In this document: piece by piece, positions 1-64,000 of the stretch
How positions within the stretch are numbered: position 1 is the first letter of the stretch
How the letters are laid out: every line of letters begins with the position of its first letter
Source of the DNA: Promethearchaeota archaeon
GTDB taxonomy: Archaea > Asgardarchaeota > Lokiarchaeia > Sigyniarchaeales > SOKP01
Assembly: GCA_016839555.1 (NCBI GenBank)
Contig: JAEOUA010000003.1
Location: forward strand, 96,001 to 160,000
Direction: 5' to 3'
Length of the DNA stretch: 64,000 bases
Program-made: the position numbers and the translations under genes
The notes under the pieces: generated by a model
Seen by the model: the letters and a program-made list of their open reading frames with translations, nothing else
What the model was told of the DNA's origin: nothing
Databases searched by the model: none

Positions 1-59
1 CATTTAAACCTTATTAAATATTAAACTAATAAATATAAACAGAATAAATTTATTTTAAT

Positions 60-965
60 ATGAGAATGAAGGATAAAAAAACGCATATCGTAAAACTTGG
101 GATGCTTTATGGACATGAACCGGATACTATAGATTTAGCTAAAAAATTTATAGGACACTTAATGAATTATCCTGAATTTTGTACTGCATGCGAAGAATTT
201 GCGCAAAAAGTTAAATGCGATGAATGTCGACAAGACCTTCAATCATTCTCAAAAAATATTTTTTATTATAAAGAAATAGGAAAAGAACTTCCTCAATTTA
301 TAGATAACCCTGAAAATTATCTCCCAGAAGATTTGCCTGATTTAGATTTTTTATTAGTAGTGGGGATACATGAAGATTTATTAGCAGGACTTCCTGATTT
401 TTTGGAAGATAAAAATATTAAAGCAGTCATAGTGCCTATAGAAAATCCAAAATGGGTTCCAACTGGTTTACAAAAACAAGTTTTAGAAGCTTTTCAACGA
501 GTGGGCATACAAGCGGCGTTCCCCAAACCTTTTTGTTGCTTAAATTCCCAAGAGGACGAATATAATAAAGTTGGCTTTAATCTCACTGAAAAGCATAATT
601 ATATTGAAGAATTTGTAGAATATTTTAAAATTGGCAAACCTCAAATCTCTTTTAGATTAAGTAAAAATAATAAAGCAATTGAAGATTCATGCGTTATTAG
701 AAGCGCGCCCTGTGGTTCAACATATTATATAGTCCAGCAACTTAAAGGGAAATATATAGAAAACGGAAAAAAAGAGCATGAATCTCTTAATGAGAAAATT
801 AGCAAAGCTCATCATTCTTATCCATGTAATGCATCCATGGACCAAGATTCTATTCTCAGAGATTCGATCCTTCATGTAGGTGGATATCTCGTAAGAAATG
901 CTATTAGAAAAGCTTTAAATCTGGAAGAGGAAGAAGGAGTCAAATTAAAATATATTATAAAATAA
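60..965 (+). CDS. DUF166 family protein (Cys-rich, possible Fe-S/Zn binding)
   Basis: Motifs FPKPFCCL, RSAPCGST and HHSYPCNASM are typical of archaeal DUF166 proteins. Confidence 0.7.
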   Translation: MRMKDKKTHIVKLGMLYGHEPDTIDLAKKFIGHLMNYPEFCTACEEFAQKVKCDECRQDLQSFSKNIFYYKEIGKELPQFIDNPENYLPEDLPDLDFLLVVGIHEDLLAGLPDFLEDKNIKAVIVPIENPKWVPTGLQKQVLEAFQRVGIQAAFPKPFCCLNSQEDEYNKVGFNLTEKHNYIEEFVEYFKIGKPQISFRLSKNNKAIEDSCVIRSAPCGSTYYIVQQLKGKYIENGKKEHESLNEKISKAHHSYPCNASMDQDSILRDSILHVGGYLVRNAIRKALNLEEEEGVKLKYIIK

Positions 966-1093
966 TTATCTTTATTATCCTCCGAATCAAAATTATTTTA
1001 GAAATAAAAATTATAAATCCTTCACAATATTATATAAAATATTGTTTTTAGTCTTTGAATAATATCTCCTTTTGAATAAATCATTCCATGAAA

Positions 1094-1178
1094 GCGGGAA
1101 TTGCCAAGTTTGGACAAAGGCGCTGGACTCAGAATCCAGTCCTATAGAGGTTCGGGAGTTCAAATCTCCCTTCCCGCA
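1094..1178 (+). tRNA. tRNA-Leu (anticodon CAG), intronless, CCA not encoded
   Basis: Acceptor stem GCGGGAA/TTCCCGC plus discriminator A; anticodon arm CTGGA-CTCAGAA-TCCAG; long variable arm; T-arm GGGAG-TTCAAAT-CTCCC. Confidence 0.95.
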
Positions 1179-1268
1179 TATGATAGGAATTCAGCTTATA
1201 TAATATAAATTATTAAATCCTTAGTGATAAAGCGCTAATTAAAAGAATTAAAAATATTTAAAAAATAA

Positions 1269-1484
1269 TTATTTATCACTATATTTTTCAATAATATAAT
1301 TCTGAAGAGACCACGCATACTTTTCAAGGTTTAAGAGTAATCCTTTTTGTTGCAAATGGTGTAAATAAGAAACATCCAGTTTTTTAAATTCTGATTTCAA
1401 TTCTTCGATTAAGTCAAATATTTTAACGATTGCTTTCCAATCTTGGGACCATTCTGTATCTTGGGTTTCAATTTGTTTGACCAT
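1269..1484 (-). CDS. small helical hypothetical protein
   Basis: 71-aa ORF with ATG start and protein-like composition; no recognised motif. Confidence 0.6.
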   Translation of the reverse strand: MVKQIETQDTEWSQDWKAIVKIFDLIEELKSEFKKLDVSYLHHLQQKGLLLNLEKYAWSLQNYIIEKYSDK

Positions 1485-1616
1485 ATAATATACCTTATTT
1501 TTTTAAGAATTATTTAAAAATTTTCTTATGAATTTGAAGAAAACATAAGTTATAAAATCTTATTAATTCAGATATATAATTTACTATTATTTTCTAATTT
1601 TAAAACAATTAAAATC

Positions 1617-3173
1617 TTAAAATTTTTCTTTTGGTAAATACATCAACGAATTAATTAAATCTGTGATACACTGAGCCGTCGGACCTAATTTAATCATATC
1701 AATTTTATCCAATGTGTCTTCTGCTGTAAGTAAATAGTATGGTGATCGGATTAAATGAATCACTTTCAAACCGCCCATAACTGCGAAGTGACCAGCTTCA
1801 CCTATCGGTGGTGTTGCAAAAAAATTGTCTGGTATTAATAGCATTCGTTCCATATCATGCTCTTTAAAAGCTTTCAGTGTATGGGCAACTAATGTTTCGT
1901 TTTGCGAGATAAAAGTAGCACCAATAGCAAGATTGTCTGTTATTTTGAAATCATGAGTTATGGGATCTTCATCTACCTCTTTCGCACATAAATGTTCCAG
2001 ATTCACATCAATCAAAACATTATTCAGTAAACTATTTTTATATTTATGAGCAAAATGTTCAGCACCTATTCCACCATAAAGATGGCCCGCAGTTAAGATA
2101 AATAATAAGGATCGTGGTCGCTTCTCTAAGGGTGTATTCGCCCAAGCCCCTAATTGGGCTAAAACCATTGACACTCCAGTTCCATCTTCTGAAGCTCCTT
2201 GAAAGGCAGCATCGTGGTGACTTGAAATCATTATCATTTCATTAGACTGACCAGGCAAGATTCCTATTATATTATGAGCTATAGAGGGTTCTTTATTTCC
2301 TTCTAGGATCATAGTAGCTTTAGCAGTTTCTGAAATGGCGATTTCTCGTAGTTCTATTCCGTCATATTTTCCTACATATAAAGCAGGCACTGGTTTCATT
2401 GATCCATCATACGGTCCCCAGTGTGTATTAACATTTGAAGGATAATCTCTTAGAATTAGGATTAAACCAACCGCTCCATTATTAACAGCTCGCCAATACA
2501 CAGAATCTTTTATAGGGGGGCCTCCTAATGCTTGAGGGGGGAAATTTAATAGGGCAAAAGTTAATATTATGCTTGTTTCTTTATCTATTGAATTTTTGGG
2601 ATCGGACACATAATAAGGAGGTGCTAATTTTAAAATTTTTCCTATTGGAAACTCCGGAAATTCAATATCAGCTACAACAATCTTACCTTTCACGTCTTTT
2701 TTTTTAAAATCTCTTTTTTCCCCGGTTCTTACATACACTAAAGGGGCACTAATTCCTTCAGAATTAGTAAATTCTGTATTCAAAACATAAAAACAAGGAA
2801 TTTCAATTTGTCCTTTTTCTGTTGAAATAGTTAATTTCCAATTATTTGCCTGCCAATTAATTAAATTAATAGGATCCTTTTTAATATCTTTTAATCCTAA
2901 TTCCTTAAATCGACTAATGAGATAATCTTCAATCTCGTGAGCTTCATTTGTACCGACTCTTCTATGAGGGACACTACATATTTTTTTTAAATCTTCAATA
3001 ATAGTCTTTGAACCTGGTGCTAAAACTAAATTCTCAGGAGATTTTATTTCTGATAATAAATTTTCCGCTTTTTTTCGAAATTTTTTCATTTTTGGACGTA
3101 ATTTTAATAAATTTAAAATAAATTTTTTCCTTGAAAAGCGGAACTCTGTTAACTCTTTATTATTATTCGGCAT
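1617..3173 (-). CDS. M28 family metallopeptidase with PA domain
   Basis: PHRRVGT, PA-domain segment DVKGKIVV, SSHHD, GASEDGTG and NLEH metal-ligand-like motifs. Confidence 0.8.
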   Translation of the reverse strand: MPNNNKELTEFRFSRKKFILNLLKLRPKMKKFRKKAENLLSEIKSPENLVLAPGSKTIIEDLKKICSVPHRRVGTNEAHEIEDYLISRFKELGLKDIKKDPINLINWQANNWKLTISTEKGQIEIPCFYVLNTEFTNSEGISAPLVYVRTGEKRDFKKKDVKGKIVVADIEFPEFPIGKILKLAPPYYVSDPKNSIDKETSIILTFALLNFPPQALGGPPIKDSVYWRAVNNGAVGLILILRDYPSNVNTHWGPYDGSMKPVPALYVGKYDGIELREIAISETAKATMILEGNKEPSIAHNIIGILPGQSNEMIMISSHHDAAFQGASEDGTGVSMVLAQLGAWANTPLEKRPRSLLFILTAGHLYGGIGAEHFAHKYKNSLLNNVLIDVNLEHLCAKEVDEDPITHDFKITDNLAIGATFISQNETLVAHTLKAFKEHDMERMLLIPDNFFATPPIGEAGHFAVMGGLKVIHLIRSPYYLLTAEDTLDKIDMIKLGPTAQCITDLINSLMYLPKEKF

Positions 3174-3349
3174 TTCTAAAATTAAATATAATTTTAATTT
3201 ATAATATCAGTTTTAAACTTAAATATCTATTTACTCATTTAAGATGATTAAATTAATATTCAAATTTCCGCTAAGAACTTAGAACTATTGCTTACTTAAA
3301 ATAATCTATGTTAAAATATTTAAGCAATCATTTCCTATTTTTTATTACT

Positions 3350-3406
3350 ATGAATATTAAAATAATTCCACTAGAAATTATTTTGATTATTATTGGGATT
3401 ATTTAA
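3350..3406 (+). CDS. putative Ile-rich leader peptide (MNIKIIPLEIILIIIGII) upstream of cimA
   Basis: ATG at 3350 and TAA at 3404-3406; 10 of 18 codons are Ile. A TATA-like TATTTAAG lies about 26-33 nt upstream. The downstream gene starts the citramalate route to Ile. Confidence 0.65.
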   Translation: MNIKIIPLEIILIIIGII

Positions 3407-3408
3407 TT

Positions 3409-3491
3409 TCATAAAAGAAATTTTAAACTCTTTTTATGATTTACATTTCTTTTATCATCAAATAATCGTTTAAAATTTCTTTTTTTTATGA
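3409..3491 (+). promoter_or_regulatory. putative attenuator: alternative hairpins and T8 tract in the cimA leader
   Basis: Perfect 16-bp inverted repeat AAAAGAAATTTTAAAC (3413-3428) / GTTTAAAATTTCTTTT (3468-3483), extendable by TCAT/ATGA. T8 run at 3480-3487. An alternative partner TCTTTTTATGA lies at 3429-3439. Confidence 0.55.
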
Positions 3492-3522
3492 GATAAAAAA
3501 TAACTAATATATGTGAGATGCA

Positions 3523-5121
3523 ATGGAAAATAAATATGTTTATATTTATGATTCGACGCTCCGGGAGGGTTCCCAAAAAACGGGTATAACCTTCTCAATG
3601 AAGGATAAATTGCGGATTTTGAAAAGGTTAGTCAGGGATCTCGAAATACCAATGATTGAAGCTGGATGGCCAGGATCTAACCCTAAAGATATTGAATTAT
3701 ATAAAAACATTAATGAAATGGATTTAAAAACTACGAAAATATTTCCTTTTAGTAGTACACGGAGAAAAAATCAAAATGTGGAAAATGATAGGAATATAAA
3801 AGCCTTATTAGAAACTGGTGCAAATCAAGCCACCATTTTTGGAAAGAGTTGGGATTTACATGTTGAGCATGCCCTTGAAACATCATTAAAAGAAAACCTC
3901 AATATGATAAAAGATAGCATCTCATTTTTGGTTAAAAATAATATGGAAGTAATGTTCGATGCTGAACACTTTTTTGATGGATTTAAAAATAATAATGAAT
4001 ATGCATTAAAAACTATCTTGCAAGCAAAAGAGGCTGGTGCATCTTGGATAGTATTATGCGATACCAATGGAGGCCTATTACCCAGTGAATTAGCTCCAAT
4101 ATTAGAAGAAGTAAAACATAATTTAGGAGACCATTCTTTGGGTATCCATGCTCATAATGATTGTGGTGTAGCTAATGCTATAGCCTTGGAAGCCTGGCAG
4201 CACGGTGTAAAACTTATCCAAGGAACTATTAATGGATTTGGAGAGCGCTGTGGAAATACAGATCTCACAACAATTATTCCCATCTTCAAGTTAAAGTATG
4301 GAATTGATTTTATTGATGATAAGAAGTTGAAAAACTTGACCGAAATATCCCATTATGTATATGAACTTGCTAACTTATCTGCTGATTATGATCAACCGTT
4401 TGTTGGGAAAAACGCTTTTTCTCATAAAGGAGGAGTTCATATCTCTGCCATGTTAAAAGATATAAACACATATGAGCATATAGACCCTGAGGCTGTGGGG
4501 AATACTCGAAATATAAAAGTCTCAGAATTAGCGGGTAAAAGTTCTATTCTCCATATGGCTAAAAAATTTGAACTTCCTTTAACTGAAGATAATCCTAAAG
4601 TAGGGGCAATTCTTAATTTTGTGAAAGAAAAAGAGAATCAAGGGTATTCATTTGAGGGAGCAGAAGGGTCCTTAGAGATTATCATGCGGGGGATTGATAT
4701 GAATATCGAAGATCCTGATTATTATCGAAAAAAATTTTTTGAACTTGAAGGGTTTAGAGTTCTTACGGAGCTATATAAAAATAATCTTATCTCAGAAGCG
4801 ACCATAAAAGTAAAAGTAAAAGGACAAGAATATCATACTGCTGCTGAGGGTGTGGGACCCGTGAATGCGCTTGATAATGCACTCAAAAAAGCCTTAGTGT
4901 ATTTCTACCCAAGTATTAAAGAAATAGAGTTAAGCGACTTCAAGGTGAGAATTATAAACCAAGCAGGGACAGCAAGTATGGTCCGCGTCTTAGCAGAAAC
5001 TCATGATAGTAAAGATTCCTGGGGTACAATTGGGGCTCATGAAAATATCATACTTGCATCGTGGAATGCTTTAGTAGATTCATATATCTATAAATTATTA
5101 AAGAATAAGGAAAATTGGTAA
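3523..5121 (+). CDS. cimA: citramalate synthase (DRE-TIM, LeuA/CimA family)
   Basis: DSTLREG, IFGKSWDLHV, DAEHFFDG, HAHND and GERCGN motifs, plus C-terminal regulatory domain (GVGPVNALD). The GKSWDLHV/DAEHFFDG signature matches bacterial-type CimA. Confidence 0.85.
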   Translation: MENKYVYIYDSTLREGSQKTGITFSMKDKLRILKRLVRDLEIPMIEAGWPGSNPKDIELYKNINEMDLKTTKIFPFSSTRRKNQNVENDRNIKALLETGANQATIFGKSWDLHVEHALETSLKENLNMIKDSISFLVKNNMEVMFDAEHFFDGFKNNNEYALKTILQAKEAGASWIVLCDTNGGLLPSELAPILEEVKHNLGDHSLGIHAHNDCGVANAIALEAWQHGVKLIQGTINGFGERCGNTDLTTIIPIFKLKYGIDFIDDKKLKNLTEISHYVYELANLSADYDQPFVGKNAFSHKGGVHISAMLKDINTYEHIDPEAVGNTRNIKVSELAGKSSILHMAKKFELPLTEDNPKVGAILNFVKEKENQGYSFEGAEGSLEIIMRGIDMNIEDPDYYRKKFFELEGFRVLTELYKNNLISEATIKVKVKGQEYHTAAEGVGPVNALDNALKKALVYFYPSIKEIELSDFKVRIINQAGTASMVRVLAETHDSKDSWGTIGAHENIILASWNALVDSYIYKLLKNKENW

Positions 5122-5165
5122 AAGTATTCATTACATTAAAATAGCGAAATTAGCACCATTCTTAT

Positions 5166-6278
5166 TCAAAAAAAAATCTGGAAATTTTTTTCAATAATTT
5201 GTTTTGTATCTTTAAACTCAGAAACATTTATAATTTTATTAATATCTTCAATTTCTTTCAATTCTGATTTGTATCGTTTTTCAAAATCAATCATTAATTG
5301 TTGCATACAATATTCCATATAAGGGTTTTTTTGATTTGTTATTAATAATACTGCAAAACCAGCAGTGTTATTATAATCAACAACAATTTCAGTATTTTGG
5401 GTTTGAAACACATCAATTTGATCTTCTTTATTAATAAATTCAGAGAGAATATGATTTAGACCAATGAGGATATTTCCCCAAATCATAGATTCCCTTTGTT
5501 GGTTATTAATTTTGAAATCATAAGAATATAATAAAACTCCAGATTTATGGTAGATGTGAATATAATAAATTTTGTTTGTTAATTTTACATAAATTTTTGG
5601 ATTTCTTATTGTAATTAAAGATTTAGTAATTAAGGCAAGCCAAAAAAGTGCGATAAATAGGTGTAAGAAAATAACGTTTTCTAAAATGAGGGATAAACAA
5701 AAAAATAAGGTTGAATTTGATAATATTAAGGTAAAAATTAATAATTGATTACTTATTCGCTTAAATTTAGAAATCATTCTAATTCTTAAAGAAGTATAAA
5801 TAAGATAGAGAAGCACTGACCAATTGAAGATTATGATAATTAATTTAGGTATACTGTTCAGGGAATATAAAAGATTAATTTCTTGTTGATTTATTGTAAT
5901 TTTAGATATTGAAATTAAAATCCCTATTAAAAAACTAAATAATAGTGAAAAATATAAAGAAATAAATAATGGGATCTTTCCATATTCTTTTAAGAAACTT
6001 ATGTCTAAGGAATAGAGCCAGATTGATATTGCTTCAGAAATTAATAAAGCCATAAAAAAAGATACATTCCTTAATTCTGAAAAATAAATACCAATTGAAA
6101 GAAATAATAAATGAGGATAAAAAATTCCTACAAAACTTATTATAGCAATATTAAAAATGGGTATTAATCTAATTCCATAATTAGTTCTATTTTTAATTAA
6201 AAATATAATAGTAGTGATACTTGCTATAAGATAAATAGTAAACCAGATGATGTGAAATATCATTGTCGGAGACCACAT
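5166..6278 (-). CDS. multi-pass (about 7 TM) membrane protein with C-terminal longin-like domain
   Basis: About seven hydrophobic segments followed by a soluble domain starting IYYIHIYHKSGVLLYSYDF; paralog of the adjacent ORF. Confidence 0.65.
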   Translation of the reverse strand: MWSPTMIFHIIWFTIYLIASITTIIFLIKNRTNYGIRLIPIFNIAIISFVGIFYPHLLFLSIGIYFSELRNVSFFMALLISEAISIWLYSLDISFLKEYGKIPLFISLYFSLLFSFLIGILISISKITINQQEINLLYSLNSIPKLIIIIFNWSVLLYLIYTSLRIRMISKFKRISNQLLIFTLILSNSTLFFCLSLILENVIFLHLFIALFWLALITKSLITIRNPKIYVKLTNKIYYIHIYHKSGVLLYSYDFKINNQQRESMIWGNILIGLNHILSEFINKEDQIDVFQTQNTEIVVDYNNTAGFAVLLITNQKNPYMEYCMQQLMIDFEKRYKSELKEIEDINKIINVSEFKDTKQIIEKNFQIFF

Positions 6279-6335
6279 TTTCCTTAAACTGTTTCTATCT
6301 TTTTATTTTTTAAATAATATAATCATAACCTAATT

Positions 6336-7442
6336 CTAAACCATAAATGGTTTGAAATAATCATATAAAATTTCTTTTGCATTTTTAAATTCAGAAGTAT
6401 CAATCAATTGGGTATTATTATTGATTTTATTCAAGGTGGATTCATATTCCTTTGTAAATTTTTTCATATATAATTGGACTGCCTTTTCAATCATTTTGTT
6501 TTTATGCTTTACTACTGTAAGTATGGCACAACCATATTGATTATTATATTCAAATATAATATCACCATCTTTCATTTTAATAAGATTTAACATATCTTTT
6601 TTATTAATAAAATTTGAGAGAATATGATTTACTCCTATTAAAATGGAGCCTTTTAATATTGAATCGTCAATTTCCTCATTTCGAGCTAAATTGTAAGAGA
6701 ATAGTAAAACGCCAGATCGATGAAAAATTATAAAATCATAAACCTTATTTGTAACAACCAAAAATAAATCGAATCGGGCTATTATTATAAATATCTCAAA
6801 TGTTAAAAAAATAAGCACCATAATTAAATAAAAATATCTAATTAATAATATATCTGGATTTAAGAGAAAGGCGTGATATATAATTAAATTAATATTAAAT
6901 TGAATTATTAATATCAAATGTAATTTCTTCATTTTTGAAAAACTAATTCTTTTATAACCAATTAAATAAGTAAAGTTCGTAATAAACATTACCAGTCCAT
7001 TAAAAATATAATTCAAAAGTAAAAATATATCATCCTTAGGAATATAGATATAATTATTATTTAGAATTACAATTTGAAATGAATTTGTAAATATTAAATA
7101 TATTCCCAAAACTCCTCCAAAAAAAGCATAAATATAGAGTGGGAGGATTCTTATCTTTCTCTGAATAAATACAAAACAAACAACAGCACTTGGAATAGAT
7201 AATCTAAGGATTCTTAAAATTATAGAAATGATCCAAAAAACATTCGCAACCTCTAATGGTAAAATAACAATAAGGGATAAATTAAACAGAATGAAATAAG
7301 ATATTTCAATATACATATAAAATGATATTAATAACACATCACTGTATCTTATAACATACTTATTCCTATTACGAATTAGGTAATATCCTCCAATTATTAC
7401 TAAATGAATAGATAAACTTATAAAAATTATACTTAATATCAT
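6336..7442 (-). CDS. multi-pass (about 7 TM) membrane protein with C-terminal longin-like domain
   Basis: Same architecture; shares HxSGVLLxSY and ILIGxNHILSxFINK with 5166..6278. Confidence 0.65.
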   Translation of the reverse strand: MILSIIFISLSIHLVIIGGYYLIRNRNKYVIRYSDVLLISFYMYIEISYFILFNLSLIVILPLEVANVFWIISIILRILRLSIPSAVVCFVFIQRKIRILPLYIYAFFGGVLGIYLIFTNSFQIVILNNNYIYIPKDDIFLLLNYIFNGLVMFITNFTYLIGYKRISFSKMKKLHLILIIQFNINLIIYHAFLLNPDILLIRYFYLIMVLIFLTFEIFIIIARFDLFLVVTNKVYDFIIFHRSGVLLFSYNLARNEEIDDSILKGSILIGVNHILSNFINKKDMLNLIKMKDGDIIFEYNNQYGCAILTVVKHKNKMIEKAVQLYMKKFTKEYESTLNKINNNTQLIDTSEFKNAKEILYDYFKPFMV

Positions 7443-7520
7443 AACTAAACAAATTTCATTGAAAATTTTACCTCCTAAATAAATTGTATTTCTCTAATAT
7501 TTTAAATTTTAGTATCAATA

Positions 7521-9446
7521 ATGAAGCTTATAAATTCAATTGATTTTTTACAACAAAAAAAAATAATCTCTAAATTAATTACTGATTTCTCCAAAAATCA
7601 AGATATAAATTATAATATTACAGAAATTCAAGAACTAGTTAATAAAATTATTAAAACCTTCAGGAAAAATAGGCTTAAATCTAAAGATTTTGAATCTGAC
7701 TTAGAAAATGTTTACATTAAAGAGATATCATATAAGCAAAGAAAATTATTAGGAGAGATATATACTCCAAAAAAAATTGTATCTTATATTCTTCAAAAAA
7801 TAAGATATAATTCATATTCCGATTTACAAAATAAAAGATTAATTGATTTGAGCTGTGGTTCTGGAAGCTTCTTAGAAGCGGCTTGTGAAATACTTATAGA
7901 TTTTTATAAAAAAAAATTTGAAAAAACTAATTTAAAAGATTTTTCACCACAACAAGCTAAGATAGTAATTAATCAAGTAAAAAACAATATTTTTGGTATT
8001 GATGTTAATCCAATCACTTGTATTCTATGTCAAATTAATCTACATTTAAAATTGGTTGATCTATATATAGTTTTATTTGAAAATACAACTAACTTTAAAG
8101 CACCAAGCTTCAAAATTATATGCCAAAATGCTTATCGCTTAAATAAATTAATTAGTGTTTTTGAATTGAATTCGTTTGATTTCGTGGTTGGAAACCCCCC
8201 TTATATATTTATAAGAGATCTTCCTGAAAAGCATAAAAATATTATCGATTCTGAAGACTTCAAGACAAAAATGGGGCAATATGATTCATATCAATTATTT
8301 ATAGAACTCGGAATTGAATTTTTGCAACAAAATGGTTTTCTGGGCTATATAATTCCAGACTCTATCTTAGCATTATCCAATAGAAGAATTATTAGAAAAT
8401 ACATTTATAATTCTACGAAAATAAAAGAGCTATGTATTGTAAATTCTCAGTTCAAAAATAGTATAGTCTCAAATATAATTTTAATATTGAAAAAAGAAAA
8501 GAACAAGAGAAAGAGAAAAAATAATATTATAAATGTAATGGATATTGCTGATAAAGCTAATTTGATTAATAAATTTCCTCAAAAATTAATTAAAAAATGG
8601 AACTACAAATTTCTTATCAATTTAAATTCAATTGATATTAAAATATTAGAATATTTAAATCAAAATTTTTCAAAATTAAAAGATTTAATGGAAGATGAAC
8701 GGTTTAAGATCCTACTAAATAGAGGAGTGGAATTAACTAAAGAAGGAAAGGTTTTCTTTTGCTCAAAATGTGAAAAATATTATCCCATACCTAAAAGAGA
8801 GAAAAAATGTCAGAAATGTGGAGAAAAATTCATTAAAGAGAACGTCGAAATTATTATATATGATAATTTACCCCCAAATAATCAAGCGGAATATAAATTA
8901 TATCTTTATTCTTTAAACAGATACAAAATAGATGAGTATAAATATATTAATATAAATAAGAAGGGAATTGATTACAAGGATCTCAATTATTTTCACGATC
9001 GAATTATAATTCGGCAAATGAATCAAAATAATCGAATTTGTGCTAGTTATTATGAGAGTCTGTTAATGTGTTCTCAAAGTTATTATAATCTAAAAGTAGA
9101 ATTTTTTTCTATTCCAGAATTTAACAATTTATATTTGCTTGGATTAATAAATTCGCTCCTTCTTTCTTATTTTTTCATTAAGTCTTTTGGTTCTTATAAA
9201 CAGCTTTTTCCAAGAATATTGATTGAAAATATACGAAATCTACCTATCAAAGTTCCTCATACAGATAAAGAAAAAAAAATTGCAAAGAAAATAATAAAAC
9301 TTGTTAAAATTTTGTTGAATCTAAAAAATTCAAATGCTGAATTATTTTATAAGGAACAGAATCAAATAGATTCTTTAGTGTTCGAATTATACCAACTTCC
9401 TTCATTAGATATAAAATACATTAGGGATTTTATGACTAATTTGTGA
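7521..9446 (+). CDS. N6-adenine DNA methyltransferase (gamma class, TaqI/Eco57I-like) with C-terminal target recognition domain
   Basis: GEIYTP, DLSCGSGSF (motif I) and GNPPY (motif IV); C-terminal LLGLINS...LPIK; internal CxxC...CxxC insert. Confidence 0.85.
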   Translation: MKLINSIDFLQQKKIISKLITDFSKNQDINYNITEIQELVNKIIKTFRKNRLKSKDFESDLENVYIKEISYKQRKLLGEIYTPKKIVSYILQKIRYNSYSDLQNKRLIDLSCGSGSFLEAACEILIDFYKKKFEKTNLKDFSPQQAKIVINQVKNNIFGIDVNPITCILCQINLHLKLVDLYIVLFENTTNFKAPSFKIICQNAYRLNKLISVFELNSFDFVVGNPPYIFIRDLPEKHKNIIDSEDFKTKMGQYDSYQLFIELGIEFLQQNGFLGYIIPDSILALSNRRIIRKYIYNSTKIKELCIVNSQFKNSIVSNIILILKKEKNKRKRKNNIINVMDIADKANLINKFPQKLIKKWNYKFLINLNSIDIKILEYLNQNFSKLKDLMEDERFKILLNRGVELTKEGKVFFCSKCEKYYPIPKREKKCQKCGEKFIKENVEIIIYDNLPPNNQAEYKLYLYSLNRYKIDEYKYININKKGIDYKDLNYFHDRIIIRQMNQNNRICASYYESLLMCSQSYYNLKVEFFSIPEFNNLYLLGLINSLLLSYFFIKSFGSYKQLFPRILIENIRNLPIKVPHTDKEKKIAKKIIKLVKILLNLKNSNAELFYKEQNQIDSLVFELYQLPSLDIKYIRDFMTNL

Positions 9447-9478
9447 TAATATTTCTTATAGCTTAAAAATGAGCATAT

Positions 9479-11311
9479 TCAAGATTTTTTCTCAAATTTT
9501 TGTATTATTTTTTCTGCTAACCTTTGATTTACTATTTTCGTTAATCCTTTCTTTGATGCGTTTCGCATTCCCTCTATACTTCCAAATTCTTTTAATAGTT
9601 TATTTCTGGTTGCGGGACCAATCCCTTTAATGTCATCTAAGATTGACCCTACAAATTTTTTCTGTCTCTGCTTTTTATGAAGTCTTACGGCAAATCTATG
9701 TGCCTCATCTCTTACTTGTTGGAAAAATTTCAATATAGATGAGTCATCAGGGAGAATTATTGAATCTTTTTTATCATGGATGAAAATTTCTTCAAGTCTT
9801 TTAGCTAAACTTATCACTGGTATAGATAAGCCTAAATCTTTTAGCACGTTCACAGCAGCATTTAATTGTCCTTTTCCACCATCTATTAGAATTAGATTTG
9901 GCAAAGTCCAATCTTTTTCCAATAATTTAGAGTATCTTCTTCTAATAACTTCTTTCATCATACCGGGGTCATCGGGAGTGGTTTTTGATCTGATTTTATA
10001 GTGTCTATAATATTTCTTGTATGGCTTTCCCTCTAAGAAATAGACCATCGAGCCTGTGGCATCCTTTCCTTCAATGTTTGAGATATCGAATCCCTCGATA
10101 ATTCGAGGGATTTCTGGTAAATCCAGTAATTCTTTAATATCCTGCAAAAGATTCTTAAACTCATCTTTTTCTTGTTCCTTTAGTTCTTCCATTTCTATTT
10201 TTTGTAATACCATTACTTCTGCATTTTTATTCGCTATTCTCATAAGAGCCCTTTCATTCTTCTCTATAGGCTTCCGAATTTTAATGGTTTTTTTATTATC
10301 CTTTAAAATTTCTTTTAGTAATTCGAAATTCCCATAAAATTTTGGAACAATAATGATATCTGGAAGATTATGTAAAGTATCTTGATAATATTGTTCCAAA
10401 ATAGAATTTAATATATCCTTTTGCTGGATTATTTTTTCTCTTAAATCTAAACTAAATGGACTCTTATTTGTTATCTTTCCCTCCCGAATATGAATAATAA
10501 CCATTGAAACAATTTGTTCTTTGCTATAAAACCCAATAATGTCTTTATCTAATTCTTCATTAAGAAGAACATGCTGCTCGGTGGTTGAATTTTCAATAGC
10601 TTGTAATTTATCCCTCCAAAACGCCGCAACTTCATAATTTTGCTGTTTTGATGCATTTTTCATCTTTTTTTTAATCTGTTTTTTAAGGTCGGAGGTTTCG
10701 CCCTTCAAAAACATTTCAATTCTACGAATATTTTCTAAGTAGTCTTTTTTACTTATTTCCCCTATACAAGGCCCAAAACATAATTTTAGTTGGTAATATA
10801 AACAAGGGCGTTCTCTTTGTCGTACCTTTCTTTTACAAGAACAATATGGAAATATCTTTCTTAAATCCCGAAGAATTCGTTGAATTTCTTTTTTGTCTAT
10901 ATAAGGTCCTAAAAATAAATTATTATGATTAAAATGTTGAGGATTCCTCATTAGTCTAATTCTTGGAAAATCTTCAGAATAGGTAATCATCACCCAAGGA
11001 TAAGATTTGGAATCTCGCATAAAGACATTAAATCGAGGATAATGCTTCTTAATAAGAATATTTTCAAGAATTAATGCTTCTTTTTCATTTTCTGTCACAA
11101 TATAATCAATGGAATGGATTCGATTAACTAGATCCTGAATCTTTTCTTCGTAATAGGGGTCATTATACTTTTTTGTAGAAAAATATGAAGAAACCCTTTT
11201 TTTCAAATCTTTTGCTTTACCTATGTATATGATTTCCTTTTCTTTATTTTTGAATTGATATATTCCTGGTTCATTGGGTAAGCTTTTTCTCTGAAAGTCT
11301 AAATTATTCAT
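9479..11311 (-). CDS. uvrC: excinuclease ABC subunit C
   Basis: GIY-YIG N-terminus (PGIY...YIGKA), GFDISN, LIDGGKGQ, RDEAHRFA and C-terminal HhH. Confidence 0.95.
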   Translation of the reverse strand: MNNLDFQRKSLPNEPGIYQFKNKEKEIIYIGKAKDLKKRVSSYFSTKKYNDPYYEEKIQDLVNRIHSIDYIVTENEKEALILENILIKKHYPRFNVFMRDSKSYPWVMITYSEDFPRIRLMRNPQHFNHNNLFLGPYIDKKEIQRILRDLRKIFPYCSCKRKVRQRERPCLYYQLKLCFGPCIGEISKKDYLENIRRIEMFLKGETSDLKKQIKKKMKNASKQQNYEVAAFWRDKLQAIENSTTEQHVLLNEELDKDIIGFYSKEQIVSMVIIHIREGKITNKSPFSLDLREKIIQQKDILNSILEQYYQDTLHNLPDIIIVPKFYGNFELLKEILKDNKKTIKIRKPIEKNERALMRIANKNAEVMVLQKIEMEELKEQEKDEFKNLLQDIKELLDLPEIPRIIEGFDISNIEGKDATGSMVYFLEGKPYKKYYRHYKIRSKTTPDDPGMMKEVIRRRYSKLLEKDWTLPNLILIDGGKGQLNAAVNVLKDLGLSIPVISLAKRLEEIFIHDKKDSIILPDDSSILKFFQQVRDEAHRFAVRLHKKQRQKKFVGSILDDIKGIGPATRNKLLKEFGSIEGMRNASKKGLTKIVNQRLAEKIIQKFEKKS

Positions 11312-11528
11312 GGAATTTAGGAGGAATAAGAATTTTTTTATTTACAAATTTAGTAAAGTAGATATAATTATATTTTTTTCCCCGTAAATTATTAATTTGT
11401 ATATTTATTTATTTGCTTTTATTATAGCTTTAATTTTTATTTCTCATTTAAAGCTATATAAAATATAGTTTAATATAAGAAATAAAGGCAATAAACTATT
11501 ATATAATAATTTTATTTAATATTATAGG

Positions 11529-11735
11529 ATGGGAAAAACAATACGCATCTGCCCAAAATGTAAAAAACCCTCATTAAAACCAGCCTATAATGTAAGTGGT
11601 TGGTTAGCCCCCGACATGTTTCGATGTGAAGAGTGTGGTTATATTGGTAATTTTTATTTGGAAGTGGAACCAGAAGAATATTTAAAATTTCAAAAGTATT
11701 TAAGAGATAAAGAAGAGGATGAACATTCTCAATAA
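11529..11735 (+). CDS. small Zn-ribbon protein
   Basis: CPKC...CEECGY. Confidence 0.7.
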   Translation: MGKTIRICPKCKKPSLKPAYNVSGWLAPDMFRCEECGYIGNFYLEVEPEEYLKFQKYLRDKEEDEHSQ

Positions 11736-11792
11736 AAAGAATATTATGTGTAAAATAAATAATAATATGTAAATAATAAAAGGAGTGAAAAA

Positions 11793-12746
11793 ATGGAAGT
11801 ATTATTGAAGAGAGCAGAAAAGATTAGATCTTTAGAGATTCAAGGAGCAACTAATACTGCATTAAGTGCAATTGAATTTCTCAGCGAATATGCTAAAACT
11901 ATTAAATGCACTACATTAGATGAATGCATAATGAAGTTAAAAGAAGCAAAACAAATTTTAGAACAAACTCGTCCCACGGAACCTGCGATGCAAAATGGAT
12001 TGAACTTTATAATGAACAAGTTAAAAAAATGTAAAGGAGATATCTGCATTGAAGATGTTCCAAGAAAGATTGAAAGTTTTGAAGAGGATTATAAAGCGCT
12101 CATATTAAATGCTAAAAAAAAGATTGCGGAAATCGGGGCAAATAGAATACCGAAGATTCTCAAAAAAACGGAGTATAAAGATGATTTCGTGGTTATGACT
12201 CATTGTCATAGCTCCGTCGTTACTGGCATACTATTAAAAGCAAAAGAACAAGGAAAAACTTTCCGAGTCATTAATACCGAAACTCAACCGAAATTACAAG
12301 GCCGAAAAACAGCTAAAGAATTATTAGACGCAGGAATAGAGGTTCTTCATATTGTGGATAGTGCTATGCGATGGGCTGTAAGTACATATCAAGTAGATTT
12401 AATCATTATCGGAGCAGACTCAATAACATCCGAAGGAACGGTATTGAACAAAATTGGATCACGATTACTTGCTTTGGTTGCACATGAAGAGCATGTACCA
12501 TTTTATGTGGCATCTCCTTTATTAAAATATCAACCTTTAACAACAGTAGGATTTTTAGAAGAGATTGAGACACGTCCATCTGATGAAGTATGGAAAGATC
12601 CTCCAAAAAATTTAAGAGTGTTAAATCCCGCGTTTGAGACCGTTAGTAGACGCTACATTGATGGTTTAATTACAGAGGCGGGAATTTTTGCCAGCTCACA
12701 TGCTCATTGGTATTTTTCAAGACTCTATCCCGATTTAGTAGAATAA
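11793..12746 (+). CDS. ribose-1,5-bisphosphate isomerase (eIF2B-like family)
   Basis: IQGAT, TRPTEP, THCHS, GADSI, NKIG and NPAFE motifs; convergent with RuBisCO, consistent with the archaeal AMP salvage pathway. Confidence 0.85.
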   Translation: MEVLLKRAEKIRSLEIQGATNTALSAIEFLSEYAKTIKCTTLDECIMKLKEAKQILEQTRPTEPAMQNGLNFIMNKLKKCKGDICIEDVPRKIESFEEDYKALILNAKKKIAEIGANRIPKILKKTEYKDDFVVMTHCHSSVVTGILLKAKEQGKTFRVINTETQPKLQGRKTAKELLDAGIEVLHIVDSAMRWAVSTYQVDLIIIGADSITSEGTVLNKIGSRLLALVAHEEHVPFYVASPLLKYQPLTTVGFLEEIETRPSDEVWKDPPKNLRVLNPAFETVSRRYIDGLITEAGIFASSHAHWYFSRLYPDLVE

Positions 12747-12788
12747 TTCCAACAATTTATCAATGAATAGTAAAGTTAAGTGCTAATT

Positions 12789-14081
12789 TTAAACGTTTAT
12801 AGTATATTTCCCCCATTTTTCAAAAGCGCGGGTTAATTCCTTAACAAATTTTGAATATTCTCTTAGATCAATATTATTGAGAGTAGCATCAAGCGCTTGT
12901 CTAATTGCTTTAGCTCCTGCCTCAGTTCCGTCTGGGTGTCCATGTGTGCCTCCGCCAAACTGAAAAACCATATCTTTGCCAAGAGTTTCAATTAATTCAG
13001 GTATATCTAAGGGATTTAATCCTCCGGATGCTACGGGTAAGATAGGTTTTAATCCATACCAATTCTGAGATAAAAGATTTTTATTATTTCCATGAATCTG
13101 TTGTTCAGTAATTTCTTTATTAATATTCAATACTTCCTTTTTCCCACCTTTCATTTTTCCCACAATTGTACCGGTATGGAGCTGATCTACGCCAATCAAT
13201 CTCATTAATTTGGCTAACACCAACATTGTAATTCCATGTTCTTTTACTCTGGTAAAAGCAGCATGCATTGCTCTATGAGCATGAATTGCCAAATCCATAG
13301 TATCGAGATAATCTCGCATTTCCATCATAGCTGAGAATCCTGTTGTGAAAATGTCAATCATTACATATCTCCCACCACGTTCCTTCACGTAATCTGCTCT
13401 TTCTTTCATCGTGCTCACTTTTGCCGTTATATTTGGCATATAAAATTTTTTTTCTCCCGTTTTATCCTCAATCTGATCTCTTACAGTGAGAGTTTTATCG
13501 ACACGTTCCTCGAAATTATTAAATTTCATATTTGTCAAATTTTCATCATCTTTTACGATATCAAGCCCTCCGCGCCAGGCATCTCCACAAACTTTTGCAT
13601 GTTCCTTCTCGTTTAATCCAACTTTCGGTTTAACAATAGTACCCAGCAATGGTCTATTGGAAATTTTAGTTAATTTTCTAATACCTTTTATACCAAATTT
13701 GGGACCTTTATAGGAATTTACTATATCTTCAGGAAAATCGATATCTAATAACCTTAAACTGTGGAGTTTCTTCATTCCAAAAATATTCCCCGCAATCGCA
13801 CTTAAAATTTGAGAGATATTATCCATCTCAAATAATTCTTCAGTATAAGCGATTTTAACAATATGATTTTTTTCATCTATATAAAACACAAAGGGCTTAA
13901 GTTTTCGAGTAATTTCTTTATACATAGTTGAGATTTCTGTCCAAGTGCCTATGGAACTTTCTTTTGCTATTTCCATACACGCATGTTGTAAATCTTTGCA
14001 CTCTGGAGCTTTATCTACATAATACATAGCGATTAAATCTTTCGAGGTTGGTTCATAGTTTAAATCAACATAATCTACCAT
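12789..14081 (-). CDS. rbcL: form III RuBisCO large subunit
   Basis: ESSIGTW, GTIVKPKVG, catalytic KDDE, HAHRAMH, loop-6 GKM, ASGG and GGGTHGHP. Confidence 0.93.
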   Translation of the reverse strand: MVDYVDLNYEPTSKDLIAMYYVDKAPECKDLQHACMEIAKESSIGTWTEISTMYKEITRKLKPFVFYIDEKNHIVKIAYTEELFEMDNISQILSAIAGNIFGMKKLHSLRLLDIDFPEDIVNSYKGPKFGIKGIRKLTKISNRPLLGTIVKPKVGLNEKEHAKVCGDAWRGGLDIVKDDENLTNMKFNNFEERVDKTLTVRDQIEDKTGEKKFYMPNITAKVSTMKERADYVKERGGRYVMIDIFTTGFSAMMEMRDYLDTMDLAIHAHRAMHAAFTRVKEHGITMLVLAKLMRLIGVDQLHTGTIVGKMKGGKKEVLNINKEITEQQIHGNNKNLLSQNWYGLKPILPVASGGLNPLDIPELIETLGKDMVFQFGGGTHGHPDGTEAGAKAIRQALDATLNNIDLREYSKFVKELTRAFEKWGKYTINV

Positions 14082-14208
14082 TCCATATACTCCTTTAAAT
14101 TACTATTAATTAATTGAAATTTTAAGAATATTTTATTACTTTAATTTAAGAAATCATAAATAATATATAATATTTTTAATTCATTCTAGTTAATAAGTGA
14201 GTTTATCT

Positions 14209-14517
14209 ATGAGTACTGAAACGAAAACTATTACTATTGATATAAGAGAGCTAAGTTTTAAAAAGGATCAATATGTACAAGATTTAATAGTATTTTTAAA
14301 AGAACAATTACCTCAATTGGAGATTGAACGAAAGGGCAATGAATTAGAAGTTCTTATGCCAAATCAGTTATCCAATAGAGCAATCAAATTAAGAATTAAA
14401 AAATATTTATATAAAAATAATTTGAAGGAAGACTTTCGTCCTATCTCTAATAGCGGAAAAAAAGAAGGATATATGGTGAAACTTCGGAAAGTTTTTGAAA
14501 CTTCTTATACATATTAA
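14209..14517 (+). CDS. rpl22e: ribosomal protein eL22 (L22e)
   Basis: TITID...FLKE...SNRAIKLRIKKYLYKNNLKEDFRPIS...Y resembles eukaryotic/Asgard eL22. ATG 14209 preferred over GTG 14197. Confidence 0.8.
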   Translation: MSTETKTITIDIRELSFKKDQYVQDLIVFLKEQLPQLEIERKGNELEVLMPNQLSNRAIKLRIKKYLYKNNLKEDFRPISNSGKKEGYMVKLRKVFETSYTY

Positions 14518-15526
14518 TAATTTATTTATAAATTTATTTAAAATATTTTCTATCTTGCCTTTTAAAGAATATTCAAAGCTTGTTGTAAAGACTATTGAAG
14601 ATATTATAAGATGCACAACATTATCAAGTCTTTTAGAAGTATCTGGGTGGCCGAAACCTGGGAATGTCCATCGTACTCATGATTTTAAAAATACGCGTTT
14701 TGAGCATTTTTTAGCCGCAGTGGCTGTTATACAACCTAATTTTTTTAAATTTTGTAAGAGAATTCAAAATAATTCTATAATTCACCAAAATAATTTAAGT
14801 TATGTGCACTTAGGGAAGTTTTTCAAGGATGCTGCTAAAAGGATGATGGAATGGCAAAAAGGTGGAAATGTTATATTAGGACATATCTTAATATTAGCCC
14901 CTTTAGTTGCTGCAACTGTTATTTGTTTGCAAGATGAAAATTTAGATATAAAATATTTTAAAAAAGTATTAAAAAAAATAATTGAAGATACAACCGTTCA
15001 AGACACATTAGATTTATATGAAGCAATAAATTTATGTAATCCTGGCGGGCTTGGAAAAGTAGAGCGATATGATCTAACAGATAAAAATGCCATTCATCAA
15101 ATTCAAAAAGATAAAATTACCCTCCAGCAAATTTTTAATATATCGCAAACTTATGATTTAATAAGCAGCGAATACTCATCGGTATATAATATTATTCTAA
15201 ATGAGGGGTTGCCTTATTATTATGAGGTTTTTAATCAAAGCAACGACATAAATATCTCAACTGTTCATACATTTTTATATATCTTAGAAAACCACTATGA
15301 TACCTTAATTATCAGGAAAGCAGGTCTAAATTTGGCACGAGAAATTTCAGAAAATGCATCTAAAATCTTAAAGGTTGGAGGATTAACCACTAATAAAGGC
15401 AAAAAATTATTAATGGAAATGGATAATAATTTGCAAAGCCATGAAGGAAAACTTAATCCAGGAACAACTGCTGATCTCATTGCCGGTATCATCTTTTGTG
15501 CCCTCATTTTTGGATTAAAATTTTAA
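14495..15526 (+). CDS. citG: triphosphoribosyl-dephospho-CoA synthase (CitG family); true start probably further downstream
   Basis: LLEVSGWPKPGNVHR, DTLIIRKAG and NPGTTADL motifs. Confidence 0.85.
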   Translation: MKLLIHINNLFINLFKIFSILPFKEYSKLVVKTIEDIIRCTTLSSLLEVSGWPKPGNVHRTHDFKNTRFEHFLAAVAVIQPNFFKFCKRIQNNSIIHQNNLSYVHLGKFFKDAAKRMMEWQKGGNVILGHILILAPLVAATVICLQDENLDIKYFKKVLKKIIEDTTVQDTLDLYEAINLCNPGGLGKVERYDLTDKNAIHQIQKDKITLQQIFNISQTYDLISSEYSSVYNIILNEGLPYYYEVFNQSNDINISTVHTFLYILENHYDTLIIRKAGLNLAREISENASKILKVGGLTTNKGKKLLMEMDNNLQSHEGKLNPGTTADLIAGIIFCALIFGLKF

Positions 15527-15604
15527 TCGAATAAAAAAACATGAATATAAAAAAAGAATTAATGAATGAAAAATTAAAGAAGTTAACCTAAATTTCCGTG
15601 ATAT

Positions 15605-15952
15605 ATGGTGGAATTCTGTCCAGAATGTGGAAGCCTTATGCTTCCGTCTAAACAAGATGGGAAAAAAGTCTTTAAATGCAAATGTGGATATATTAAACCA
15701 TTTTCAGAAGAAAAATCTGAAGCATACAAATTAAGACAGAAAATCAAAAACGAAGAGAAACCAATCTCTACTAAAGAAATCTTAGAATGGAAAGAAAAAA
15801 ATCTTCAGTCCGCACTTAAAGATTTTAGATGTCCTAACTGTGGATATGATAAATGCTCCTTAAAGACAATGCAAACAAGGAGTGCAGATGAAGGTATGAC
15901 ACATTTTATAATTTGTTTGAAATGTGGTAGAATGATTAAAATAGGTTCTTAG
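15605..15952 (+). CDS. tfs: transcription factor S (TFS/RpoM family)
   Basis: Two Zn ribbons (FCPECG; CPNCG...CLKCG) and acidic hairpin QTRSADE. Confidence 0.9.
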   Translation: MVEFCPECGSLMLPSKQDGKKVFKCKCGYIKPFSEEKSEAYKLRQKIKNEEKPISTKEILEWKEKNLQSALKDFRCPNCGYDKCSLKTMQTRSADEGMTHFIICLKCGRMIKIGS

Positions 15953-16043
15953 ACTTTTTCTAAAAATTTTAATTTCAATAGAAAAGATTATAATCCTTAT
16001 ATTTTATCAATTTATTATTATTAGAATAATAAAATTGATCTTT

Positions 16044-16343
16044 TTAATGATTAAATAGTTTATGTTGTATTTCTTCTTTATCTATATTTTTATAAAAATT
16101 AATTTCAATTATTTTTTCTTGATTTTTCAAACCAGCGAGAAAAGTAATCTGTGATGATGAAATGCTCAATTTTTTTTTGAAAAGATGTATCAATTCTTTA
16201 TTTGCTTTATTCTTTTTAGCTTTAGATTTAAGTGAAACGGCTAAAAAATCACCATCTTGTTCAATTTTCTGGTGATAAGAATTTGGTTTTACATATAAAT
16301 TTAAGATATAGTTTTTATCAGATTTTTTTTCAATAAAATTCAT
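16044..16343 (-). CDS. DUF167/YggU family protein
   Basis: LYVKPNS...KANKELI...G.K...K pattern. Confidence 0.8.
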   Translation of the reverse strand: MNFIEKKSDKNYILNLYVKPNSYHQKIEQDGDFLAVSLKSKAKKNKANKELIHLFKKKLSISSSQITFLAGLKNQEKIIEINFYKNIDKEEIQHKLFNH

Positions 16344-16367
16344 TTATTCCCCTCGTTTATAATAAAA

Positions 16368-17753
16368 TTAGATATATTGTTCGATATTCTGTTTTAATCG
16401 CTTATAAGAGGGAGTGGATAAACGTATTCCACCTGCTAATTTATGTCCCCCACCAGTACCTCCTAATTCCCTTTTAATATTGCTTATAATTTTATTCACT
16501 CCCTTATAATCATTTTTCTTAAGAAATTTACGTGTGCATCTTATACTTAATTTAATGGTATGAGATTTCTTTTCTAAGCCTCCTAATAAGAGAATTTTGT
16601 AAGGATCCAATAATTCATTCACGGTACTAAAAGAAGCAGTATCCGACCAGTTACTTGGAGGAATTTCATCTCGAATTTTAATAAAAATTGCTTTTTCAGT
16701 CTCATATCGAGGTAATTCATTTGAGAGTATTTTAAGATTTTGTGCTAAATTAGTAATATATTCAGAATATACCTTTTTTGCATACCTTGTTATACTCTGT
16801 AATTGAATAATTGAAACGGCTGCACTAATATTCTTAAAACATAAAATATTTAATAGAAGGGCATGTTCAAATGCAAAACTTAACAATCCTCCTTTCTGAG
16901 GTAATATGGCATAATGCCCATAACTTTCAAAGCCTCCTTGTTTTTGGATTTGTTCAATTTCGTAAGGATCTAAGTTTTTCACTTCTTTTTTTGGATTTAT
17001 ATTTAGTCCATTTAGAAAGGTTTGAATTTTAACATTAGATTCTCCCCCTAATCCTGGAATAAAAGGTAAAATACTATATTTTAATCCATTTAATATTGAG
17101 TTATGCATACTCCCAAATAAGATCAAGCCCTCTTTATCTTCAAAAATTTCTTCAGCTAATAATTCTTGATAAATTTCTTTATTAAATGATTTCAATTTGT
17201 CCATAGATTTTAAAGAATCACCAGCAATTCCAATAATCGCCAACCATCCTTGCTTTATAATTTGAGGATATAGTTTCTTCACAAACATATAGGTTAATGT
17301 CGCACCTGCGATGTGTTCAAGTCCATCAAATCCATAAAGAGTAGGATTAATAAAACTTAAATTATCGGGGTGTGAAGTTATATCAGTATCAGTCTCTACT
17401 TCATGATGATCCAAGATAAAAAACATTTCATTCCTTTTTTCTATTATTGGAATTAATTCAGAAAGGTTAGAGCCCACATCTGTAAAAATATAAGCCATTT
17501 TATCAGTATTTCTTTTTGAAAGAATCCCTTCCAAATAGCTTTTCCATGAGACTGATCTATTATAAATAAAATAATCATAATCCAGATTCATTCTATATAA
17601 TAAATTTTGCATCAATTGAAGGCAAGAGATACCATCCGCGTCATTATGAGATATTATAATTACTTTATTGAAATAAGATGATAAATCAGCAAAACGATTA
17701 ACAGCATTATCAAGTACATTTAAAAACTTACTTCTATCTTGCTTATTATTCAT
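16368..17753 (-). CDS. DHH family phosphoesterase (RecJ/GAN/Cdc45-like)
   Basis: HNDADG, TDVG, LDHH, AGD and DHHA1 GGGH motifs. Confidence 0.85.
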   Translation of the reverse strand: MNNKQDRSKFLNVLDNAVNRFADLSSYFNKVIIISHNDADGISCLQLMQNLLYRMNLDYDYFIYNRSVSWKSYLEGILSKRNTDKMAYIFTDVGSNLSELIPIIEKRNEMFFILDHHEVETDTDITSHPDNLSFINPTLYGFDGLEHIAGATLTYMFVKKLYPQIIKQGWLAIIGIAGDSLKSMDKLKSFNKEIYQELLAEEIFEDKEGLILFGSMHNSILNGLKYSILPFIPGLGGESNVKIQTFLNGLNINPKKEVKNLDPYEIEQIQKQGGFESYGHYAILPQKGGLLSFAFEHALLLNILCFKNISAAVSIIQLQSITRYAKKVYSEYITNLAQNLKILSNELPRYETEKAIFIKIRDEIPPSNWSDTASFSTVNELLDPYKILLLGGLEKKSHTIKLSIRCTRKFLKKNDYKGVNKIISNIKRELGGTGGGHKLAGGIRLSTPSYKRLKQNIEQYI

Positions 17754-18034
17754 CCAAATCAGTAAAATTAATCTAAAAAGGTTTGATTTTTATAAAATAT
17801 GAAAAAACTTACAAAATCATCCTAAATTTCGATAGTTTTTCTCATTAAATACATTAAATTATTAATTGGAATCTGTAAGTTTAATTTTTCTCAAATATAT
17901 TTTAACTTTCTATGTTCTTATATTGTTATACAATTGACTAATTATATTTTTTATTAAATTGAAAAATGAAAACTTGAAAAATAAAAAATTAAAATTAAAA
18001 TTAAAATTTAAATAAATATTATTGAGTTTATAAA

Positions 18035-19738
18035 ATGATAAGTGAAATGAAGAAGAATCTTACAAAAAAGATTATTTATTTAATAATAATAGTTATATTA
18101 ATTTCAGTTTCATCTATTTTCCTTCTAATTCCTTTCTCTAAAAAGAATACTAATCTTTATTATTCATATCTGAATCAGAATAATTTAATCAATTCTAATT
18201 CATTTAGTGAAGAGGATTTTAGCTCCATCTTGGCAGAAGAAAAAAATGGTTTAGGGAGCATCTCCATTCAAAATATTTCTTATTATAAAAAAGGATTTAC
18301 AAATTATACTTCTCAATTAAAATATAAAAGAGTAAATGATGATATTTTAAATGAAACCTTAAATATTACGTATCTAGGAACTCAATTTAAGGGAGTGTTA
18401 ACAAACGCTACACGGGATTATCTCAAGAGTACTTTTATAGATCAGAATAAAATTGCTATTCTAATTAATGAAAGCCTTCAAATTTCTTTTGATAATAGTT
18501 CCGATGAGGATGGTCTAGCGGGATATCTTATTTATTTACCATGTTTAACTCCAATAGAAATAAATGAGATTTATATTAATAAAGGTGCAATAAGTTCCAT
18601 CGATTACGCAATTAAAGAAATAAAATGTTATCCCTTTATATATTTTAATTATTTTAACTTTTTAGGGCTGCAAACTAGTGGAACTTTTTCAATGGATATC
18701 ATATTTTCATATAATTTAACGTTAAAAAATTGGGAAGCTACTCAAATCAATTATGAGGATATAGTAGTCATTAACAAAGTTCAAAATATATCAGCAGATT
18801 ATGTTTATAATTTTGAGATAGTAGGAGAACAAATTATTGGAGACACTTCTATTGAAGGAACTGGTAAGGCATCTGACTTAAATGTGAGTTTGAAAATAAT
18901 CCCTTTTGATAGAACTCAATTAACGTATACAATCCTTAAATTAAATGGGAAAAATAAAAATATTAATAATTATACTTCTGATAACATAATTTATATCAAT
19001 CTTTCAGATTCGTTTCAAGCAAATAACAGCGAATTTTCATTAAGTTTTACAACAGAATTTAGAGTCCAATTTTATAACGCAGTTGATAAGACATGGGCGA
19101 TAGACAGACTAGTAGAAAATTTGTATATTAGGGAAAGGATTTATTTTCCCTCTATTACCGAGGGCCCAAGTCGCTTAGTTGTGAGATTCTCTTTTTCCGA
19201 ATCTACAATATTAGAAGAAGATATCATCGATTCTTATACTCAATTTGAAAGAGCAATCACCGAAATTAGTCCTGAGCAATTTGGTATTAAAATTATTACT
19301 CCTGTATTAGTTAAAGGTGAACTGGCATGTCCTATTGCTATTAAATATCAAGCAATCAGAAATTTTAGAATTATTATAAGAGATAATTTTGATGTACCCC
19401 TATCAGGATTAAATATTAAATTATTTTATAATAATAAACCATATGGAACATATATATCAAATAATAAAATTCAGCCCATTGCTCCTTTAACCACAAATAA
19501 GAATGGGGAGATTAATTTGGCTTTTCTACCTGATGGCTTTTATACAATTGCGATATATAAAGATGGCAATTTAGAGGCGGTAAAGACATTAAATACGAAT
19601 CAACCAGTATATGACTTTAAGACAGAAATTCCTCATATTCCTATTGTTGTTATCGTTTTTGGGTCTTTATCAATTCTAATAATTTGTATTGGAGTTATTT
19701 TTTATTTTAGAAATTATAAAGGAAATCTAAGAACTTGA
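18035..19738 (+). CDS. membrane-anchored extracellular protein
   Basis: N-terminal signal/TM segment, many N-x-S/T sequons, C-terminal beta-sandwich (TTNKNGEI...GFYTI) and C-terminal TM. Confidence 0.65.
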   Translation: MISEMKKNLTKKIIYLIIIVILISVSSIFLLIPFSKKNTNLYYSYLNQNNLINSNSFSEEDFSSILAEEKNGLGSISIQNISYYKKGFTNYTSQLKYKRVNDDILNETLNITYLGTQFKGVLTNATRDYLKSTFIDQNKIAILINESLQISFDNSSDEDGLAGYLIYLPCLTPIEINEIYINKGAISSIDYAIKEIKCYPFIYFNYFNFLGLQTSGTFSMDIIFSYNLTLKNWEATQINYEDIVVINKVQNISADYVYNFEIVGEQIIGDTSIEGTGKASDLNVSLKIIPFDRTQLTYTILKLNGKNKNINNYTSDNIIYINLSDSFQANNSEFSLSFTTEFRVQFYNAVDKTWAIDRLVENLYIRERIYFPSITEGPSRLVVRFSFSESTILEEDIIDSYTQFERAITEISPEQFGIKIITPVLVKGELACPIAIKYQAIRNFRIIIRDNFDVPLSGLNIKLFYNNKPYGTYISNNKIQPIAPLTTNKNGEINLAFLPDGFYTIAIYKDGNLEAVKTLNTNQPVYDFKTEIPHIPIVVIVFGSLSILIICIGVIFYFRNYKGNLRT

Positions 19739-20052
19739 TTGTCATATTCGTTGATAATATCGAAGATTTTGCATATTTTCTCCATAAAAGAATTATGGAT
19801 GAAATTTTTTATGAATTCAGAGAAAGGAAAAAGGATGAAGATCTTGGCAGCAAAACTGAAACAGAAGTGATATTTCACTTTCTTAGTAAGGTAGAATCTT
19901 CTTTAATTCTTTACGAAACAAAATTAATATTATCATCCCAAAATGAGGAGCAATTAATTAACCAAGCTCAAGAAATATTAAATAAGGTAGATAATTCTAT
20001 TAAATTTGTGAGAGGAAAAATTAGAGAGATTTTTTTATCTTACTCCTTATGA
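19735..20052 (+). CDS. hypothetical protein
   Basis: 105-aa ORF whose TTG start overlaps the upstream stop (translational coupling). Confidence 0.55.
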   Translation: MIVIFVDNIEDFAYFLHKRIMDEIFYEFRERKKDEDLGSKTETEVIFHFLSKVESSLILYETKLILSSQNEEQLINQAQEILNKVDNSIKFVRGKIREIFLSYSL

Positions 20053-21596
20053 TCTACTCTCATTCCATAACCTATCAATCTGTATCTTCTATTAATGATT
20101 CTCGAAATCGCAAAAATAAAGTCGTTTGGAATACAAATTGGAGGATTCAAGTTAATTATATAACTATTTTTTAAGATCTTAGAAACAGTTCCTGCAGCCT
20201 TTTCTGTGCCCACTACGATAAGAAATTTTTCTCCATGCTTTAAATCATGCACTTTAATCATTTCCTCAGCTCCTATAACTCTATCTAATAAATGAACCTC
20301 TAATTCAACTTCATCTATTAATTCAGGCAAAGAGCCGGGTTTTCCGGCTAAATTTCCAATTAAAGCATCTCCTTTTGTCAAGGCGGGGTCCAATTTAGTC
20401 CCTAGTCCAATTAGACCGCCAGGTTTTGCTTTTTTTAAAAACTTATTACCTTGGCTTATACTGACTATTGTTGATTTTAAAGGTCTATATTGATTTTTTA
20501 CCTTCAATCCAGGACTTATTTCGACTTTATCTCCAATTTCAATCTTACCTTGTAATACCTGACCACCAATTACACCTCCAATAAGTTTATCAATTTCTTT
20601 CCCAGGTCTATTTACATCAAATGAACGAGCAATTAAAAATTCAAAATCTTGAGTTTCATCAAATTCAGGAGTAAGAATTACTTCTTGAATTGCTCTGACC
20701 ACAAGTTCGATATTAATACCAAATAAGGCTGATATGGGAATAATAGGTGCATTTTCTGCAACTGTTCCTTTTACAAATTCTTTTATTTGACGATAATTTT
20801 TTAAAGCATCTTCTTTAGTAACAGCATCAATTTTATTTTGAATAATAATAATATTTTCTATACCTGCAATATTTAATGCTGCCAAATGTTCTCTAGTTTG
20901 GGGTTGTGGACATGGTTCATTAGCAGCTATTAATAAACAAGCTCCATCCATAAGTGAGGCTCCACTCAACATTGTAGCCATTAATATTTCGTGTCCTGGA
21001 GCATCTACAAAAGAGATATTTCTTTTAAATTGTAATTGTCCTTTACATTCTGGGCATCTAAATCGAGGTTCCCCCTCTTTTCTAGCTTCATCGACCATAT
21101 ATGAAGTATAATATTTGTCGCATACTGGACAATGGAAAATAGTGGCATTTGAATAACCTAATTTAATCGAAATGCCACGTTCTTGCTCTTCTGAGTGTCT
21201 ATCGGTCCAATCTCCAGTTAAAATCTCAACTAATGTAGTTTTACCGTGATCCACATGTCCAACCAAACCCAGATTCATTTCAGCTTGCTTGTTCATTTGT
21301 TTTTTTAACTCTGATATAGGTATTTCTTCTGTTTTTTTCATTGGTGCTCTTTTTGGCTTTAATTCTTTTTCTATTATTTTCTCTGGAGCTTTAAATCCCT
21401 TTTCTTCAGTTTCTTGTAATAGTTTCTGGGCAGCTTTAATATATTTTAAAGCAGTTGATTCTCCAATACCTTTAACTTTTAATAAATCATCTACCGTTAG
21501 ATTTGCAAGTTTTTTAACAGAATTTATTCCTGCGGCTTCTAAACTCTCAGCAGTTGCTTTTCCAATCCCGGTAATATCTTCTAATTTCAATGACAT
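20040..21596 (-). CDS. eif2g: translation initiation factor aIF2 gamma with N-terminal helix-hairpin-helix extension
   Basis: GHVDHGKT, RGISIKLGY, Zn knuckle, DAPGHE, NKID and RYRLIGYG; N-terminal ITGIG...VKGIG tandem HhH. Confidence 0.93.
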   Translation of the reverse strand: MSLKLEDITGIGKATAESLEAAGINSVKKLANLTVDDLLKVKGIGESTALKYIKAAQKLLQETEEKGFKAPEKIIEKELKPKRAPMKKTEEIPISELKKQMNKQAEMNLGLVGHVDHGKTTLVEILTGDWTDRHSEEQERGISIKLGYSNATIFHCPVCDKYYTSYMVDEARKEGEPRFRCPECKGQLQFKRNISFVDAPGHEILMATMLSGASLMDGACLLIAANEPCPQPQTREHLAALNIAGIENIIIIQNKIDAVTKEDALKNYRQIKEFVKGTVAENAPIIPISALFGINIELVVRAIQEVILTPEFDETQDFEFLIARSFDVNRPGKEIDKLIGGVIGGQVLQGKIEIGDKVEISPGLKVKNQYRPLKSTIVSISQGNKFLKKAKPGGLIGLGTKLDPALTKGDALIGNLAGKPGSLPELIDEVELEVHLLDRVIGAEEMIKVHDLKHGEKFLIVVGTEKAAGTVSKILKNSYIINLNPPICIPNDFIFAISRIINRRYRLIGYGMRVDHKE

Positions 21597-21804
21597 GTTA
21601 TAAAAGTTAAAATTTTTTGAATATAATTAGAATACGTAAATTTCTTCCTATATTAAGTAAAATAATTTAATAAAAAATATATTATTTATGAAAATTTAAA
21701 GATCAACTTAGAAACAGTTTAGTCTAATTTCATTTATTATATTATCATTTGCCTTAAAATAATATTAATTGATTTTATAGAAAAAATAAAAGCGAATTAT
21801 ATTA

Positions 21805-22101
21805 TCATTTACTTTTTTTTCCGGTTTTTTCTTCAATCTTTTTTTTCTGTCGTTTTTTACGATCTTTTGAAAAAGATTTGATGGTCTTGATGGTTTTTAT
21901 AGCACCTGCTTTCTTTTCCAATGTTGTATAAGAAACTCTTAATAAGCTATCTACATAGAATGTCGAGGTCTTTCCACACGATTTATCCGTATGATGAATA
22001 TATATTGGAGCAGGATACTTGCCAGAATCAATATCTGCTTCTTCAATCCAAAAAATTATTTGCTTGCCGCAGTGAGGACAATTATTAAATCGATAGGGCA
22101 T
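21805..22101 (-). CDS. small Zn-binding hypothetical protein with basic tail
   Basis: CPHCG...H...CG and Lys-rich C-terminus. Confidence 0.6.
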   Translation of the reverse strand: MPYRFNNCPHCGKQIIFWIEEADIDSGKYPAPIYIHHTDKSCGKTSTFYVDSLLRVSYTTLEKKAGAIKTIKTIKSFSKDRKKRQKKKIEEKTGKKSK

Positions 22102-22252
22102 TATATATTAGATTTACTACGTCTTTAATATAAGACTTAATAATATCTATAAAATAAATAATTATTGTGAATAATTAAGTACTTATTATTTTATTCTTAT
22201 ATACTATAATAAGATATAAATTAAGTTCTTTTATATGTGATGAGTTAATATT

Positions 22253-24415
22253 ATGGCTCTAATCCGTAAAAAAAGCTTTATTTTGGTACTCCTTTTTTTA
22301 TTTATTTTTAGTATTTCGAGTATTTCTATTCTTTATTATAATGAATTGGCTCTTAAAAACGAAAATGAGGCATTAGCTTCTAATGGAAGCTCTCAATTTA
22401 CTTTTCCTTTGTTGCCCTCGATTGATTATGAATCATTAAATGATACTTGGTATAATCCAAAATTAGAGATGATAATTATAGTACCAAATGGAAGCGAAAT
22501 TTTTGCGAATGCGTGTAAACCGTTAGCAGAATGGAAGAATCAAAAAGGAGTGAAAACTCTAATATTAAGCAATTATTCTTTATATCCTGGAGAAGATAAT
22601 CAATCAAAAATAAGAAATATGATAAAATCATACTATGAATCTGATGGAATTAGATGGGTCTTATTAGCTGGAGATGCTCAAGATGATTTGATCCCAATAC
22701 GGAAAATCTATAATCCAGATACAATAGTTATAGGTGATACTGAACCTCATGGTTTTAGCCAGTCTTATAAACCTACAGATTATTACTATGCGGATCTTAC
22801 AGGAAGCTGGGATTCGGATGGTGATGGAATTTATGGAGAAATAACATTATTTTCAGATGAAATAAATTGGATTCCAGAAGTTTATGTTGGACGTTTGCCA
22901 GCAAGTAATGTTAATGAACTTTCTGAAATGATTAATAAAACACTAAAATATGAAGAAGATCCAGAAATAGGTGATTGGATGAATAGAATGTTATTAGCAG
23001 GGGGAGTATCAGAACCAGTTAATCCAATAAAAGATCCTGATGGAGAAGATGAAGCAAGGCTCACTTCATATATCTTACAATATTATGTTCAAGATCAGAT
23101 GAATTCAACCCATCTTTGTCGTACTACCTCAGCTTATACACCACCAGTTCCCTATGAAGATCTAAATCATAGTAGTTTCAATAATTCCTTTAATGATGGA
23201 TATTCTACAATATTATTTGCTGGTCATGGTGATTATGATGAATTCGCTGATGCGGATGGTGGTATTAGAACATTATATACGAGTGGAGATGCTCAAGATT
23301 GTTCGAATGCTTATAATCCATCCCTAGTTTATGCTGATGCGTGTACAACTTCCTGTTATGACTCTGATGATTTTGATAATAATATTGGAGAGATCTTAAT
23401 TAAGAATAAAAATGGTGGCGCAATCGGGTACATCGGTGGATTAAGATTAACCTGGTATTATACTAATGATTATTTACTTGAGGCGCTCAATCGAGGGAAT
23501 GCGAAATATTTCTGGAAAGTATTTTTTGAGGATAAAATATTCCAGCAAGGAAAAGCATTATATGATTCGAAAGTTTCCTATATGAATAGTTTTTACTATA
23601 AATTTAAGAGAGTTCCATATCATGTAGAAGCCGAGCGCAAGCAATTATCAACATATTGTTTGTTAGGAGATCCGGAAGTGGATATATATACGGATATTCC
23701 CGGTAAAATCGAAAATATTTCACTCCCTTCAACTATCTATGAAGGGCAGTTAGTAGAAATAGAAAAAATTACAGATAATTATAGTAGAATTGTTCCTTAC
23801 CCCCGTCTTTATATTACCACAGAGGATGGCATAGAAAGAACAGTCTATGGCGATAAAAACGGAAATGTGAAATTTCGATTACCTTTAGGAGCGTATAAAA
23901 CCTATAATATATCAATATCTGGTCATAATTTGGACAAATTTTCCAATTTTTCTTTTATTACTGAGCCTGATAATAATCTTCCAAAAATAAACAATTTTTT
24001 ATATTCTCCAAATCAGCCCACTGTATCTACAAATATTAACTGGTATTTTAAGACTACTGATAATGAATCCGGAATAGAAAGTCTATTTCTTATATATTCA
24101 GCAGATAATTTTAAAACCTATCAATATATTCAGTTTAAAAATGATTTTACTGAAAATCAAGAAGATTTTATGTTTCGAACCTTAAAATTGGAGCCCGGAG
24201 ATTATCAATATATCTTATATGCAAGGGATTATGCTAACCATGGAATTTATTTATGGTTACCTTCTTTTCAAATTTCTATTAACATTCCACTAACTTACTA
24301 TTTCATTGAAAGTATTGCCATAACCTTTGCAATTATTGCTGCTGGTTTTTGTATATATTATGTGGTTATATTAAAAAATTACCCAAGAAAAATAGAAAAA
24401 TTCACAGAAATCTAA
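22253..24415 (+). CDS. C25 family (gingipain-like) cysteine peptidase, membrane-anchored
   Basis: Signal/TM; WKNQKG, VLLAGD, DYYYADL, VGRLP, catalytic AGHG and DAC, GGAIGYIG, LLGDP; C-terminal TM. Confidence 0.88.
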   Translation: MALIRKKSFILVLLFLFIFSISSISILYYNELALKNENEALASNGSSQFTFPLLPSIDYESLNDTWYNPKLEMIIIVPNGSEIFANACKPLAEWKNQKGVKTLILSNYSLYPGEDNQSKIRNMIKSYYESDGIRWVLLAGDAQDDLIPIRKIYNPDTIVIGDTEPHGFSQSYKPTDYYYADLTGSWDSDGDGIYGEITLFSDEINWIPEVYVGRLPASNVNELSEMINKTLKYEEDPEIGDWMNRMLLAGGVSEPVNPIKDPDGEDEARLTSYILQYYVQDQMNSTHLCRTTSAYTPPVPYEDLNHSSFNNSFNDGYSTILFAGHGDYDEFADADGGIRTLYTSGDAQDCSNAYNPSLVYADACTTSCYDSDDFDNNIGEILIKNKNGGAIGYIGGLRLTWYYTNDYLLEALNRGNAKYFWKVFFEDKIFQQGKALYDSKVSYMNSFYYKFKRVPYHVEAERKQLSTYCLLGDPEVDIYTDIPGKIENISLPSTIYEGQLVEIEKITDNYSRIVPYPRLYITTEDGIERTVYGDKNGNVKFRLPLGAYKTYNISISGHNLDKFSNFSFITEPDNNLPKINNFLYSPNQPTVSTNINWYFKTTDNESGIESLFLIYSADNFKTYQYIQFKNDFTENQEDFMFRTLKLEPGDYQYILYARDYANHGIYLWLPSFQISINIPLTYYFIESIAITFAIIAAGFCIYYVVILKNYPRKIEKFTEI

Positions 24416-24591
24416 ATTAATAAAACTTTTAATCATTTTTTTTAATCTTTAAAAATCTTAAGAGTAAAGCAGCCTTAGAAAAGAAAAAATAAGTTTTTGA
24501 ATCATTAATCCCTAAGATTCGACTTATTTATTCCTTTTAAATTTAACGCATAAACTTTAATTATAAGGGGTTCTTTATTCTATCCAAATTT

Positions 24592-24657
24592 AAACCATCA
24601 AGTTTTAAGTTATCAATTTCTTAGAAATTGAGATTACTTAAAAATCAACTATGGTTT
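24592..24657 (+). other. long imperfect hairpin followed by a T10 tract, directly upstream of the permuted 5S locus
   Basis: Nested inverted repeats AAACCAT/ATGGTTT, TTTTAAGT/ACTTAAAA and TCAATTTC/GAAATTGA; T10 at 24655-24664. Confidence 0.55.
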
Positions 24658-24664
24658 TTTTTTT

Positions 24665-24840
24665 GGCCACATAAAATGCAGCTCTTCGCTGCAGCGCCGA
24701 AAGTTAAACTTTGTTGCGTTAGCGATAGTACTTCTGTTGAAATCAGCGGGAAACGCTAAACTGTAAGTTCGCTTACGGTCATAGTAACAAGGGATAGTAC
24801 CCGGTCCCATACCGAACCCGGAAACGCTTTTTATGTGGCT
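24665..24840 (+). ncRNA. precursor of permuted 5S rRNA with terminal processing stem and BHB-like motif
   Basis: GCCACATAAAA (24666-24676) / TTTTATGTGGC (24829-24839) stem; side hairpin TGCAGC/GCTGCA; GCG/CGC helix; AAA bulge at 24822-24824; central CCG/CGG helix. Confidence 0.75.
24703..24823 (+). rRNA. rrf: 5S rRNA, circularly permuted gene (3' half 24703-24767, UUCG linker, 5' half 24772-24823)
   Basis: Conserved loop C CCCATACCGAAC. Helix I ACTGTAAG/CTTACGGT closed by TTCG. Helix II GTAACAAGG/CTTTGTTGC. Helix TTAGCG/CGCTAA with loop-E AGTA/GAA. Length 121 nt. Confidence 0.88.
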
Positions 24841-24950
24841 AAATAATTTTTATAATGCTTCTTCTATCTATAGTATCCTTTTGCCATAATTTTTTAAACA
24901 ATTAATAATATCTTAAATATAATATATTATTTTATCGCTTGAATAATAAT

Positions 24951-25451
24951 ATGGTAAAGAAATACGTCATTTTTCTCAAAAGAATTTGGAGATCATGGTT
25001 TATAATCTTAGTAATAATTATTATTATCCTTGCGTTTTATAATTTAATTGCAGCCATAATTTTAACGGGTATAACACTTCTTTTATTTGTATTTTCTTAT
25101 ATTCCGTCCTTCTTCTTTAAAAATAGAGTAGTGCGCTTTCTAAAAAATTATTATAGGATTAAAGATGATGATATCATTAAGCATTTTAGCAATAAAAAAG
25201 ATAAAATAAAAAAGGTTCTATTTGATTTAGCACAGGATCAAGCAAAAAAAGATTGGCTCATCGTGTTTGTAAATAATCATTACATCTATTTTCATAAAGA
25301 TATAATTGAGAAATATAAAAATCTCTATCAAAAAGGTTACGGCGAAAAAAAGATTTTTGATCTATTACAAAAGATTGATATTGAGACGAGAGCAGAAATT
25401 AAAGCAATAAATACTACTTTAAAGGCACATAATAGACTTTCAGAAGAATAA
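24951..25451 (+). CDS. membrane protein (2 N-terminal TM segments)
   Basis: Hydrophobic N-terminus and basic soluble domain; ATG 24951 preferred over TTG 24939. Confidence 0.6.
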   Translation: MVKKYVIFLKRIWRSWFIILVIIIIILAFYNLIAAIILTGITLLLFVFSYIPSFFFKNRVVRFLKNYYRIKDDDIIKHFSNKKDKIKKVLFDLAQDQAKKDWLIVFVNNHYIYFHKDIIEKYKNLYQKGYGEKKIFDLLQKIDIETRAEIKAINTTLKAHNRLSEE

Positions 25452-25475
25452 GAAAAATAAAAAAATAAAAAAAAA

Positions 25476-25949
25476 TTATTTCCGATTTCCTTTTTTAATC
25501 ATTTGGATTTCCAATAAAATTCCTAGAGAATCTATTGTGTCAAAATAGGCAACATATTGCGTAAAGAATTGTCCAATAAACACCGCTTCTATATTATTCT
25601 TCTTAAATAATTCAATATACGGATCAAGATCTTCTACCATACCACTTATATGTTGAAGTCCTTCGTGTCCATTATCCAAGAATTCTTGATGTATTCCTTC
25701 ACCAGAGATTGGCTGAATAAGTTCAATTTGTTTGCCCCAATATCGACTCAATGCAAGTCTCAATGTGCAAATTGATTTTTTTCCCCGAAAAACAACTTCA
25801 GATGTTACATCTGGAAAAATTGCAAATTTCGGCATATTCCATAATTTCTCCATTACTTTAGTTTGTTTTTCAACATCTTTATATACATATCCTAATTGCA
25901 TAATTTCCAAATCTCCAATATTCATATCTAATGATTTTTCGTCTGACAT
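25476..25949 (-). CDS. VOC/glyoxalase family protein (methylmalonyl-CoA epimerase-like), copy 1
   Basis: QLGYVYKD, QIELIQP, EGLQHI and LLEIQ metal-binding pattern. Confidence 0.85.
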   Translation of the reverse strand: MSDEKSLDMNIGDLEIMQLGYVYKDVEKQTKVMEKLWNMPKFAIFPDVTSEVVFRGKKSICTLRLALSRYWGKQIELIQPISGEGIHQEFLDNGHEGLQHISGMVEDLDPYIELFKKNNIEAVFIGQFFTQYVAYFDTIDSLGILLEIQMIKKGNRK

Positions 25950-26071
25950 TATCTATACAACTCCTTTTCTTAATATAATAATAAAAACAATTTCATTTTT
26001 ATTTTAATAGAAAAGTAAGTTTGAATGGTATTTATAATTTTTATCCCATAAAAATAAACACAATTTTAAAA

Positions 26072-26152
26072 ATGCGGTTTATCTCTGGGTTAAAAAAATT
26101 ATTCTCAAAATGGATATATGCCCTGATAATAAACTATTTTCCAAAAGTGTAA
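26072..26152 (+). pseudogene. 5' fragment of the 26787/27862 membrane-protein gene family
   Basis: Translates MRFISGLKKLFSKWIYALIINYFPKV*, nearly identical to the N-terminus of 27862..28878; upstream ATCCCATAAAA is also shared. Confidence 0.8.
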
Positions 26153-26176
26153 AAATAAAAAAAAGGATTTAAAAAA

Positions 26177-26650
26177 TTATTTTCGACTTCTTTTTTTAGT
26201 CATTTGTAATTCCAATAGAAAACCTAAAGAATCAGTTGTATCAAAATATGAAAAATACTGCTTTCCTATATTTCCACTAAATACAGCTTCTATATTATTC
26301 TTCTTAAATAATTCAATGTATGAATCAAGATCTTCTACCATACAACTTATATGTTGAAGTCCTTCGTGTCCATTATCCAAGAATTCTTGATGTATTCCTT
26401 CACCAGAGATTGGCTGAATAAGTTCAATTTGTTTGCCCCAATATCGAGTGAATGCAATTCTAGTAGTATAAACTGATTTTTTCCCCCGATAAATAACTTC
26501 ATTTTTGTTATCAGGAAGAATTGCAAATTTCGGCATTCCCCACACCTGCTCCATTATCTTAGCTTGTTTTTCAACATCCTTATAGACGTAGCCTAGTTGG
26601 AAAATTTCCAAATCTCCTATATTCATATCTAAAAGTTTTTGATCTGACAT
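26177..26650 (-). CDS. VOC/glyoxalase family protein, copy 2
   Basis: Paralog of 25476..25949 with the same length (157 aa). Confidence 0.85.
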   Translation of the reverse strand: MSDQKLLDMNIGDLEIFQLGYVYKDVEKQAKIMEQVWGMPKFAILPDNKNEVIYRGKKSVYTTRIAFTRYWGKQIELIQPISGEGIHQEFLDNGHEGLQHISCMVEDLDSYIELFKKNNIEAVFSGNIGKQYFSYFDTTDSLGFLLELQMTKKRSRK

Positions 26651-26786
26651 TTCATATTCTATTCTTAATTTAATTTTAAAAATATTAATATAATAATAGG
26701 AATATTTTCATTTTTATAAATTTAAAAGTAAGTTAAAATTCTAAATAAAATTTTAAATTCATTAAATATAATATAGATTAAAAAAA

Positions 26787-27770
26787 ATGCGGTTTATTTT
26801 TGGATTAAAAAAACTATTCTCTAAATGGATTTATGCTCTTATAATAATCTCTTTTTTAGTATCATGGTTTTTCACTTTATTAGGTATTGTTTTTTTTCCA
26901 GAAAAAGCATTTTTTCAAATTATTCGAATTATAATAAGCGTTTTATTTGGTTTTAATTGTTTACTCTTTATTTTTTCATTTTTTAAATCCCTTGATAAAG
27001 TACATTATATTTTTATAAGCATTGCGTTTATAACGAGTAATTTTTTCTTATTTGTATTTGATAATACTATTTCAATATTGTTTGAGTTCTTTTATACTAC
27101 CAATTTAATTCTAAATTCTCTTTTTGCCTTTATATTATGCATAGATTATGCTATTAATATTGATAATTATTTAACTAAAAAAGACAGAAATATAATTTTT
27201 AGGATAATATTCTGGATCAATATTATTTTTTTTATAATGGAAATTTTCACTTTTTTTTTTGCTATAGAGGATCAATACCAAATTTTTAGGATATTACTTT
27301 GGGTTAATATTGTTTTTTTATTAGGTTTAATAGTGAATTTAATAATAAATAAAAAAATAATCGCTTATTTTGCCTTGTTTCTTCTTTTAATATTTCTGTA
27401 TATACTATATAGAGTAGTCAAGTTTTATATTAATTCTTCTGGTTATATATTTTTATCATATATTTTAGATTTGATTTTATTCATATATATTATTGGCTCT
27501 CTCTTTAACAAAAAACACTTTTTTAAAGAGAAAATGAAATATTTACGAATAGAAACTATTATCCTTTTAGTTATAATTATGAAATTTGTAATTCAAGGAT
27601 TTCAAATTATATCTTCGATTAGTGGAATTAATATCTCAATAAATTTATATAATGAAGATGATAATATGATTCTTTTTATCATATTTATTATATTGTTTGA
27701 AATCTATGGATTAATTAAATATAAAATAAAAAATGGAAAAAGTGAAAACAATATTATCAATTATGATTAA
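26787..27770 (+). CDS. polytopic membrane protein, divergent copy
   Basis: Highly hydrophobic; paralog of 27862..28878 (shared N-terminus and SYILDLILFIYI). Confidence 0.7.
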   Translation: MRFIFGLKKLFSKWIYALIIISFLVSWFFTLLGIVFFPEKAFFQIIRIIISVLFGFNCLLFIFSFFKSLDKVHYIFISIAFITSNFFLFVFDNTISILFEFFYTTNLILNSLFAFILCIDYAINIDNYLTKKDRNIIFRIIFWINIIFFIMEIFTFFFAIEDQYQIFRILLWVNIVFLLGLIVNLIINKKIIAYFALFLLLIFLYILYRVVKFYINSSGYIFLSYILDLILFIYIIGSLFNKKHFFKEKMKYLRIETIILLVIIMKFVIQGFQIISSISGINISINLYNEDDNMILFIIFIILFEIYGLIKYKIKNGKSENNIINYD

Positions 27771-27861
27771 AAGAAATTAATATTTAACTTTTCTATTGAA
27801 AAATAAATTTAAATTCTTTATAAAATTTTAAATCCCATAAAAACAACCTTAATTTTGAAAA

Positions 27862-28878
27862 ATGCGGTTTATCTCTGGTTTAAAAAAATTATTCTCAAAA
27901 CGGATATATGCTCTGATCATCATCTATTTTTTAGTATCGTGGTTTTTAATTTTATTAGGTATTGTTTTTTTCCCGGCAGAGGCATTTTTTCAAATCATTC
28001 GAATTATATTAAGTGTTTTATTTGGTTTCAGTTTATTGTTATTCATCTTTTCATTTTTTAAACCGCTAGATGAACTTCATTATGGTTTTATAATTGTTGC
28101 GTTTATTGGGGGCTTATTTTTCTTGATTATATTCGACAACATTATTACACTATTCTATATTTTCTGTTTTTATGCTAATCTCGTTTTAACCGCATTCTTT
28201 GCTTTCAAACTTTGTATGGATTCTGCTATCAATGTAGATAACTATTTATCTAAAAAAGAGAAATATCGGAAAGTACTACGTGTTTTCGAATTTATATTTT
28301 TTACTTTTTTAAATATAGTTAGCTTTTTATTTACACTTAATTTTTTTAGAAGAGTTCTACGACTTCCTCCCTTAGTCGAATTGGTATTTCGAGTAATATT
28401 TTGGTTAAATATAATATTTTTAATGGGAATTGTAATTAGATTGCTAATTACTAAAAAATTTGCGGCATATTTTGCGTTATTTCTTCTATTAGTCTTTCTC
28501 TATATGCTATACAGGGTTGTGGATTTTTATGCTGAAATTATTTTTGCTAATTCATCTGGTTATGATTTTTTTTCATATATTTTAGATTTGATTTTATTCA
28601 TATACATTATGGGGTCTATATTTGATAGGGTGGACTTTCTAAAAGAAAAATTAAAATATCTAAGAGCGGATACTATTGCACTCTTTGTGATTATTATGAA
28701 ACTTGTTGTTCAAGGATTTGAAATAGTAACATCGATTAGTGGAGCTAATGCCCCACCTCAGATACAGGATGAATTAGGTATTATGATTCTCTTTATCATA
28801 TTCACGTTGTCATTCGGTATCTATAAATTAATTAAACATAGCGCAGAATTAAAAAAAACTGAAATTGATATAAAATAA
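27862..28878 (+). CDS. polytopic membrane protein
   Basis: About ten hydrophobic segments. Confidence 0.75.
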   Translation: MRFISGLKKLFSKRIYALIIIYFLVSWFLILLGIVFFPAEAFFQIIRIILSVLFGFSLLLFIFSFFKPLDELHYGFIIVAFIGGLFFLIIFDNIITLFYIFCFYANLVLTAFFAFKLCMDSAINVDNYLSKKEKYRKVLRVFEFIFFTFLNIVSFLFTLNFFRRVLRLPPLVELVFRVIFWLNIIFLMGIVIRLLITKKFAAYFALFLLLVFLYMLYRVVDFYAEIIFANSSGYDFFSYILDLILFIYIMGSIFDRVDFLKEKLKYLRADTIALFVIIMKLVVQGFEIVTSISGANAPPQIQDELGIMILFIIFTLSFGIYKLIKHSAELKKTEIDIK

Positions 28879-28980
28879 AGATATATATAAGCAATTTACT
28901 GATTACCTCAATTTGAACGATCTTGATCAATTTTAAATTCAACTTATAAGTTTAAATATATTAACCTCATTTTTTTTATT

Positions 28981-29715
28981 ATGGCATTGGAACCAAATAG
29001 TTTAGAATATCAAGTATTTTATATATTAGTTATCTTATTATTAGCGGCTAAATTATCTTTTTCGGTGTACCTTGGAAAAAAGATTATTAATAAAACCAAA
29101 AAAGAGGGTAAATTTACTTTCGATTTTATATTTGGAGTATTCATCCTCATGATTTGCTTATTTGTATCGCGATTTTTATATTTCTTTTATGACTTTTATC
29201 TTATTAAATTCGACCCAGCAAATTTTCTTAATCCCGATGCTCTAATTGTATGGGCATTTGCTTCTTTGATCAGTACTATAGGTTATTCAGCAGCAATGTT
29301 TGCCATCGATTACAGGGTTCTACATTTTAGAATGAAAGGAATTATAGCTTATATAATTATTGGAGTAGGAATATTTGATTTTATCTGGGTTATGGGTGGT
29401 TTCGTGACTTCTGAGGATATATTTGGAATAGTAAATGGAATTTTAATGGTTGCTAATGTGCTTGCTATAATTATCCCAATAATCTTTTTCTACATTGGAA
29501 CAAAAACAACTGGTTTAAAAAAAGTTTCTTATATTATTGCGTTTGGGGTTATTATTTACTCAATTGGATCATCAATAGTCCTAGAACCTATTTTATCTCC
29601 CCTCAGAGATATATTTGGAGACTTAATTCATATTCCTGTCTTCTTTATATTTTTCATCCTTAAATTAGTCGGCTTGGGCATGTTTTCTTACGGGGTTACT
29701 CAATTTAGTCTCTAA
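28981..29715 (+). CDS. 7TM membrane protein
   Basis: About seven hydrophobic helices and no soluble domain. Confidence 0.7.
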   Translation: MALEPNSLEYQVFYILVILLLAAKLSFSVYLGKKIINKTKKEGKFTFDFIFGVFILMICLFVSRFLYFFYDFYLIKFDPANFLNPDALIVWAFASLISTIGYSAAMFAIDYRVLHFRMKGIIAYIIIGVGIFDFIWVMGGFVTSEDIFGIVNGILMVANVLAIIIPIIFFYIGTKTTGLKKVSYIIAFGVIIYSIGSSIVLEPILSPLRDIFGDLIHIPVFFIFFILKLVGLGMFSYGVTQFSL

Positions 29716-29824
29716 TTTTTTTTATTTAAATATTTCATAGCAAAATAAGAACTAAAATTTTCTGAATACTTCAAAAAATTAAATAAAATAGATTGAAATA
29801 AATTTTAAGAATTAGTATTTTGAT

Positions 29825-30121
29825 TTATTCAATATCTCCGAATTCTAAATCGAAACTATAATATTTTCTTACAGGTTTTTTAACCTTCCACTTGCAATTT
29901 AATCCCTTCTTAAATTGAACTAAATCTCCCTTACCAAATTCTATTTTTTCTCCTGTCTTTGGGTCCTTAACCTCCACTTCTCCGTCTAAAAGGTAGCACG
30001 TTTCTGTGTCACCATAAGACCAATCAAATTCACTCACTTCTTTTTCCCAAGTCCCCCAAGATTCAACACCTAAATTTTCTAATTCTTCTTTTGTGGGTTT
30101 CTTTTTTTTCATATTTGCCAT
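29825..30121 (-). CDS. cupin_3 (DUF861) protein
   Basis: WGTWEKEVSEFDWSY..TETCYLLDG...GDLV.F..G....W.V. Confidence 0.85.
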   Translation of the reverse strand: MANMKKKKPTKEELENLGVESWGTWEKEVSEFDWSYGDTETCYLLDGEVEVKDPKTGEKIEFGKGDLVQFKKGLNCKWKVKKPVRKYYSFDLEFGDIE

Positions 30122-30373
30122 ATTTTTATCAGTTCCTCTTAATTTATTTTTTTATAATGAATATAACGAGCTCTATTTGAAAATAATAATTAGTCTTTAT
30201 TATAATTTATTCAAAATGGAAACTACAATTGAGCTAACATATTTTAAGTGTTGAAATTAATTAATAGTTTAATTGAATGTATATTAAGGAGGATAAAGAA
30301 TTAATTAATATACTATTATTCTTAATAATTTAAATTTTAAGTTTGAAAACAATTAAAAGCAGAGGGAAAAAAA

Positions 30374-31183
30374 ATGGTCGATAGATTTTTAGATGGAAAA
30401 GGAGTTTTAATAACTGGAGGTGCTTCTGGATTTGGAAGAGGTGTCGCCTATGCATATGCGGAAAGAGGTGCCGACTTAGCATTAATTGATATTAATGAAG
30501 GACTATTAGAAGAAACCGCCAATGATATAAGGCAGAAACATAAATGTAAAGTAATTCCAATCATTTGCGATGTATCTAAAAGTGAAGAGGTTCAACAAAT
30601 GGCAAAGCAAGCATCTACTGAATTAGAAAATATTTATATTCTTTTTAATAATGCTGGTATAGGTTCTATTTATGGACCGAATCTCTTAAGAATAAAAGAA
30701 CCAATATTCGATTCTATTCTAAATATTAATCTCCGCGGTCAATGGTTAGTCGCAAAATATATTTGCCGAAGAATGAAAAAGCAAAATTTTAAACCATTAG
30801 CGGGAAAGATAATTTGCACTGCCTCAGTTGCGGGCGTTGCAGTAAATCCTAAATTATGTGCCTATAGTATCAGTAAGGCAGGTGTTATTGCTATGATGCA
30901 AATGTTAGCAAAAGATCTTGCCCCAGATATCACTGTAAATGCAATCTCTCCAGGCTATCATGTGACGGGAATATATAAAACCTATGAAGCTATGAAGGCA
31001 ACTATGGATGACGGAAATGTTAAAACGCCATTAAATAGAGTTGGCACAATAGAGGATGTGGTCAATCTTATGATTTTTTTAGCCTCAGATAAATCCAATT
31101 TCATTACAGGACATAATTTTATAGTTGATGGAGGAATTGCAGAAGTTGGCAAACCACCAGATTATTTAGATTCAGAAATTTAA
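30374..31183 (+). CDS. short-chain dehydrogenase/reductase
   Basis: TGGASGFG, NNAG, YSISK catalytic motif, NAISPG and VDGG. Confidence 0.92.
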   Translation: MVDRFLDGKGVLITGGASGFGRGVAYAYAERGADLALIDINEGLLEETANDIRQKHKCKVIPIICDVSKSEEVQQMAKQASTELENIYILFNNAGIGSIYGPNLLRIKEPIFDSILNINLRGQWLVAKYICRRMKKQNFKPLAGKIICTASVAGVAVNPKLCAYSISKAGVIAMMQMLAKDLAPDITVNAISPGYHVTGIYKTYEAMKATMDDGNVKTPLNRVGTIEDVVNLMIFLASDKSNFITGHNFIVDGGIAEVGKPPDYLDSEI

Positions 31184-31592
31184 CATATAAGAAGAATTGA
31201 AATTTGGTACATGGATTTTCATTGGAAAAAAATAATTTCATTATTATATTTTTATTTTACTAGTTCAAAATAATATCTGTTAATAAGCTGGATAATCTGA
31301 TCTTCTTAAATAAAAAGTTATGAGCTAATCTGGGCAATTAAAAATATAAATAAGAAGCTTTATACAGCTTAAATTAAATCTATAACACTTCAATATACAA
31401 TAATTTAAATATTCTAACTATTATAAATAAAATATTAATAGATAACCTTAACATTTAAATAACCTAAATAAAAAGTAAAAAACTTTATTTATCTTCCCTT
31501 TAATTATTAATATATAATTATTTTATAAAAATAGCTTTAATATATCACAACTTTAACTTATTAGATTATAAAAAAACTACTAGTGAAAGAAA

Positions 31593-32114
31593 TTGCCTAA
31601 GAAATTCATCTTCAAGATCTTAACAGCGGGGGAAGGCGGTGTCGGCAAGACAACGCTCCTTCATCGATACGTTAATGGCAAATTCTCAGAATCAACAAAA
31701 ATGACTATTGGTGTTGAATTTTTTCTTAAGGAAATAGAAATGGAGGATCATAACTGCACCTTGCAGCTGTGGGATTTTGGAGGGCAAGGGCGCTTTCGCT
31801 TTCTTATCGATAGCTATGTACTGGGCGCAAAAGCAGCCTTACTTATGTTTGATCTCACAAGACCTATGACCTTAGAAAATCTCGATGAATGGGTTAATAT
31901 CTGTCGAAAAAATGATCCTAATCTTCCGATACTCTTCTTAGGTACAAAATTAGATTTAACAGAGGACATCAGTGTTGATGATGATTATGCTGAACAATTC
32001 TTAGATAAATTAAATTTATTTGACTACTTAAGAGTTTCTTCAAAAACCGGAGAAAATGTAGAAAAAGCATTCGATTTAATTACAAAACGGTGCTTAGAAC
32101 GTCAACTCCTATAA
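31593..32114 (+). CDS. Rab-like small GTPase (TTG start)
   Basis: GEGGVGKT, TIGVEF, WDFGGQ, GTKLD and SSKTG. Confidence 0.92.
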   Translation: MPKKFIFKILTAGEGGVGKTTLLHRYVNGKFSESTKMTIGVEFFLKEIEMEDHNCTLQLWDFGGQGRFRFLIDSYVLGAKAALLMFDLTRPMTLENLDEWVNICRKNDPNLPILFLGTKLDLTEDISVDDDYAEQFLDKLNLFDYLRVSSKTGENVEKAFDLITKRCLERQLL

Positions 32115-32148
32115 AATAGATAATTTTTTAGGGAATTTCCATAATCAA

Positions 32149-32598
32149 TTGAAAATTATTAATAATCTCATTATTCTTGATAGTAATTTTTTATTAGTCC
32201 CAATTCAATTTAAAATTGATTATATAGAAGAAATTTCACTAATGTTGGAAGGGAGATGTAAATTTATCATCTTTCAACAGGTAATAGATGAATTGCAAGC
32301 CAAAAAATCTCGTTATAGGAAATCTAATAAAAGTGCTAAATTTGAAACGCAATTAAACGCAGGATTATTATATTTAGAAAGAAAAAAAAGGGAGTATAAT
32401 ATTCAGATTATTGATATCAGAAAAAAAAATAATGAATCTACCGATGATTTTTTACTTAAAAAAATAAAACAACTCCAACAAGAAAATAGAATTGTATTTT
32501 TAGCAACAAATGATTATAAATTAAGAAAAAAAGCAAAAACCGAGTGTTCTGTATTCTTTGTAAGGCAGAAAAAATTCATTTCCCTTCTCAAAAAATGA
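32149..32598 (+). CDS. PIN domain protein (Fcf1/Utp24-like)
   Basis: ILDSNFL, VIDEL, TDD, ATND..LR and VRQKK. Confidence 0.85.
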   Translation: MKIINNLIILDSNFLLVPIQFKIDYIEEISLMLEGRCKFIIFQQVIDELQAKKSRYRKSNKSAKFETQLNAGLLYLERKKREYNIQIIDIRKKNNESTDDFLLKKIKQLQQENRIVFLATNDYKLRKKAKTECSVFFVRQKKFISLLKK

Positions 32599-32955
32599 CA
32601 AAATAAAATGAAAAAGATTTTTGGCTAACTATGAAATTTTGAGAATCTGTCATATATACCGTAAAAATATAAGATGATTTTAACAAATAGAGTTTAATTC
32701 AAAAAGAGAACCTTTTAGAATAAATTATTAATAGAAATAAAATAAATAATATTTTTTAATCGAGTTTTTAACCTATATGTGAATTACTTTTAACTTATAA
32801 ATAGCATGTGATTTAATTGCGCAAAAATTTTTTTTATTGCATAATTATATAAAGAATAGCACTGTATTATCATATATAATAGGATTTTAGAGCGTACAAA
32901 ATTTTTGTGTTTATTATAAATTGAAATAATCTTCTAAACATAAGCAGAGAATCAG

Positions 32956-33498
32956 ATGATAGAATATAAAAAATATGAAAGACCGCTCGTTCTGAAAGTT
33001 TTAACGGCAGGTGAGGGCGGTGTCGGAAAAACAACGTTGCTCCATCGATATATTGAGGGGGAATTCAATGCAAATACAAAAATGACTATAGGAGTTCAAT
33101 TTTTTTTAAAAGAATTAGAAATTAACTCAAAACGGATTATTTTGCAGATATGGGACTTTGGTGGGCAAGAACGATTCAGAACACTTCTCAAATCCTATGC
33201 AAATGGTGCAAAGGGGGCAATACTTATGTTTGACTTAACAAGACCATTGACTCTTGATAGAATTGATGATTGGGTTGATATTTGTAGATCAGATGATCCA
33301 GAATTACCCATTATTTTTTTAGGAACGAAATATGATCTTAAATCTGAAATATCTATAGAAGATGATTATATCGAGGAATTTTTAAAAAAACACAATTTAA
33401 TTAGATTTTTGAAAACTTCTTCAAAATCAGGGAGAAATGTCAAGAGGTCATTTGAAATATTATCAGAAAGTATCTTGGAACATCTTGACATTATTTAA
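32956..33498 (+). CDS. Rab-like small GTPase
   Basis: GEGGVGKT, TIGVQF, WDFGGQERFR, GTKYD and SSKSG. Confidence 0.92.
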   Translation: MIEYKKYERPLVLKVLTAGEGGVGKTTLLHRYIEGEFNANTKMTIGVQFFLKELEINSKRIILQIWDFGGQERFRTLLKSYANGAKGAILMFDLTRPLTLDRIDDWVDICRSDDPELPIIFLGTKYDLKSEISIEDDYIEEFLKKHNLIRFLKTSSKSGRNVKRSFEILSESILEHLDII

Positions 33499-33597
33499 TC
33501 TAAACATTAAATTATTTTATATAATTAGATAAAAAATATTAAATAAATAGTATATATTCTTTTTAATTACCTTATATAAAAAGAGAGGGAAATTTTT

Positions 33598-33936
33598 ATG
33601 AAACAAGTAAATGAAAATGATTTTGACTATAGAAAGGGAAGCACGGGAGTAAAATACCTCATGCGGGGGCCCAGTATAGATTGGGGAATCATTAGATTAA
33701 TGCCCAATGAGAAAATGGGTGAAATACCACATGGACATGAATTTATCGATGAAACTTTTTATTTTATGGAAGGCGATGGGATCATGATAATAGATGATAA
33801 AGAATATGATGCTCCTGAAGGAAGCGTTTTCTTATGTGAACCAAAAGAGATGCATAATATTAGAAATGATTCTTCAGATCCAATAAAAATTGTCTTTATC
33901 AAAGGAGAATTCCGACCTAATGATAAAATTGAGTAA
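33598..33936 (+). CDS. cupin domain protein
   Basis: HGH...E.FY...G.G...P.EMH.I.N. Confidence 0.85.
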   Translation: MKQVNENDFDYRKGSTGVKYLMRGPSIDWGIIRLMPNEKMGEIPHGHEFIDETFYFMEGDGIMIIDDKEYDAPEGSVFLCEPKEMHNIRNDSSDPIKIVFIKGEFRPNDKIE

Positions 33937-33975
33937 TCTTTTTTAGAACTTATACATTTTTTTAAATTGAATCAT

Positions 33976-34326
33976 ATGAGTAAAGATAATTCTGAATCGG
34001 AAGCAATTGGTAGAATCAAAAAGCCTGATAGAAAGAAAGGGGAAATTTTTGCACGAGTTATTGATATCTATGGTAACGATAGAATGAGGGTTTTCTGTGA
34101 AGATGGTGTTCACAGAATTGGTCGAATTAGAGGAAAAATAAAAAAAAGGGTTTGGATACGGAAAGGGGATCTCGTCGTTGTTAATCCGTGGGATTGGGAG
34201 ACAGAGATAAAAGATAAACTTGGGAAGGCAGAAATTTCATGGCGATATAAAAAAAATGAAGTAGCGTGGTTAAAAAAACACGGAATATTACCTGAAAGGC
34301 TTGATTTAAATAACATTCCTGTTTAA
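33976..34326 (+). CDS. eif1a: translation initiation factor aIF1A
   Basis: G..RM.V.C.DG..R.GRIRGK.KKRVWI..GDLV.V.PWD; ATG 33976 preferred over TTG 33967. Confidence 0.92.
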   Translation: MSKDNSESEAIGRIKKPDRKKGEIFARVIDIYGNDRMRVFCEDGVHRIGRIRGKIKKRVWIRKGDLVVVNPWDWETEIKDKLGKAEISWRYKKNEVAWLKKHGILPERLDLNNIPV

Positions 34327-34730
34327 ATTTTAGTTGTTGGATAATAATTATATTACATAGTTTGCAAAATTTTTTAATCTAGGAAATCCTTACTTCAACT
34401 CAGTTAATAGAGTTTTCTGCTTTCTTGTAGTCTTTAATTTCGATGATGAATTTTTTATTGGAATTTTTCATTTTTTATCAATTATTTTTTAATTAGGGTT
34501 GAAATAATGGGATTTGGGGTTTTAAATGAGTTGAGATTGGCGGTTTAGTGAATTACTGCTAAAAATTAAGGGGAAAGAATAAAATGAGCATACTCATAAA
34601 AATTGAGCAAGATTAAGATATGCTCTTATATATTTTTTATCCAATTTTAATAAGTTTTGCTGATTTAAATCTAAAGTTAAAAATTTATTAAAAGAAAACA
34701 ACTTTATATTCTTAATTTTATATATCTTTA

Positions 34731-36134
34731 TTGATAGATTCCTTTAAAATCAATGAGTTAATTACCCTAAAGCTAGGTGAAAACGGTCGCACGATGATTT
34801 ATGTTGCTGGGAAGCCGTTCAAACAATGCACTTATTTATTATTAACCATTCCCAAAAATAGGGCAGAAGAGTTTGCAGATATCAAGTCAATTGACGATAC
34901 GGCGGAACGGTTAGATAAATCTATGCATGATGCAATAGAAAGCAAGAAAATTAACATACCTCCACGGGTGGAATTCTGGGGACACTGCTCCAATCTCCAA
35001 GCATGGACGGAAAATGGCTACGACCTGAATCTAATTCATTCTAACTTAGGGTTTCCGTTACTGAAAAAACTTAGCGAGTTGGGAGATCCCCAAGCCACGG
35101 CAGTTTTTAAGGAAGAGGTTGTCCGACGCTTTCGGGAGGGAGACTTCAAAACCAAGCAGTATCTTCTTCTTGAATTCTATTTCAGAAATTTCACAAAAGA
35201 GGAATTGGACATCGTATTTGAAAATCTGGACATTAAAAAGATTTCTACTGAATTAAATCCTAGAGAAAAATTTACCTTATTGGAGGAATTAACTGGTTTA
35301 GGAAATGCAGACGCCCGAAAGATTTTAAAGGAAAAGGTGCTCAAGCGTTTTAAAAAAGAGAGTGAATGGATAGACCGACATTTCATTGTACGAAGGGGTT
35401 ATTTGGATATTTTGAGCCGAGCGGAGATTGACAAACTCTTTTCCGGAGTCCCCAAAGAAGATTACAGATTAGCTTCCGTGAGTCCAAGTGTTTCGAAAAC
35501 ATTTCCGTACTATCTTCTAAAACTAAGTTATTTGGGCGAACTCCATTATAATTATTGCGATTTAGAAGAGCTTTCGGAATCGATCGGGAAGCTTACTTCT
35601 CTACATACCTTAGAATTAAATGGTAATAACCTCAAACGCCTCCCAGAATCTATCGCCAACTTAAATCGTTTAGAGTTATTAGAATTAGGCCATAATAAAT
35701 TTGAGGAATTTCCACAGCAAATCATCAATTTAGAAAGGTTAAAAAGATTGTATATGGAACATAATAAACTTAATAAGTTGCCGGAATCTATTGGACAGAT
35801 GAAAAGGCTTCGGATACTGTTTCTAACCGATAATAATCTCAGAGAATTGCCGAAGTCTATAGGGGAGTTAAAATTTTTAAGGGAGTTATGGCTAGAGAGA
35901 AATAGGCTTACCAGTTTGCCAGAATCTATTGGAATGTTAAAAAGCCTAAAAGTATTGTACTTAGACCAAAATAATCTCAAAGAATTGCCAGAAACCATCG
36001 GTAATTTGGAAAATTTAGAGTCGCTAGGATTAAGTTCGAATAATTTGAAAGGAGTGCCAGATACAATTAAAAACTTAAAAAAATTAAATTTCACGTTCTA
36101 CCCACAATCTCAGAGAAAAACAGTAAATAAATAA
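34731..36134 (+). CDS. leucine-rich repeat protein with conserved N-terminal domain
   Basis: About 8 LxxLxLxxNxLxxLPESIG repeats; N-terminal EFWGHCSNLQAW motif, which I recall from Lokiarchaeal LRR families. Confidence 0.85.
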   Translation: MIDSFKINELITLKLGENGRTMIYVAGKPFKQCTYLLLTIPKNRAEEFADIKSIDDTAERLDKSMHDAIESKKINIPPRVEFWGHCSNLQAWTENGYDLNLIHSNLGFPLLKKLSELGDPQATAVFKEEVVRRFREGDFKTKQYLLLEFYFRNFTKEELDIVFENLDIKKISTELNPREKFTLLEELTGLGNADARKILKEKVLKRFKKESEWIDRHFIVRRGYLDILSRAEIDKLFSGVPKEDYRLASVSPSVSKTFPYYLLKLSYLGELHYNYCDLEELSESIGKLTSLHTLELNGNNLKRLPESIANLNRLELLELGHNKFEEFPQQIINLERLKRLYMEHNKLNKLPESIGQMKRLRILFLTDNNLRELPKSIGELKFLRELWLERNRLTSLPESIGMLKSLKVLYLDQNNLKELPETIGNLENLESLGLSSNNLKGVPDTIKNLKKLNFTFYPQSQRKTVNK

Positions 36135-36152
36135 AAAGTCTTCGAGTAGCTT

Positions 36153-36755
36153 TTAACCTAATGCTTCTTTTAATTTTTTCCAATTAAACCACTCGTCAAA
36201 GCTTAATTGCCTGGTTAATGGCGTTATCCCCCATCGAATTTGCTTAATAAAATCATGATACTGTTCATAAAGCTTTTTAAACCCTTCCAAATCTTTACTA
36301 TACTTACTTGCTTTCTCCATCTTAAGAAATAATGATTCTATCCAGTTTTTGCCGTTAGGATCTTTTTGAAGCATGCTCTGAATTTCAAAGTCTTCGGCAA
36401 ACTCTTGCAGCGTCACAATATGCACATAATCCTCGTATTTCTTACAGTCTTTATATCCTTTATTCTTCATGACTTTTTGAGCTTCAAGTTTAGCGGCTTC
36501 TCTTAGATCGAAAAGTTTCCTTTTGAATTCCATCGTTTCGGTGTCTTGTCCATATATAACAATCACCACATGCCTATTTTCACCCAAATATTTAGATATT
36601 TTTCCTAAGATAAGATCTTCTCTGGTAGAACTGATATAATCGACTACGATATATTCAATATCATCGCCCCCATATTGACCATGCAAGATTGGATATATTA
36701 TAGGACGACTGCTTGTCCTGAAATGTGCCTTAAAATTATTATCAACCACAAACAC
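36153..36755 (-). pseudogene. hypothetical ORF, probably a 5'-truncated fragment
   Basis: GTG start sits inside a perfect 11-bp inverted repeat, an in-frame stop lies just upstream, and no clear RBS is visible. Confidence 0.4.
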
Positions 36756-37111
36756 GGTATGTGTTTGTGGTCATAAATTTTTTGAAAATCCATCTTTTTA
36801 TAGCTATTTTTTTCTGATTTGTTGGCTCTAATTATTACAAATTTAAAAAAGGTTGATATGTTTATAAACTGGTTAATTTTTAGTTAATAAATAATAATTT
36901 ACTTGTCTATTTATATTCTAATTTTCCTTTTAAAATATCATTCACTTTACATAGGATATACTATTTTCTTAAATATAGAATATATTTTTCTTAAAAAGTA
37001 AAATCTGCTTTAAAATATTATGATTAAAATATTGGGTTATTGGTAATTTTTACTTGAATGGGATCCCCTTCCTTGAGTTCATAGGACGCTTGTATTTCTT
37101 CAGCACATGTA

Positions 37112-38095
37112 TCACATATTTAATTTTTCTCTTAATTCATTGATAAAGTTGTCTAAGTTTGATTTATCATAAACGGACACCCAACCGTGTTCTTTATCAT
37201 TAATATAAATAAGGATTCGTATTATTTTATCAGAAGTGTCTAGATATATATGAACTTTTACTCGTTCTAGTATGATTTCGTAATTCGGAGGCTCAGCCCC
37301 AGAAGCCAAGTGGCCGTTGAACCCCCATCGTTTAGGAGCATCGTAATGGAATCCTAAATATTCATTCAAATCATCTTTATATCTGTCTAAGAGGTTCAAT
37401 AACTTATCAATCTCTTCCTTATACTTCACTGTTTTACTTTCTTCGAGTTCAAATTTGAGATAACACAGATTCTTTATTGCTTCATAACATCGCAAGAATG
37501 AGCTTCTTAAGCTCGTGATTTGTAAATAATTTTGGGGATAATTTTTTATTAAGCTTGGTATTTTTCTTTTTATAAAATCTAAATCATTTTTCTTAACGGC
37601 CTCTTCAAGTTCCTTAATTTTTCTTTCATAATTTTCTTCTTTTTTTTTAAGAATAGACGCGCTTTTGATTTGGTTTTTTTTTCCTATTATTTTAGTTTCA
37701 ATCAAAATTTCTTCGACAATATCCACATATTTTTTAGCTATTTCTTTTCTAATACCTAATCTTAATGATTCTTCCCCATGTTGGTAAATATTACGATCAT
37801 TATGTAATTGAGAGATAGTAAGATTATAATCAGGTAAATTTGGAAACTTATTTTTTAATACATCTTTATAGAGTTTGGGAAAATTATATGTTCTTAAATT
37901 CCCCTCCCTATTCCTCCTTTTATATTGGAGATTATACTTTTTTGCGATTATTAATGCAATTTTTGTGATTATATTATCAGATAAATAATGACTCAGTTCA
38001 TAAATATAATTATTTTCATGTTCCGAAAATTCTTTTGCAATAGCAAACATCTCTTTAATTACTTCAAGTTCTTCATTCATGCTCTTAAAATACAC
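37112..38095 (-). CDS. hypothetical protein with HEPN-like Rx4H motif
   Basis: Helical N-terminal domain containing LHNDRNIYQH. Confidence 0.5.
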   Translation of the reverse strand: MYFKSMNEELEVIKEMFAIAKEFSEHENNYIYELSHYLSDNIITKIALIIAKKYNLQYKRRNREGNLRTYNFPKLYKDVLKNKFPNLPDYNLTISQLHNDRNIYQHGEESLRLGIRKEIAKKYVDIVEEILIETKIIGKKNQIKSASILKKKEENYERKIKELEEAVKKNDLDFIKRKIPSLIKNYPQNYLQITSLRSSFLRCYEAIKNLCYLKFELEESKTVKYKEEIDKLLNLLDRYKDDLNEYLGFHYDAPKRWGFNGHLASGAEPPNYEIILERVKVHIYLDTSDKIIRILIYINDKEHGWVSVYDKSNLDNFINELREKLNM

Positions 38096-38537
38096 CTCAA
38101 AATAAAAAATATAAATTATTTGTAGTAGATTTGAGAATTATAATGTGATATTTATCTTTTAAATATATTCCTTGTTATATATTAAATATTTTTTTTATTT
38201 AAAGTTTGAGTTAAAAAGGAGGAAGAAATCTTCTCTAATTAATAAATTTGTATTATATCTATCTTTCTTGCATTAATAAAATATCAGTTTTCCCTAAAAA
38301 AACTATGTGGATCAATATCACCTCCTGAAATGATTTTTTATTGTTTCAATATAAAAAGTTATTAATAGAATCGTGAGAATAATATAGAATCTTTACATTT
38401 TCTTCTTTTTTTTTAGATTTTATAGTAAACTTCTTAAGAATACTTTTATATGTTGAGTTCCTTTATGTACTTAAAGAGATTATCCGATGATGTAAATAAG
38501 AGAGATTAATATAAAAATTAATAGGCATTGATTTAAA

Positions 38538-41500
38538 ATGGAATTAAATTTTAGAAAAGTCTTATGTATAAATCTTATAGGGAAAGAGGGTTGTAAATAT
38601 AAAGTTATTGATAAAATCGATAGAGGGGGAGGGGGAAATGTTTTTGTATGTGTTGATGATGATGAAAACCAATTTGCTGTAAAAATTTTTTCTCGTTTAG
38701 GTAGAGATGATACTGAAAGATCAAGAAAGCGTTTCATAAATACCTATTCTTTTCTTTATCAATTAAAACATGAAAATGTCATCCCAGTTATTGATTATGA
38801 GAAATGTAAATATGATGGGAATTCTCTTCCTTTCTACATCATGCTTATAGCAAGAGAAAATCTTAAGGATTATTTTAAGAGAAATGAAATAAAAGAAAAA
38901 ACTTACGAAGTTGAACGCATTTTAAATCAAATTCTTGATGGGCTTATTTATTTACATAATGAAGGCTATGTGCATAGAGATATTAAGCCTAAAAACATAT
39001 TAGTCTTTCCTGATAATAAAATTAAAATTGCTGATTTGGATATAGGACATATTCCAGATAAGTATAAAAAAGAATCAATTGAGACACTTCCAGAGGATTA
39101 TTCTCAAAAGGGTTTCTATAAAACGATAGAAGAAAGAGCTTCGGATGATCCTAGAGCAGACATTTTTGCTTTAGGAAAGGTTATAATGCATTTATTAACG
39201 GGTGGAAAACAAGAAGCTGGGATAATAATTAGTCAAGTAAATCACTCCTTTAGTCGGAGATTTGATAATATTATAGCAAAGATGACCAAGGATAATATTG
39301 ACGAACGTTATCCCTCCCTAATTGAAGTTAAAAAAGCGCTATTGCTATATTTTAATACGGCAGAAACAAAATTACGAAATTCTCTTGATGATGAAATTTA
39401 TCGTAAGTTTTTCGACCTAGATCAAAATTTAGCTGAGGAATTTGATTCTGCTGTTAGTCTATTAAAGCAAGAGAATCTTTCTAGGAGATTTTCTCAATCA
39501 GCTAACTCTTTTCAATATATATGCAAAATTTTACAAAAACATCTTGATAGATGGTATTCTGAAGCATTATTTATCCCTAAGCGATCCCGAGAATTAAAGG
39601 AACAATTATTAAATGAATTGAATAATATATGTCAATTTTTTACAATAATAGCGGATCATGAGAAGGATACAAATAAACCAGAATTTGAAGGTAAGATTGA
39701 AGAATTTGAGAAAATAGTAAAAAAGTTATTAAAATCCAATATAAATGTTATTAATGCCTTAGATAATCTCTTGGAGAAAAAGAACCCCGTTTTAGATGAT
39801 GTGGACGAATTAATTAGTTTATTAAGCAATCCATCTCATTCACAATATTTTTTCACAAGGCTAAAATCTCCGAAATGGTTGGATTTATTAATTGAAAAGG
39901 AATTTTTTAGTAATCCGCCTGAGCATGAAATTGAGCAGCCATTAATGATACATATTTGGCCTCAAATTAATTACTTAATAAATATATCCTCTATCCGGCC
40001 GCAAAAAGTTCTTTCAATATTGAATGATATAAGTCCTATTGTGCATTTTTCAATAAATAGATCAATTCTTTTATGCATTAACAACATGCCGGTTGAAATC
40101 TCTAAACAAGCACTCCCCTTGATTAAAAAATTAAGTTCTAATTTTTCAATAGCAGAATCTATTTATCTTAAAAAATTAGTGAAAGCATTTATTTTTGAAA
40201 AAGAGATTGAATCTGTTTATAGCATCTTAGAGATTATCTTGATAAAAGAAGGAAAAAGGCAAAAAAAAGAATTCTTATTATCAGACGATGTTTATTATTT
40301 AATATTAGATTATCAAGATATTTTCGATCAATTGATTATTATTGATAAGAATACAAAAGAGCTCCGAGTCTTGAGGCTTTTATGTAAAATTTTATCATTT
40401 AATTTATATCTAAATTCAAATAATGATTCTGATAAAGTTAAAGATTATTCTGAAATATGGAGAACCAGTATTAAATCTGAAAGTGATATTTATGAGACAA
40501 AAGATACAAAAAATCTATTAGTTAATAAGATTCGAGATTATTTTTCTGAGATTGATTCTACTAACCACCAACTCATTAAGGAAGGATTTAAGATATTGGA
40601 AAAATATGAATTGACCATTTTTAAGAGGATTAGATTATTCATAATAAATGCATTTCCAAATATATTTTCTGAGGAATTACTTAAATATCTATGTAATGAA
40701 AATTTCTTTTTTGATGATAAGCTATGGAGCGAATATTATACTTTACTAAAGAATCATTTCCCAAAACTTTCTGAAAATCAAAAACAATTGATTTTTGAGT
40801 GGATTAAAAAAGGACCTAAAATTCAATTTATAGAAAAAGACTTTGATACAACACAAAAATATGAAAAATTTAAATCAGAAGTTATTTCCGCGTGGTTAAG
40901 AAGAAGAATGGAACCTATTCATCGTTATTTAAAACCAGAATTAAGAGAAAAATATGAGAATCTAATTAAGAAATTTGGAAAAATTGAAGAGCCACAATTT
41001 TATAACAAAATGGAGCATCCTCGATTCTTTTCAGGTTCACCATTGAAAGATTCCGAACTTAAGAGTTTAAAAATATCCGAGTTAATTTCCTATTTACAGA
41101 AATGGCAACCAAACGAGAAGGATTTCTTGGCTTCTAAAAGTGGTCTCGGTGTAGCTTTATATAGATTAATTTCTGAAAATACTGAAAAATTTGAAATTTT
41201 ATTGGACTATTTAGATGAGATTCCATTTTATTATTTTTCACATATAATCAGAGGATTTTCATCATCATTGAAAAAAAATAAGCCTTTGCAAATAGCCAAA
41301 AAAGTGGATAAAATTATTCAAACATTTAGAAAATATGAAAATGATTATACCTTAAAGCAATATTACGAAGTATCTAAAGCAATATTTAACTTTGTACAAG
41401 AAGCTTTAAACATAGAAAATATAAAATTATCTAATGAGATTATTAACCAAGTGCGGAATTTTATTTTAGATATGTTAACTCTTGACAAGTTTGAGTCTAA

Positions 41501-42578
41501 GAAATATCAAAATCTCTCACAATACGAGGATATTGTTGCATATTCAATTAATACATTTAAAGGTAACCTAATTTTAACCTTTCTCTCTTATGCTGTGTAT
41601 CACGGGAGAAACATGGACATAACTAAAAAAGACAAAATGACTTCTGAAGTGAAAGAAGTGTTCAATAAATTACTCGATCCCGGAATAGGTTCTGCCGAAA
41701 TAATTCGTTCAATATTATGTTCTCATCTGAATATAATATTTTATCTAAATAAAGAATGGTTACTGTCTAATATTAAAGAATTATTTCCTGAAAAAAATAA
41801 AGATTTATGGAGGATTGGATGGGAAAGTTATATTGCATATAGTGACTTAAATCCAATAATTTATGAAGTCCTTAGAAATGATTACAGAAACGCAATAGTA
41901 GAATTTCAAAAGTATTCTTTTTCGAATAAAATGAGCAAAGGACTTGCTGGTCATATCATCCTTCTTTATGTTTATGACCTTGCTGAGTTAAATGATAAAT
42001 CGATCATTCATTTATTTTTCGAAAATGTTGATCTCCAAACTCGTTCAAATGCTATGTGGTTTATTTTACATCTTTGGGATAATAATAAGGGAACAGCACA
42101 AGAAGGTAAGATACTTCATAAAATCTTAAATATATGGGAATATCGCATAAATCAAATACAAAATATTGAATCTTTAGACCTTAAGAAGTTTGAAAGAGAA
42201 CTCAAATGGTATCCCAGGTTATTTAATAAATTACCGAAAGGAGAACTACAAATAATGATTCTCACTAAGGTTATAGAATTGATCGAGGGAAGGATAGAAA
42301 CCTCTATAATCGATATTATGGATGTGTTAAAAAAATATACCGAAAAATATCCTAATTTGGTTTTAAAAAATATTGAATATCTGTTGAAAGGATCTCAAGA
42401 ATCTTATTTTATAGGGAGAGATGAGATAAAGATCATTAAAATTATGGAAATAATAGCAGAAAAAGGTGGCATTAAAGTTTTTAGAAATGAATTAAAGAAG
42501 ATAACTGAATTATTATTGTCAAAAGGACATTATGAAATAAAAAACGCACAATTCTATCCTTCTCTTAATATTTCTTAA
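38538..42578 (+). CDS. Ser/Thr protein kinase fused to about 1050-aa helical C-terminal region
   Basis: GGGGNVF, FAVK, HRDIKPKNIL and DIFALG; the DFG position reads DLD; long alpha-helical tail. Confidence 0.8.
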   Translation: MELNFRKVLCINLIGKEGCKYKVIDKIDRGGGGNVFVCVDDDENQFAVKIFSRLGRDDTERSRKRFINTYSFLYQLKHENVIPVIDYEKCKYDGNSLPFYIMLIARENLKDYFKRNEIKEKTYEVERILNQILDGLIYLHNEGYVHRDIKPKNILVFPDNKIKIADLDIGHIPDKYKKESIETLPEDYSQKGFYKTIEERASDDPRADIFALGKVIMHLLTGGKQEAGIIISQVNHSFSRRFDNIIAKMTKDNIDERYPSLIEVKKALLLYFNTAETKLRNSLDDEIYRKFFDLDQNLAEEFDSAVSLLKQENLSRRFSQSANSFQYICKILQKHLDRWYSEALFIPKRSRELKEQLLNELNNICQFFTIIADHEKDTNKPEFEGKIEEFEKIVKKLLKSNINVINALDNLLEKKNPVLDDVDELISLLSNPSHSQYFFTRLKSPKWLDLLIEKEFFSNPPEHEIEQPLMIHIWPQINYLINISSIRPQKVLSILNDISPIVHFSINRSILLCINNMPVEISKQALPLIKKLSSNFSIAESIYLKKLVKAFIFEKEIESVYSILEIILIKEGKRQKKEFLLSDDVYYLILDYQDIFDQLIIIDKNTKELRVLRLLCKILSFNLYLNSNNDSDKVKDYSEIWRTSIKSESDIYETKDTKNLLVNKIRDYFSEIDSTNHQLIKEGFKILEKYELTIFKRIRLFIINAFPNIFSEELLKYLCNENFFFDDKLWSEYYTLLKNHFPKLSENQKQLIFEWIKKGPKIQFIEKDFDTTQKYEKFKSEVISAWLRRRMEPIHRYLKPELREKYENLIKKFGKIEEPQFYNKMEHPRFFSGSPLKDSELKSLKISELISYLQKWQPNEKDFLASKSGLGVALYRLISENTEKFEILLDYLDEIPFYYFSHIIRGFSSSLKKNKPLQIAKKVDKIIQTFRKYENDYTLKQYYEVSKAIFNFVQEALNIENIKLSNEIINQVRNFILDMLTLDKFESKKYQNLSQYEDIVAYSINTFKGNLILTFLSYAVYHGRNMDITKKDKMTSEVKEVFNKLLDPGIGSAEIIRSILCSHLNIIFYLNKEWLLSNIKELFPEKNKDLWRIGWESYIAYSDLNPIIYEVLRNDYRNAIVEFQKYSFSNKMSKGLAGHIILLYVYDLAELNDKSIIHLFFENVDLQTRSNAMWFILHLWDNNKGTAQEGKILHKILNIWEYRINQIQNIESLDLKKFERELKWYPRLFNKLPKGELQIMILTKVIELIEGRIETSIIDIMDVLKKYTEKYPNLVLKNIEYLLKGSQESYFIGRDEIKIIKIMEIIAEKGGIKVFRNELKKITELLLSKGHYEIKNAQFYPSLNIS

Positions 42579-42792
42579 TTATATCTTCTTTTTATTTACT
42601 TTTAATAGAAAACAAAATGAGAAAAAGATAAGAAAATTCATCAGAGAGTATAGAAAAAGGGAGGAGAGCGAATCTTTTTTTTGCGTCAATCAAAAAAAAG
42701 AGTATTAGACAAAAATCCAGAAGTCTCGATGAAATTCTTATCTTTATAAATACTCCTTCAGTGAAGGAATATTACCATGATAAAGAAAGGAA

Positions 42793-44028
42793 TTATGGAG
42801 GTCCTTTCGAATGAAATACAAACTGACATTTATCCTTATTGAAATTACGATTATGTTTAGAATCGTCTTTATAATGATTAAGTGGTAATAAAAGAGAGAC
42901 GTAGATGGGTTGTAAATCAGCTTGATTTCGAATCATAAATATAAAATTATTATAATATTTTTTAGTCTTAAGAATTTTCTGTGAGAACTCTACATTTAGC
43001 TGTGTGATGTGAATAATTTTTGGAGTTCGAATAAATTCCGGAGATGTTTCTTTTCCCTTTGATTCTCCTTTAAGTTCTTTCTTTTCGGCTGTAAAGATTC
43101 CTAATTTATAGATCGTCCTTTTTACAATATCAGCCGATTTTACCAGACTTTCAAAACCTTCCACATTAAATTCTTCGATAAGGTGTCGTTTTACTCGGGA
43201 TTGAATGGTGCTCATTGCGATATTTAACCTCTTACAGAGAGAATTAATTGTAACTTTATTTTGATAATGGCATAATACAGCCACGGAAGAGACCAGTCCA
43301 GCGATCACATCATCTTTAGTGCAATAAATGTCTTTCCATAAAACTTTAAGTAAACATATAGCGTCGTTATAAAAGTCCATCCCCAAATGAAATTCTTGAG
43401 AAAGCCTAAATAGTTTGTTCTTTATGAGTTTTTTCCGATTACGATCTCGTTGTCCTATCATAAGGTCAATAAGCTTGAATTTATAGCGGTTATATTCTTT
43501 TTTTCCCATATTTGTAAGCGTCATTAATTCTTGTTCGTTTATAGGAATGCCTTGCTTTCTGCAATAGAAGTACACAAGTACAGGAATTAAATTTTCAAGC
43601 ATATATGTCCCTTTTTGAAGAGTTGCTTTGAGTTTTTTGAAGCTCCTTAAAATCGGCGCTTTAAAGGAATGAGGGAGATTTAATCCCGAGAGAAGTCGAA
43701 GAATTTGGAGTTCTACATCTAAAAGTGCATAATATTTATATGATCGTTGTTGTTGAAGTTTCTGCATACGTTCGAGCTTAGATGATTGTTGGTGATTACA
43801 ACGTTCTTTTTGGGTGCCAATAGAAGAGCTTCCCGAGGAAATTTCATGATGCACTTGCTCTTTTTTATATGGGTAATGAGATTTCATTATTGGAATTTCC
43901 AACACACATCCACACCGAGAGCATACGTAACTTTGCTCGGTTTCTATAATCTCGTCCGATAGACATAGATCACAGGTTAATCCAAAACCTGTTGAATTAT
44001 CATAATATACACAATTTTGAACAGCCAT
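42793..44028 (-). CDS. divergent TFB/TFIIB-like protein (Zn ribbon plus cyclin-like repeats)
   Basis: CDLC...YVCSRCGCVL ribbon; LLSGLNLP...VYFYCRKQGIP and a second helical repeat ending STIQSRVK. Confidence 0.65.
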   Translation of the reverse strand: MAVQNCVYYDNSTGFGLTCDLCLSDEIIETEQSYVCSRCGCVLEIPIMKSHYPYKKEQVHHEISSGSSSIGTQKERCNHQQSSKLERMQKLQQQRSYKYYALLDVELQILRLLSGLNLPHSFKAPILRSFKKLKATLQKGTYMLENLIPVLVYFYCRKQGIPINEQELMTLTNMGKKEYNRYKFKLIDLMIGQRDRNRKKLIKNKLFRLSQEFHLGMDFYNDAICLLKVLWKDIYCTKDDVIAGLVSSVAVLCHYQNKVTINSLCKRLNIAMSTIQSRVKRHLIEEFNVEGFESLVKSADIVKRTIYKLGIFTAEKKELKGESKGKETSPEFIRTPKIIHITQLNVEFSQKILKTKKYYNNFIFMIRNQADLQPIYVSLLLPLNHYKDDSKHNRNFNKDKCQFVFHSKGPP

Positions 44029-44047
44029 AGTAGATTCACACTTTTTT

Positions 44048-44581
44048 TTATTTTTTCACCCCAATGGTTACATTTTCAAAGTTTAATTGCTGTAATAAAT
44101 CCAAAAAACAGATAATACAAGGAAGTTTGAGAGTAATTCTTCTCTCATACACATATCGAAAGGATTTTTCCATTCTCAGCCGTGCAATAAGTTTTTCCTT
44201 AAGTTGTTGTCGGTCGTAAGGTCTGTTAAAATAGTAAAGCCTCAAATATTGCTCATCTAATTCAGTGTTGCATACGGGACACATTCTATATTTTTTGTGA
44301 AATTTAGGAAAAGTAAGGGTATATGTTTTAATATTTTGAAAGGTACATCGATCTTCGTCAAATTCAAACCTTCGGAGATCCTCAGTAAAAGTTAAGCACT
44401 CACTAACGGAAATATAGGAGATTTTAGCAACTTTATCCAAGCTTAGAAAGTAATCATTTGCGTTTAAATAGAGAAGGAACAAGAGCGGTATGAGTTTCAA
44501 AGGATCTGTCTGAATAGCGCATTTCTCGATTTCCTGAAATAAAATATAGATCTGCTCGTTAATCGAAAGAGGCAAATCCAA
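44048..44581 (-). CDS. hypothetical Zn-binding protein
   Basis: CPVC...PCIIC. Confidence 0.55.
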   Translation of the reverse strand: MDLPLSINEQIYILFQEIEKCAIQTDPLKLIPLLFLLYLNANDYFLSLDKVAKISYISVSECLTFTEDLRRFEFDEDRCTFQNIKTYTLTFPKFHKKYRMCPVCNTELDEQYLRLYYFNRPYDRQQLKEKLIARLRMEKSFRYVYERRITLKLPCIICFLDLLQQLNFENVTIGVKK

Positions 44582-44640
44582 TCTCTTTCTTATTCTATTA
44601 ATTTCTTGCCTAACTTTATGGTAAAGCCCTTGAATAATAC

Positions 44641-44994
44641 TTATACCTCTTCTTTATCTTTATATTTAGATGAACATATTAAATCTTCAAGAATTTTTTT
44701 TATGTTCGCTTTTTTTTGAGCTGATAATGTGTGAATGTCTTTCCCTTCTGGAATAGGAGAAATCAATTTTTTCCTATGTGTTAAGGAAGTAAAAATCCGT
44801 AAAAAGTTGGTTAGATACTCTCCTTTTACTGCCTCTGAATGTAAAAGTTTTATAAGGAGTTTAGTAGCCCACGCAAACCAGACATCAAAATTATCTTCCA
44901 AACTCTCACTAAGAATTTCTATAAATTGTGAATAAAGTAAGGATATTTTGTTAGATTCAGGTTTTAGCTTTGATGAATGGTCTAGAGTACTCAT
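44641..44994 (-). CDS. hypothetical protein
   Basis: 117-aa ORF, first gene of the minus-strand three-gene unit. Confidence 0.55.
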   Translation of the reverse strand: MSTLDHSSKLKPESNKISLLYSQFIEILSESLEDNFDVWFAWATKLLIKLLHSEAVKGEYLTNFLRIFTSLTHRKKLISPIPEGKDIHTLSAQKKANIKKILEDLICSSKYKDKEEV

Positions 44995-45094
44995 CTTAAT
45001 GGTTTTTATCTTTTATTTACCTGATATTTTATAGTGATGATACTAAGATTATAAAATGATAAGATGATATTTAAATGTTATCGTTACTAATCGC

Positions 45095-45116
45095 TAATTG
45101 CAATCGATAGCAATTA
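45095..45116. promoter_or_regulatory. palindromic operator-like site between divergent genes
   Basis: TAATTGCAATCGATAGCAATTA (one mismatched pair), with ATCGnTA repeats at 45080, 45090 and 45103. Confidence 0.45.
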
Positions 45117-45346
45117 ATAGACAATAATTAAAAACCATTAATATTTATTATAATAATCTGCACTTCCAAATCTCTAAATAACATAATAAAAATAGTATTA
45201 AAAATCATTATACACTATCACTCATTTACTTGACCAAATCTCAATAATTTCCGAATTATTTATAGATTTTAATAACTTCTTACTTAATATATAAGATTTT
45301 AATATATTTACAAACATTTTTAATAAAAAAGAAATAATACTTAGAT

Positions 45347-45682
45347 ATGGAATCGAAACCTTTTCGAGTTTCTTTACGGGAGGCGGGTGAAAAGGATGAA
45401 GAAACAGGTAAAGCAAGCTCCATTAAATTTACTATCCCCTCAGCAGTAGTAAAAGCATTAGAGATTGATAAAGGTGATATTGTCCATATTAAAGTATATA
45501 AGATATTAGAGGGAACTAATATTAGGGAAGTTGAGTTCCCTCTATTTTCCGAAGTTATTAAAGGAGGTTCTACTTCATTAGCCGTAACTGTAGATAAGAA
45601 AGAAGTGGAACGGTATGATTTAAATAAAGACCTCGATTTGGAAATTACGCTTTCTATTGTTAAAAAATATGATTCTATTTAA
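45347..45682 (+). CDS. tandem AbrB/MazE/SpoVT-type DNA-binding protein
   Basis: Two repeats: SIKFTIPSAVVKALEIDKGDIV and SLAVTVDKKEVERYDLNKD. Confidence 0.7.
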   Translation: MESKPFRVSLREAGEKDEETGKASSIKFTIPSAVVKALEIDKGDIVHIKVYKILEGTNIREVEFPLFSEVIKGGSTSLAVTVDKKEVERYDLNKDLDLEITLSIVKKYDSI

Positions 45683-46301
45683 CGAATATTTAAAAATTTA
45701 TTAAAATATTTAGAGATCTTAAAATTATTTTAATCAATATTATGTAATTTTTAATAGGAAAAACTGAGTAAGAAATTGGATATTCACTAACTTTGAAAGG
45801 ATTTTTTCTATATTTTCTTGTTTTTTTTCTTTTAATCTTGGATCATTATAATATTTTTCTAAAGTTAAAATCTCATTGATAATAAATATATAGTCCCAGA
45901 ATCAGATAATGGAAACTATTTTTGAATATACTTTGTGAGTGAAAAAGAATAAGAATTCTAAAAATAAAAATAAAATGCTTGAGAAATCAAGAGATTTAAA
46001 TTTAGACATTCCTTAATTTTATAATGGTTAAAAAATCCTTTGACTTTGTAGACTATTTTTATTATCGGTATCAAATTCCAGAGTATTAATTAGAAATCTC
46101 TATTCTTACTATAAGACTATGGCAAGATGAGAAACCAAACATATATTAGAAGCAGAAATTTTCTTTTCTTTTCTTATTTAATTCCTTTTTTAATTTTTAC
46201 AATAATCTATTACTCTATTTTAGTATTTAAGGGATTTTTATTTAAATAAATTTATTCAAAACTATTAGTAATGCATCATACAAGAATAAAAGAAAAAAAA
46301 A

Positions 46302-46526
46302 ATGGAAGTAATCTTCAAGTTCAAGTTAAGCACTCAAGATTTAGGAATTAACGCTTCTCAGTATTCTAATCAGCAACTTAAAGAACTATTAACAAAAGAA
46401 CTGATCGAAAACATCACAAATTACGATTTTGAGAAGGCATTAACCCGCAGTTCAGATGATTATATAACTTTCAAAATACAAAAGCCCACTTTAGAAGCTC
46501 CTAAATCCAAAATACCTATCTTTTAA
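46302..46526 (+). CDS. small hypothetical protein
   Basis: 74-aa ORF with ATG in otherwise non-coding AT-rich DNA. Confidence 0.45.
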   Translation: MEVIFKFKLSTQDLGINASQYSNQQLKELLTKELIENITNYDFEKALTRSSDDYITFKIQKPTLEAPKSKIPIF

Positions 46527-46950
46527 TTTACTTTCTTTTTTTCCTTTTTGTTAAAAATATGAGAATAAATGAGATTAAAAGTTCTCAGATTTCCTCAATC
46601 ATTATAAGGATGATCCCTTTAATTCGGGATTTTTTTTATACTAAGTTAATAGGAGATAGCTTCTATTACCCTTAGAAGACTATTTGAAACATCCAAAACC
46701 TTAAATATCTCAGAATAAACCACAAAACTACAAAATTTTTTTTATAAGTTAAGATCAATATTAACACTGTTAAGATAGTTATTAACTTAGATAGTTAAGA
46801 GATCTATTTTTTGAGACTGATCGGAAGAAGATTGAAAAAGAAGATTTATCAGATAACTGGGTTTCGTGTTTTAGATATTCCGAGAATCCTTTAAAATTGC
46901 TTAATTCTAAAGCAATTTGTCTTATTCATACATATATGAGAATTTTTCAT

Positions 46951-47071
46951 TAATTTTCTATAAGAATATTAGAGATCTTTTAATTTTATTAATATTTTGC
47001 TAATCTAATACTGTTGAGCTCTAATAAAGGAAAAATTTTATTTATTTTGGTTAATTAAAGAGTAATAATTA
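46951..47071 (+). repeat. about 120-bp upstream module, copy A (before spt5)
   Basis: Clearly similar to 52944-53064; contains hairpin arms TATTAGAG/CTCTAATA and BRE/TATA-like AAAAATTTTATTTATT. Confidence 0.8.
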
Positions 47072-47108
47072 TTGAAATTTTTGATAATTCAAATTAGGAG
47101 AAAAAGAT

Positions 47109-47882
47109 ATGACGGAACAAGAAAAAGATATGGGTGAAGATATAGATTCAGAAGAACTAATTACTGAAGAGGATAAAGAAAGATTAATGGATCTTACTAC
47201 CCTTTTTGCTGTAAGAACCACAATTAATCAAGAAAGTAATATTTTAAAACAGATTTTTTATCGCTTTCGGATTCTTGATGAAGTTCCAGATATCAGAGCC
47301 ATCTTAGTTTCTCCATTGCTTCCGGGATATGTATTCTTCGAGGCACCCCAAAAGAGAGATGTTCAGATAGCCGTCCAGGGAATTCCACATATAAAGGGAA
47401 GAATTGTACAGAACATTAATTTAGGGGAAATTAAACATGTTCTCTTGCCTAGAAGTGTTACAGAATATTTAGAAGTAGGTGATACTGTAGAAATTATAAG
47501 TGGTGTATTTGAAGGTGCCCGTGCGAAAGTTATGAGAATGCCACATGATACTTCTAGCAGTGAAGAAGTAGTAGTGCGCCTCCTTCAAGAAGAAACTCCA
47601 ATTACTATAAAGATCCATGGAGACTATCTTAAATTAGTTGGCAAGAAAGAAAAGGAAGAAGAAGAGGAAGAAATAATAGTTCCTCAAGTAAAGGTCAGTA
47701 CTTCTCAAGAAACAATGAAAGACTTAGATAAAGCATTAAGTTTTGAAGAAGAATTTGAAGCAGAATATGAAGGAGAGGAAGAACCAGAATCCAAATATGA
47801 AGAAATTGAAGAGGAGGAAGAAGAGGAAGAGGAAGAGGAATATGAAGAAGAAGATGCGTGGGCTAAATTTGACGGGTTTTAA
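47109..47882 (+). CDS. spt5: transcription elongation factor Spt5 (NGN+KOW) with long acidic C-terminal tail
   Basis: FAVRTT.NQE, LPGYVFFE and KOW GDTVEIISGVFEG; Glu-rich tail. Confidence 0.9.
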   Translation: MTEQEKDMGEDIDSEELITEEDKERLMDLTTLFAVRTTINQESNILKQIFYRFRILDEVPDIRAILVSPLLPGYVFFEAPQKRDVQIAVQGIPHIKGRIVQNINLGEIKHVLLPRSVTEYLEVGDTVEIISGVFEGARAKVMRMPHDTSSSEEVVVRLLQEETPITIKIHGDYLKLVGKKEKEEEEEEIIVPQVKVSTSQETMKDLDKALSFEEEFEAEYEGEEEPESKYEEIEEEEEEEEEEEYEEEDAWAKFDGF

Positions 47883-48066
47883 CTCATTTCTTTAAAATCA
47901 TGGAAGATGCCGGAAATGGATTAAATTCAGGTATTTTCTTCTAAATTTTTGATATTAATCTTAATCTTTTTATATCTGAATTATTATTAATTGAATATAT
48001 AATTAGATTATAAAGGGTTAAACAAAAAAGGGAATAAACACATCGAAACCCCTTCTATTTAAATTA

Positions 48067-48819
48067 ATGATTAAAAGCATTTTTATACAAAAAGGAAATA
48101 CAGGAGAGCTTATATTTTTTAAAACTTATGAGGATCTTTTTGATATTAAGTTAACTAGTAGTTTTTTAAGCGCTATTTTCTCATTTGTGAAACAGACTTT
48201 AAGAACAGAAATGCTCTCGGAAATTGAAGTTGGTCCATTTAGATTTATTTTTGAAATTGAAAAATTAGGGAATGATGAGCTTTTATTTGCGCTCTTTGCA
48301 GATCGAACAGACAATCTTGTTGAACTAAGAAATCATTTACGTGAAATTCAGACCCAATTTTTAAAAAGATTTGATGAATCTTCTTTAACTCATGGATTCG
48401 ATGGAGAGATTACAAAATTCAAAGCATTTGAAGAAAACATCGAAAATATATTGGAAGATAATAAGAGGCTTATTTCTGAAAGCATAAAAAAAGATATAAT
48501 AAAGGTTTTTGAGGAACTACATAAATTTTCCGTATTTGTGGTATCATCAGCTTTAATCACTCAAACGGGAAGGGTTGTTGTATCTTATTTAGATGCAAAT
48601 ATTCTCTCTGAAATAATTCGCTTATTAGAAGGGCGGTTTATTACTGGTAATTATAGAATTAATGAATTGATTTCACTGGAGGAGTTTGGTATCCTTTCAT
48701 TGAAGGGGATAGATGAACATTTCATTTCAGTCATTCAATTCAGAAAGGATTGTCCTTTTGAAACAAGCTTACTTATAGCGAAAAAATTTTCTAATAGATT
48801 AAAAAAATTGATCATTTAA
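48067..48819 (+). CDS. longin + roadblock-like domain protein
   Basis: N-terminal MIKSIFI...GELIF...LTSSFLSAI (longin-like) and C-terminal SALITQTGRVVVS (roadblock-like). Confidence 0.65.
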   Translation: MIKSIFIQKGNTGELIFFKTYEDLFDIKLTSSFLSAIFSFVKQTLRTEMLSEIEVGPFRFIFEIEKLGNDELLFALFADRTDNLVELRNHLREIQTQFLKRFDESSLTHGFDGEITKFKAFEENIENILEDNKRLISESIKKDIIKVFEELHKFSVFVVSSALITQTGRVVVSYLDANILSEIIRLLEGRFITGNYRINELISLEEFGILSLKGIDEHFISVIQFRKDCPFETSLLIAKKFSNRLKKLII

Positions 48820-49021
48820 AATTACTATTTTCTACAAAATAGTATAGTTTTAAAAAGAATTAGTAATAAACTGTTCACTATTTTTTCTACTTTTTAAAAA
48901 ATTATTTTCAATTATCTAAATGGAATTTAAAAAAAAATTAAAAAAGAATTTCATATTTTTACTATTATAAGAATTATTATAAAGTTATGAAAAAAACTTA
49001 AAAAAAATATAAGTGATAAAT

Positions 49022-50317
49022 ATGGGAAGAAGGTTTGAAGTTCAAGCAATTAATGACGAAATTTTGGATGCAATGAGCTTGGAGAATCGATATAACTTCG
49101 TTAATAATAACTTAAGATCTGTATTAACACCCGATCAATTTAGTTTTTTTAATGAAGTGCAAAGATTTTGTAAACGATTTGAAAAGAAAAATGATATAAC
49201 ACATGGACCAGAAGAAGATGTATATGATTGGGTTCCTGAATTTGGTAAAAAAGGCTATATTTCTAGATTTCATGACTATTCGAAAATAGGACTCGACAAT
49301 TTACAACCTTATGGTGCGGTCGCAGATTTTCTTAGAAGTCTTGCTATTGATCTCTTTGATACACAATTTGCAATGGGTGCCGGAGCTACAGTATTAGCAA
49401 CTAATCCGCTTTGGGAACATCATGAGAATATCCCAGTGCGTTTAGAAGCTCTGCGAGATATGTTAACAGGGAAGAGTTGTGGTGCAATTTTAATTACAGA
49501 ACCAGAAAGAGGTTCTGATGCAACTCATATGTTAACCACTTGTGAAGAACAACCAGATGGTAGTTTTATATTAAATGGAACCAAAATTTTCAGTACTAAT
49601 GCTCCTAAATCGGATTGGGTTGTTGCATATGCTACCTCGGAGGCAAATAATTCAAATACAATGGCACAATTTTTAATTAATACTAATTGGGAGGGAATTG
49701 ACGTTCAGCGTGTGGGAATTCCATGGGTTCCGAAATTATATTTGGGAAAAGAAGAATTGGTGAATTTAAGAGTACCTAAGGAATATGTTTTGGGGGGACC
49801 TGGAAGAGGAAAGGCTCATCTTTTTGAAGGGTTAATCCCAGAAAGAATTGGAATTGCTATGGTTTCAATTTCCCAATGCTGGGGAGCTATAACTCTTGCA
49901 ACGATCTATGCTAATATGAGAGAACAGATGGGAAAAAAAATATTAATATGGCAAGGAGTAGGGTTTCCATTAACAGACTATTGGTCCAAAACAACTAATC
50001 TGACACTAGCATTATTAAAGTTTTGTGAATTATATGATGAGAAAATTGAAAAATTTGGAGAAGAGCTTCCTAATATTATTCGTCAAACTATGGTTGCCTC
50101 CGCAAGTCAACTAAAATATCATATCACTAATTTATCAAAAGAAATATGTTATGAATGTGGGAATTTAATGGGTGGAGCCGGTGTATGCGATAACACAGCA
50201 ATGCATGATTACATGAACATTTCTAGAATTCAAGAAGTAATCGGAGGAACTAGTCAAATACAGCAATATATTATGAGTATGAGCTTAAGAACTTTGTATA
50301 AAATGTCTGTACTATAA
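49022..50317 (+). CDS. acyl-CoA dehydrogenase family protein
   Basis: ITEPERGSD, LNGTKIFSTNA, R.QMGK.I, MGGAG and GGTSQIQ. Confidence 0.9.
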   Translation: MGRRFEVQAINDEILDAMSLENRYNFVNNNLRSVLTPDQFSFFNEVQRFCKRFEKKNDITHGPEEDVYDWVPEFGKKGYISRFHDYSKIGLDNLQPYGAVADFLRSLAIDLFDTQFAMGAGATVLATNPLWEHHENIPVRLEALRDMLTGKSCGAILITEPERGSDATHMLTTCEEQPDGSFILNGTKIFSTNAPKSDWVVAYATSEANNSNTMAQFLINTNWEGIDVQRVGIPWVPKLYLGKEELVNLRVPKEYVLGGPGRGKAHLFEGLIPERIGIAMVSISQCWGAITLATIYANMREQMGKKILIWQGVGFPLTDYWSKTTNLTLALLKFCELYDEKIEKFGEELPNIIRQTMVASASQLKYHITNLSKEICYECGNLMGGAGVCDNTAMHDYMNISRIQEVIGGTSQIQQYIMSMSLRTLYKMSVL

Positions 50318-50463
50318 TTCTAATGGGAAAATTGATATAATTTTCTCAATTTTATTCATTTTTCTTTTTTATTTGTTTCTTTTTTAAAATTTGTTAGTAT
50401 TAAAACTATTAAATGTCTTTATTTTCGGTAAATGATTAGTAAAAAAAATATGAAAAGAAAAGC

Positions 50464-52533
50464 CTAATCACTTTTTAGATTATATAATTTTTTTTCAATT
50501 TCTTTATTTAGTTTATTGATCTGCTTTTCTAAATCATTAATTTCAGCTTTTATTGCTTCAAATCTGTTTTCTTGTAAGGTCAATTTATTTACATATTTTT
50601 CTTTTAATGATGCTTCTTGGGTGCTATCTCCTAATACTGAGATATTTTCTCGTAATCGTTCTTGTTCCGATATCATTTGATTTTGTTCATTTTCTAATTT
50701 TGATTTTTGATTTTGAAATTGGGCAAGATCCCCAATTAATTCTGCTATTTCTCTTAAATTGGATTCTAATTCCTTTTCAATGAATTGCTTTTTAATATAG
50801 AAAGAGATTTTATTTAATATATCTTTTTTCGTCCAATTCCAAATATAGTAACTAGAATAATTCTCTTTTCGCTCTAGAAGTTTAAATTCTATAGCGGATT
50901 TAGGCTCCAAAATCAGTTTAAAACGCCAATAATTGGCGGTTTCCTCTGGTTCCTCTGGCTTTTCAATAATTTTATAATCGGGTTTCTTAGGATGATCAAT
51001 ATATAATTCTTTGGGTTCTTCAGTTTTATTTTTAATTTTATAAACTGTGTTGAGGTTAGTATAATAGTATTCATAACAATATGCTCCACCAAAAGAGACT
51101 TTATGAACATTTAGATTCTCTGTTTTTTGTTCAGTATTAATAATGACTGCTTGTTCAACAGCATAATTCAATAATCGAGTATCATCTTTATTCATAAATG
51201 GAATTATGGATTCACCAGCTAAATTATCATCATAAATAATAGTAACAGGTCCACGTTCTAAGATAAGCGCGCTATTATTTGTTATTTCTAAGCAAGCATT
51301 TGGATTCTTATCATGTTCATTTTTATTATATAAAAGAATTTTTTTGGTCTTAATTTCTTCAGTTAAGAGTGGCACGAGTGCACTTTTTTTTCTTTTAATT
51401 GTCACTGGATTTGATATCTTATATTCGAATAATTCCCCTAACTCTTTTGTTTGAGTTTTTGTTGCAAATCTCATTTTATCTAACAACATATCATCACTTA
51501 ATCCCCCACTTATAGTAGTGTCTGGAGAAGTCATTACAGCTCTTGCTGGTGCCATTGGAGCTTTTGCATACTCCATAGCTGTTCCAATTGCCTCTTTTTT
51601 CATTTTTGGGGCGCCGCCGCCACGATATGCTTTAAATTCATCGAAGGCCATTTCTTCCTCAATATCTGTTGGTTTAGCACTAAGAACTTTAGGGGGTTCT
51701 ATAATTGGGCGTTCCATGATAATGGGCCTATAAAAATCATAAATAAATGAAACAGGCATTCCAGCAACAAGCGTAAGCTCAATATCCTCCCAATCTTGAT
51801 TAGTAATATTTTCAATGAGGGAATAACCCGCTAATAAGCATTTATTTTGTTCTTCTTGCTCTTTACTCATAATTAGCCGATAGGAAGTTTTCCAAATAGG
51901 AGATTCGTGTAAATATGATACAAATATGGTTCTTTCATTTTCATCATTTCCCCCAGATTCACAATTAATAATAATTTTTTTTGAATCCTTCTTAATGCCT
52001 GAAATTATTGTATCTAAAAAGAATTTCAAATCATTTTTTATATCTTTGTTTAAAACATCAAATTCACTAATCTCAGAAAAGGGAATTTTTACAATTTTTC
52101 CAGTTTCTTCCAATAATAATACTAATAATTTATCGGTTATTTTTATATCATTTTTGATTTTCTCTATTTCTTCCATTCCCATGATGATACCTTTTCTTTT
52201 TTCGGAAGTTTGCCTACCGATGGAAATTTCTATTTTTGCTCCCTTTAATTGGGTGATTAATGAGGTAAAAGAATTCACATTTGGAATATCGATCATAATA
52301 TTTTTTAATAACTGGTCAGGTGTGATAGCTGCATCGTAAGAGATAAAACTGATATGCCCCTTCTCACTAGTATCTAATACAAATAAGGATTTTAGTATAT
52401 CATTCATCTCATCAACGTTAAATTCCAATTCAAATGTTCCTGTACCTTTCATAGTACCTTTTAAGAGAAAATAACCAATCCCATGCTTAAAGATAATGAT
52501 TTTTTCAATTTTCAACTTATTTTCTTGATTCAT
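50464..52533 (-). CDS. DUF4139/DUF4140-like protein with C-terminal coiled coil
   Basis: FKHGIGYF, MNDILKSL, PIWKTSYRL, N.T.QDW..IEL.LVAG.P and GELFEY; ATG 52533 preferred over 52572. Confidence 0.7.
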   Translation of the reverse strand: MNQENKLKIEKIIIFKHGIGYFLLKGTMKGTGTFELEFNVDEMNDILKSLFVLDTSEKGHISFISYDAAITPDQLLKNIMIDIPNVNSFTSLITQLKGAKIEISIGRQTSEKRKGIIMGMEEIEKIKNDIKITDKLLVLLLEETGKIVKIPFSEISEFDVLNKDIKNDLKFFLDTIISGIKKDSKKIIINCESGGNDENERTIFVSYLHESPIWKTSYRLIMSKEQEEQNKCLLAGYSLIENITNQDWEDIELTLVAGMPVSFIYDFYRPIIMERPIIEPPKVLSAKPTDIEEEMAFDEFKAYRGGGAPKMKKEAIGTAMEYAKAPMAPARAVMTSPDTTISGGLSDDMLLDKMRFATKTQTKELGELFEYKISNPVTIKRKKSALVPLLTEEIKTKKILLYNKNEHDKNPNACLEITNNSALILERGPVTIIYDDNLAGESIIPFMNKDDTRLLNYAVEQAVIINTEQKTENLNVHKVSFGGAYCYEYYYTNLNTVYKIKNKTEEPKELYIDHPKKPDYKIIEKPEEPEETANYWRFKLILEPKSAIEFKLLERKENYSSYYIWNWTKKDILNKISFYIKKQFIEKELESNLREIAELIGDLAQFQNQKSKLENEQNQMISEQERLRENISVLGDSTQEASLKEKYVNKLTLQENRFEAIKAEINDLEKQINKLNKEIEKKLYNLKSD

Positions 52534-52703
52534 AAAAATGATATGGCGATAATAATATTTAACTTTTCTCACATTACCTTTTTTTGTTGTTTTGTGAAAG
52601 TTAAGGATAAATTTATAAAAATCAATAAAATATTTTAGGAAAAAATAACTATCTTTTATAAGAAAAATAAATTATTTACTTCTTTTTAGAGGAAAACTTT
52701 ATA

Positions 52704-52904
52704 ATGATAATACCCATTAGATGTTTTTCATGCGGAAAGTTAATTGCTCATGTATATGAACCATATTTAGAAGCTATAAAAAAAGGGGAAAGCTCTGAAG
52801 AAGCATTCGAAAAGCTAGGAATTAAAAGATGGTGCTGCAGACGTATGATAGTGTCTCATATTAACCTTATCGATGATCTGCTTAAATTTCCAAGATTGCA
52901 ATAA
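52704..52904 (+). CDS. rpoN: RNA polymerase subunit Rpo10 (N)
   Basis: MIIPIRCFSCGK...RWCCRRM. Confidence 0.95.
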   Translation: MIIPIRCFSCGKLIAHVYEPYLEAIKKGESSEEAFEKLGIKRWCCRRMIVSHINLIDDLLKFPRLQ

Positions 52905-52943
52905 GGATTATTTCTTTTTTTAAAGATATACAGTAATATTCAA

Positions 52944-53064
52944 TAATTTTCTATAAGAATAATAGAGTTTTATTATTTTTACCGATATTTTGCTAATTTA
53001 ATCCTATTGGGTTCTATTAAAGCAAAAATTTTATTTATTTTAGTTAATTAAACAGTAATAATTA
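52944..53064 (+). repeat. about 120-bp upstream module, copy B (before rpl7ae)
   Basis: Similar to 46951-47071; hairpin arms TAATAGAG/TTCTATTA. Confidence 0.8.
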
Positions 53065-53107
53065 GATCGATGATTAATGAAAATATTTATTAAAGTATTT
53101 GAATGAG

Positions 53108-53491
53108 ATGAGTAAAATGAGTTATGTAAAATTTAAGACACCTGATAATATGCAATCAGAAATAAAACAGGTATTAAATGGCATTGCTAAGACGCGCGGT
53201 TCGAAAATACGTAAAGGAATGAACGAAACGACAAAATCAATAGAAAGGGGACTAGCAAAATTAGTAGTTATGGCCGAAGATGTCAGTCCTCCAGAAATTT
53301 TATTTCATATGCCTATTTTATGTGAAGAAAAAGATATCCCCTATGGATATATAAAGAAACAAGAGGATTTAGGGAATGCGGTAAGAATCAATGTAGCAGC
53401 ATCATCAATTGCCATAGAAGACGCAGGATCCTCTGAGAATGAACAAGATCTTAATAATTTAATAAAAAAAATTGAAACCCTAAGCAAATAA
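53108..53491 (+). CDS. rpl7ae: ribosomal protein L7Ae (eL8)
   Basis: KIRKGMNETTKSIERG.AKLVVMAEDV.P.EI..H.P.LCEEK.IPY. Confidence 0.95.
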   Translation: MSKMSYVKFKTPDNMQSEIKQVLNGIAKTRGSKIRKGMNETTKSIERGLAKLVVMAEDVSPPEILFHMPILCEEKDIPYGYIKKQEDLGNAVRINVAASSIAIEDAGSSENEQDLNNLIKKIETLSK

Positions 53492-53525
53492 TTGATAATA
53501 AATATAAAAAAAAGATTTTAGAACA

Positions 53526-53774
53526 ATGTCTTCGAAAAAAAAAAGTGAATCAACGGGATATGAAGAAAATGCTTCGATTCCCGCTCAAGTAATACAAGTT
53601 GTGGGGAGAACAGGGTTAACTGGAGAAATAAATCAGATTAAAGTACGTATTTTAGAAGGGAGAGATAAAAACAGAATCCTCACGCGTAATGTAAAAGGTC
53701 CTGTAAGAGAGGATGATATTATCTTATTAAGAGAAGCAGAGAGAGAGGCTCGTAAGATTCGAAAGAGGAGATAA
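53526..53774 (+). CDS. rps28e: ribosomal protein S28e
   Basis: GRTG..GE..Q.KVR...[22 protein letters not shown]. Confidence 0.95.
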
Positions 53775-53853
53775 TCATTTATAGTTCCGATTGCGCTAAA
53801 AATATTTAAAATTATTATAGATAACTAAATAATTATAATAAAAAAAATAAAAG

Positions 53854-54093
53854 CTATTTTTCTTCATCAAAAAAATTTAAAAGCTTTAAATTGATACTAT
53901 ATTCCTTTTCTAAATATTCTTTTAAAGCCAGCCTTACTGCTTGTGATCTACTTGAAACTATACCTTTTTCTTTTAGTTTTTGAATATTTTTATCGTAGAT
54001 TTCTGGAATATTAATTGTTATATTTTGCATGGGAGGTTTTTCTTCATTATTATTATTTTCTCTCATATAAACGGTCTCCTTATATAATTTCAT
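53854..54093 (-). CDS. ribbon-helix-helix (CopG/Arc) transcription regulator; start may be ATG 54066
   Basis: ITINIP...L...G...SRSQAVR.AL.EYL. Confidence 0.8.
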   Translation of the reverse strand: MKLYKETVYMRENNNNEEKPPMQNITINIPEIYDKNIQKLKEKGIVSSRSQAVRLALKEYLEKEYSINLKLLNFFDEEK

Positions 54094-54395
54094 AAGAATG
54101 AGAAATATGAATAGTACCTAAATTGAATTAGATTAATTTTCGTATAGAATACCCTTTCTTATTCTCACTTTTTTTCAAAAATTATATAATAATTAAAGAT
54201 AAACTGATTTATAACTTTAATGTGTATTTATAAAGATCCCTATATCATAAGAATTTTTTGAACAATTATAAAATGGTTTTATATTTTAATTGAACAAAGT
54301 TTAACTAAATTTTAAGAAATCATACATTTAAATTGATCCAAAAAGACGAAAAATTAATTAAGTAAGGGTTTAAAGATATTAGGGCGCCGAATTAT

Positions 54396-55070
54396 TTACA
54401 ATCGGTCCGATTTTTTAATATATCTCCCACGTGTCTCTATGACTTCAATATTTTTAATGATCGCATCGCAATCTCTTTTTGATGTTTTTTCATAAATCAA
54501 CCTATATCCTTGGAGAAATGCATTAAAACATATTTTATATTTATTACCATGAGAAGACATTAGAACTCTTTTAAACAGATGTAAATCAACACTTTTATCT
54601 TCAATAGTTTCAGAATATTCATGTAATCCGAAATCAATTAAAAAAATTTCTTCTTGTTCTGTTATTATTACATTACTAGTAGTAATATCTCCATGAATTT
54701 CACCGTGTAAATGTAATCGAGCTATGAATTCCCCTATTTTTTCAAAATATTTAATTAATTTAGAATTATTAAAGGTAGGTACTAAATTTTTTAATTTTTC
54801 ACCGGGTATAAAATCCATTATGATAAGAGCCTTTTCTGAATCGATTTCATATACTTTCGGAACATTAATTCCGTATTCTTTAACTTTAATTAGCGCTTTT
54901 GCTTCATTTATTGTTCTAAAAACCCTAATTCTCTGGTCTAATTCATTTAATCTATAATTTTTTGGTATTCGATGTTTAAAAATAACTTCTTTATCAAACC
55001 ATTTTCCATAATAAAGATAAGCTTCTGCTCCTTTCTTTAATAGATGTTCTCTTATAATAGATGAGTTCAT
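54396..55070 (-). CDS. bud32: KEOPS kinase Bud32
   Basis: KGAEA, K.R.PK.YR, HGDITTSN, IDFGL, EDKSVDL and RGRY. Confidence 0.93.
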   Translation of the reverse strand: MNSSIIREHLLKKGAEAYLYYGKWFDKEVIFKHRIPKNYRLNELDQRIRVFRTINEAKALIKVKEYGINVPKVYEIDSEKALIIMDFIPGEKLKNLVPTFNNSKLIKYFEKIGEFIARLHLHGEIHGDITTSNVIITEQEEIFLIDFGLHEYSETIEDKSVDLHLFKRVLMSSHGNKYKICFNAFLQGYRLIYEKTSKRDCDAIIKNIEVIETRGRYIKKSDRL

Positions 55071-55080
55071 TTTTCTTGTT

Positions 55081-56085
55081 TTAATTTCTCCAAGGGATTA
55101 AGATCTTATCCATCCTTTTTTTTGGTTTTATAATCGTTTCTTTAATATCATCTGAACCTTTTGATTTGTATTGTAAAATTCCCGTCCAAGCTATCATTAC
55201 TCCATTATCTCCAGCATATTTAGCAGGAACTACTTCGAATTGTGCATCATGTTCTTTAGAGATATAAGATATCATCTCTTGTAGTCTTTTATTTGCGGCT
55301 ACTCCACCAGTTAATAAAACTTCTTTCTTTTCTGTGTGAGCCAAAGCACGTTCGGTTACCTCAGTTAACATTGCAAAACTTGTTTCTTGTAATGAATATG
55401 CCAAATCATTTAGAGTATATTTTTGATGAAACTTCTTGGATTTTAATACTCGTTTCGCAGCAGTGTAAAGGCCTGAAAAGGAGAGATCCATTCCCTTTAC
55501 CACATAAGGTAGGGGGATATAATAAGATGCTCCTTGGGCTAGCTTCTCTATTTTTGGCCCTCCAGGGTGAGATATTTCCGCTTCTCGGGCAAAAGAATCC
55601 AACATATTTCCAATAGCTAGGTCAAGGGTTTCACCAAAAATCTGATAAGCTCCAGATTCAAAAGCACTAACAATAGTGTTTCCACCTGAAACATATAAGG
55701 TGAGAGGATCTTTTATATTACATAATAGTCTACCAATTTCTATATGAGCAATACAATGGTTTACTCCCACTAATGGAATTTGTAAAGTTTGACTCAATAA
55801 TCTTGCCACTAAAGCTCCAATCTTAAGCACGGGCCCAAGACCAGGACTCTGACTAAAAGCTATTAATGAAATATCTCTCAGAGATATATTGGCTTCTATT
55901 AAAGCTTCTTCGATTGTTTCTTTAAAATTATTAAGATGTTGTTCTTTCACCATTACCGGGTGTATTCCTCCTTTCTCAGGGACATAAATATCATTAATCA
56001 TACTCATAATTTTTCCTTTAAAGTCTACTATCCCAATTCCAAAAGTATGAGCAGTACTCTCTATTCCCAATGCAAATTCAGTAAT
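55081..56085 (-). CDS. kae1: KEOPS t6A synthase Kae1; start uncertain (ATT 56085, TTG 56070 or frameshift from ATG 56110)
   Basis: LGIESTAHT, HCIAHIE, VSGGNT, GETLD, GGVAAN and DNGVMIA. Confidence 0.93.
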   Translation of the reverse strand: MTEFALGIESTAHTFGIGIVDFKGKIMSMINDIYVPEKGGIHPVMVKEQHLNNFKETIEEALIEANISLRDISLIAFSQSPGLGPVLKIGALVARLLSQTLQIPLVGVNHCIAHIEIGRLLCNIKDPLTLYVSGGNTIVSAFESGAYQIFGETLDLAIGNMLDSFAREAEISHPGGPKIEKLAQGASYYIPLPYVVKGMDLSFSGLYTAAKRVLKSKKFHQKYTLNDLAYSLQETSFAMLTEVTERALAHTEKKEVLLTGGVAANKRLQEMISYISKEHDAQFEVVPAKYAGDNGVMIAWTGILQYKSKGSDDIKETIIKPKKRMDKILIPWRN

Positions 56086-56277
56086 TTTTCTCTCCTTACC
56101 TTGCTTTCATTATAAATTATAAAATTATGAGCAATATAAATATTAAAGTAGATTATTTATTAAATTAAATAGGAAGAATTACGGTAAGGTCATAAAAGAG
56201 AAGATAAAATAAGTTTAATTTAGAAGCTTCATAAGATTAATGGTCTTCCAAGAAAAATGAGGATAATTATTAATTAA

Positions 56278-56493
56278 TTAAGTTGATTTCTTTCTTTTTC
56301 TAGGAGATCTTTTGCGCGGTCTTGTAGTGCTTTTTCCCTTCTTTCTTTTAAAGATCGTATATTTACATCTTCCACAGGTGAATCTATCGTAGTGTTCCGC
56401 CATGAAGACCGAAGGACCGCACTTAGGACATGATCTATGAGTCCTTATCAGTTTATCTCCCTCAATTTTATAATAGTTTGAAACATCAGTCAT
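56278..56493 (-). CDS. rps27ae: ribosomal protein S27ae (eS31), no ubiquitin fusion
   Basis: YYKI...[22 protein letters not shown]. Confidence 0.95.
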
Positions 56494-56523
56494 AGTTTTA
56501 TCATCAGTTTATTACTCATTAAT

Positions 56524-56877
56524 TTAATATTCAAATAAATGTTCATATTTTTGATTTTTTCGTTTAAGCTTGTAAATTTCAGAACGCTTTTCTAGTTCTG
56601 TATTGCGAACTTTAATATGGAAGGGTTCAAAATATTTTAAATCTTCAATATTTTTATATATATTAGCCTTTCCAATTGAATAAGAGCCTCCAAAATGCGA
56701 ATGGATTTTTCGAATAATTGTGAGCTTCTCATCAGCACCTTCCATTCCAGCGATTTTTTTTTTAATTTCTAATCGATTTGGAGTAGGTTCCGCAAAATGA
56801 TCTATTCTAAATTCAAGCTCGGTTCTTTGGATTAAAGGATTTTCCTGCTTTTTTATTATCTCTATCTCAAACGCCAT
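56524..56877 (-). CDS. rps24e: ribosomal protein S24e
   Basis: ENPLIQRTE...H...TPNR...FG...S.G.A.IY. Confidence 0.92.
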   Translation of the reverse strand: MAFEIEIIKKQENPLIQRTELEFRIDHFAEPTPNRLEIKKKIAGMEGADEKLTIIRKIHSHFGGSYSIGKANIYKNIEDLKYFEPFHIKVRNTELEKRSEIYKLKRKNQKYEHLFEY

Positions 56878-57036
56878 TATTTGAACCTCTAGTTTTTAAT
56901 AGGCTTTATTTCGATGAAGTTATCGATTAATATTAATTATAATAAATAAAATACTTATTATCAAATAAAAATTATGGACTTTTAATTTTAAAAGAAATAA
57001 ATAGAGAAAATAGAGAACCTAAATTCTAAGAAAATA

Positions 57037-57627
57037 TTATTCTTTTGAATCCATCAATTTAATAAATCGATTAACAATTCTTTGTATTCTTTTGTTAACC
57101 TCAACCATTACAATCCCTTCGGGTATACTATTTTTTGAACTTGTTATAGGGGGTTGCCCATAAAATACATAATTAATTCTATTTTTATTAATAGATAAGC
57201 TTACTATTAAAGGAAGAACTAATAAATCTTCTTCTCCTTGAGTAACTTTTAATAATGTTCTTTTATCCGAATTAATGCTATCTTTAATAATTTCCCAGCT
57301 TTTTTCTGAAATCATTCCTTTAGGATTAATAAATTCTTTTTCTTCTTCAAAAAAACTCTCATGAGAGATTTCAATTTTATCTCTCTGAGTTTTTTCATCA
57401 ATTATGCATATTTTAATATATTTACGGAGAAAAGAATTTGATAAAAAATCTTGCGTAACTATATCTCCAACTATATAAAAATGAAATTTTTTTCCTTGCT
57501 TTTTCAAATTTTTAAATTTATTTTCTACTTTTATTATTGTTTCTTCTCTCGTACCAGCTATTAAAGTATCTAACGGTTGAGCAAATAGATGACGTTTTTC
57601 ATTAGGAACACTTAAACGCTCTTTCAT
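57037..57627 (-). CDS. GTP-dependent dephospho-CoA kinase (DUF359)
   Basis: VGDIVT, IDEKTQR, NP.G.I, GEEDLL.LP and YGQP; canonical position between spt4 and rps24e. Confidence 0.85.
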   Translation of the reverse strand: MKERLSVPNEKRHLFAQPLDTLIAGTREETIIKVENKFKNLKKQGKKFHFYIVGDIVTQDFLSNSFLRKYIKICIIDEKTQRDKIEISHESFFEEEKEFINPKGMISEKSWEIIKDSINSDKRTLLKVTQGEEDLLVLPLIVSLSINKNRINYVFYGQPPITSSKNSIPEGIVMVEVNKRIQRIVNRFIKLMDSKE

Positions 57628-57701
57628 ATTAATTTTTAAAAATTAATTGAATAATAAAGTCAATAAATTTTATAATAATTTATTTAGGAGAGAAGGCGTC
57701 T

Positions 57702-57890
57702 TTATCTCACTCTTAAAGCATATTTGCCTGGGATATGAATTTTTAAATATTCAGCTATCTTTGATTCTTCAGGCTTTATAATAATTACCTCTCCAGTAAA
57801 ATCGTCACTTAATGTATGAGTTTTACATTTTGGACAAACTTGTTCATTCTTAGTAATTAGGTGACAGTTTTTACATGCTTTTTCAGTCAT
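57702..57890 (-). CDS. spt4: transcription elongation factor Spt4
   Basis: KACKNC...CPKC...G.VII..PE.S.IA..L.I..PGKYALRVR. Confidence 0.95.
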   Translation of the reverse strand: MTEKACKNCHLITKNEQVCPKCKTHTLSDDFTGEVIIIKPEESKIAEYLKIHIPGKYALRVR

Positions 57891-58148
57891 AAATTTTTCC
57901 TCCTAAAGTATTCAATATTTTTTCTATTGATTTTCTTATTAAAAGAGAATAAATCATATGAAAAAAATTTAACTAAGATAATTGAAATTCTTTTTTATAT
58001 AGACAAGTCACTGAAATGTGTTGTTGTACTTGCTTTAATATAGGAAGATTTATTATTTCTGATGGATTGATACAAATTTTGAATTACTATAAAATTATCC
58101 ATTCATTCTGCTGAATAAGAACTAACCTTAAAATAATAGATAGAAAAT

Positions 58149-60680
58149 TTATCCTATATTTTCCAATACTTCTGTTAATACGATTGGAATGTCCACAATG
58201 TTCATAATATGAATAATTTCTCCTTGAGTTACATCTAAAATCAACTTAGCATAGTTTTTTATATAAGATCTTGAATTTACTCCTAATAAAAATTGAACTT
58301 GTTGATTCAAATATTCTTCTAATTCTTTTTTAATTACAGTTTCTCGCTCAGAAAAAGCACAATCTGTTAATAAAAAACATATTTTTCGCTCTGTTTGAGT
58401 CTTTTCTAATTCGCGTGCTCCCCAAGCTAAGGCTGCTTGCGCTTGAGTACCTCCTCTTGCCCTTAAATCTAGAAGTTCATCAGCAACATCTTCTAAACTC
58501 CTTGAATCACCAAATTTTTTTACTACATGGGTATTTGATTCAAAGAAACAGATCGCTACCTCATCAGCCCGCAAGCTACCAATCAAAACCATAACAGCAA
58601 TTGAACAAGCAGCAAGTTTCATTCCACTCATAGAACCTGAAATATCCAACAAGAAGCAGATTGAGACTCTTCCTTTTTCAGTTTGTCTGACTAATAAATC
58701 TTCGGCGGTAATCATTTCTACGGACTTTCCCTGCATTATTATATTTTCAATAGATGCATCTATATTGATTAAGTCAAAATCATCTCCTAATATGAATGGT
58801 CTTAATTGATTAGTTGGAATCAATCCCTTCTCACCGCTCCCTCTTTGATTAGAAATCATATTTAAAGCGATTTTAATAAGGGCATCTTTAACGAGATTCT
58901 TTACAAAATCTTTTAGATGTCGAGGAATTTGGTGTCGATGATAAAACCATTGAATTATTAGATTTTCACCTGGTCCAGCGCTAAGAGATTCTGCGACTCT
59001 TCTCTGAGCGTTTTGTCCATAACCAGCAGCTGACTTAAATGCATTACCAATATGGTGATGACTAAGGGCTCCTAATCCTTGAAAATTATCTAAATCTAAG
59101 GCGATCTTCATAAGTTCATTCATTTGTATTTGAGTTAATTTAATCTTTTTCATTATATTTGTATAGCGCTCAAAATTTCCAATATTTTGTTCATACATAG
59201 TTTTTAACAATTTATAATTACCTCCAAATATTTCAATTATTATTTCTTCTGTTATCCCAATCTTTTTCCCAATTTCAATGACTTTTTCTTGCTGTAGTGG
59301 AACTAGATTAGATATTAACGATTTAAGTACATTTTCAAATTGGTCTATGTCATCTGCTACTTCTAATGCTTTTATTCCAGCTTTTACGGCATTTTCAACG
59401 AGAGCATTATAACAAGATTCAAATTTTGCTTGATTAGATAAACTTATTAGTTTATTAGCTAAATCCGCAAGATCATAACTAGCTCTTCCGTTATTATTAA
59501 TATATTCAGTTATTTTTATATCAATAATGTTATTTAACATTGTTTTCCATTCATTTTTATCTGCTTGCGCTTGAAAAAGTTCTGGTAAAGAAGGAGATGG
59601 ATTTTTTTTTGCCCAAATGTCAAAAAATTCATTATTCAATTGGGATTTAAATCTTTTATCTAATGCTCTTGTTTGATTAAAGCCCATACCGGGATCTTTT
59701 CTAATAGTATTTGACATCACTTTTTTATGGTCAAATGATGGAATATAATCTAAAACATCCGATATTTCATAAATATCCATCATATCTTCAATCTTATTAA
59801 CTAATTCGTTAGCAAGTGTATCTAATTTTGATTTTTCCATTCCTAATTTTTTAAGATAGTTCAAAGAGCGTGCTGAAGCTCCAACATCTTCATTTTTAAT
59901 AATATTTTCAAGAGAATGTTGGAATTCAGGAGAATTCATCAAAAATTGAGCAGTAATATTGATCCAAGGTATGTTAGATTGATCTAAAATATCCTTTCCC
60001 CAATTAAGATTTGTAGCAGACTTAATATCTAATGGAGAGAGGTCGTTCATTTCTCTAAGTATAGTTTTATGACAATCATCTTTTAAGCTATTCACATCTT
60101 TTATTCCTTGCTCCAGAATATATCTATAATTATATCTCTGTTCAATAATATCTCTTAGACTTTTATAAGGCTCTTCATTTTGATCCGCTTTCTCATAAAG
60201 TTCATTAACAAAATCCATCAAACTGGATAAATCTTCTAGTGTTTTATCCATTAATTCTTCTGTATCTACATTTTCAATATCAAGTTCTGAATCAAAAATT
60301 TCTAAAAATTCATCCATAAAATCAGTTTTTTGATCAACTGATTTTATTGTTCCGGTTGTTTGCTGTTTTTTTTTATTTGATTTTTTTTCCTGCCCGAAAA
60401 TAATTTTAAAAGCGATTTCTCGAGCGATAGATTGATCCTCGACTGGTGTTGTAATGACGGCAGCTTTGATAAAATCATCGGGAATTAGTTCAAATTTTCG
60501 ATAATACATCGCCGTGATTAATTTAGGAATGGCAATAGCCTGCCGAGTGCTTGGAGTATTTTGTAATCTTCCTTTATTTCTTCTCATTTGATAAATAAAC
60601 TCAATAGCAAATGATATTGGTTTCCATTCTATAATTTTATTATTTACATAGTCACCAATATTTCCATAATCAATATCCAT
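58149..60680 (-). CDS. vWA domain protein, partner of MoxR AAA+ ATPase
   Basis: C-terminal MIDAS DISGS, GGT and LTD; long helical N-terminal region. Confidence 0.85.
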   Translation of the reverse strand: MDIDYGNIGDYVNNKIIEWKPISFAIEFIYQMRRNKGRLQNTPSTRQAIAIPKLITAMYYRKFELIPDDFIKAAVITTPVEDQSIAREIAFKIIFGQEKKSNKKKQQTTGTIKSVDQKTDFMDEFLEIFDSELDIENVDTEELMDKTLEDLSSLMDFVNELYEKADQNEEPYKSLRDIIEQRYNYRYILEQGIKDVNSLKDDCHKTILREMNDLSPLDIKSATNLNWGKDILDQSNIPWINITAQFLMNSPEFQHSLENIIKNEDVGASARSLNYLKKLGMEKSKLDTLANELVNKIEDMMDIYEISDVLDYIPSFDHKKVMSNTIRKDPGMGFNQTRALDKRFKSQLNNEFFDIWAKKNPSPSLPELFQAQADKNEWKTMLNNIIDIKITEYINNNGRASYDLADLANKLISLSNQAKFESCYNALVENAVKAGIKALEVADDIDQFENVLKSLISNLVPLQQEKVIEIGKKIGITEEIIIEIFGGNYKLLKTMYEQNIGNFERYTNIMKKIKLTQIQMNELMKIALDLDNFQGLGALSHHHIGNAFKSAAGYGQNAQRRVAESLSAGPGENLIIQWFYHRHQIPRHLKDFVKNLVKDALIKIALNMISNQRGSGEKGLIPTNQLRPFILGDDFDLINIDASIENIIMQGKSVEMITAEDLLVRQTEKGRVSICFLLDISGSMSGMKLAACSIAVMVLIGSLRADEVAICFFESNTHVVKKFGDSRSLEDVADELLDLRARGGTQAQAALAWGARELEKTQTERKICFLLTDCAFSERETVIKKELEEYLNQQVQFLLGVNSRSYIKNYAKLILDVTQGEIIHIMNIVDIPIVLTEVLENIG

Positions 60681-60758
60681 CTTTTATCAGTATGCTTTTC
60701 ATACTTTTTTTATAATATAATCCATAAATTAATTTGCTTAGAATTTATAGAAGAGGAA

Positions 60759-61667
60759 TTAAGCTACTCCAACAACTTTTGTTAATATCTTTCTCATAAA
60801 TTGGTCTACATTTCTTCCTGGGCGTAATTGAATGGAATCTGGTAGAATTAATTTTGCAGATTCTGCGATTAATTTATTATCAACCTTCACTTTAAGGCGT
60901 TGGGCTCTTTGTGAAACAAATCTAGCAATTCCAATGCTTGTTCGTAAGCTAGGTGGCTTTTCGACTTCTGAATCCTCCCTACACTGAATCATTAACTCTA
61001 TTATTTTTTCTTGAGTAAGCGCTGATAAATTATATTCAGGACAATTAGAAATCATAATTTTTTGTTCCAGCGATTTTGGAGGATATTCTAGATGTATCCA
61101 AACTTTTATTCTATCTTTAATAGCTGAAGGTAATTTCCGGGTTCCTTTTAATTCCGCAGGATTCATGGCAGCAATCACATAAAACTTATCTTTTGCTTTC
61201 AACCATGTCTTTAATTGAGGAATATATAGGCGACGTTCTTCCATAGCATCTAGCATACTATTTAATACATATTCATCTCCTCTATTTAATTCATTAGCAA
61301 GAAATACTCCTCCTTTAAGGGCTGCTAGTGAAAATGGGCCTGGTGTATAGGAATCAGGTGAAAATCCATATTTAAACACAAGAGAGGGATCGAAAGAACC
61401 AATTAATGTTGCTGGACGTACCAAATCGGAGAAAGTTATCCAATAAAATTCCTGATTTAGATCGTATGCAAATTTTCTACATAGAGCGGTTTTTCCACAA
61501 CCTACGGGTCCAACTAATCCCACAAATAATCCTGCATTATATGCATCCATCATTGCTTCGTATGCATATTTATACTGTCCCTCCAATACTAGATTAATTT
61601 CTTCTCGTATATCTACTATTTTGCTCTCTTCCATTAATTCTGAGAATTCTTTAATTTGTTTAGACAT
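60759..61667 (-). CDS. MoxR/CoxD-like AAA+ ATPase
   Basis: Walker A GPVGCGKT, Walker-B-like FLANELNR, AAMNP, arginine finger KDR and PSLR sensor. Confidence 0.85.
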   Translation of the reverse strand: MSKQIKEFSELMEESKIVDIREEINLVLEGQYKYAYEAMMDAYNAGLFVGLVGPVGCGKTALCRKFAYDLNQEFYWITFSDLVRPATLIGSFDPSLVFKYGFSPDSYTPGPFSLAALKGGVFLANELNRGDEYVLNSMLDAMEERRLYIPQLKTWLKAKDKFYVIAAMNPAELKGTRKLPSAIKDRIKVWIHLEYPPKSLEQKIMISNCPEYNLSALTQEKIIELMIQCREDSEVEKPPSLRTSIGIARFVSQRAQRLKVKVDNKLIAESAKLILPDSIQLRPGRNVDQFMRKILTKVVGVA

Positions 61668-61746
61668 TTTTTTTTTTCTTAATTTTTTGGTTTTTTATTT
61701 CTCTATCTTTTTATATCTTTAATTTTAAAATTTTTTTGAATTTATT

Positions 61747-62271
61747 TTACTTTTTAAAAAAGCTCTCGGTTTCTGTTGGCTGAACAACTATTGGTAATTC
61801 ATAATTGAGTTTTTTAATAGCGCTAATTATTTTCTCGTATTCTTCTTGATTTAATACACTTTTGCGGGAAAAATCTAATTTTTCCATAATAAATTCTCCA
61901 AAGTAAGTGCGTTTAAGTTCTTGAATATAATATTTTTTCCCTTTTTTTTCTACTTGACAATTTTTAAGTTCTTCAATTCTTTTTAATAAGATTATTTTAA
62001 CAAGGGGTATCCAAATTTTATTTTTCTTTAATTCTTCAAAAATAAAATCCCTATGATTTAATTCCTCCTTTTTTACCATAGAAATAACCTCTTTTAAAAA
62101 GCTAATAAAGAATTGTCTTTCATAATTCTCTAAGGAATTAGTGCTATTAATTTTATTTTTAAGCTTTTGAAATATCTTTTCTATTTGTTGATTATTTGGG
62201 TCACTATAAAAGGTTTGAAATTCGGTTTTGAATTTAGTTAAAAAATTGATATATTTTTCTTCTTGCGACAT
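61747..62271 (-). CDS. hypothetical protein
   Basis: 174-aa ORF co-oriented between the Rad50-like and MoxR genes. Confidence 0.6.
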   Translation of the reverse strand: MSQEEKYINFLTKFKTEFQTFYSDPNNQQIEKIFQKLKNKINSTNSLENYERQFFISFLKEVISMVKKEELNHRDFIFEELKKNKIWIPLVKIILLKRIEELKNCQVEKKGKKYYIQELKRTYFGEFIMEKLDFSRKSVLNQEEYEKIISAIKKLNYELPIVVQPTETESFFKK

Positions 62272-62298
62272 TTCATTAAATCTCTTAATTTTTTTTTT

Positions 62299-64000
62299 TT
62301 ATTTTTTTATTTCAATTTTATTATTACATTGAATTTTATCTATATCTTGATGAGTTATCAGAATAACTTGAGTAGAATCTGAAATATTTGATATATTTGA
62401 CAAAAGAGTTTTTCTATTATTTTCATCTATAAATTCGGTAGGCTCGTCAATTAAAAGAAATGTCGAATTTCCAATTATTTTATTTAAAGCGAATTTATAA
62501 GAAAGTCCAAGAATTAATTGATATCCTCCTCCTTCATAAACAGAAGCAGGATAATAAATTTTCGATTCCTTACCTTTTGGAATAACAGATAGACTATAAT
62601 CCTTATTATCAATACATACCTTTTCAAACTCATCTTCAGAAGAAAATAATTTATAACTTTTCAAAATATCTTCTTCTAAGGTTATAGAAACATTATTACG
62701 AATTATCTGTTGTACTTGTTTGAAGATCTGTTGAAAATTGCGATATTTTTCTGCTAATTCATATTTAGTGTGTAAAATTTGGATTTTTTTCTCTGTTTGC
62801 GCTATTTCTTTATCTAATCTTTTAATTTGCTTCTTAGTTTCATCAATATCTTCTGATATTTGTTCATTCTGTTGTTTAAGATGATTTAGAGTAGTAGAGA
62901 GTTCTGAGATTTTGAAAATAATTGCCTCTTTTAATTCATCTCTTATATGAAGTGCGTTTTCAAGATTTCTATTCGCTTCATAATCATTTATTTTCTTTAA
63001 AATTATTTCTAAAGTAGTAATGAAATTATCAGAACTATCTAAAGATTTTAAATTTTCTTTCAATTCATTTTTTAAATTTTCAAATAGTTTCGAGAGATCT
63101 GCTTTTTGCTGATTAAAATCTTCTTCCCCTTTTTTTTTCTCTTCCTGTATTATTGTTAATTTCTTTACGTATTCTTTATATTGATTTAAAAATGCTTTCG
63201 ACTCATTAAGTTTTTTACTAATTTCGTCATGTTCTTCTCTTATTGAATTTAATTTCTTCTGATTATTTTGTAATAATTTATTTTGCTCCTCTATATTATT
63301 ATTTAATTCTATAATATCCTTATTTAACCCATCCTCGAAGGAAGCATTTAAAGAATTTTCCATTTCATTAATTTTATTTATTAGATTATTTAACTTAATT
63401 TTTTCCTCAAATTGAGTCTTCTCTTCAACTCTTAATTGTAAAAAATTTTTATTAATTTCCTTTTTTTCTTGCTCTTGTTTGGCTAAATCTTTTTCTAAAT
63501 TTTGTAATTTTTCCTTACAATCTTTTATTTCTCGCAAAATTTTTGAGGAGTCTATAGGAGCGCCACAATATTCACAAGTTTGATTATTTTTATTTGATTC
63601 TCTTCTTTTTAATATTCCTTCTATATCGCCCTTTTCTCTTTCACTATTTCTAATAGAATTTTGAAGTTCTAATTGTAATTTCTCTAATTTGATTATTTCA
63701 TTTTTTATTTTTTTCAAATTTTCTTTAACTTTCTTAACTTTATCTTTTAGTTCTGTCTTTTCTCCATATTCATTTTTAAAAGAATCTAATTGTTTTAACG
63801 ATTTTTGCTTTTGTTTTTTAAGACTCTCCTTTTCTATCTTTAGAGTTTCATTCTCTCGAATTTGGTTATGGAGATGGGTAATATCTTCATTTAATTTAGT
63901 TTCTTTTATGTTTATTTCATTTAAATCTTGCTCAAGATTGGTAATTTTGGTTATTAAATCTGCCTCCGAACCATATTTTTTTGTATTTTCTTCTATATCC
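62299..64000 (-). CDS. Rad50/SbcC-like SMC ATPase, partial (5' end beyond window)
   Basis: Frame stays open to the window edge; coiled coils, Zn-hook CEYC, signature-like YEGGG, Walker B LLIDEPT and ITH. Confidence 0.8.
   Translation of the reverse strand, partial: DIEENTKKYGSEADLITKITNLEQDLNEINIKETKLNEDITHLHNQIRENETLKIEKESLKKQKQKSLKQLDSFKNEYGEKTELKDKVKKVKENLKKIKNEIIKLEKLQLELQNSIRNSEREKGDIEGILKRRESNKNNQTCEYCGAPIDSSKILREIKDCKEKLQNLEKDLAKQEQEKKEINKNFLQLRVEEKTQFEEKIKLNNLINKINEMENSLNASFEDGLNKDIIELNNNIEEQNKLLQNNQKKLNSIREEHDEISKKLNESKAFLNQYKEYVKKLTIIQEEKKKGEEDFNQQKADLSKLFENLKNELKENLKSLDSSDNFITTLEIILKKINDYEANRNLENALHIRDELKEAIIFKISELSTTLNHLKQQNEQISEDIDETKKQIKRLDKEIAQTEKKIQILHTKYELAEKYRNFQQIFKQVQQIIRNNVSITLEEDILKSYKLFSSEDEFEKVCIDNKDYSLSVIPKGKESKIYYPASVYEGGGYQLILGLSYKFALNKIIGNSTFLLIDEPTEFIDENNRKTLLSNISNISDSTQVILITHQDIDKIQCNNKIEIKK

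Follow-up and report, generated by a model that had tools for sequence, protein, structure and literature searches.

Does the AT-rich DNA upstream of cimA in a Lokiarchaeial genome encode a leader peptide through which the supply of isoleucine controls the gene? In bacteria, the coupling of transcription to translation and the capacity of the ribosome to sense metabolites have their textbook proof in leader-peptide attenuation. Full-text literature searches for published leader-peptide attenuation in archaea found no case; the hits were either studies of bacteria or used these words in unrelated senses. This agrees with the view, in a preliminary description of this DNA, that the mechanism is not well established in archaea. 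That description, made from the letters of the window (the whole stretch of 64,000 nucleotides that was analyzed), had proposed an isoleucine-rich upstream open reading frame (uORF) ahead of cimA, followed by a hairpin that would act as an anti-terminator.

The reading frame upstream of cimA

The interval in question is 349 bp long, has a GC content of 19%, and separates a divergent gene on the minus strand (1617-3173), which is without a family match, from a gene on the plus strand at 3523-5121. The product of the second gene is citramalate synthase, with a score of 665.9 bits and full-length coverage in TIGR00977, above the equivalog cut-off of 450. In this genome, which comprises 3.74 Mb in 12 contigs and has a GC content of 29.6% overall and 21% in intergenic DNA, cimA is monocistronic and the genes that follow it are on the opposite strand. 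The gene has a Shine-Dalgarno-like sequence at 3513-3519 on the plus strand; in the orthologs, GGTGA, GGAGG or GTGAG motifs are found 6-10 nt 5' of the start codon, which is ATG or TTG.

The uORF occupies 3350-3406 on the plus strand. Read directly from the sequence, it extends from ATG at 3350 to TAA at 3404-3406, and its 18 sense codons are MNIKIIPLEIILIIIGII. Ten of the 18 codons specify Ile (nine ATT and one ATA), as the preliminary description had stated, and the position of the frame is kept in 27 orthologous leaders. An in-frame ATG at 3308 would give a version of 32 codons; it lies 5' of a conserved TATA-like block and is not kept in relatives. This block, the TATA-like box already noted ahead of the uORF, is located at 3313-3323 on the plus strand, about 30 nt before the uORF ATG, and is the candidate promoter of the leader transcript. 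It corresponds to columns 10-22 of alignment A1 and is kept in all 27 leaders, with T15 and A18 invariant. The spacing between TATA box and transcription start is an established rule in archaea, and the uORFs of the family that contains these leaders (family f1) have no Shine-Dalgarno sequence upstream. The distance of the conserved block from the ATG and the lack of a Shine-Dalgarno sequence together point to an f1 uORF that is leaderless or has a very short 5' untranslated region.

A short ORF of this kind may also arise by chance in AT-rich DNA, a reading that draws on the frequency of ATT (6.4% of the trinucleotides of intergenic DNA). It is contradicted by a census of the genome, which covered ORFs of 8-40 codons beginning with ATG, on both strands, in all DNA outside ORFs of at least 100 aa (n = 6350). 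The cimA uORF is the most Ile-rich of these intergenic short ORFs and the sole one with at least 55% Ile; among those of up to 20 codons, it alone has at least 10 Ile codons and it alone has at least seven ATT codons. Equally Ile-rich short ORFs, which the preliminary description feared might be common in this genome, are therefore not common, the cimA uORF being unique among the 6350. A second Ile-rich ORF of similar pattern, on contig C7 (6752-6805), lies antisense inside an ORF of 82 aa and has no Ile-related gene 3' of it; it was judged coincidental.

Conservation of the leader and its linkage to cimA

Orthologs of CimA (E below 1e-100) occur in 42 of the 161 genomes of the class, and the 450 nt 5' of each ortholog were inspected. 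Every cimA locus of family f1 with enough upstream sequence carries an Ile-rich ORF of 17-24 codons, of which 8-14 are Ile, and these ORFs end 95-133 nt 5' of cimA. The loci provide 27 distinct leaders from 9 genera (g1, g2, g3, g4, g5, g6, g9, g10 and g11), with CimA identities of 70-84%. The peptides share a pattern in which Met and two to four polar residues lead to Ile-Ile-Pro, a variable middle rich in Ile follows, and Ile-Ile-Gly-Ile-Ile comes directly before the stop codon. Seven distances between the Pro and Gly codons occur in the 27 leaders (24, 27, 30, 33, 36, 39 and 45 nt), all of them multiples of 3, and the distance from the ATG to the Pro codon is 12, 15, 18 or 21 nt. A single seeming departure arose from placing CC within ATC-CCG and is an artefact.

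Within the variable middle, 152 of 270 codons (56%) specify Ile (112 ATT, 16 ATC and 24 ATA), and ATH triplets make up 4% in the other two frames. Frame 0 of the middle contains no stop codon, against 31 and 18 in the two alternative frames. All four bases occur at the third position of the Pro codon. Leu, Val and Phe account for 5%, 4% and 2% of the middle, respectively, though TTA and TTT are equally AT-rich, so that the bias is for Ile and not for hydrophobicity or base composition. The conservation and frame tests reject the reading of the uORF as a product of chance, which the census and the exclusive linkage to cimA described below also contradict, and its probability can be treated as negligible.

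Some variation is found among the relatives. In one ortholog (G008), the stop codon of the uORF has been lost and the frame extends to 5 nt 5' of cimA. The comparison of cimA leaders across Lokiarchaeia that the preliminary description had called for shows an Ile-rich uORF kept in the 27 f1 leaders, and a different, non-alignable one before cimA in four genomes of family f2. The f2 version ends in Ile-Ile-Cys, with a GGAG Shine-Dalgarno sequence in front of it and its own covarying helix behind. No Ile-rich ORF was found upstream of cimA in families f3 and f4, which are G+C-richer, or in some f2 genera. A metagenome scan with an 18-nt pattern recovered at least five true leaders, all near known ones, and the matches listed were mostly unrelated AT-rich DNA.

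Linkage to cimA was assessed with a covariance model, R1, which covers the end of the uORF through the downstream helix B (99 positions, 13 pairs). The model has exactly one match per genome in 27 of the 135 genomes of the family; all of these genomes carry cimA, and every match adjoins cimA on its upstream side. R1 gave no match in the approximately 105 genomes without cimA. Two further cimA genomes, G009 and G014, were missed by the strict R1 filters, yet the alignment shows the leader in both. As a separate matter, the possibility that the arms of helix B belong to a dispersed repeat was considered. Exact 13-mers from the arms were found at three other sites, and the AT-rich genome contains many pairs with two mismatches, which makes the search uninformative.

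Conservation in 27 leaders, retention of the frame and exclusive linkage to cimA, along with the sister leaders for Leu and Trp described below, are the reasons why we consider it highly probable that the cimA mRNA has its leader at 3313-3522 and that this leader encodes an isoleucine-sensing peptide that controls cimA. The uORF would accordingly be a translated frame within the cimA transcript, as judged from comparison of sequences.

Conserved helices and candidate output mechanisms

Folding of 3340-3530 gives a hairpin at the 3' side and a second one inside the ORF, with a free energy of -32 kcal/mol (z = -2.9 versus dinucleotide shuffles). In the 3' hairpin, 3413-3428 pairs with 3468-3483 through 16 perfect base pairs and, beyond a 4-nt bulge (3484-3487), TCAT at 3409-3412 pairs with ATGA at 3488-3491 (4 bp). 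The inverted repeat of the preliminary description (3409-3428 with 3468-3491) is present, as is the T8 run at 3480-3487. Averaging pair probabilities over the 27 leaders reveals two helices, A and B, and the structure first described was incomplete in this respect, having missed the conserved helix A that encloses the entire uORF.

The 5' strand of helix A (3350-3369, plus strand) consists of AUGAA at 3350-3354 and the Ile-Ile-Pro codons at 3361-3369, with mean pair probabilities of 0.4-0.8 in the 27 sequences. Its 3' strand (3395-3412, plus strand) consists of the Gly-Ile-Ile codons, the stop codon and UUCAU at 3408-3412. In the alignment, 87.8% of cells are paired in register, compared with 31-52% when the strands are slid. 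The codons in both strands of helix A are near-invariant in nucleotides while the Ile codons of the middle vary between ATT, ATC and ATA, which indicates a second constraint at the level of RNA. In the folding model, the whole uORF is enclosed by helix A, so that no ribosome could occupy the uORF while the helix is closed.

Helix B starts 7-15 nt past the uORF stop codon, at the leading edge of a terminating ribosome. Its 5' strand (3413-3428, plus strand) comprises a purine tract, AAAAGA (3413-3418), which would be covered by a ribosome at the stop codon, and a core (3419-3428) just beyond the reach of its footprint. The 10-bp core together with AGA:UCU is 93.9% paired in the alignment, and 67% and 48% paired when slid. 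The core contains 10 U-G wobble cells and three double changes, and the covariation of helix B is above that of nearly all shuffles. Substitutions in the 3' arm are all A-to-G, so that pairing is retained in the plus-strand RNA only. The covarying stems sought by the preliminary description are thus found for helix B, with its wobble pairs and double changes, and not for helix A, in which the 27 leaders show no compensatory changes.

The loop of helix B (3429-3467, plus strand) is U-rich, with T5 at 3431-3435 and T4 at 3450-3453, and is a candidate zone of pausing or termination. At least one run of at least four T is present at +16 to +60 past the stop codon, mostly at +24 to +50, in 25 of the 27 leaders (the run in the core of helix B excluded), and these U tracts may play a part in termination. 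The 3' strand (3468-3491, plus strand) consists of the core (3468-3477), UCU (3478-3480), T8 (3480-3487) and AUGA. The 3' core is kept in all leaders; T8 and the outer 4 bp are confined to this genome and a few relatives. Sequence conservation ends about 35-45 nt 5' of the cimA Shine-Dalgarno sequence.

Structural conservation might also be explained by an RNA that is bound by a protein or a ligand, such as an operator or a riboswitch-like element, in which AUU-rich helices would have produced the frame incidentally. The sequence of helices A and B is conserved, on both strands, beyond the needs of pairing, as would suit such an element. It would not account for a frame that is kept over seven length classes, with its ATG and stop codon retained and the third position of the Pro codon free, or for the Shine-Dalgarno sequence that precedes the uORF in f2 leaders. 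In addition, a scan of the leader against Rfam matched no family (the best hit, snoR22, scores 23 bits with E = 1.2; gathering score 50). We regard a bound RNA of this type as highly improbable.

It is also conceivable that the uORF and hairpin form a separate small gene, whose product would be a hydrophobic micropeptide, or a small RNA that has a terminator of its own; cimA would then have its promoter inside the 3' arm of helix B or immediately beyond it, and any effect on cimA would be indirect. A separate cimA promoter could be provided by the TTTAAAA in the core of the 3' arm or by the A-rich, TATA-like DNA after helix B; in most leaders, the distance of such TATA-like A/T-rich DNA from the cimA start is fairly constant, at 51-62 nt. 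In its hydrophobicity the peptide would suffice for a membrane micropeptide, but a generic membrane helix would swap Ile, Leu, Val and Phe freely, whereas the middle of this peptide is 56% Ile against 5% Leu, 4% Val and 2% Phe. Among the 135 genomes of the family, the element is found only with cimA, and non-homologous Ile, Leu and Trp versions precede the matching genes. The equivalent helix of the f2 and leuA leaders contains G+C and covaries, which argues for RNA and not for a TATA box, and the A-to-G substitutions of the 3' arm keep U-G pairs. Taken with these observations, a separate gene appears quite unlikely.

Returning to an Ile-sensing leader, different models can be proposed for how it would act on cimA. 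In the preliminary description, 3409-3428 and 3468-3491 form an anti-terminator that hides T8, and a ribosome at the stop codon masks the left arm, frees T8 and causes termination. The geometry fits in this genome, where 3409-3418 lies within the footprint of a terminating ribosome and pairs with the U tracts and AUGA around T8. Furthermore, aCPSF1 must bind U-tract RNA, so concealing a U tract could matter (PMC8716108). The lack of conservation of T8 and the outer stem counts against the switch: at least five T after the hairpin are found in only 6 of the 27 leaders (G000 with T8, G005 with T6 and four genomes of genus g5 with T5), and no single run of at least five T is conserved across the 27. 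The hairpin is not predicted to depend on the ribosome, since the 10 conserved base pairs of its core are beyond the footprint and their pairing probability remains about 0.85 with the ribosome absent, stalled early, midway or late, or at the stop codon. The accessibility of the U4 tracts is likewise predicted to be 0.54-0.56 in all ribosome states in the 27 orthologs, which speaks against the freeing of a U tract, and during intrinsic termination the tract is within the RNA-DNA hybrid and cannot be sequestered. We consider this switch unlikely. The part of the earlier reading that comparative evidence upholds is a cognate-codon leader peptide for cimA; its specific anti-terminator mechanism is not supported.

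Other structures were considered as parts of a switch. No mutually exclusive terminator and antiterminator helices were found in the leader, and helices A and B coexist in the predicted ensembles, which are equilibrium predictions that leave room for kinetic switching. A 2:3 antiterminator, formed by the region of the stop codon with the 5' arm of helix B, was rejected with only about six A/U-rich pairs; minimum free energy (MFE) folding of this region favors a very small hairpin, GGRAUU/AAUUYC, at -1.4 to -2.4 kcal/mol. A hairpin of the purine tract with a U tract (AAAAGA with UCUUUU) was also rejected, being 77.6% paired in the alignment and equally so when slid, and thus not register-specific; its mean z is -0.8, and it is the MFE structure in about half of the orthologs. 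The search for a bacterial-type terminator (a G+C-rich stem and a U run) before cimA found 0 terminator-like sites in the region, although archaeal termination uses U tracts without hairpins, so that this criterion may not apply. To our knowledge, archaeal RNA polymerase neither needs nor responds to hairpins at termination.

Control could instead act on translation, as in the ermC type or with the leaderless poly-Cys uORFs of mycobacteria, where a stalled ribosome would expose the cimA ribosome-binding site and leave transcription unchanged. The uORF looks leaderless, like the mycobacterial case (10.1101/834739), and a Shine-Dalgarno sequence belongs to cimA itself, whose start codon is often a weak TTG. 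Nevertheless, the leader alignment contains no conserved complement to the Shine-Dalgarno and start region of cimA, and the preceding 35-45 nt are unconserved. Unmasking of the ribosome-binding site was not seen in predictions for 24 orthologs, in which the accessibility of the Shine-Dalgarno sequence and start is 0.42-0.47 at every one of the four ribosome positions modeled. This form of control is, in our assessment, improbable. The end of conservation 35-45 nt before the Shine-Dalgarno sequence and the insensitivity of that sequence to ribosome masking point to a decision taken before RNA polymerase leaves helix B, and suggest regulation at the level of transcription with the polymerase still in the leader.

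The mechanism that we propose for the Ile-sensing leader rests on occupancy of the uORF. Transcription would start a few bases 5' of the ATG at 3350, as the TATA-like block implies, and the first ribosome would read the frame of 18 codons, over half of them Ile codons. When charged tRNA-Ile is scarce, the ribosome would linger in the uORF; when Ile is plentiful, it would reach the stop codon and depart. Helix A is expected to close only when the uORF is empty, in a manner that leaves RNA polymerase free to pass the cluster of U4 tracts while the uORF is occupied and helix A open. In an emptied or untranslated uORF, helix A would close beside an all-A/U stretch and favor premature formation of a 3' end, which might be intrinsic or dependent on aCPSF1/FttA. 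The net outcome would be that cimA is made chiefly under shortage of Ile. Among the possible output mechanisms, this route through uORF occupancy, helix A and 3'-end formation in the U-rich zone is a tentative choice, to which we assign about one chance in three. In the models, no ribosome position alters helix B, the U tracts or the cimA ribosome-binding site, and the link from stalling to output is without computational support.

Known attenuators and the sister leaders

The best-studied points of comparison are the enterobacterial attenuators, such as ilvL of ilvGMEDA, ivbL, leuL, trpL and hisL. The cimA leader resembles them in having a uORF of cognate codons in the leader of a biosynthetic gene, overlapping conserved helices, an expected logic in which a hungry ribosome leads to higher expression, and parallel leaders for several amino acids in one genome. 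It differs in that it is found in Archaea, has no G+C-rich terminator hairpin with a U tail and no demonstrable 1:2, 2:3 and 3:4 competition, and has sensing codons that reach the stop codon in a uORF that is probably leaderless. The helices of the cimA leader have no sequence relation to the leader families of Rfam. In the pyrBI leader of E. coli, the leader ORF runs through a hairpin and the translating ribosome blocks its folding, as is proposed here for helix A. That system senses UTP via pausing of RNA polymerase, not an amino acid, and its hairpin is a canonical intrinsic terminator.

Two further bacterial systems offer parallels. Leaderless poly-Cys small ORFs in mycobacteria respond jointly through ribosome pausing, and the set of loci has been named a ribulon (Canestrari et al., 10.1101/834739). 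With a leaderless sensory uORF and a run of cognate codons, they are the nearest mechanistic analogue found, although there the stalled ribosome unmasks a downstream ribosome-binding site and here no pairing of the cimA site is conserved or predicted. The ilvBNC leader of Corynebacterium (PMC10272879, PMC11857589) likewise has a conserved uORF of branched-chain codons before an ilv gene and an RNA motif identified by comparative genomics, but it is bacterial and follows a model of three hairpins with terminator and antiterminator.

For the termination step, the relevant archaeal factor is aCPSF1 (FttA). Its affinity for U4 tracts has been shown to grow with the number of tracts, and a Lokiarchaeota ortholog behaves in the same way (PMC8716108). 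FttA takes RNA straight from the exit channel, and it has been hypothesized that FttA and the ribosome compete sterically (PMC11616081). The cluster of U4 tracts up to 60 nt past the uORF is the type of signal recognized in such termination (PMC8716108, PMC11616081); the known examples are at the ends of genes, and regulated, ribosome-dependent use in a leader was not found in the literature searched.

A scan of this genome for uORFs up to 320 nt 5' of long ORFs, with enrichment in a single amino acid, identified comparable frames before other biosynthetic genes. A Leu uORF of 34 codons, 15 of them Leu and with five Leu codons at its end, stops 101 nt before leuA, which encodes 2-isopropylmalate synthase (NF002085, 572 bits). 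A Trp uORF of 20 codons, four of them Trp, stops 133 nt before the gene for a TrpB-like enzyme (NF009057, 640 bits). No other Ile, Val or Leu leaders were found in this genome before its four acetolactate-synthase-like genes, two class-I tRNA-synthetase-like genes or two other CimA/LeuA paralogs. In the leuA and trpB-like leaders, a long-range helix begins from the stop codon or just after it. The apparent architecture is shared by the leaders, with cognate codons that continue to the end of the uORF, a long-range helix, a spacer, a Shine-Dalgarno sequence and the gene.

On balance, we lean towards the view that Lokiarchaeial archaea run a set of ribosome-read leaders (Ile for cimA, Leu for leuA, Trp for the trpB-like gene, and probably more) with an output specific to archaea, in which occupancy of the uORF acts through an enclosing helix and through 3' ends that RNA polymerase and aCPSF1/FttA form where U4 tracts cluster. 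If true, Archaea would have their first case of leader-peptide attenuation, one mechanistically unlike the hairpin-terminator design of bacteria. The Ile leader of an Asgard archaeon and its Leu and Trp sisters make it possible to test whether archaea use coupling for regulation. A second testable question is how such coupling operates with a eukaryote-like RNA polymerase and a termination factor of the CPSF73 type. The leaders also provide a rule for annotation: in genomes without a known regulator, amino-acid regulons are marked by a short uORF rich in cognate codons with a long-range helix behind it.

Both sister leaders, which bear out the idea of looking at other amino-acid gene leaders, are conserved. 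Compensatory changes in the leuA and f2 cimA leaders are clear by eye in the alignments, and RNAalifold called no consensus structure for the set of leuA leaders. Runs of Leu codons characterize uORFs before leuA in about 20 loci of families f1 and f2. For the trpB-like gene, uORFs with the pattern W-x-W-x-W precede it in about 14 loci of f1, and weaker versions are found in other families.

Amino-acid-rich uORFs before other genes of the genome

Within the same genome as the window (G000), short upstream reading frames rich in a single amino acid also precede genes other than cimA. On contig C12, a Leu-rich uORF (L062:1752-1856, minus strand; L062 being the handle of this locus) lies 101 nt upstream of leuA, the gene for 2-isopropylmalate synthase (L062:31-1650, minus strand). 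Of its 34 codons, 15 specify leucine, drawn from six different Leu codons, and the last five are all Leu. This uORF is kept in approximately 20 relatives, and a long-range helix that begins approximately 6 nt past its stop codon shows compensatory changes when the alignment is inspected by eye.

A Trp-rich uORF of 20 codons, four of them Trp in a W-x-W-x-W pattern, is found on contig C5 (L063:1582-1644, minus strand), 133 nt before a gene for a TrpB-like PLP enzyme (L063:45-1448, minus strand). It is followed by a T9 run and conserved hairpins, and W-rich uORFs before the TrpB-like gene are kept in many relatives from several families.

In the scan of G000 for single-amino-acid enrichment in uORFs up to 320 nt upstream of long ORFs, the most significant single-residue enrichment (p ~7e-14) was that of a GC-rich, repetitive uORF with 12 Gly among its 21 codons. 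This ends 36 nt before the gene for an ATPase that resembles MinD/ParA and carries a ferredoxin-like insert (locus L068, contig C10, 40093-41028, minus strand); a cognate logic is not apparent here.

Natural variation in the cimA leader

Two relatives carry natural stop-codon variants of the cimA uORF that could shed light on the leader mechanism. In G008 (locus L005, ~1322-1495), CAA replaces the TAA stop, and the resulting 57-codon frame crosses helix B and stops 5 nt short of the cimA ATG. In G024, AAA occupies the stop position and the frame closes three codons on, abutting helix B.

TTG is the start codon in approximately half of the cimA orthologs, where GGTGA or GGAGG lies ahead of it; the gene in the window (3523-5121, plus strand) starts with ATG, with GTGAG ahead. 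The 3' arm of helix B (window 3468-3480) contains TTTAAAA, located 51-62 nt upstream of the cimA start in most orthologs. This arm could also serve as the TATA box of a second promoter close to cimA.

Isoleucyl-tRNA synthetase and a further gene of the window

When the whole G000 genome was searched for isoleucyl-tRNA synthetase, nothing passed the TIGR00392 cut-off, the best match being an 876-aa frame at 167 bits. At 92% completeness, the assembly may simply lack this gene. Within the window, a 641-aa protein (7521-9446, plus strand) weakly matches MAD2 and BREX PglX, adenine methyltransferases of defence systems, with scores well short of the cut-off.

What the first reader, a model, noticed from the sequence alone, without database searches (positions are those of the whole stretch)
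24703..24823. Circularly permuted 5S rRNA gene
Seen in sequence: this GC-rich intergenic block holds a full 5S fold in the wrong linear order. The canonical 3' half comes first (GTTAAACTTTGTTGCG...AGTA...GAAACGCTAAACTGTAAG, 24703-24767). A TTCG linker follows, then the canonical 5' half (CTTACGGTCATAG...CCCATACCGAACCCGGAA, 24772-24823). The normal 5'/3' termini of helix I (8 bp) are therefore covalently joined by a UUCG tetraloop, and the new ends fall just after helix III. Helices I, II (9 bp), III and IV/V all still pair, arguing against a decayed pseudogene. Established: permuted archaeal tRNA genes (Thermofilum), permuted SRP RNA (Thermoproteus) and permuted organellar 5S genes are known. 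I know of no described permuted 5S gene in Asgard archaea. Inference: standard linear covariance-model searches would miss or truncate this gene.
Basis: partly seen in the sequence, partly recalled or inferred. Interest (0 to 1): 0.95.

Follow-up and report, generated by a model that had tools for sequence, protein, structure and literature searches.

The report
Circularly permuted Asgard 5S rRNA gene
This Lokiarchaeia-type Asgard archaeon encodes its 5S ribosomal RNA back half first, between tRNA-intron-type cut signals whose cutting and rejoining would restore a normal 121-base 5S as a closed ring; the same layout in most Asgard families explains why gene finders miss their 5S genes.

Summary
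Confirmed. 24703-24823 is a circularly permuted 5S rRNA gene. RF00001 gives two sub-threshold half hits in swapped order. The rearranged sequence scores 60.8 bits on a canonical Asgard 5S profile, against 22.9 in genomic order and at most 4.1 for 500 shuffles.

Leader and trailer form a long stem topped by a bulge-helix-bulge (BHB). Its predicted cuts (24702/24703, 24823/24824) fall on the two-A bulge inside helix III and rebuild the canonical sequence as a 121-nt circle. Both the 5S helices and the BHB covary. Relatives move the break to loop C or loop B with the same geometry, and many carry 30-nt BHB-type introns whose removal restores the canonical length.

A permuted model hits 27/29 family genomes and about 19 of 25 Asgard families; canonical and permuted genes are mutually exclusive by family. 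The genome encodes a crenarchaeal-type splicing endonuclease, RtcB, uL5 and uL18.

Processing is inferred: no RNA data were available, and this assembly lacks its 23S gene. I found no published report. This scan noted the same layout earlier in at least 47 other genomes.

The parts
24637..24644 (+). Archaeal TATA-like box (CTTAAAAA), 29 nt before the leader stem; candidate promoter of a stand-alone 5S transcript
   Evidence: A YTTAW motif lies 26-31 nt before the leader stem in 14 of 17 family loci examined. Function inferred.
24665..24676 (+). Leader arm of the outer processing stem; probable transcript 5' end
   Evidence: Pairs with 24829-24840 in the fold of 24664-24842 (-65.1 kcal/mol, z -5.05); equivalent arms in relatives.
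24677..24693 (+). Leader hairpin (6 bp) just before the BHB; role unknown
   Evidence: a hairpin of variable sequence sits at this place in most family members.
24694..24705 (+). 5' strand of the BHB: outer GCG 24694-24696, central helix strand CCGA 24697-24700 (A.C mismatch at 24700), bulge with predicted cut between 24702 and 24703
   Evidence: Best-scoring of 23 BHB-like candidates; 98.7% of cells paired with compensatory changes in outer and central helix.
24703..24767 (+). Canonical 3' part of 5S: proximal helix III 3' strand, loop B, helix II 3' strand, helix V, loop E, helix IV, loop D, helix I 3' strand
   Evidence: RF00001 half hit; nhmmer profile positions 50-115.
24768..24771 (+). 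UUCG tetraloop joining the native 3' and 5' ends of helix I
   Evidence: 4-nt cap in 50 family loci matched, TTCG in 34; one relative has a 31-nt hairpin added there.
24772..24823 (+). Canonical 5' part of 5S: helix I 5' strand, loop A, helix II 5' strand, loop B, helix III, loop C, ending in the two-A bulge
   Evidence: RF00001 half hit 27.2 bits; nhmmer profile positions 3-52.
24815..24827 (+). 3' strand of the BHB: AAC, central helix strand CCGG 24818-24821 (also the 3' strand of mature helix III), 3-nt bulge with predicted cut between 24823 and 24824, outer CGC
   Evidence: The central position covaries three ways with the leader and with helix III 5' strand in 40 loci.
24829..24840 (+). 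Trailer arm of the outer processing stem
   Evidence: conserved complementarity in relatives.
24847..24851 (+). T-run after the stem; candidate archaeal terminator
   Evidence: Sequence; T-rich tracts follow the stem in most relatives. Inferred.

Best explanation
This is the organism's working 5S rRNA gene, stored as a circular permutation. (1, inferred) A stand-alone precursor of about 180 nt is transcribed from the TATA box. (2, shown by fold and covariation) Leader and trailer pair into a stem topped by a relaxed BHB that borrows the 3' strand of helix III as its central helix. (3, inferred from the established BHB rule) The tRNA splicing endonuclease cuts 2 nt into each bulge, at 24702/24703 and 24823/24824. 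(4, inferred) RtcB joins 24823 to 24703, giving a 121-nt circle of canonical 5S sequence, and helix III refolds. (5, least certain) The circle, with helix I closed by the tetraloop, is the form that binds uL5 and uL18 and enters the large subunit. I put cut-and-join at about 0.85 and retention of the ring, given joining, at about 0.75.
For: Predicted cuts give the top 5S score and canonical length, and most shifts of 1-3 nt lose 7-20 bits; only compensating shifts within the shared AA give the same product. The same holds in 19 of 22 order-level loci; two exceptions carry an intron and one has a poorly paired outer helix. BHB pairs covary, and the leader base tracks both helix III strands in 40 loci: C/C/G 22, T/T/A 16, T/C/G 2, none unpaired. 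The break moves to loop C in 10 of 50 family-type genes and to loop B in another family, always with a BHB that restores the canonical junction. 30-nt BHB/BHL-shaped inserts in loop C and loop D restore 120-122 nt when spliced. A BHB with the canonical product was the top candidate in 15 of 21 loci from other Asgard families. The genome has two EndA subunits, the catalytic one closest to Aeropyrum EndA with Lys at the position of K44 of the broad-specificity loop (PMC3241643), RtcB, uL18 and uL5, and many intron-containing tRNA calls. Precedent: Thermoproteus SRP RNA (PMC4731332). An engineered E. coli 5S with native ends joined by 4 nt works in ribosomes (PMC7283268).
Against: No RNA evidence was obtained here. 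In this genome the BHB is imperfect: the central helix has an A.C mismatch (also in the JGI relative), and the 5'-strand bulge is either 2 nt plus an inner helix or an open loop. Permuted tRNAs use the same circle only as an intermediate and are reopened (PMC3326292, PMC4267664). This assembly lacks 23S and has 16S only at a contig end, so a canonical 5S in unassembled DNA is not excluded from this genome alone. BHB geometry is weaker in families f4, f15, f16 and f24 and in one of two f7 copies.
Confidence: 0.65

Rival explanations
1. The precursor is cut and ligated at the BHB, but the circle is an intermediate and is reopened at the helix I tetraloop to give an ordinary linear 5S, as for permuted tRNAs.
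For: Permuted tRNAs mature this way (PMC4267664, PMC3326292); circular 23S is reopened in Pyrococcus (PMC7758197, cited in PMC12918454). The cap varies in loop and closing pair, and one relative has a 31-nt hairpin there.
Against: The linker is 4 nt in nearly all loci, mostly UUCG, with no room for a processing signal. The 31-nt insert has no BHB geometry. A capped helix I is tolerated in ribosomes (PMC7283268). The SRP precedent and many archaeal 23S rRNAs stay circular (PMC4731332, PMC12918454).
Confidence: 0.18
2. The mature 5S is a linear permuted molecule: either cut at the BHB and left nicked, or uncut with the leader/trailer stem kept as an expansion segment on helix III.
For: Linear permuted 5S is documented in stramenopile mitochondria (PMC4267664). 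The BHB here has a mismatch. Engineered 5S opened in loop C or D still works (PMC7283268).
Against: The leader strand competes for the helix III 3' strand, so the uncut precursor cannot form helix III and the BHB at once, yet both covary. Three different break points each restore the junction to the base. Internal introns in relatives need ligation, so the ligase must meet this RNA.
Confidence: 0.12
3. A rearranged relic or secondary copy; the ribosomal 5S comes from a canonical gene in unassembled DNA.
For: The assembly is 92% complete and lacks 23S and part of 16S.
Against: Compensatory changes in all helices; conserved promoter spacing and synteny; no canonical 5S in 29 family genomes, several 98-100% complete; single-contig genomes of families f5, f7, f15 and f20 have the permuted form and no canonical hit.
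Confidence: 0.04
4. Assembly artefact.
For: None beyond the assembly being a MAG that I could not check against reads.
Against: Same order and flanks in about 50 distinct genes from independent assemblies, with divergent sequence and covariation.
Confidence: 0.01

Closest known systems
Permuted SRP RNA gene of Thermoproteus tenax and T. uzoniensis (Plagens et al. 2015, PMC4731332)
   Same: Universal structural RNA gene with shifted ends, short leader from a TATA promoter, leader-trailer BHB, circle that restores a conserved motif; heterotetrameric relaxed endonuclease plus RtcB.
   Different: There the RNA is SRP RNA, limited to one genus, and circularity and cleavage were shown. Here it is a ribosomal RNA, spread over most Asgard families, with several break points and internal introns, and processing is only predicted.
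Circularly permuted tRNA genes (Cyanidioschyzon merolae, Soma et al. 2007, as cited in PMC4267664 and PMC3326292; Thermofilum, from my own knowledge)
   Same: Halves in swapped order, ends joined through a splicing-type circular intermediate.
   Different: The tRNA circle must be reopened at the acceptor stem. Here the native ends are closed by a 4-nt loop and nothing requires reopening.
Permuted mitochondrial 5S rRNA of brown algae and other stramenopiles (Valach et al. 2014, PMC4267664)
   Same: Natural 5S with helix I closed as a hairpin and new gene ends; poorly detected by the standard model.
   Different: Organellar; ends at the three-way junction; permuted and linear in the final product; no BHB described. 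Here the break is inside helix III or loops C/B and is flanked by a splice motif.
BHB-mediated circular pre-16S/23S rRNA and circular or permuted mature 23S in archaea (PMC7758197, PMC12918454)
   Same: EndA and RtcB act on an rRNA precursor through a leader-trailer BHB; circular 23S can be in ribosomes.
   Different: Those genes are colinear and the BHB lies outside the native ends. PMC12918454 states that 5S is not processed this way. Low-level 5S circles in Sulfolobus came from a normal gene and were not validated (PMC3326292).
Engineered circularly permuted 5S in E. coli (Huang et al. 2020, PMC7283268)
   Same: Native ends joined by a 4-nt connector; functional in ribosomes.
   Different: Artificial, fused into 23S, not a free circle.

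Membership tests
5S rRNA (RF00001) | Reaches the family gathering score as a linear gene | tested here: not met
   27.2 and 17.2 bits as two halves, cut-off 38; expected for a permuted gene.
5S rRNA (RF00001) | Full-length 5S sequence once rearranged | tested here: met
   60.8 bits over positions 4-117 of a 121-position profile from 21 canonical Asgard 5S genes; shuffles at most 4.1.
5S rRNA (RF00001) | Helices I-V with covariation, about 120 nt | tested here: met
   94.8% of cells paired, 21 of 35 pairs compensatory; 121 nt.
5S rRNA (RF00001) | Expressed and bound in the large subunit with uL5 and uL18 | not testable with these tools
   uL5 and uL18 genes are present; no RNA run was listed.
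BHB-matured permuted RNA genes (Thermoproteus SRP RNA type) | Gene halves in swapped order with native ends linked | tested here: met
BHB-matured permuted RNA genes (Thermoproteus SRP RNA type) | Leader-trailer BHB/BHL: 4-bp central helix with at least one 3-nt bulge | tested here: met
   Relaxed form here (3 of 4 central pairs, one clean 3-nt bulge); 4 of 4 pairs in 38 of 40 family loci.
BHB-matured permuted RNA genes (Thermoproteus SRP RNA type) | Predicted cuts restore the canonical sequence | tested here: met
   three different break points.
BHB-matured permuted RNA genes (Thermoproteus SRP RNA type) | Relaxed-specificity splicing endonuclease and RtcB encoded | tested here: met
   Two EndA subunits, catalytic one aligned to Aeropyrum EndA including the K44-equivalent Lys, second one lacking the catalytic His; RtcB. 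Specificity inferred from sequence.
BHB-matured permuted RNA genes (Thermoproteus SRP RNA type) | Cleavage, ligation and circular mature RNA shown | not testable with these tools
   No RNA run listed.
Organellar-type linear permuted 5S | Gene ends at the three-way junction, no splice motif, linear product | tested here: not met
   Break is in helix III and is flanked by a covarying BHB; the product form was not testable.

The most novel reading that the evidence does not exclude
In most Asgard lineages the ribosomal 5S RNA is a covalently closed ring made by the tRNA splicing machinery from a permuted, sometimes intron-bearing gene. The shared break at the helix III bulge across many families points to one old origin with several later returns to a linear gene, so the linear 5S of some Asgard families, and possibly of eukaryotes, would be secondary.
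Probability: 0.4. Interest if true: 0.9.

Novelty: new variant of a known kind. Interest (0 to 1): 0.78.

Why it matters
5S rRNA is universal and is treated as a linear RNA that archaea do not process through a circle (PMC12918454). The paper on the closed Heimdallarchaeum genomes says 5S genes could not be predicted (PMC8813620). The permuted layout explains that gap: a permuted model finds a gene in about 19 of 25 sampled Asgard families that have no true canonical hit. It makes a base-exact, easily tested prediction (a 121-nt ring with a 24823-to-24703 junction). It would extend EndA/RtcB substrates to a ribosomal RNA that needs splicing to exist, and it adds introns in 5S, for which I found no report. 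It also bears on what the 5S gene looked like in the archaeal relatives of eukaryotes.

Tried and rejected
Sequencing runs: no RNA holder was listed, so read laying could not be used; this is no evidence either way. RF00001 on the rearranged sequence: not possible with the tool, replaced by an nhmmer profile of canonical Asgard 5S genes. Unconstrained folding does not recover the full 5S fold or the BHB, so structure claims rest on covariation. My genome contigs pattern had too long a minimum gap (50 against the usual 48), so it returned only 13 loci, biased to genes with inserts; the insert frequency is therefore inflated. The idea that the leader CYGG is a duplicate of the helix III 3' strand was rejected: it follows the 5' strand and is complementary to the 3' strand. 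The 31-nt insert in the helix I cap of G010 is not BHB-shaped. The one over-threshold RF00001 hit in a permuted genome (G130, 38.4 bits) is a half hit padded with flank, not a canonical gene or a tandem read-through. The RpoB tree (27 rows, quick method only, unrooted, single gene, several long branches; G033 labelled from its family) needs 5 changes of state, at least 3 on well-supported branches, and cannot separate gain from loss. The sigma-70 promoter scan is not suited to archaea. Nine literature searches found no permuted, circular or intron-bearing 5S gene in Asgard; subscription journals are not covered.

Full report
Observation. The block 24703-24823 is as described. The default Rfam scan of the window finds only a tRNA-Leu. 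At relaxed thresholds RF00001 gives two hits in swapped order: the 5' half from 24771 (27.2 bits) and the 3' half ending at 24769 (17.2 bits). These are the only 5S-like places in the genome. In 15 family homologues, 94.8% of cells of the 5S structure pair and 21 of 35 pairs change on both sides. The gene is a conserved 5S, not a relic. The break lies inside helix III, at the two-A bulge, not after it.

Identity and context. Related loci are titled Promethearchaeota or Promethearchaeia MAGs, so this is a Lokiarchaeia-type Asgard genome (3.74 Mb, 12 contigs, 92% complete). The gene stands alone between a C25-family peptidase gene (22253-24415) and a 170-aa ORF without a Pfam match (24939-25451). 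The neighbours are conserved in 38 and 47 of 51 related loci. A TATA-like box lies 29 nt before the leader, with similar spacing in relatives, and a T-run follows the trailer.

The flanks 24665-24676 and 24829-24840 pair into a long stem (z -5.05). On top of it sits a bulge-helix-bulge: GCG/CGC outer pairs, a central helix CCGA/CCGG, a 3-nt bulge on the trailer strand and a 2-nt bulge or loop on the leader strand. Joining them rebuilds the canonical helix III bulge and a 121-nt circle. Among 23 BHB-like pairings this one scores best, and shifting the cuts lowers the score unless the shift gives the same product. BHB pairs are 98.7% kept, with compensatory changes. The leader base, the helix III 5' base and the helix III 3' base change together in 40 loci (C/C/G 22, T/T/A 16, T/C/G 2; kin are not independent and a few loci may be near duplicates). 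Both the precursor pairing and the mature pairing of the same strand are therefore under selection. In this genome the central helix has an A.C mismatch, shared by an independent JGI contig of a related species, so it is real. The other 38 loci have four pairs.

Natural experiments. Of 50 distinct family-type genes, 40 break at the helix III bulge and 10 in loop C; a genome of another family (G026) breaks in loop B. In each case a BHB sits at the new break and its cuts restore the canonical junction and a length of 119-123 nt. Eight genes carry a 30-nt insert in loop C and ten a 30-nt insert around loop D. Of the 14 tested, the BHB/BHL-shaped excision that restores 120-122 nt was the top-scoring candidate in 12, second in one, and not recovered in one. 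These inserts look like tRNA-type introns and imply that the splicing machinery handles this RNA.

Machinery. The genome encodes two EndA subunits. One has the catalytic Tyr, His and Lys motifs and is closest to Aeropyrum EndA (E 5e-40), with a Lys aligned to K44 of the loop that gives broad BHB/BHL specificity (PMC3241643). The other lacks the His and looks structural. RtcB, uL18 and uL5 are present. ARAGORN calls introns in many of its tRNA genes.

Distribution. A covariance model of the permuted gene hits 27 of 29 family genomes and 89 of 151 phylum genomes; two of these are weak partial hits to canonical genes. RF00001 on the same sample hits families f2, f9, f12, f14, f18 and f26, plus one false full-length call in f25, and none of f1 or the other permuted families. 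The two states are mutually exclusive by family in this sample. I checked 21 loci from 18 other families: all have the halves in swapped order, and in 15 the top candidate is a BHB at the same helix III bulge that gives the canonical junction. The sister family f2, which includes 4.3-4.4 Mb single-contig genomes, has ordinary 5S genes. G064, at 3,081,793 bases in one contig, matches the 3.08 Mbp size of a closed Heimdallarchaeum genome whose authors could not predict a 5S gene (PMC8813620; identity inferred from size); it has two permuted copies. A quick unrooted RpoB tree needs five changes of state, at least three on well-supported branches. One origin with reversals fits the shared break point, but the tree does not show it.

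Limits. No RNA evidence was obtained. This assembly lacks 23S and ends within 16S, so the absence of a canonical 5S rests on relatives and on closed genomes of other families. Whether the ring is final or is reopened at helix I is open. The short, mostly UUCG cap, the SRP precedent (PMC4731332) and the working engineered 5S with a 4-nt connector (PMC7283268) favour a retained ring; permuted tRNAs show the alternative (PMC4267664, PMC3326292).

Comparison and verdict. It works like the permuted SRP RNA gene of Thermoproteus and meets every sequence-level feature of that class; the biochemical feature was not testable. It differs from the permuted algal mitochondrial 5S, which stays linear and has no splice motif. 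I found no published report for archaeal 5S. I reached the BHB reading before consulting the scan's notes; they record the same layout in at least 47 genomes and the loop C introns. One note claims spliced 5S in environmental RNA of a relative, which I could not check. Verdict: real, functional by covariation, a new variant of a known kind, interest 0.78.

Noticed in passing
L007, L012, L015, L058, L067 (loop C); L055, L057, L059, L061-L066 (loop D): Uniform 30-nt BHB/BHL-shaped inserts in relatives' 5S genes whose removal restores the canonical 120-122 nt; probable tRNA-type introns in 5S rRNA at two positions, some combined with the loop C permutation.
   Followed up: partly
L016, L019, L033, L088, L091, L095 (loop C); L032 (loop B): The permutation point has moved within one family and order while leader, trailer and synteny are kept; how a break point moves is unexplained.
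   Followed up: partly
L017:1521-1684 (- strand): G010 has a 31-nt GC-rich hairpin added in the helix I cap; not BHB-shaped, probably an expansion segment.
   Followed up: partly
window 24603-24643: Imperfect palindrome of about 41 bp whose right arm contains the TATA box; conserved in the genus and in genus g3. Possible regulator site or terminator of the upstream gene.
   Followed up: no
window 24677-24693: Leader hairpin directly before the BHB, kept in structure but not sequence across the family; also seen in leaders of some f7 and f15 genes. Role unknown.
   Followed up: partly
window 20040-21596 (- strand): aIF2-gamma (518 aa) with an N-terminal helix-hairpin-helix domain, HHH_5 at residues 4-58.
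   Followed up: partly
L172:134-527: G054 has two tandem permuted 5S copies with a run of N inside the second; may be an assembly gap artefact or a real tandem duplicate.
   Followed up: partly
L025 (G032:C1:1399892-1400758): Sister family f2 has canonical 5S genes, in three tandem copies about 374 bp apart in G032 and two in G039; likely a return to the linear form, not shown.
   Followed up: partly
L171:77-196: RF00001 passes its cut-off (38.4 bits) on the 5' half plus flank of a permuted gene, so standard annotation would call a 5S at wrong coordinates.
   Followed up: yes
L141, L142, L143: Family f4 genes are permuted at the same place but have weak outer pairing at the BHB; they may be processed differently.
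   Followed up: partly
window 25476-25949 and 26177-26650 (- strand); 26787-28878 (+ strand): Two tandem 157-aa glyoxalase-family paralogues (first one tested) and two tandem membrane-protein paralogues downstream of the 5S gene.
   Followed up: no
L059, L062: Records titled Hermodarchaeota and Hodarchaeota share sequence and synteny with this Lokiarchaeia-type family, so their labels are probably wrong.
   Followed up: no

What the first reader, a model, noticed from the sequence alone, without database searches (positions are those of the whole stretch)
24665..24840. Bulge-helix-bulge-like stem predicts EndA/RtcB circularisation of the 5S RNA
Seen in sequence: the 5S block is enclosed by an 11-bp stem (GCCACATAAAA/TTTTATGTGGC) and a GCG/CGC helix (24694-24696/24825-24827). 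A 3-nt AAA bulge on the 3' strand (24822-24824) follows a central helix CCG(A)/(C)CGG with one A.C mismatch, and AAG (24701-24703) is unpaired on the 5' strand. Each bulge lies 3' of the central helix, which is correct BHB polarity. Established: archaeal splicing endonuclease cuts after the second nucleotide of each bulge, and RtcB circularises the excised piece. Inference: cuts after A24702 and A24823 release 24703-24823. Ligation gives CCGAACCCGGAA|GTTAAAC, matching the canonical archaeal 5S sequence across that region, as a 121-nt circle. The 5S rRNA would mature like an excised intron and may be a covalently closed circle in the ribosome.
Basis: partly seen in the sequence, partly recalled or inferred. 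Interest (0 to 1): 0.88.

Follow-up and report, generated by a model that had tools for sequence, protein, structure and literature searches.

The report
Back-to-front 5S rRNA gene, ring-forming
This Lokiarchaeial (Asgard) archaeon encodes its only 5S ribosomal RNA with the two halves swapped, between cut signals of the tRNA-splicing enzyme, so a normal 5S can arise only by cutting and rejoining the transcript, most likely into a 121-nt ring, as in most Asgard lineages sampled.

Summary
Window 24703-24823 is a circularly permuted 5S rRNA gene: the 3' half comes first, the native ends are sealed by a UUCG loop, and the 5' half follows. It is the only 5S-like locus in the 3.7-Mb genome. The leader and trailer form an 11-bp stem, a 3-bp helix, a 4-bp central helix (with one A.C mismatch here) and two 3-nt bulges. 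[quoted passage not shown]

The layout recurs in 118 of 131 sampled genomes of the family. All eight BHB pairs covary. It also recurs with other break points (loop C, loop B), and each of those has its own BHB that restores a normal 5S. In a 151-genome phylum sample, the permuted gene (82 genomes) and the canonical gene (48 genomes) never occur in the same family. The family of the cultured Lokiarchaeum ossiferum has canonical genes. EndA (two paralogues) and RtcB are encoded.

No RNA data exist for this organism, so ligation and the circular end state remain inferences. I found no paper describing this. This scan had already noted the same arrangement in at least 99 other genomes. New here are the moving break points, the BHB introns inside the gene, and the canonical sister family.

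The parts
24636..24644 (+). TATA-like box ACTTAAAAA, putative promoter of the 5S precursor (inference)
   Evidence: A (G)A(T)ACTTAAA block lies about 22-28 nt upstream of the leader stem in relatives of the genus and family. Canonical 5S genes of the sister family also carry a TATA-like box upstream.
24666..24676 (+). 5' arm of the leader-trailer processing stem (GCCACATAAAA)
   Evidence: Predicted in the minimum-energy fold of the precursor. A CCACA/TGTGG-type stem is present in relatives.
24677..24693 (+). Leader hairpin TGCAGC-TCTTC-GCTGCA, inserted between the outer stem and the BHB (three-way junction)
   Evidence: A hairpin of the form (T)AGC-loop-GCT(A) sits at the same place across the family with variable loops. 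It is absent from the other orders and classes sampled, where the stem runs straight into the BHB.
24694..24696 (+). BHB outer helix, 5' strand (GCG), pairs with 24825-24827
   Evidence: Compensatory variants in relatives: ACG/CGT, CGT/ACG, CAT/GTG, ACA/TGT, AAA/TTT. 92.5% paired on 64 sequences.
24697..24700 (+). BHB central 4-bp helix, leader strand (CCGA), pairs with 24818-24821 (A24700.C24818 mismatch)
   Evidence: Relatives have CCGG/CCGG or CTGG/CCAG (all four pairs formed). The fourth pair is the least conserved (11 of 64 unpaired).
24701..24703 (+). 5' bulge/loop AAG; predicted EndA cut after A24702
   Evidence: Cutting after the second bulge nucleotide gives G24703 as the first nucleotide, the same in all type A relatives.
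24703..24767 (+). 3' half of 5S rRNA (canonical positions about 55-120: helix III proximal strand, helix II 3' strand, helices V/IV, loops D/E, helix I 3' strand)
   Evidence: Rfam half hit at 24659-24769. nhmmer model positions 50-115 map to 24701-24766. Covariation in helices II, IV and V.
24768..24771 (+). UUCG tetraloop closing helix I where a normal 5S has its 5' and 3' ends
   Evidence: Helix I is 24760-24767 paired with 24772-24779. Most caps across the family and phylum are UNCG-type: UUCG, UACG, UCCG.
24772..24823 (+). 5' half of 5S rRNA (canonical positions 1 to about 54: helix I 5' strand, loop A, helix II, loop B, helix III, loop C)
   Evidence: Rfam half hit starting at 24771. nhmmer model positions 3-52 map to 24773-24824.
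24818..24821 (+). BHB central helix, 3' strand (CCGG); in the mature RNA this is the 3' strand of distal helix III
   Evidence: RNAalifold pairs it with the leader in the precursor.
24822..24824 (+). 3' bulge AAA; predicted EndA cut after A24823
   Evidence: A 3-nt bulge is present in all relatives.
24825..24827 (+). BHB outer helix, 3' strand (CGC)
24829..24839 (+). 3' arm of the leader-trailer stem (TTTTATGTGGC)
24847..24851 (+). T5 run, probable archaeal transcription terminator (inference)
   Evidence: T-rich tracts follow the trailer stem in relatives.

Best explanation
The locus is the organism's only 5S rRNA gene, and it is circularly permuted.

Proposed pathway:
1. A precursor of about 190 nt is transcribed, roughly from 24660 to 24851 (inferred).
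2. The leader and trailer pair. An 11-bp stem, a leader hairpin and a 3-bp helix present a relaxed bulge-helix-bulge site, in which the leader sequence CCGA pairs with the last CCGG of the 5S.
3. The splicing endonuclease EndA cuts after A24702 and after A24823 (inferred from the BHB rule and from comparison with relatives).
4. The ligase RtcB joins A24823 to G24703 (inferred). This recreates the conserved ...CCGAACCCGGAA-GUUAAAC... segment, the 3' side of helix III.

The native 5S ends are already joined by a UUCG-capped helix I, so the product is a 121-nt covalently closed ring with the normal 5S fold. The ring is probably the form that enters the ribosome.
For: Shown here:
- Permutation: two Rfam half hits in swapped order. 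The rotated sequence gives a single full-length hit to a profile of canonical sister-family genes.
- Only 5S gene: nothing else was found in the genome, which is 92% complete.
- Real DNA: contigs from other samples are identical.
- Functional RNA: compensatory changes in helices I, II, IV and V.
- BHB under selection: the geometry holds in every family locus read (22; 30, partly the same genomes). The outer helix (92.5% paired) and the central helix (95.3%) both show double changes, against 41% or less for shifted registers and 0 of 500 shuffles. RNAalifold predicts the BHB without being told.
- Independent break points: genes broken in loop C (G019, G022, G009 and many of genus g11) or in loop B (G026) each have a BHB whose cuts rebuild a normal 5S.
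- Distribution: 118 of 131 family genomes. All 7 genomes of the other orders of the class. 82 of 151 genomes in the phylum sample, where families with a canonical Rfam 5S (48 genomes) never have the permuted gene and the reverse.
- Enzymes: two EndA-domain genes and one RtcB gene.
- Splicing machinery already acts on this gene family: strict 30-nt hBHBh' introns in loop D, whose removal gives exactly the intron-less relatives' sequence, and relaxed 30-nt introns in loop C.
- Precedent: the permuted SRP RNA of Thermoproteus is cut by EndA, circularised and functional (PMC4731332).
- Caps: most helix I caps read, across the phylum, are UNCG-type tetraloops, which are stable structural loops and not known cleavage sites (the structural role is established knowledge).
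Against: - No RNA evidence exists for this organism or its family. No RNA run holds it, so neither the joint nor the absence of free ends has been seen.
- In this genome the central helix has an A.C mismatch.
- There is no inner helix after the 5' cut site, so the motif is a relaxed BHB. Cleavage of it depends on a broad-specificity EndA, which is not tested.
- The CCGG that must pair with the leader can also pair within the 5S (native helix III). The minimum-energy fold of this genome's precursor forms the outer stem but not the BHB.
- Archaeal 16S rRNA circles, and 23S circles in the studied isolates, are re-opened before use, so a circle need not be the end product.
Confidence: 0.72

Rival explanations
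1. Circular intermediate only. EndA and RtcB make the ring, but it is then opened in or near the helix I cap, giving a linear 5S with conventional ends. This would parallel permuted tRNAs of Cyanidioschyzon and archaeal 16S and 23S circles that are re-linearised.
For: - Circular pre-16S and pre-23S are generally believed to be re-linearised (PMC12918454).
- Permuted tRNA genes mature through a circular intermediate (cited in PMC4267664).
- In genus g5 the cap carries a 31-32-nt expansion with no BHB (G010, G074), so the cap region tolerates or needs extra RNA.
Against: - In most lineages the cap is a 4-nt UNCG loop on a 7-8-bp helix, with no conserved flanking signal.
- No BHB or other known cleavage motif is found there.
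- The Thermoproteus SRP RNA and some archaeal 23S rRNAs stay circular.
Confidence: 0.17
2. Cut but not joined. The mature 5S is a linear, permuted molecule with ends at the BHB cuts (a nick in helix III), as the brown-algal mitochondrial 5S is permuted in the final product.
For: - Permuted linear 5S exists in brown-algal mitochondria (PMC4267664).
- In the layout of this window, the nick lies in an internal loop, and both flanking helices could still form.
Against: - Relatives place the break inside loop C or loop B, which are conserved functional loops. Unsealed nicks at different essential sites are unlikely to be tolerated.
- EndA products are the standard substrate of RtcB, which is encoded. 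Excised archaeal BHB RNAs are normally circularised (established knowledge).
- The cuts always restore the exact canonical sequence, which matters only if the ends are joined.
Confidence: 0.08
3. Non-functional remnant or assembly artefact. The real 5S gene is canonical and lies in unassembled sequence.
For: The genome is 92% complete, and rRNA genes are often missing from metagenome bins.
Against: - The same locus is found in 118 of 131 family genomes, including many at 98-100% completeness, and none has a canonical 5S.
- Strong compensatory covariation.
- Identical contigs in independent samples.
- Family-level mutual exclusion with canonical genes.
Confidence: 0.01

Closest known systems
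Permuted, circular SRP RNA of Thermoproteus tenax / T. uzoniensis (Plagens et al. 2015, eLife, PMC4731332; abstract read)
   Same: - An essential structured RNA gene with its halves swapped.
- New termini lie next to a functionally important loop.
[quoted passage not shown]
- The functional product is a circle.
   Different: - A different RNA: 5S rRNA, a ribosome component.
- Not a few species but most families of a phylum.
- Several break points within one order.
- BHB introns inside the permuted gene.
- RNA-level proof is missing here.
Circularly permuted tRNA genes (Cyanidioschyzon merolae, Soma et al. 2007; reviewed in PMC3978253; cited in PMC4267664)
   Same: - The 3' half is encoded before the 5' half.
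- A BHB forms at the junction of leader and trailer.
- Excision and ligation give a circle.
   Different: There the circle is an intermediate that is re-opened at the acceptor stem to make a linear tRNA. Here the native ends are closed by a tetraloop with no evident opening signal.
Circular pre-16S/pre-23S rRNA and circular or permuted mature 23S rRNA in archaea (PMC7758197; PMC12918454)
   Same: A BHB in a leader-trailer processing stem, cleavage by EndA, ligation to a circle. In some lineages the circle stays in the ribosome.
   Different: Those genes are collinear with the RNA and the BHB lies outside the mature sequence. Here the gene itself is permuted and part of the mature RNA forms the BHB. 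The 2026 paper states that 5S rRNA is not processed this way.
Permuted mitochondrial 5S rRNA of brown algae (Rfam mtPerm-5S; Valach et al. 2014, PMC4267664)
   Same: A 5S rRNA whose helix I is replaced or closed by a hairpin, with termini elsewhere in the molecule.
   Different: - The organellar RNA is permuted in the final RNA, with an open three-way junction.
- No BHB, and no cutting and rejoining.
- The termini lie at the alpha/gamma junction, not in helix III or loop C.

Membership tests
5S rRNA (Rfam RF00001) | Score at or above the Rfam gathering cut-off (38 bits) over the full model | tested here: not met
   In genomic order there are only two half hits, 27.2 and 17.2 bits. This is the expected result for a permuted gene. 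cmscan could not be run on the rotated sequence.
5S rRNA (Rfam RF00001) | Collinear full-length similarity to canonical 5S once the permutation is undone | tested here: met
   nhmmer profile of nine canonical sister-family genes: the rotated RNA matches positions 3-115 in one hit, 56 bits, E 8.6e-19.
5S rRNA (Rfam RF00001) | Helices I, II, IV and V supported by compensatory changes; conserved loop C and loop E sequences | tested here: met
   Helices are 89-99% paired, and nearly every pair shows double changes. CCGAAC, GUUAAAC, AGUAC and GGGAA are conserved.
5S rRNA (Rfam RF00001) | Sole or main 5S gene of the genome | tested here: met
   No other 5S-like locus in G000. No canonical 5S in any of the 24 other family genomes, nor in the 25 of the phylum sample.
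Bulge-helix-bulge (hBHBh') substrate of archaeal splicing endonuclease | Two 3-nt bulges on opposite strands, each 3' of a central 4-bp helix | tested here: met
   The bulges are at 24701-24703 and 24822-24824. The central helix has 3 bp plus an A.C mismatch in this window and 4 bp in all other family loci read.
Bulge-helix-bulge (hBHBh') substrate of archaeal splicing endonuclease | Outer flanking helix of at least 2 bp | tested here: met
   GCG/CGC, then a junction and an 11-bp stem. It covaries. In the other orders and classes sampled the outer stem is 5-16 continuous bp.
Bulge-helix-bulge (hBHBh') substrate of archaeal splicing endonuclease | Inner flanking helix directly after the 5' bulge | tested here: not met
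   UUAAAC does not pair with the nucleotides preceding CCGG. At best G-C, U-A, U-A can form, with a 2-nt bulge (reading). The site is therefore a relaxed form (bulge-helix-loop), as in many non-canonical archaeal introns.
Bulge-helix-bulge (hBHBh') substrate of archaeal splicing endonuclease | Actual cleavage by EndA after the second bulge nucleotide | not testable with these tools
   Only indirect evidence: these cut positions, and no others, restore the canonical 5S in every layout.
Permuted RNA genes matured by EndA/RtcB circularisation (Thermoproteus SRP RNA, permuted tRNAs) | The 3' part is encoded upstream of the 5' part, with the native ends linked | tested here: met
   UUCG cap at 24768-24771.
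Permuted RNA genes matured by EndA/RtcB circularisation (Thermoproteus SRP RNA, permuted tRNAs) | Splicing endonuclease and RtcB ligase encoded | tested here: met
   EndA domain twice: 104 and 73 bits, ORFs of 198 and 208 aa. The second lacks the His at the position where the first reads GLEHS. RtcB at 564 bits.
Permuted RNA genes matured by EndA/RtcB circularisation (Thermoproteus SRP RNA, permuted tRNAs) | Ligated junction present in RNA | not testable with these tools
   No RNA run holds this organism. A junction-pattern scan of metagenome contigs returned only canonical 5S genes of other taxa.

The most novel reading that the evidence does not exclude
The ribosomes of most Asgard archaea, including this large uncultured Lokiarchaeial family but not the family of the cultured Lokiarchaeum and (by a 4.4-Mb closed genome, inferred) Promethearchaeum, contain a covalently closed circular 5S rRNA. 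Because the product is a ring, the gene's break point is selectively free to move. That would explain why one order shows breaks after helix III, inside loop C and in loop B, each with its own BHB. On this reading the canonical genes of the cultured family would be a secondary return to the linear layout.
Probability: 0.5. Interest if true: 0.92.

Novelty: new variant of a known kind. Interest (0 to 1): 0.85.

Why it matters
- 5S rRNA is treated as a universally linear, directly transcribed RNA. A recent survey of archaeal rRNA circularisation explicitly excludes it (PMC12918454). A 5S that must be cut and rejoined, and probably works as a ring, would be a new mode of ribosome biogenesis in the closest prokaryotic relatives of eukaryotes.
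- It makes the tRNA-splicing enzymes essential for ribosome assembly in these organisms.
- It explains a practical problem. Standard tools (the Rfam 5S model) find no 5S gene in these genomes, so Asgard genomes fail the 5S criterion for high-quality assemblies. A permuted model finds the gene at once.
- The cultured Lokiarchaeia have canonical genes. Their ribosome structures therefore cannot reveal the ring, and a different organism must be chosen for the test.
- The several break points in one order give a natural experiment on how permuted genes arise and drift.

Tried and rejected
- RNA evidence: the look-up of sequencing runs listed no RNA holder for a 10-kb stretch around the gene, only seven DNA runs. 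Read laying could therefore only confirm the DNA.
- Scan of metagenome contigs for the ligated junction in canonical order (GGTCCCAT..CGAACCCRGAAGTTAAAC). It returned 42 loci, all ordinary canonical 5S genes of other archaea and bacteria on long contigs, and no ring-derived contig.
- Scan of genome contigs with a pattern across the helix I cap. G050 is identified by its contig length of 6,035,313 bp, the published size of Ca. Lokiarchaeum ossiferum.
- VPS28 Pfam search in the genome: no hit, and the control rang nowhere, so it is uninformative. The profilin hit was below the cut-off.
- BHB search in the 31-32-nt expansions of the helix I cap (G010, G074): nothing convincing, so I read them as expansions and not introns.
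- A strict BHB could not be found in family f4 (G027, G029, G031). Their leaders fold differently and are left unexplained.
- Literature searches with seven term sets found no report of a permuted or circular archaeal 5S. Subscription journals are not covered.
- Considered and rejected: pseudogene, assembly chimera, and brown-alga-type permuted linear 5S (see the rival explanations).

Full report
**What is in the sequence**

Reading 24400-25100 confirms every element of the finding.
- GCCACATAAAA (24666-24676) pairs with TTTTATGTGGC (24829-24839).
- GCG (24694-24696) pairs with CGC (24825-24827).
- CCGA (24697-24700) faces CCGG (24818-24821), with A24700.C24818 mismatched.
- AAG (24701-24703) is unpaired on the 5' strand and AAA (24822-24824) is bulged on the 3' strand.

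The repeat finder reports the long inverted repeat independently. A hairpin TGCAGC-TCTTC-GCTGCA (24677-24693) sits in the leader between the long stem and the GCG helix. The polarity is that of a real bulge-helix-bulge (BHB) site: each bulge lies 3' of the central helix, as in archaeal pre-tRNA.

**The enclosed RNA is a 5S rRNA written back to front**

Rfam finds no 5S at its gathering score in the window or in the whole 3.74-Mb genome, which is 92% complete. At permissive thresholds it finds two abutting half matches:
- 24771 onward matches the 5' half of the model (helix I 5' strand, loop A, helices II and III, loop C).
- 24659-24769 matches the 3' half.

The native 5' and 3' ends are joined by helix I (24760-24767 with 24772-24779), capped by a UUCG loop (24768-24771).

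I opened the cap in a script and rotated the sequence. A profile of nine canonical 5S genes from the sister family then matches in one piece (positions 3-115, 56 bits). The genomic order gives two half hits.

The gene stands alone between a C25 peptidase gene and a small unknown ORF. It has a TATA-like box upstream and a T5 run downstream.

Contigs from a second sample are identical over the whole locus, and a 151-nt contig from a different study is identical over 24680-24830. Neither shows alternative joints.

**Organism**

The genome has eukaryote-like actin genes scoring 447 and 427 bits and 28% G+C. One genome of the same order has a single contig of 6,035,313 bp. That is the published size of Ca. 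Lokiarchaeum ossiferum (PMC9834061). The window therefore comes from an uncultured family of Lokiarchaeia (Asgard archaea).

**The BHB is conserved and covaries**

Twenty-three of the 25 nearest family genomes carry the same permuted gene, and none has a canonical one. At all 22 loci with a leader, the layout is a 3-bp outer helix, a 4-bp central helix and two 3-nt bulges. Cutting after the second bulge nucleotide always rebuilds the canonical 5S. Thirty loci, partly the same genomes, read the same way.
- The outer helix changes in a compensatory way: GCG/CGC, ACG/CGT, CGT/ACG, CAT/GTG, ACA/TGT, AAA/TTT.
- The central helix switches between CCGG/CCGG and CTGG/CCAG.
- Only this window has a mismatch in the central helix. 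The A at 24700 is real. The same pair is the weakest across the phylum (11 of 64 unpaired).

RNAalifold, given only the alignment, predicts the outer helix, the central helix, the 3' bulge, and helices I (capped), II, IV and V.

On 64 distinct sequences from the whole phylum, aligned to a covariance model, 94.6% of cells are paired. The two BHB helices are 92.5% and 95.3% paired, and all eight pairs show double changes. Registers shifted by 1-3 columns reach at most 41%, and 0 of 500 shuffles reach the observed values. This alignment was fitted to the structure, which favours it, but the margin is very large.

**Other break points tell the same story**

Three layouts occur within the order.
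- Type A (this window): the break follows the 3' strand of helix III (GGAA|GUUAAAC).
- Type C: the break is inside loop C (GGUC|CCAU). The 16 nt CCAUCCGAACCCGGAA sit at the 5' end of the gene. The same kind of leader (GCG-CUGG-AA|) now pairs with the 5' strand of helix III. This is possible because that helix is the palindrome CCGG/CCGG. Type C is seen in G019, G022 and G009 and in many species of genus g11. Types A and C both occur within genera g2, g6 and g11.
- A third family (G026): the break is in loop B, with CGC-CCGA-AA|A ... UCGG-AA|A-GCG.

In each case the BHB rule returns a normal 5S. This argues strongly that the ends are joined. Unsealed nicks at different conserved loops would not be expected to be tolerated.

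**Introns in the same gene**

Several species carry 30-nt inserts.
- In loop D the insert is a textbook hBHBh' intron, with a 6-bp outer helix and a 2-7-bp inner helix. Its removal gives exactly the sequence of intron-less relatives.
- In loop C the insert is a relaxed form with a covarying inner helix. It leaves a 7-nt terminal exon, CCCGGAA.
- Genus g5 has a 31-32-nt expansion of the helix I cap without any BHB.

**Distribution**

A covariance model of the type A precursor gives these counts:

| Sample | Result |
|---|---|
| Family of this window | 118 of 131 genomes |
| Two sister families of the order | 4 of 5 genomes |
| Other orders of the class | 7 of 7 genomes |
| Phylum sample | 82 of 151 genomes |

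I read 27 of the loci from the other orders and classes. They are permuted genes with UNCG-type caps. A blind search for strict BHB geometry puts the best hit exactly at the 5S joint in most of them, with continuous outer stems of 6-16 bp. The joint is shifted by up to one nucleotide (GGA|AGUU, GGAA|GUU, GGAAG|UU).

In the same phylum sample, Rfam's canonical 5S model scores above cut-off in 48 genomes. Families with canonical genes have no permuted hit, and families with permuted hits have no canonical gene.

The family that holds L. ossiferum has ordinary genes with a promoter, a T-tract and no BHB. L. ossiferum itself has two genes at 67.3 bits.

**Mechanism**

The genome encodes two EndA-domain proteins of 198 and 208 aa. 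The first has Tyr, His and Lys residues where I expect the catalytic ones. The second has no His at the corresponding position. This suggests a heterotetrameric, broad-specificity enzyme, which is inference. One RtcB gene is present.

The proposed path is:
1. Transcription of a precursor of about 190 nt.
2. Leader-trailer pairing.
3. EndA cuts after A24702 and A24823.
4. RtcB joins the 2',3'-cyclic phosphate end to the 5'-OH end.
5. The result is a 121-nt ring.

What is shown: the permutation, its conservation, selection on the BHB, and the presence of the enzymes. What is inferred: cleavage, ligation, and the persistence of the ring.

Two weak points apply to this genome:
- The motif lacks an inner helix, so it is a relaxed BHB.
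- The CCGG strand can pair within the 5S instead of with the leader. The minimum-energy fold of this precursor forms the long stem but not the BHB.

**Comparison with what is known**

The closest precedent is the permuted SRP RNA of Thermoproteus, which is cut by EndA, circularised and functional (PMC4731332). Other relatives are:
- permuted tRNA genes, where the circle is only an intermediate;
- BHB-dependent circular 16S and 23S rRNA, whose genes are not permuted;
- the brown-algal mitochondrial 5S, which is permuted in the final RNA without splicing (PMC4267664).

A 2026 survey states that archaeal 5S rRNA is not processed through circularisation (PMC12918454). Seven literature searches found no report of a permuted or circular archaeal 5S.

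**Earlier notes of this scan**

The same arrangement had already been noted in at least 99 other genomes. Some follow-ups report environmental RNA with the predicted joint in Heimdall-group and Atabeyarchaeia lineages. I could not test those claims and do not count them as support.

This window adds:
- the Lokiarchaeial family picture;
- the moving break points;
- the introns and the 7-nt exon;
- the family-specific leader hairpin;
- the A.C mismatch;
- the canonical genes of the cultured sister family.

**Verdict**

I put cut-and-join at about 0.85-0.9, and a ring as the ribosomal form at about 0.6. RNA from these organisms is the decisive missing piece.

Noticed in passing
L249, L250, L253-L257 (G145, G142, G060, G133, G041, G058, G116): 30-nt canonical hBHBh' introns in loop D of the permuted 5S gene. 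Removing them gives exactly the sequence of intron-less relatives. Some genes carry two introns plus the permutation.
   Followed up: yes
L007, L011, L015, L249-L251, L268 (G008, G020, G016, G145, G142, G074, G111): 30-nt relaxed BHB intron in loop C (UCCG-AA|...CGGG-AA|C) with a covarying inner helix. It leaves a 7-nt terminal exon, CCCGGAA, between the intron and the permutation cut.
   Followed up: yes
L017 and L251 (G010, G074; genus g5): The helix I cap carries a 31-32-nt structured expansion in place of the UUCG tetraloop. No BHB was found, so it may be an expansion segment or an unknown processing site.
   Followed up: partly
L268 889-1007 (G111): A second, weak (33 bits) and apparently partial type-C-like 5S copy about 620 nt downstream of the intact type A gene. 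It is possibly a remnant of a layout switch.
   Followed up: no
L217-L219 (G027, G029, G031; family f4): Permuted 5S genes whose leaders fold differently: a leader hairpin abuts the central helix, and in G031 an extra hairpin sits at the joint. No strict BHB was found.
   Followed up: partly
L035 (G032, a closed 4.4-Mb genome of the sister family): Three tandem canonical 5S genes spaced about 375 nt apart. Tandem arrays are one possible raw material for creating permuted genes.
   Followed up: no
window 20040-21596 (-): A 518-aa aIF2-gamma with an N-terminal helix-hairpin-helix domain (HHH_5, residues 4-58) ahead of the GTPase domain.
   Followed up: partly
window 22253-24415 (+): A 720-aa peptidase of family C25 (gingipain-like, 208 bits) lies directly upstream of the 5S gene.
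   Followed up: no
L183 1459-2055 (-) and L184 1417-2043 (-) (G000 contigs C3, C4): Two EndA paralogues of 198 and 208 aa. The second lacks the His at the position where the first reads GLEHS, which suggests a catalytic plus structural subunit pair (heterotetramer type).
   Followed up: partly
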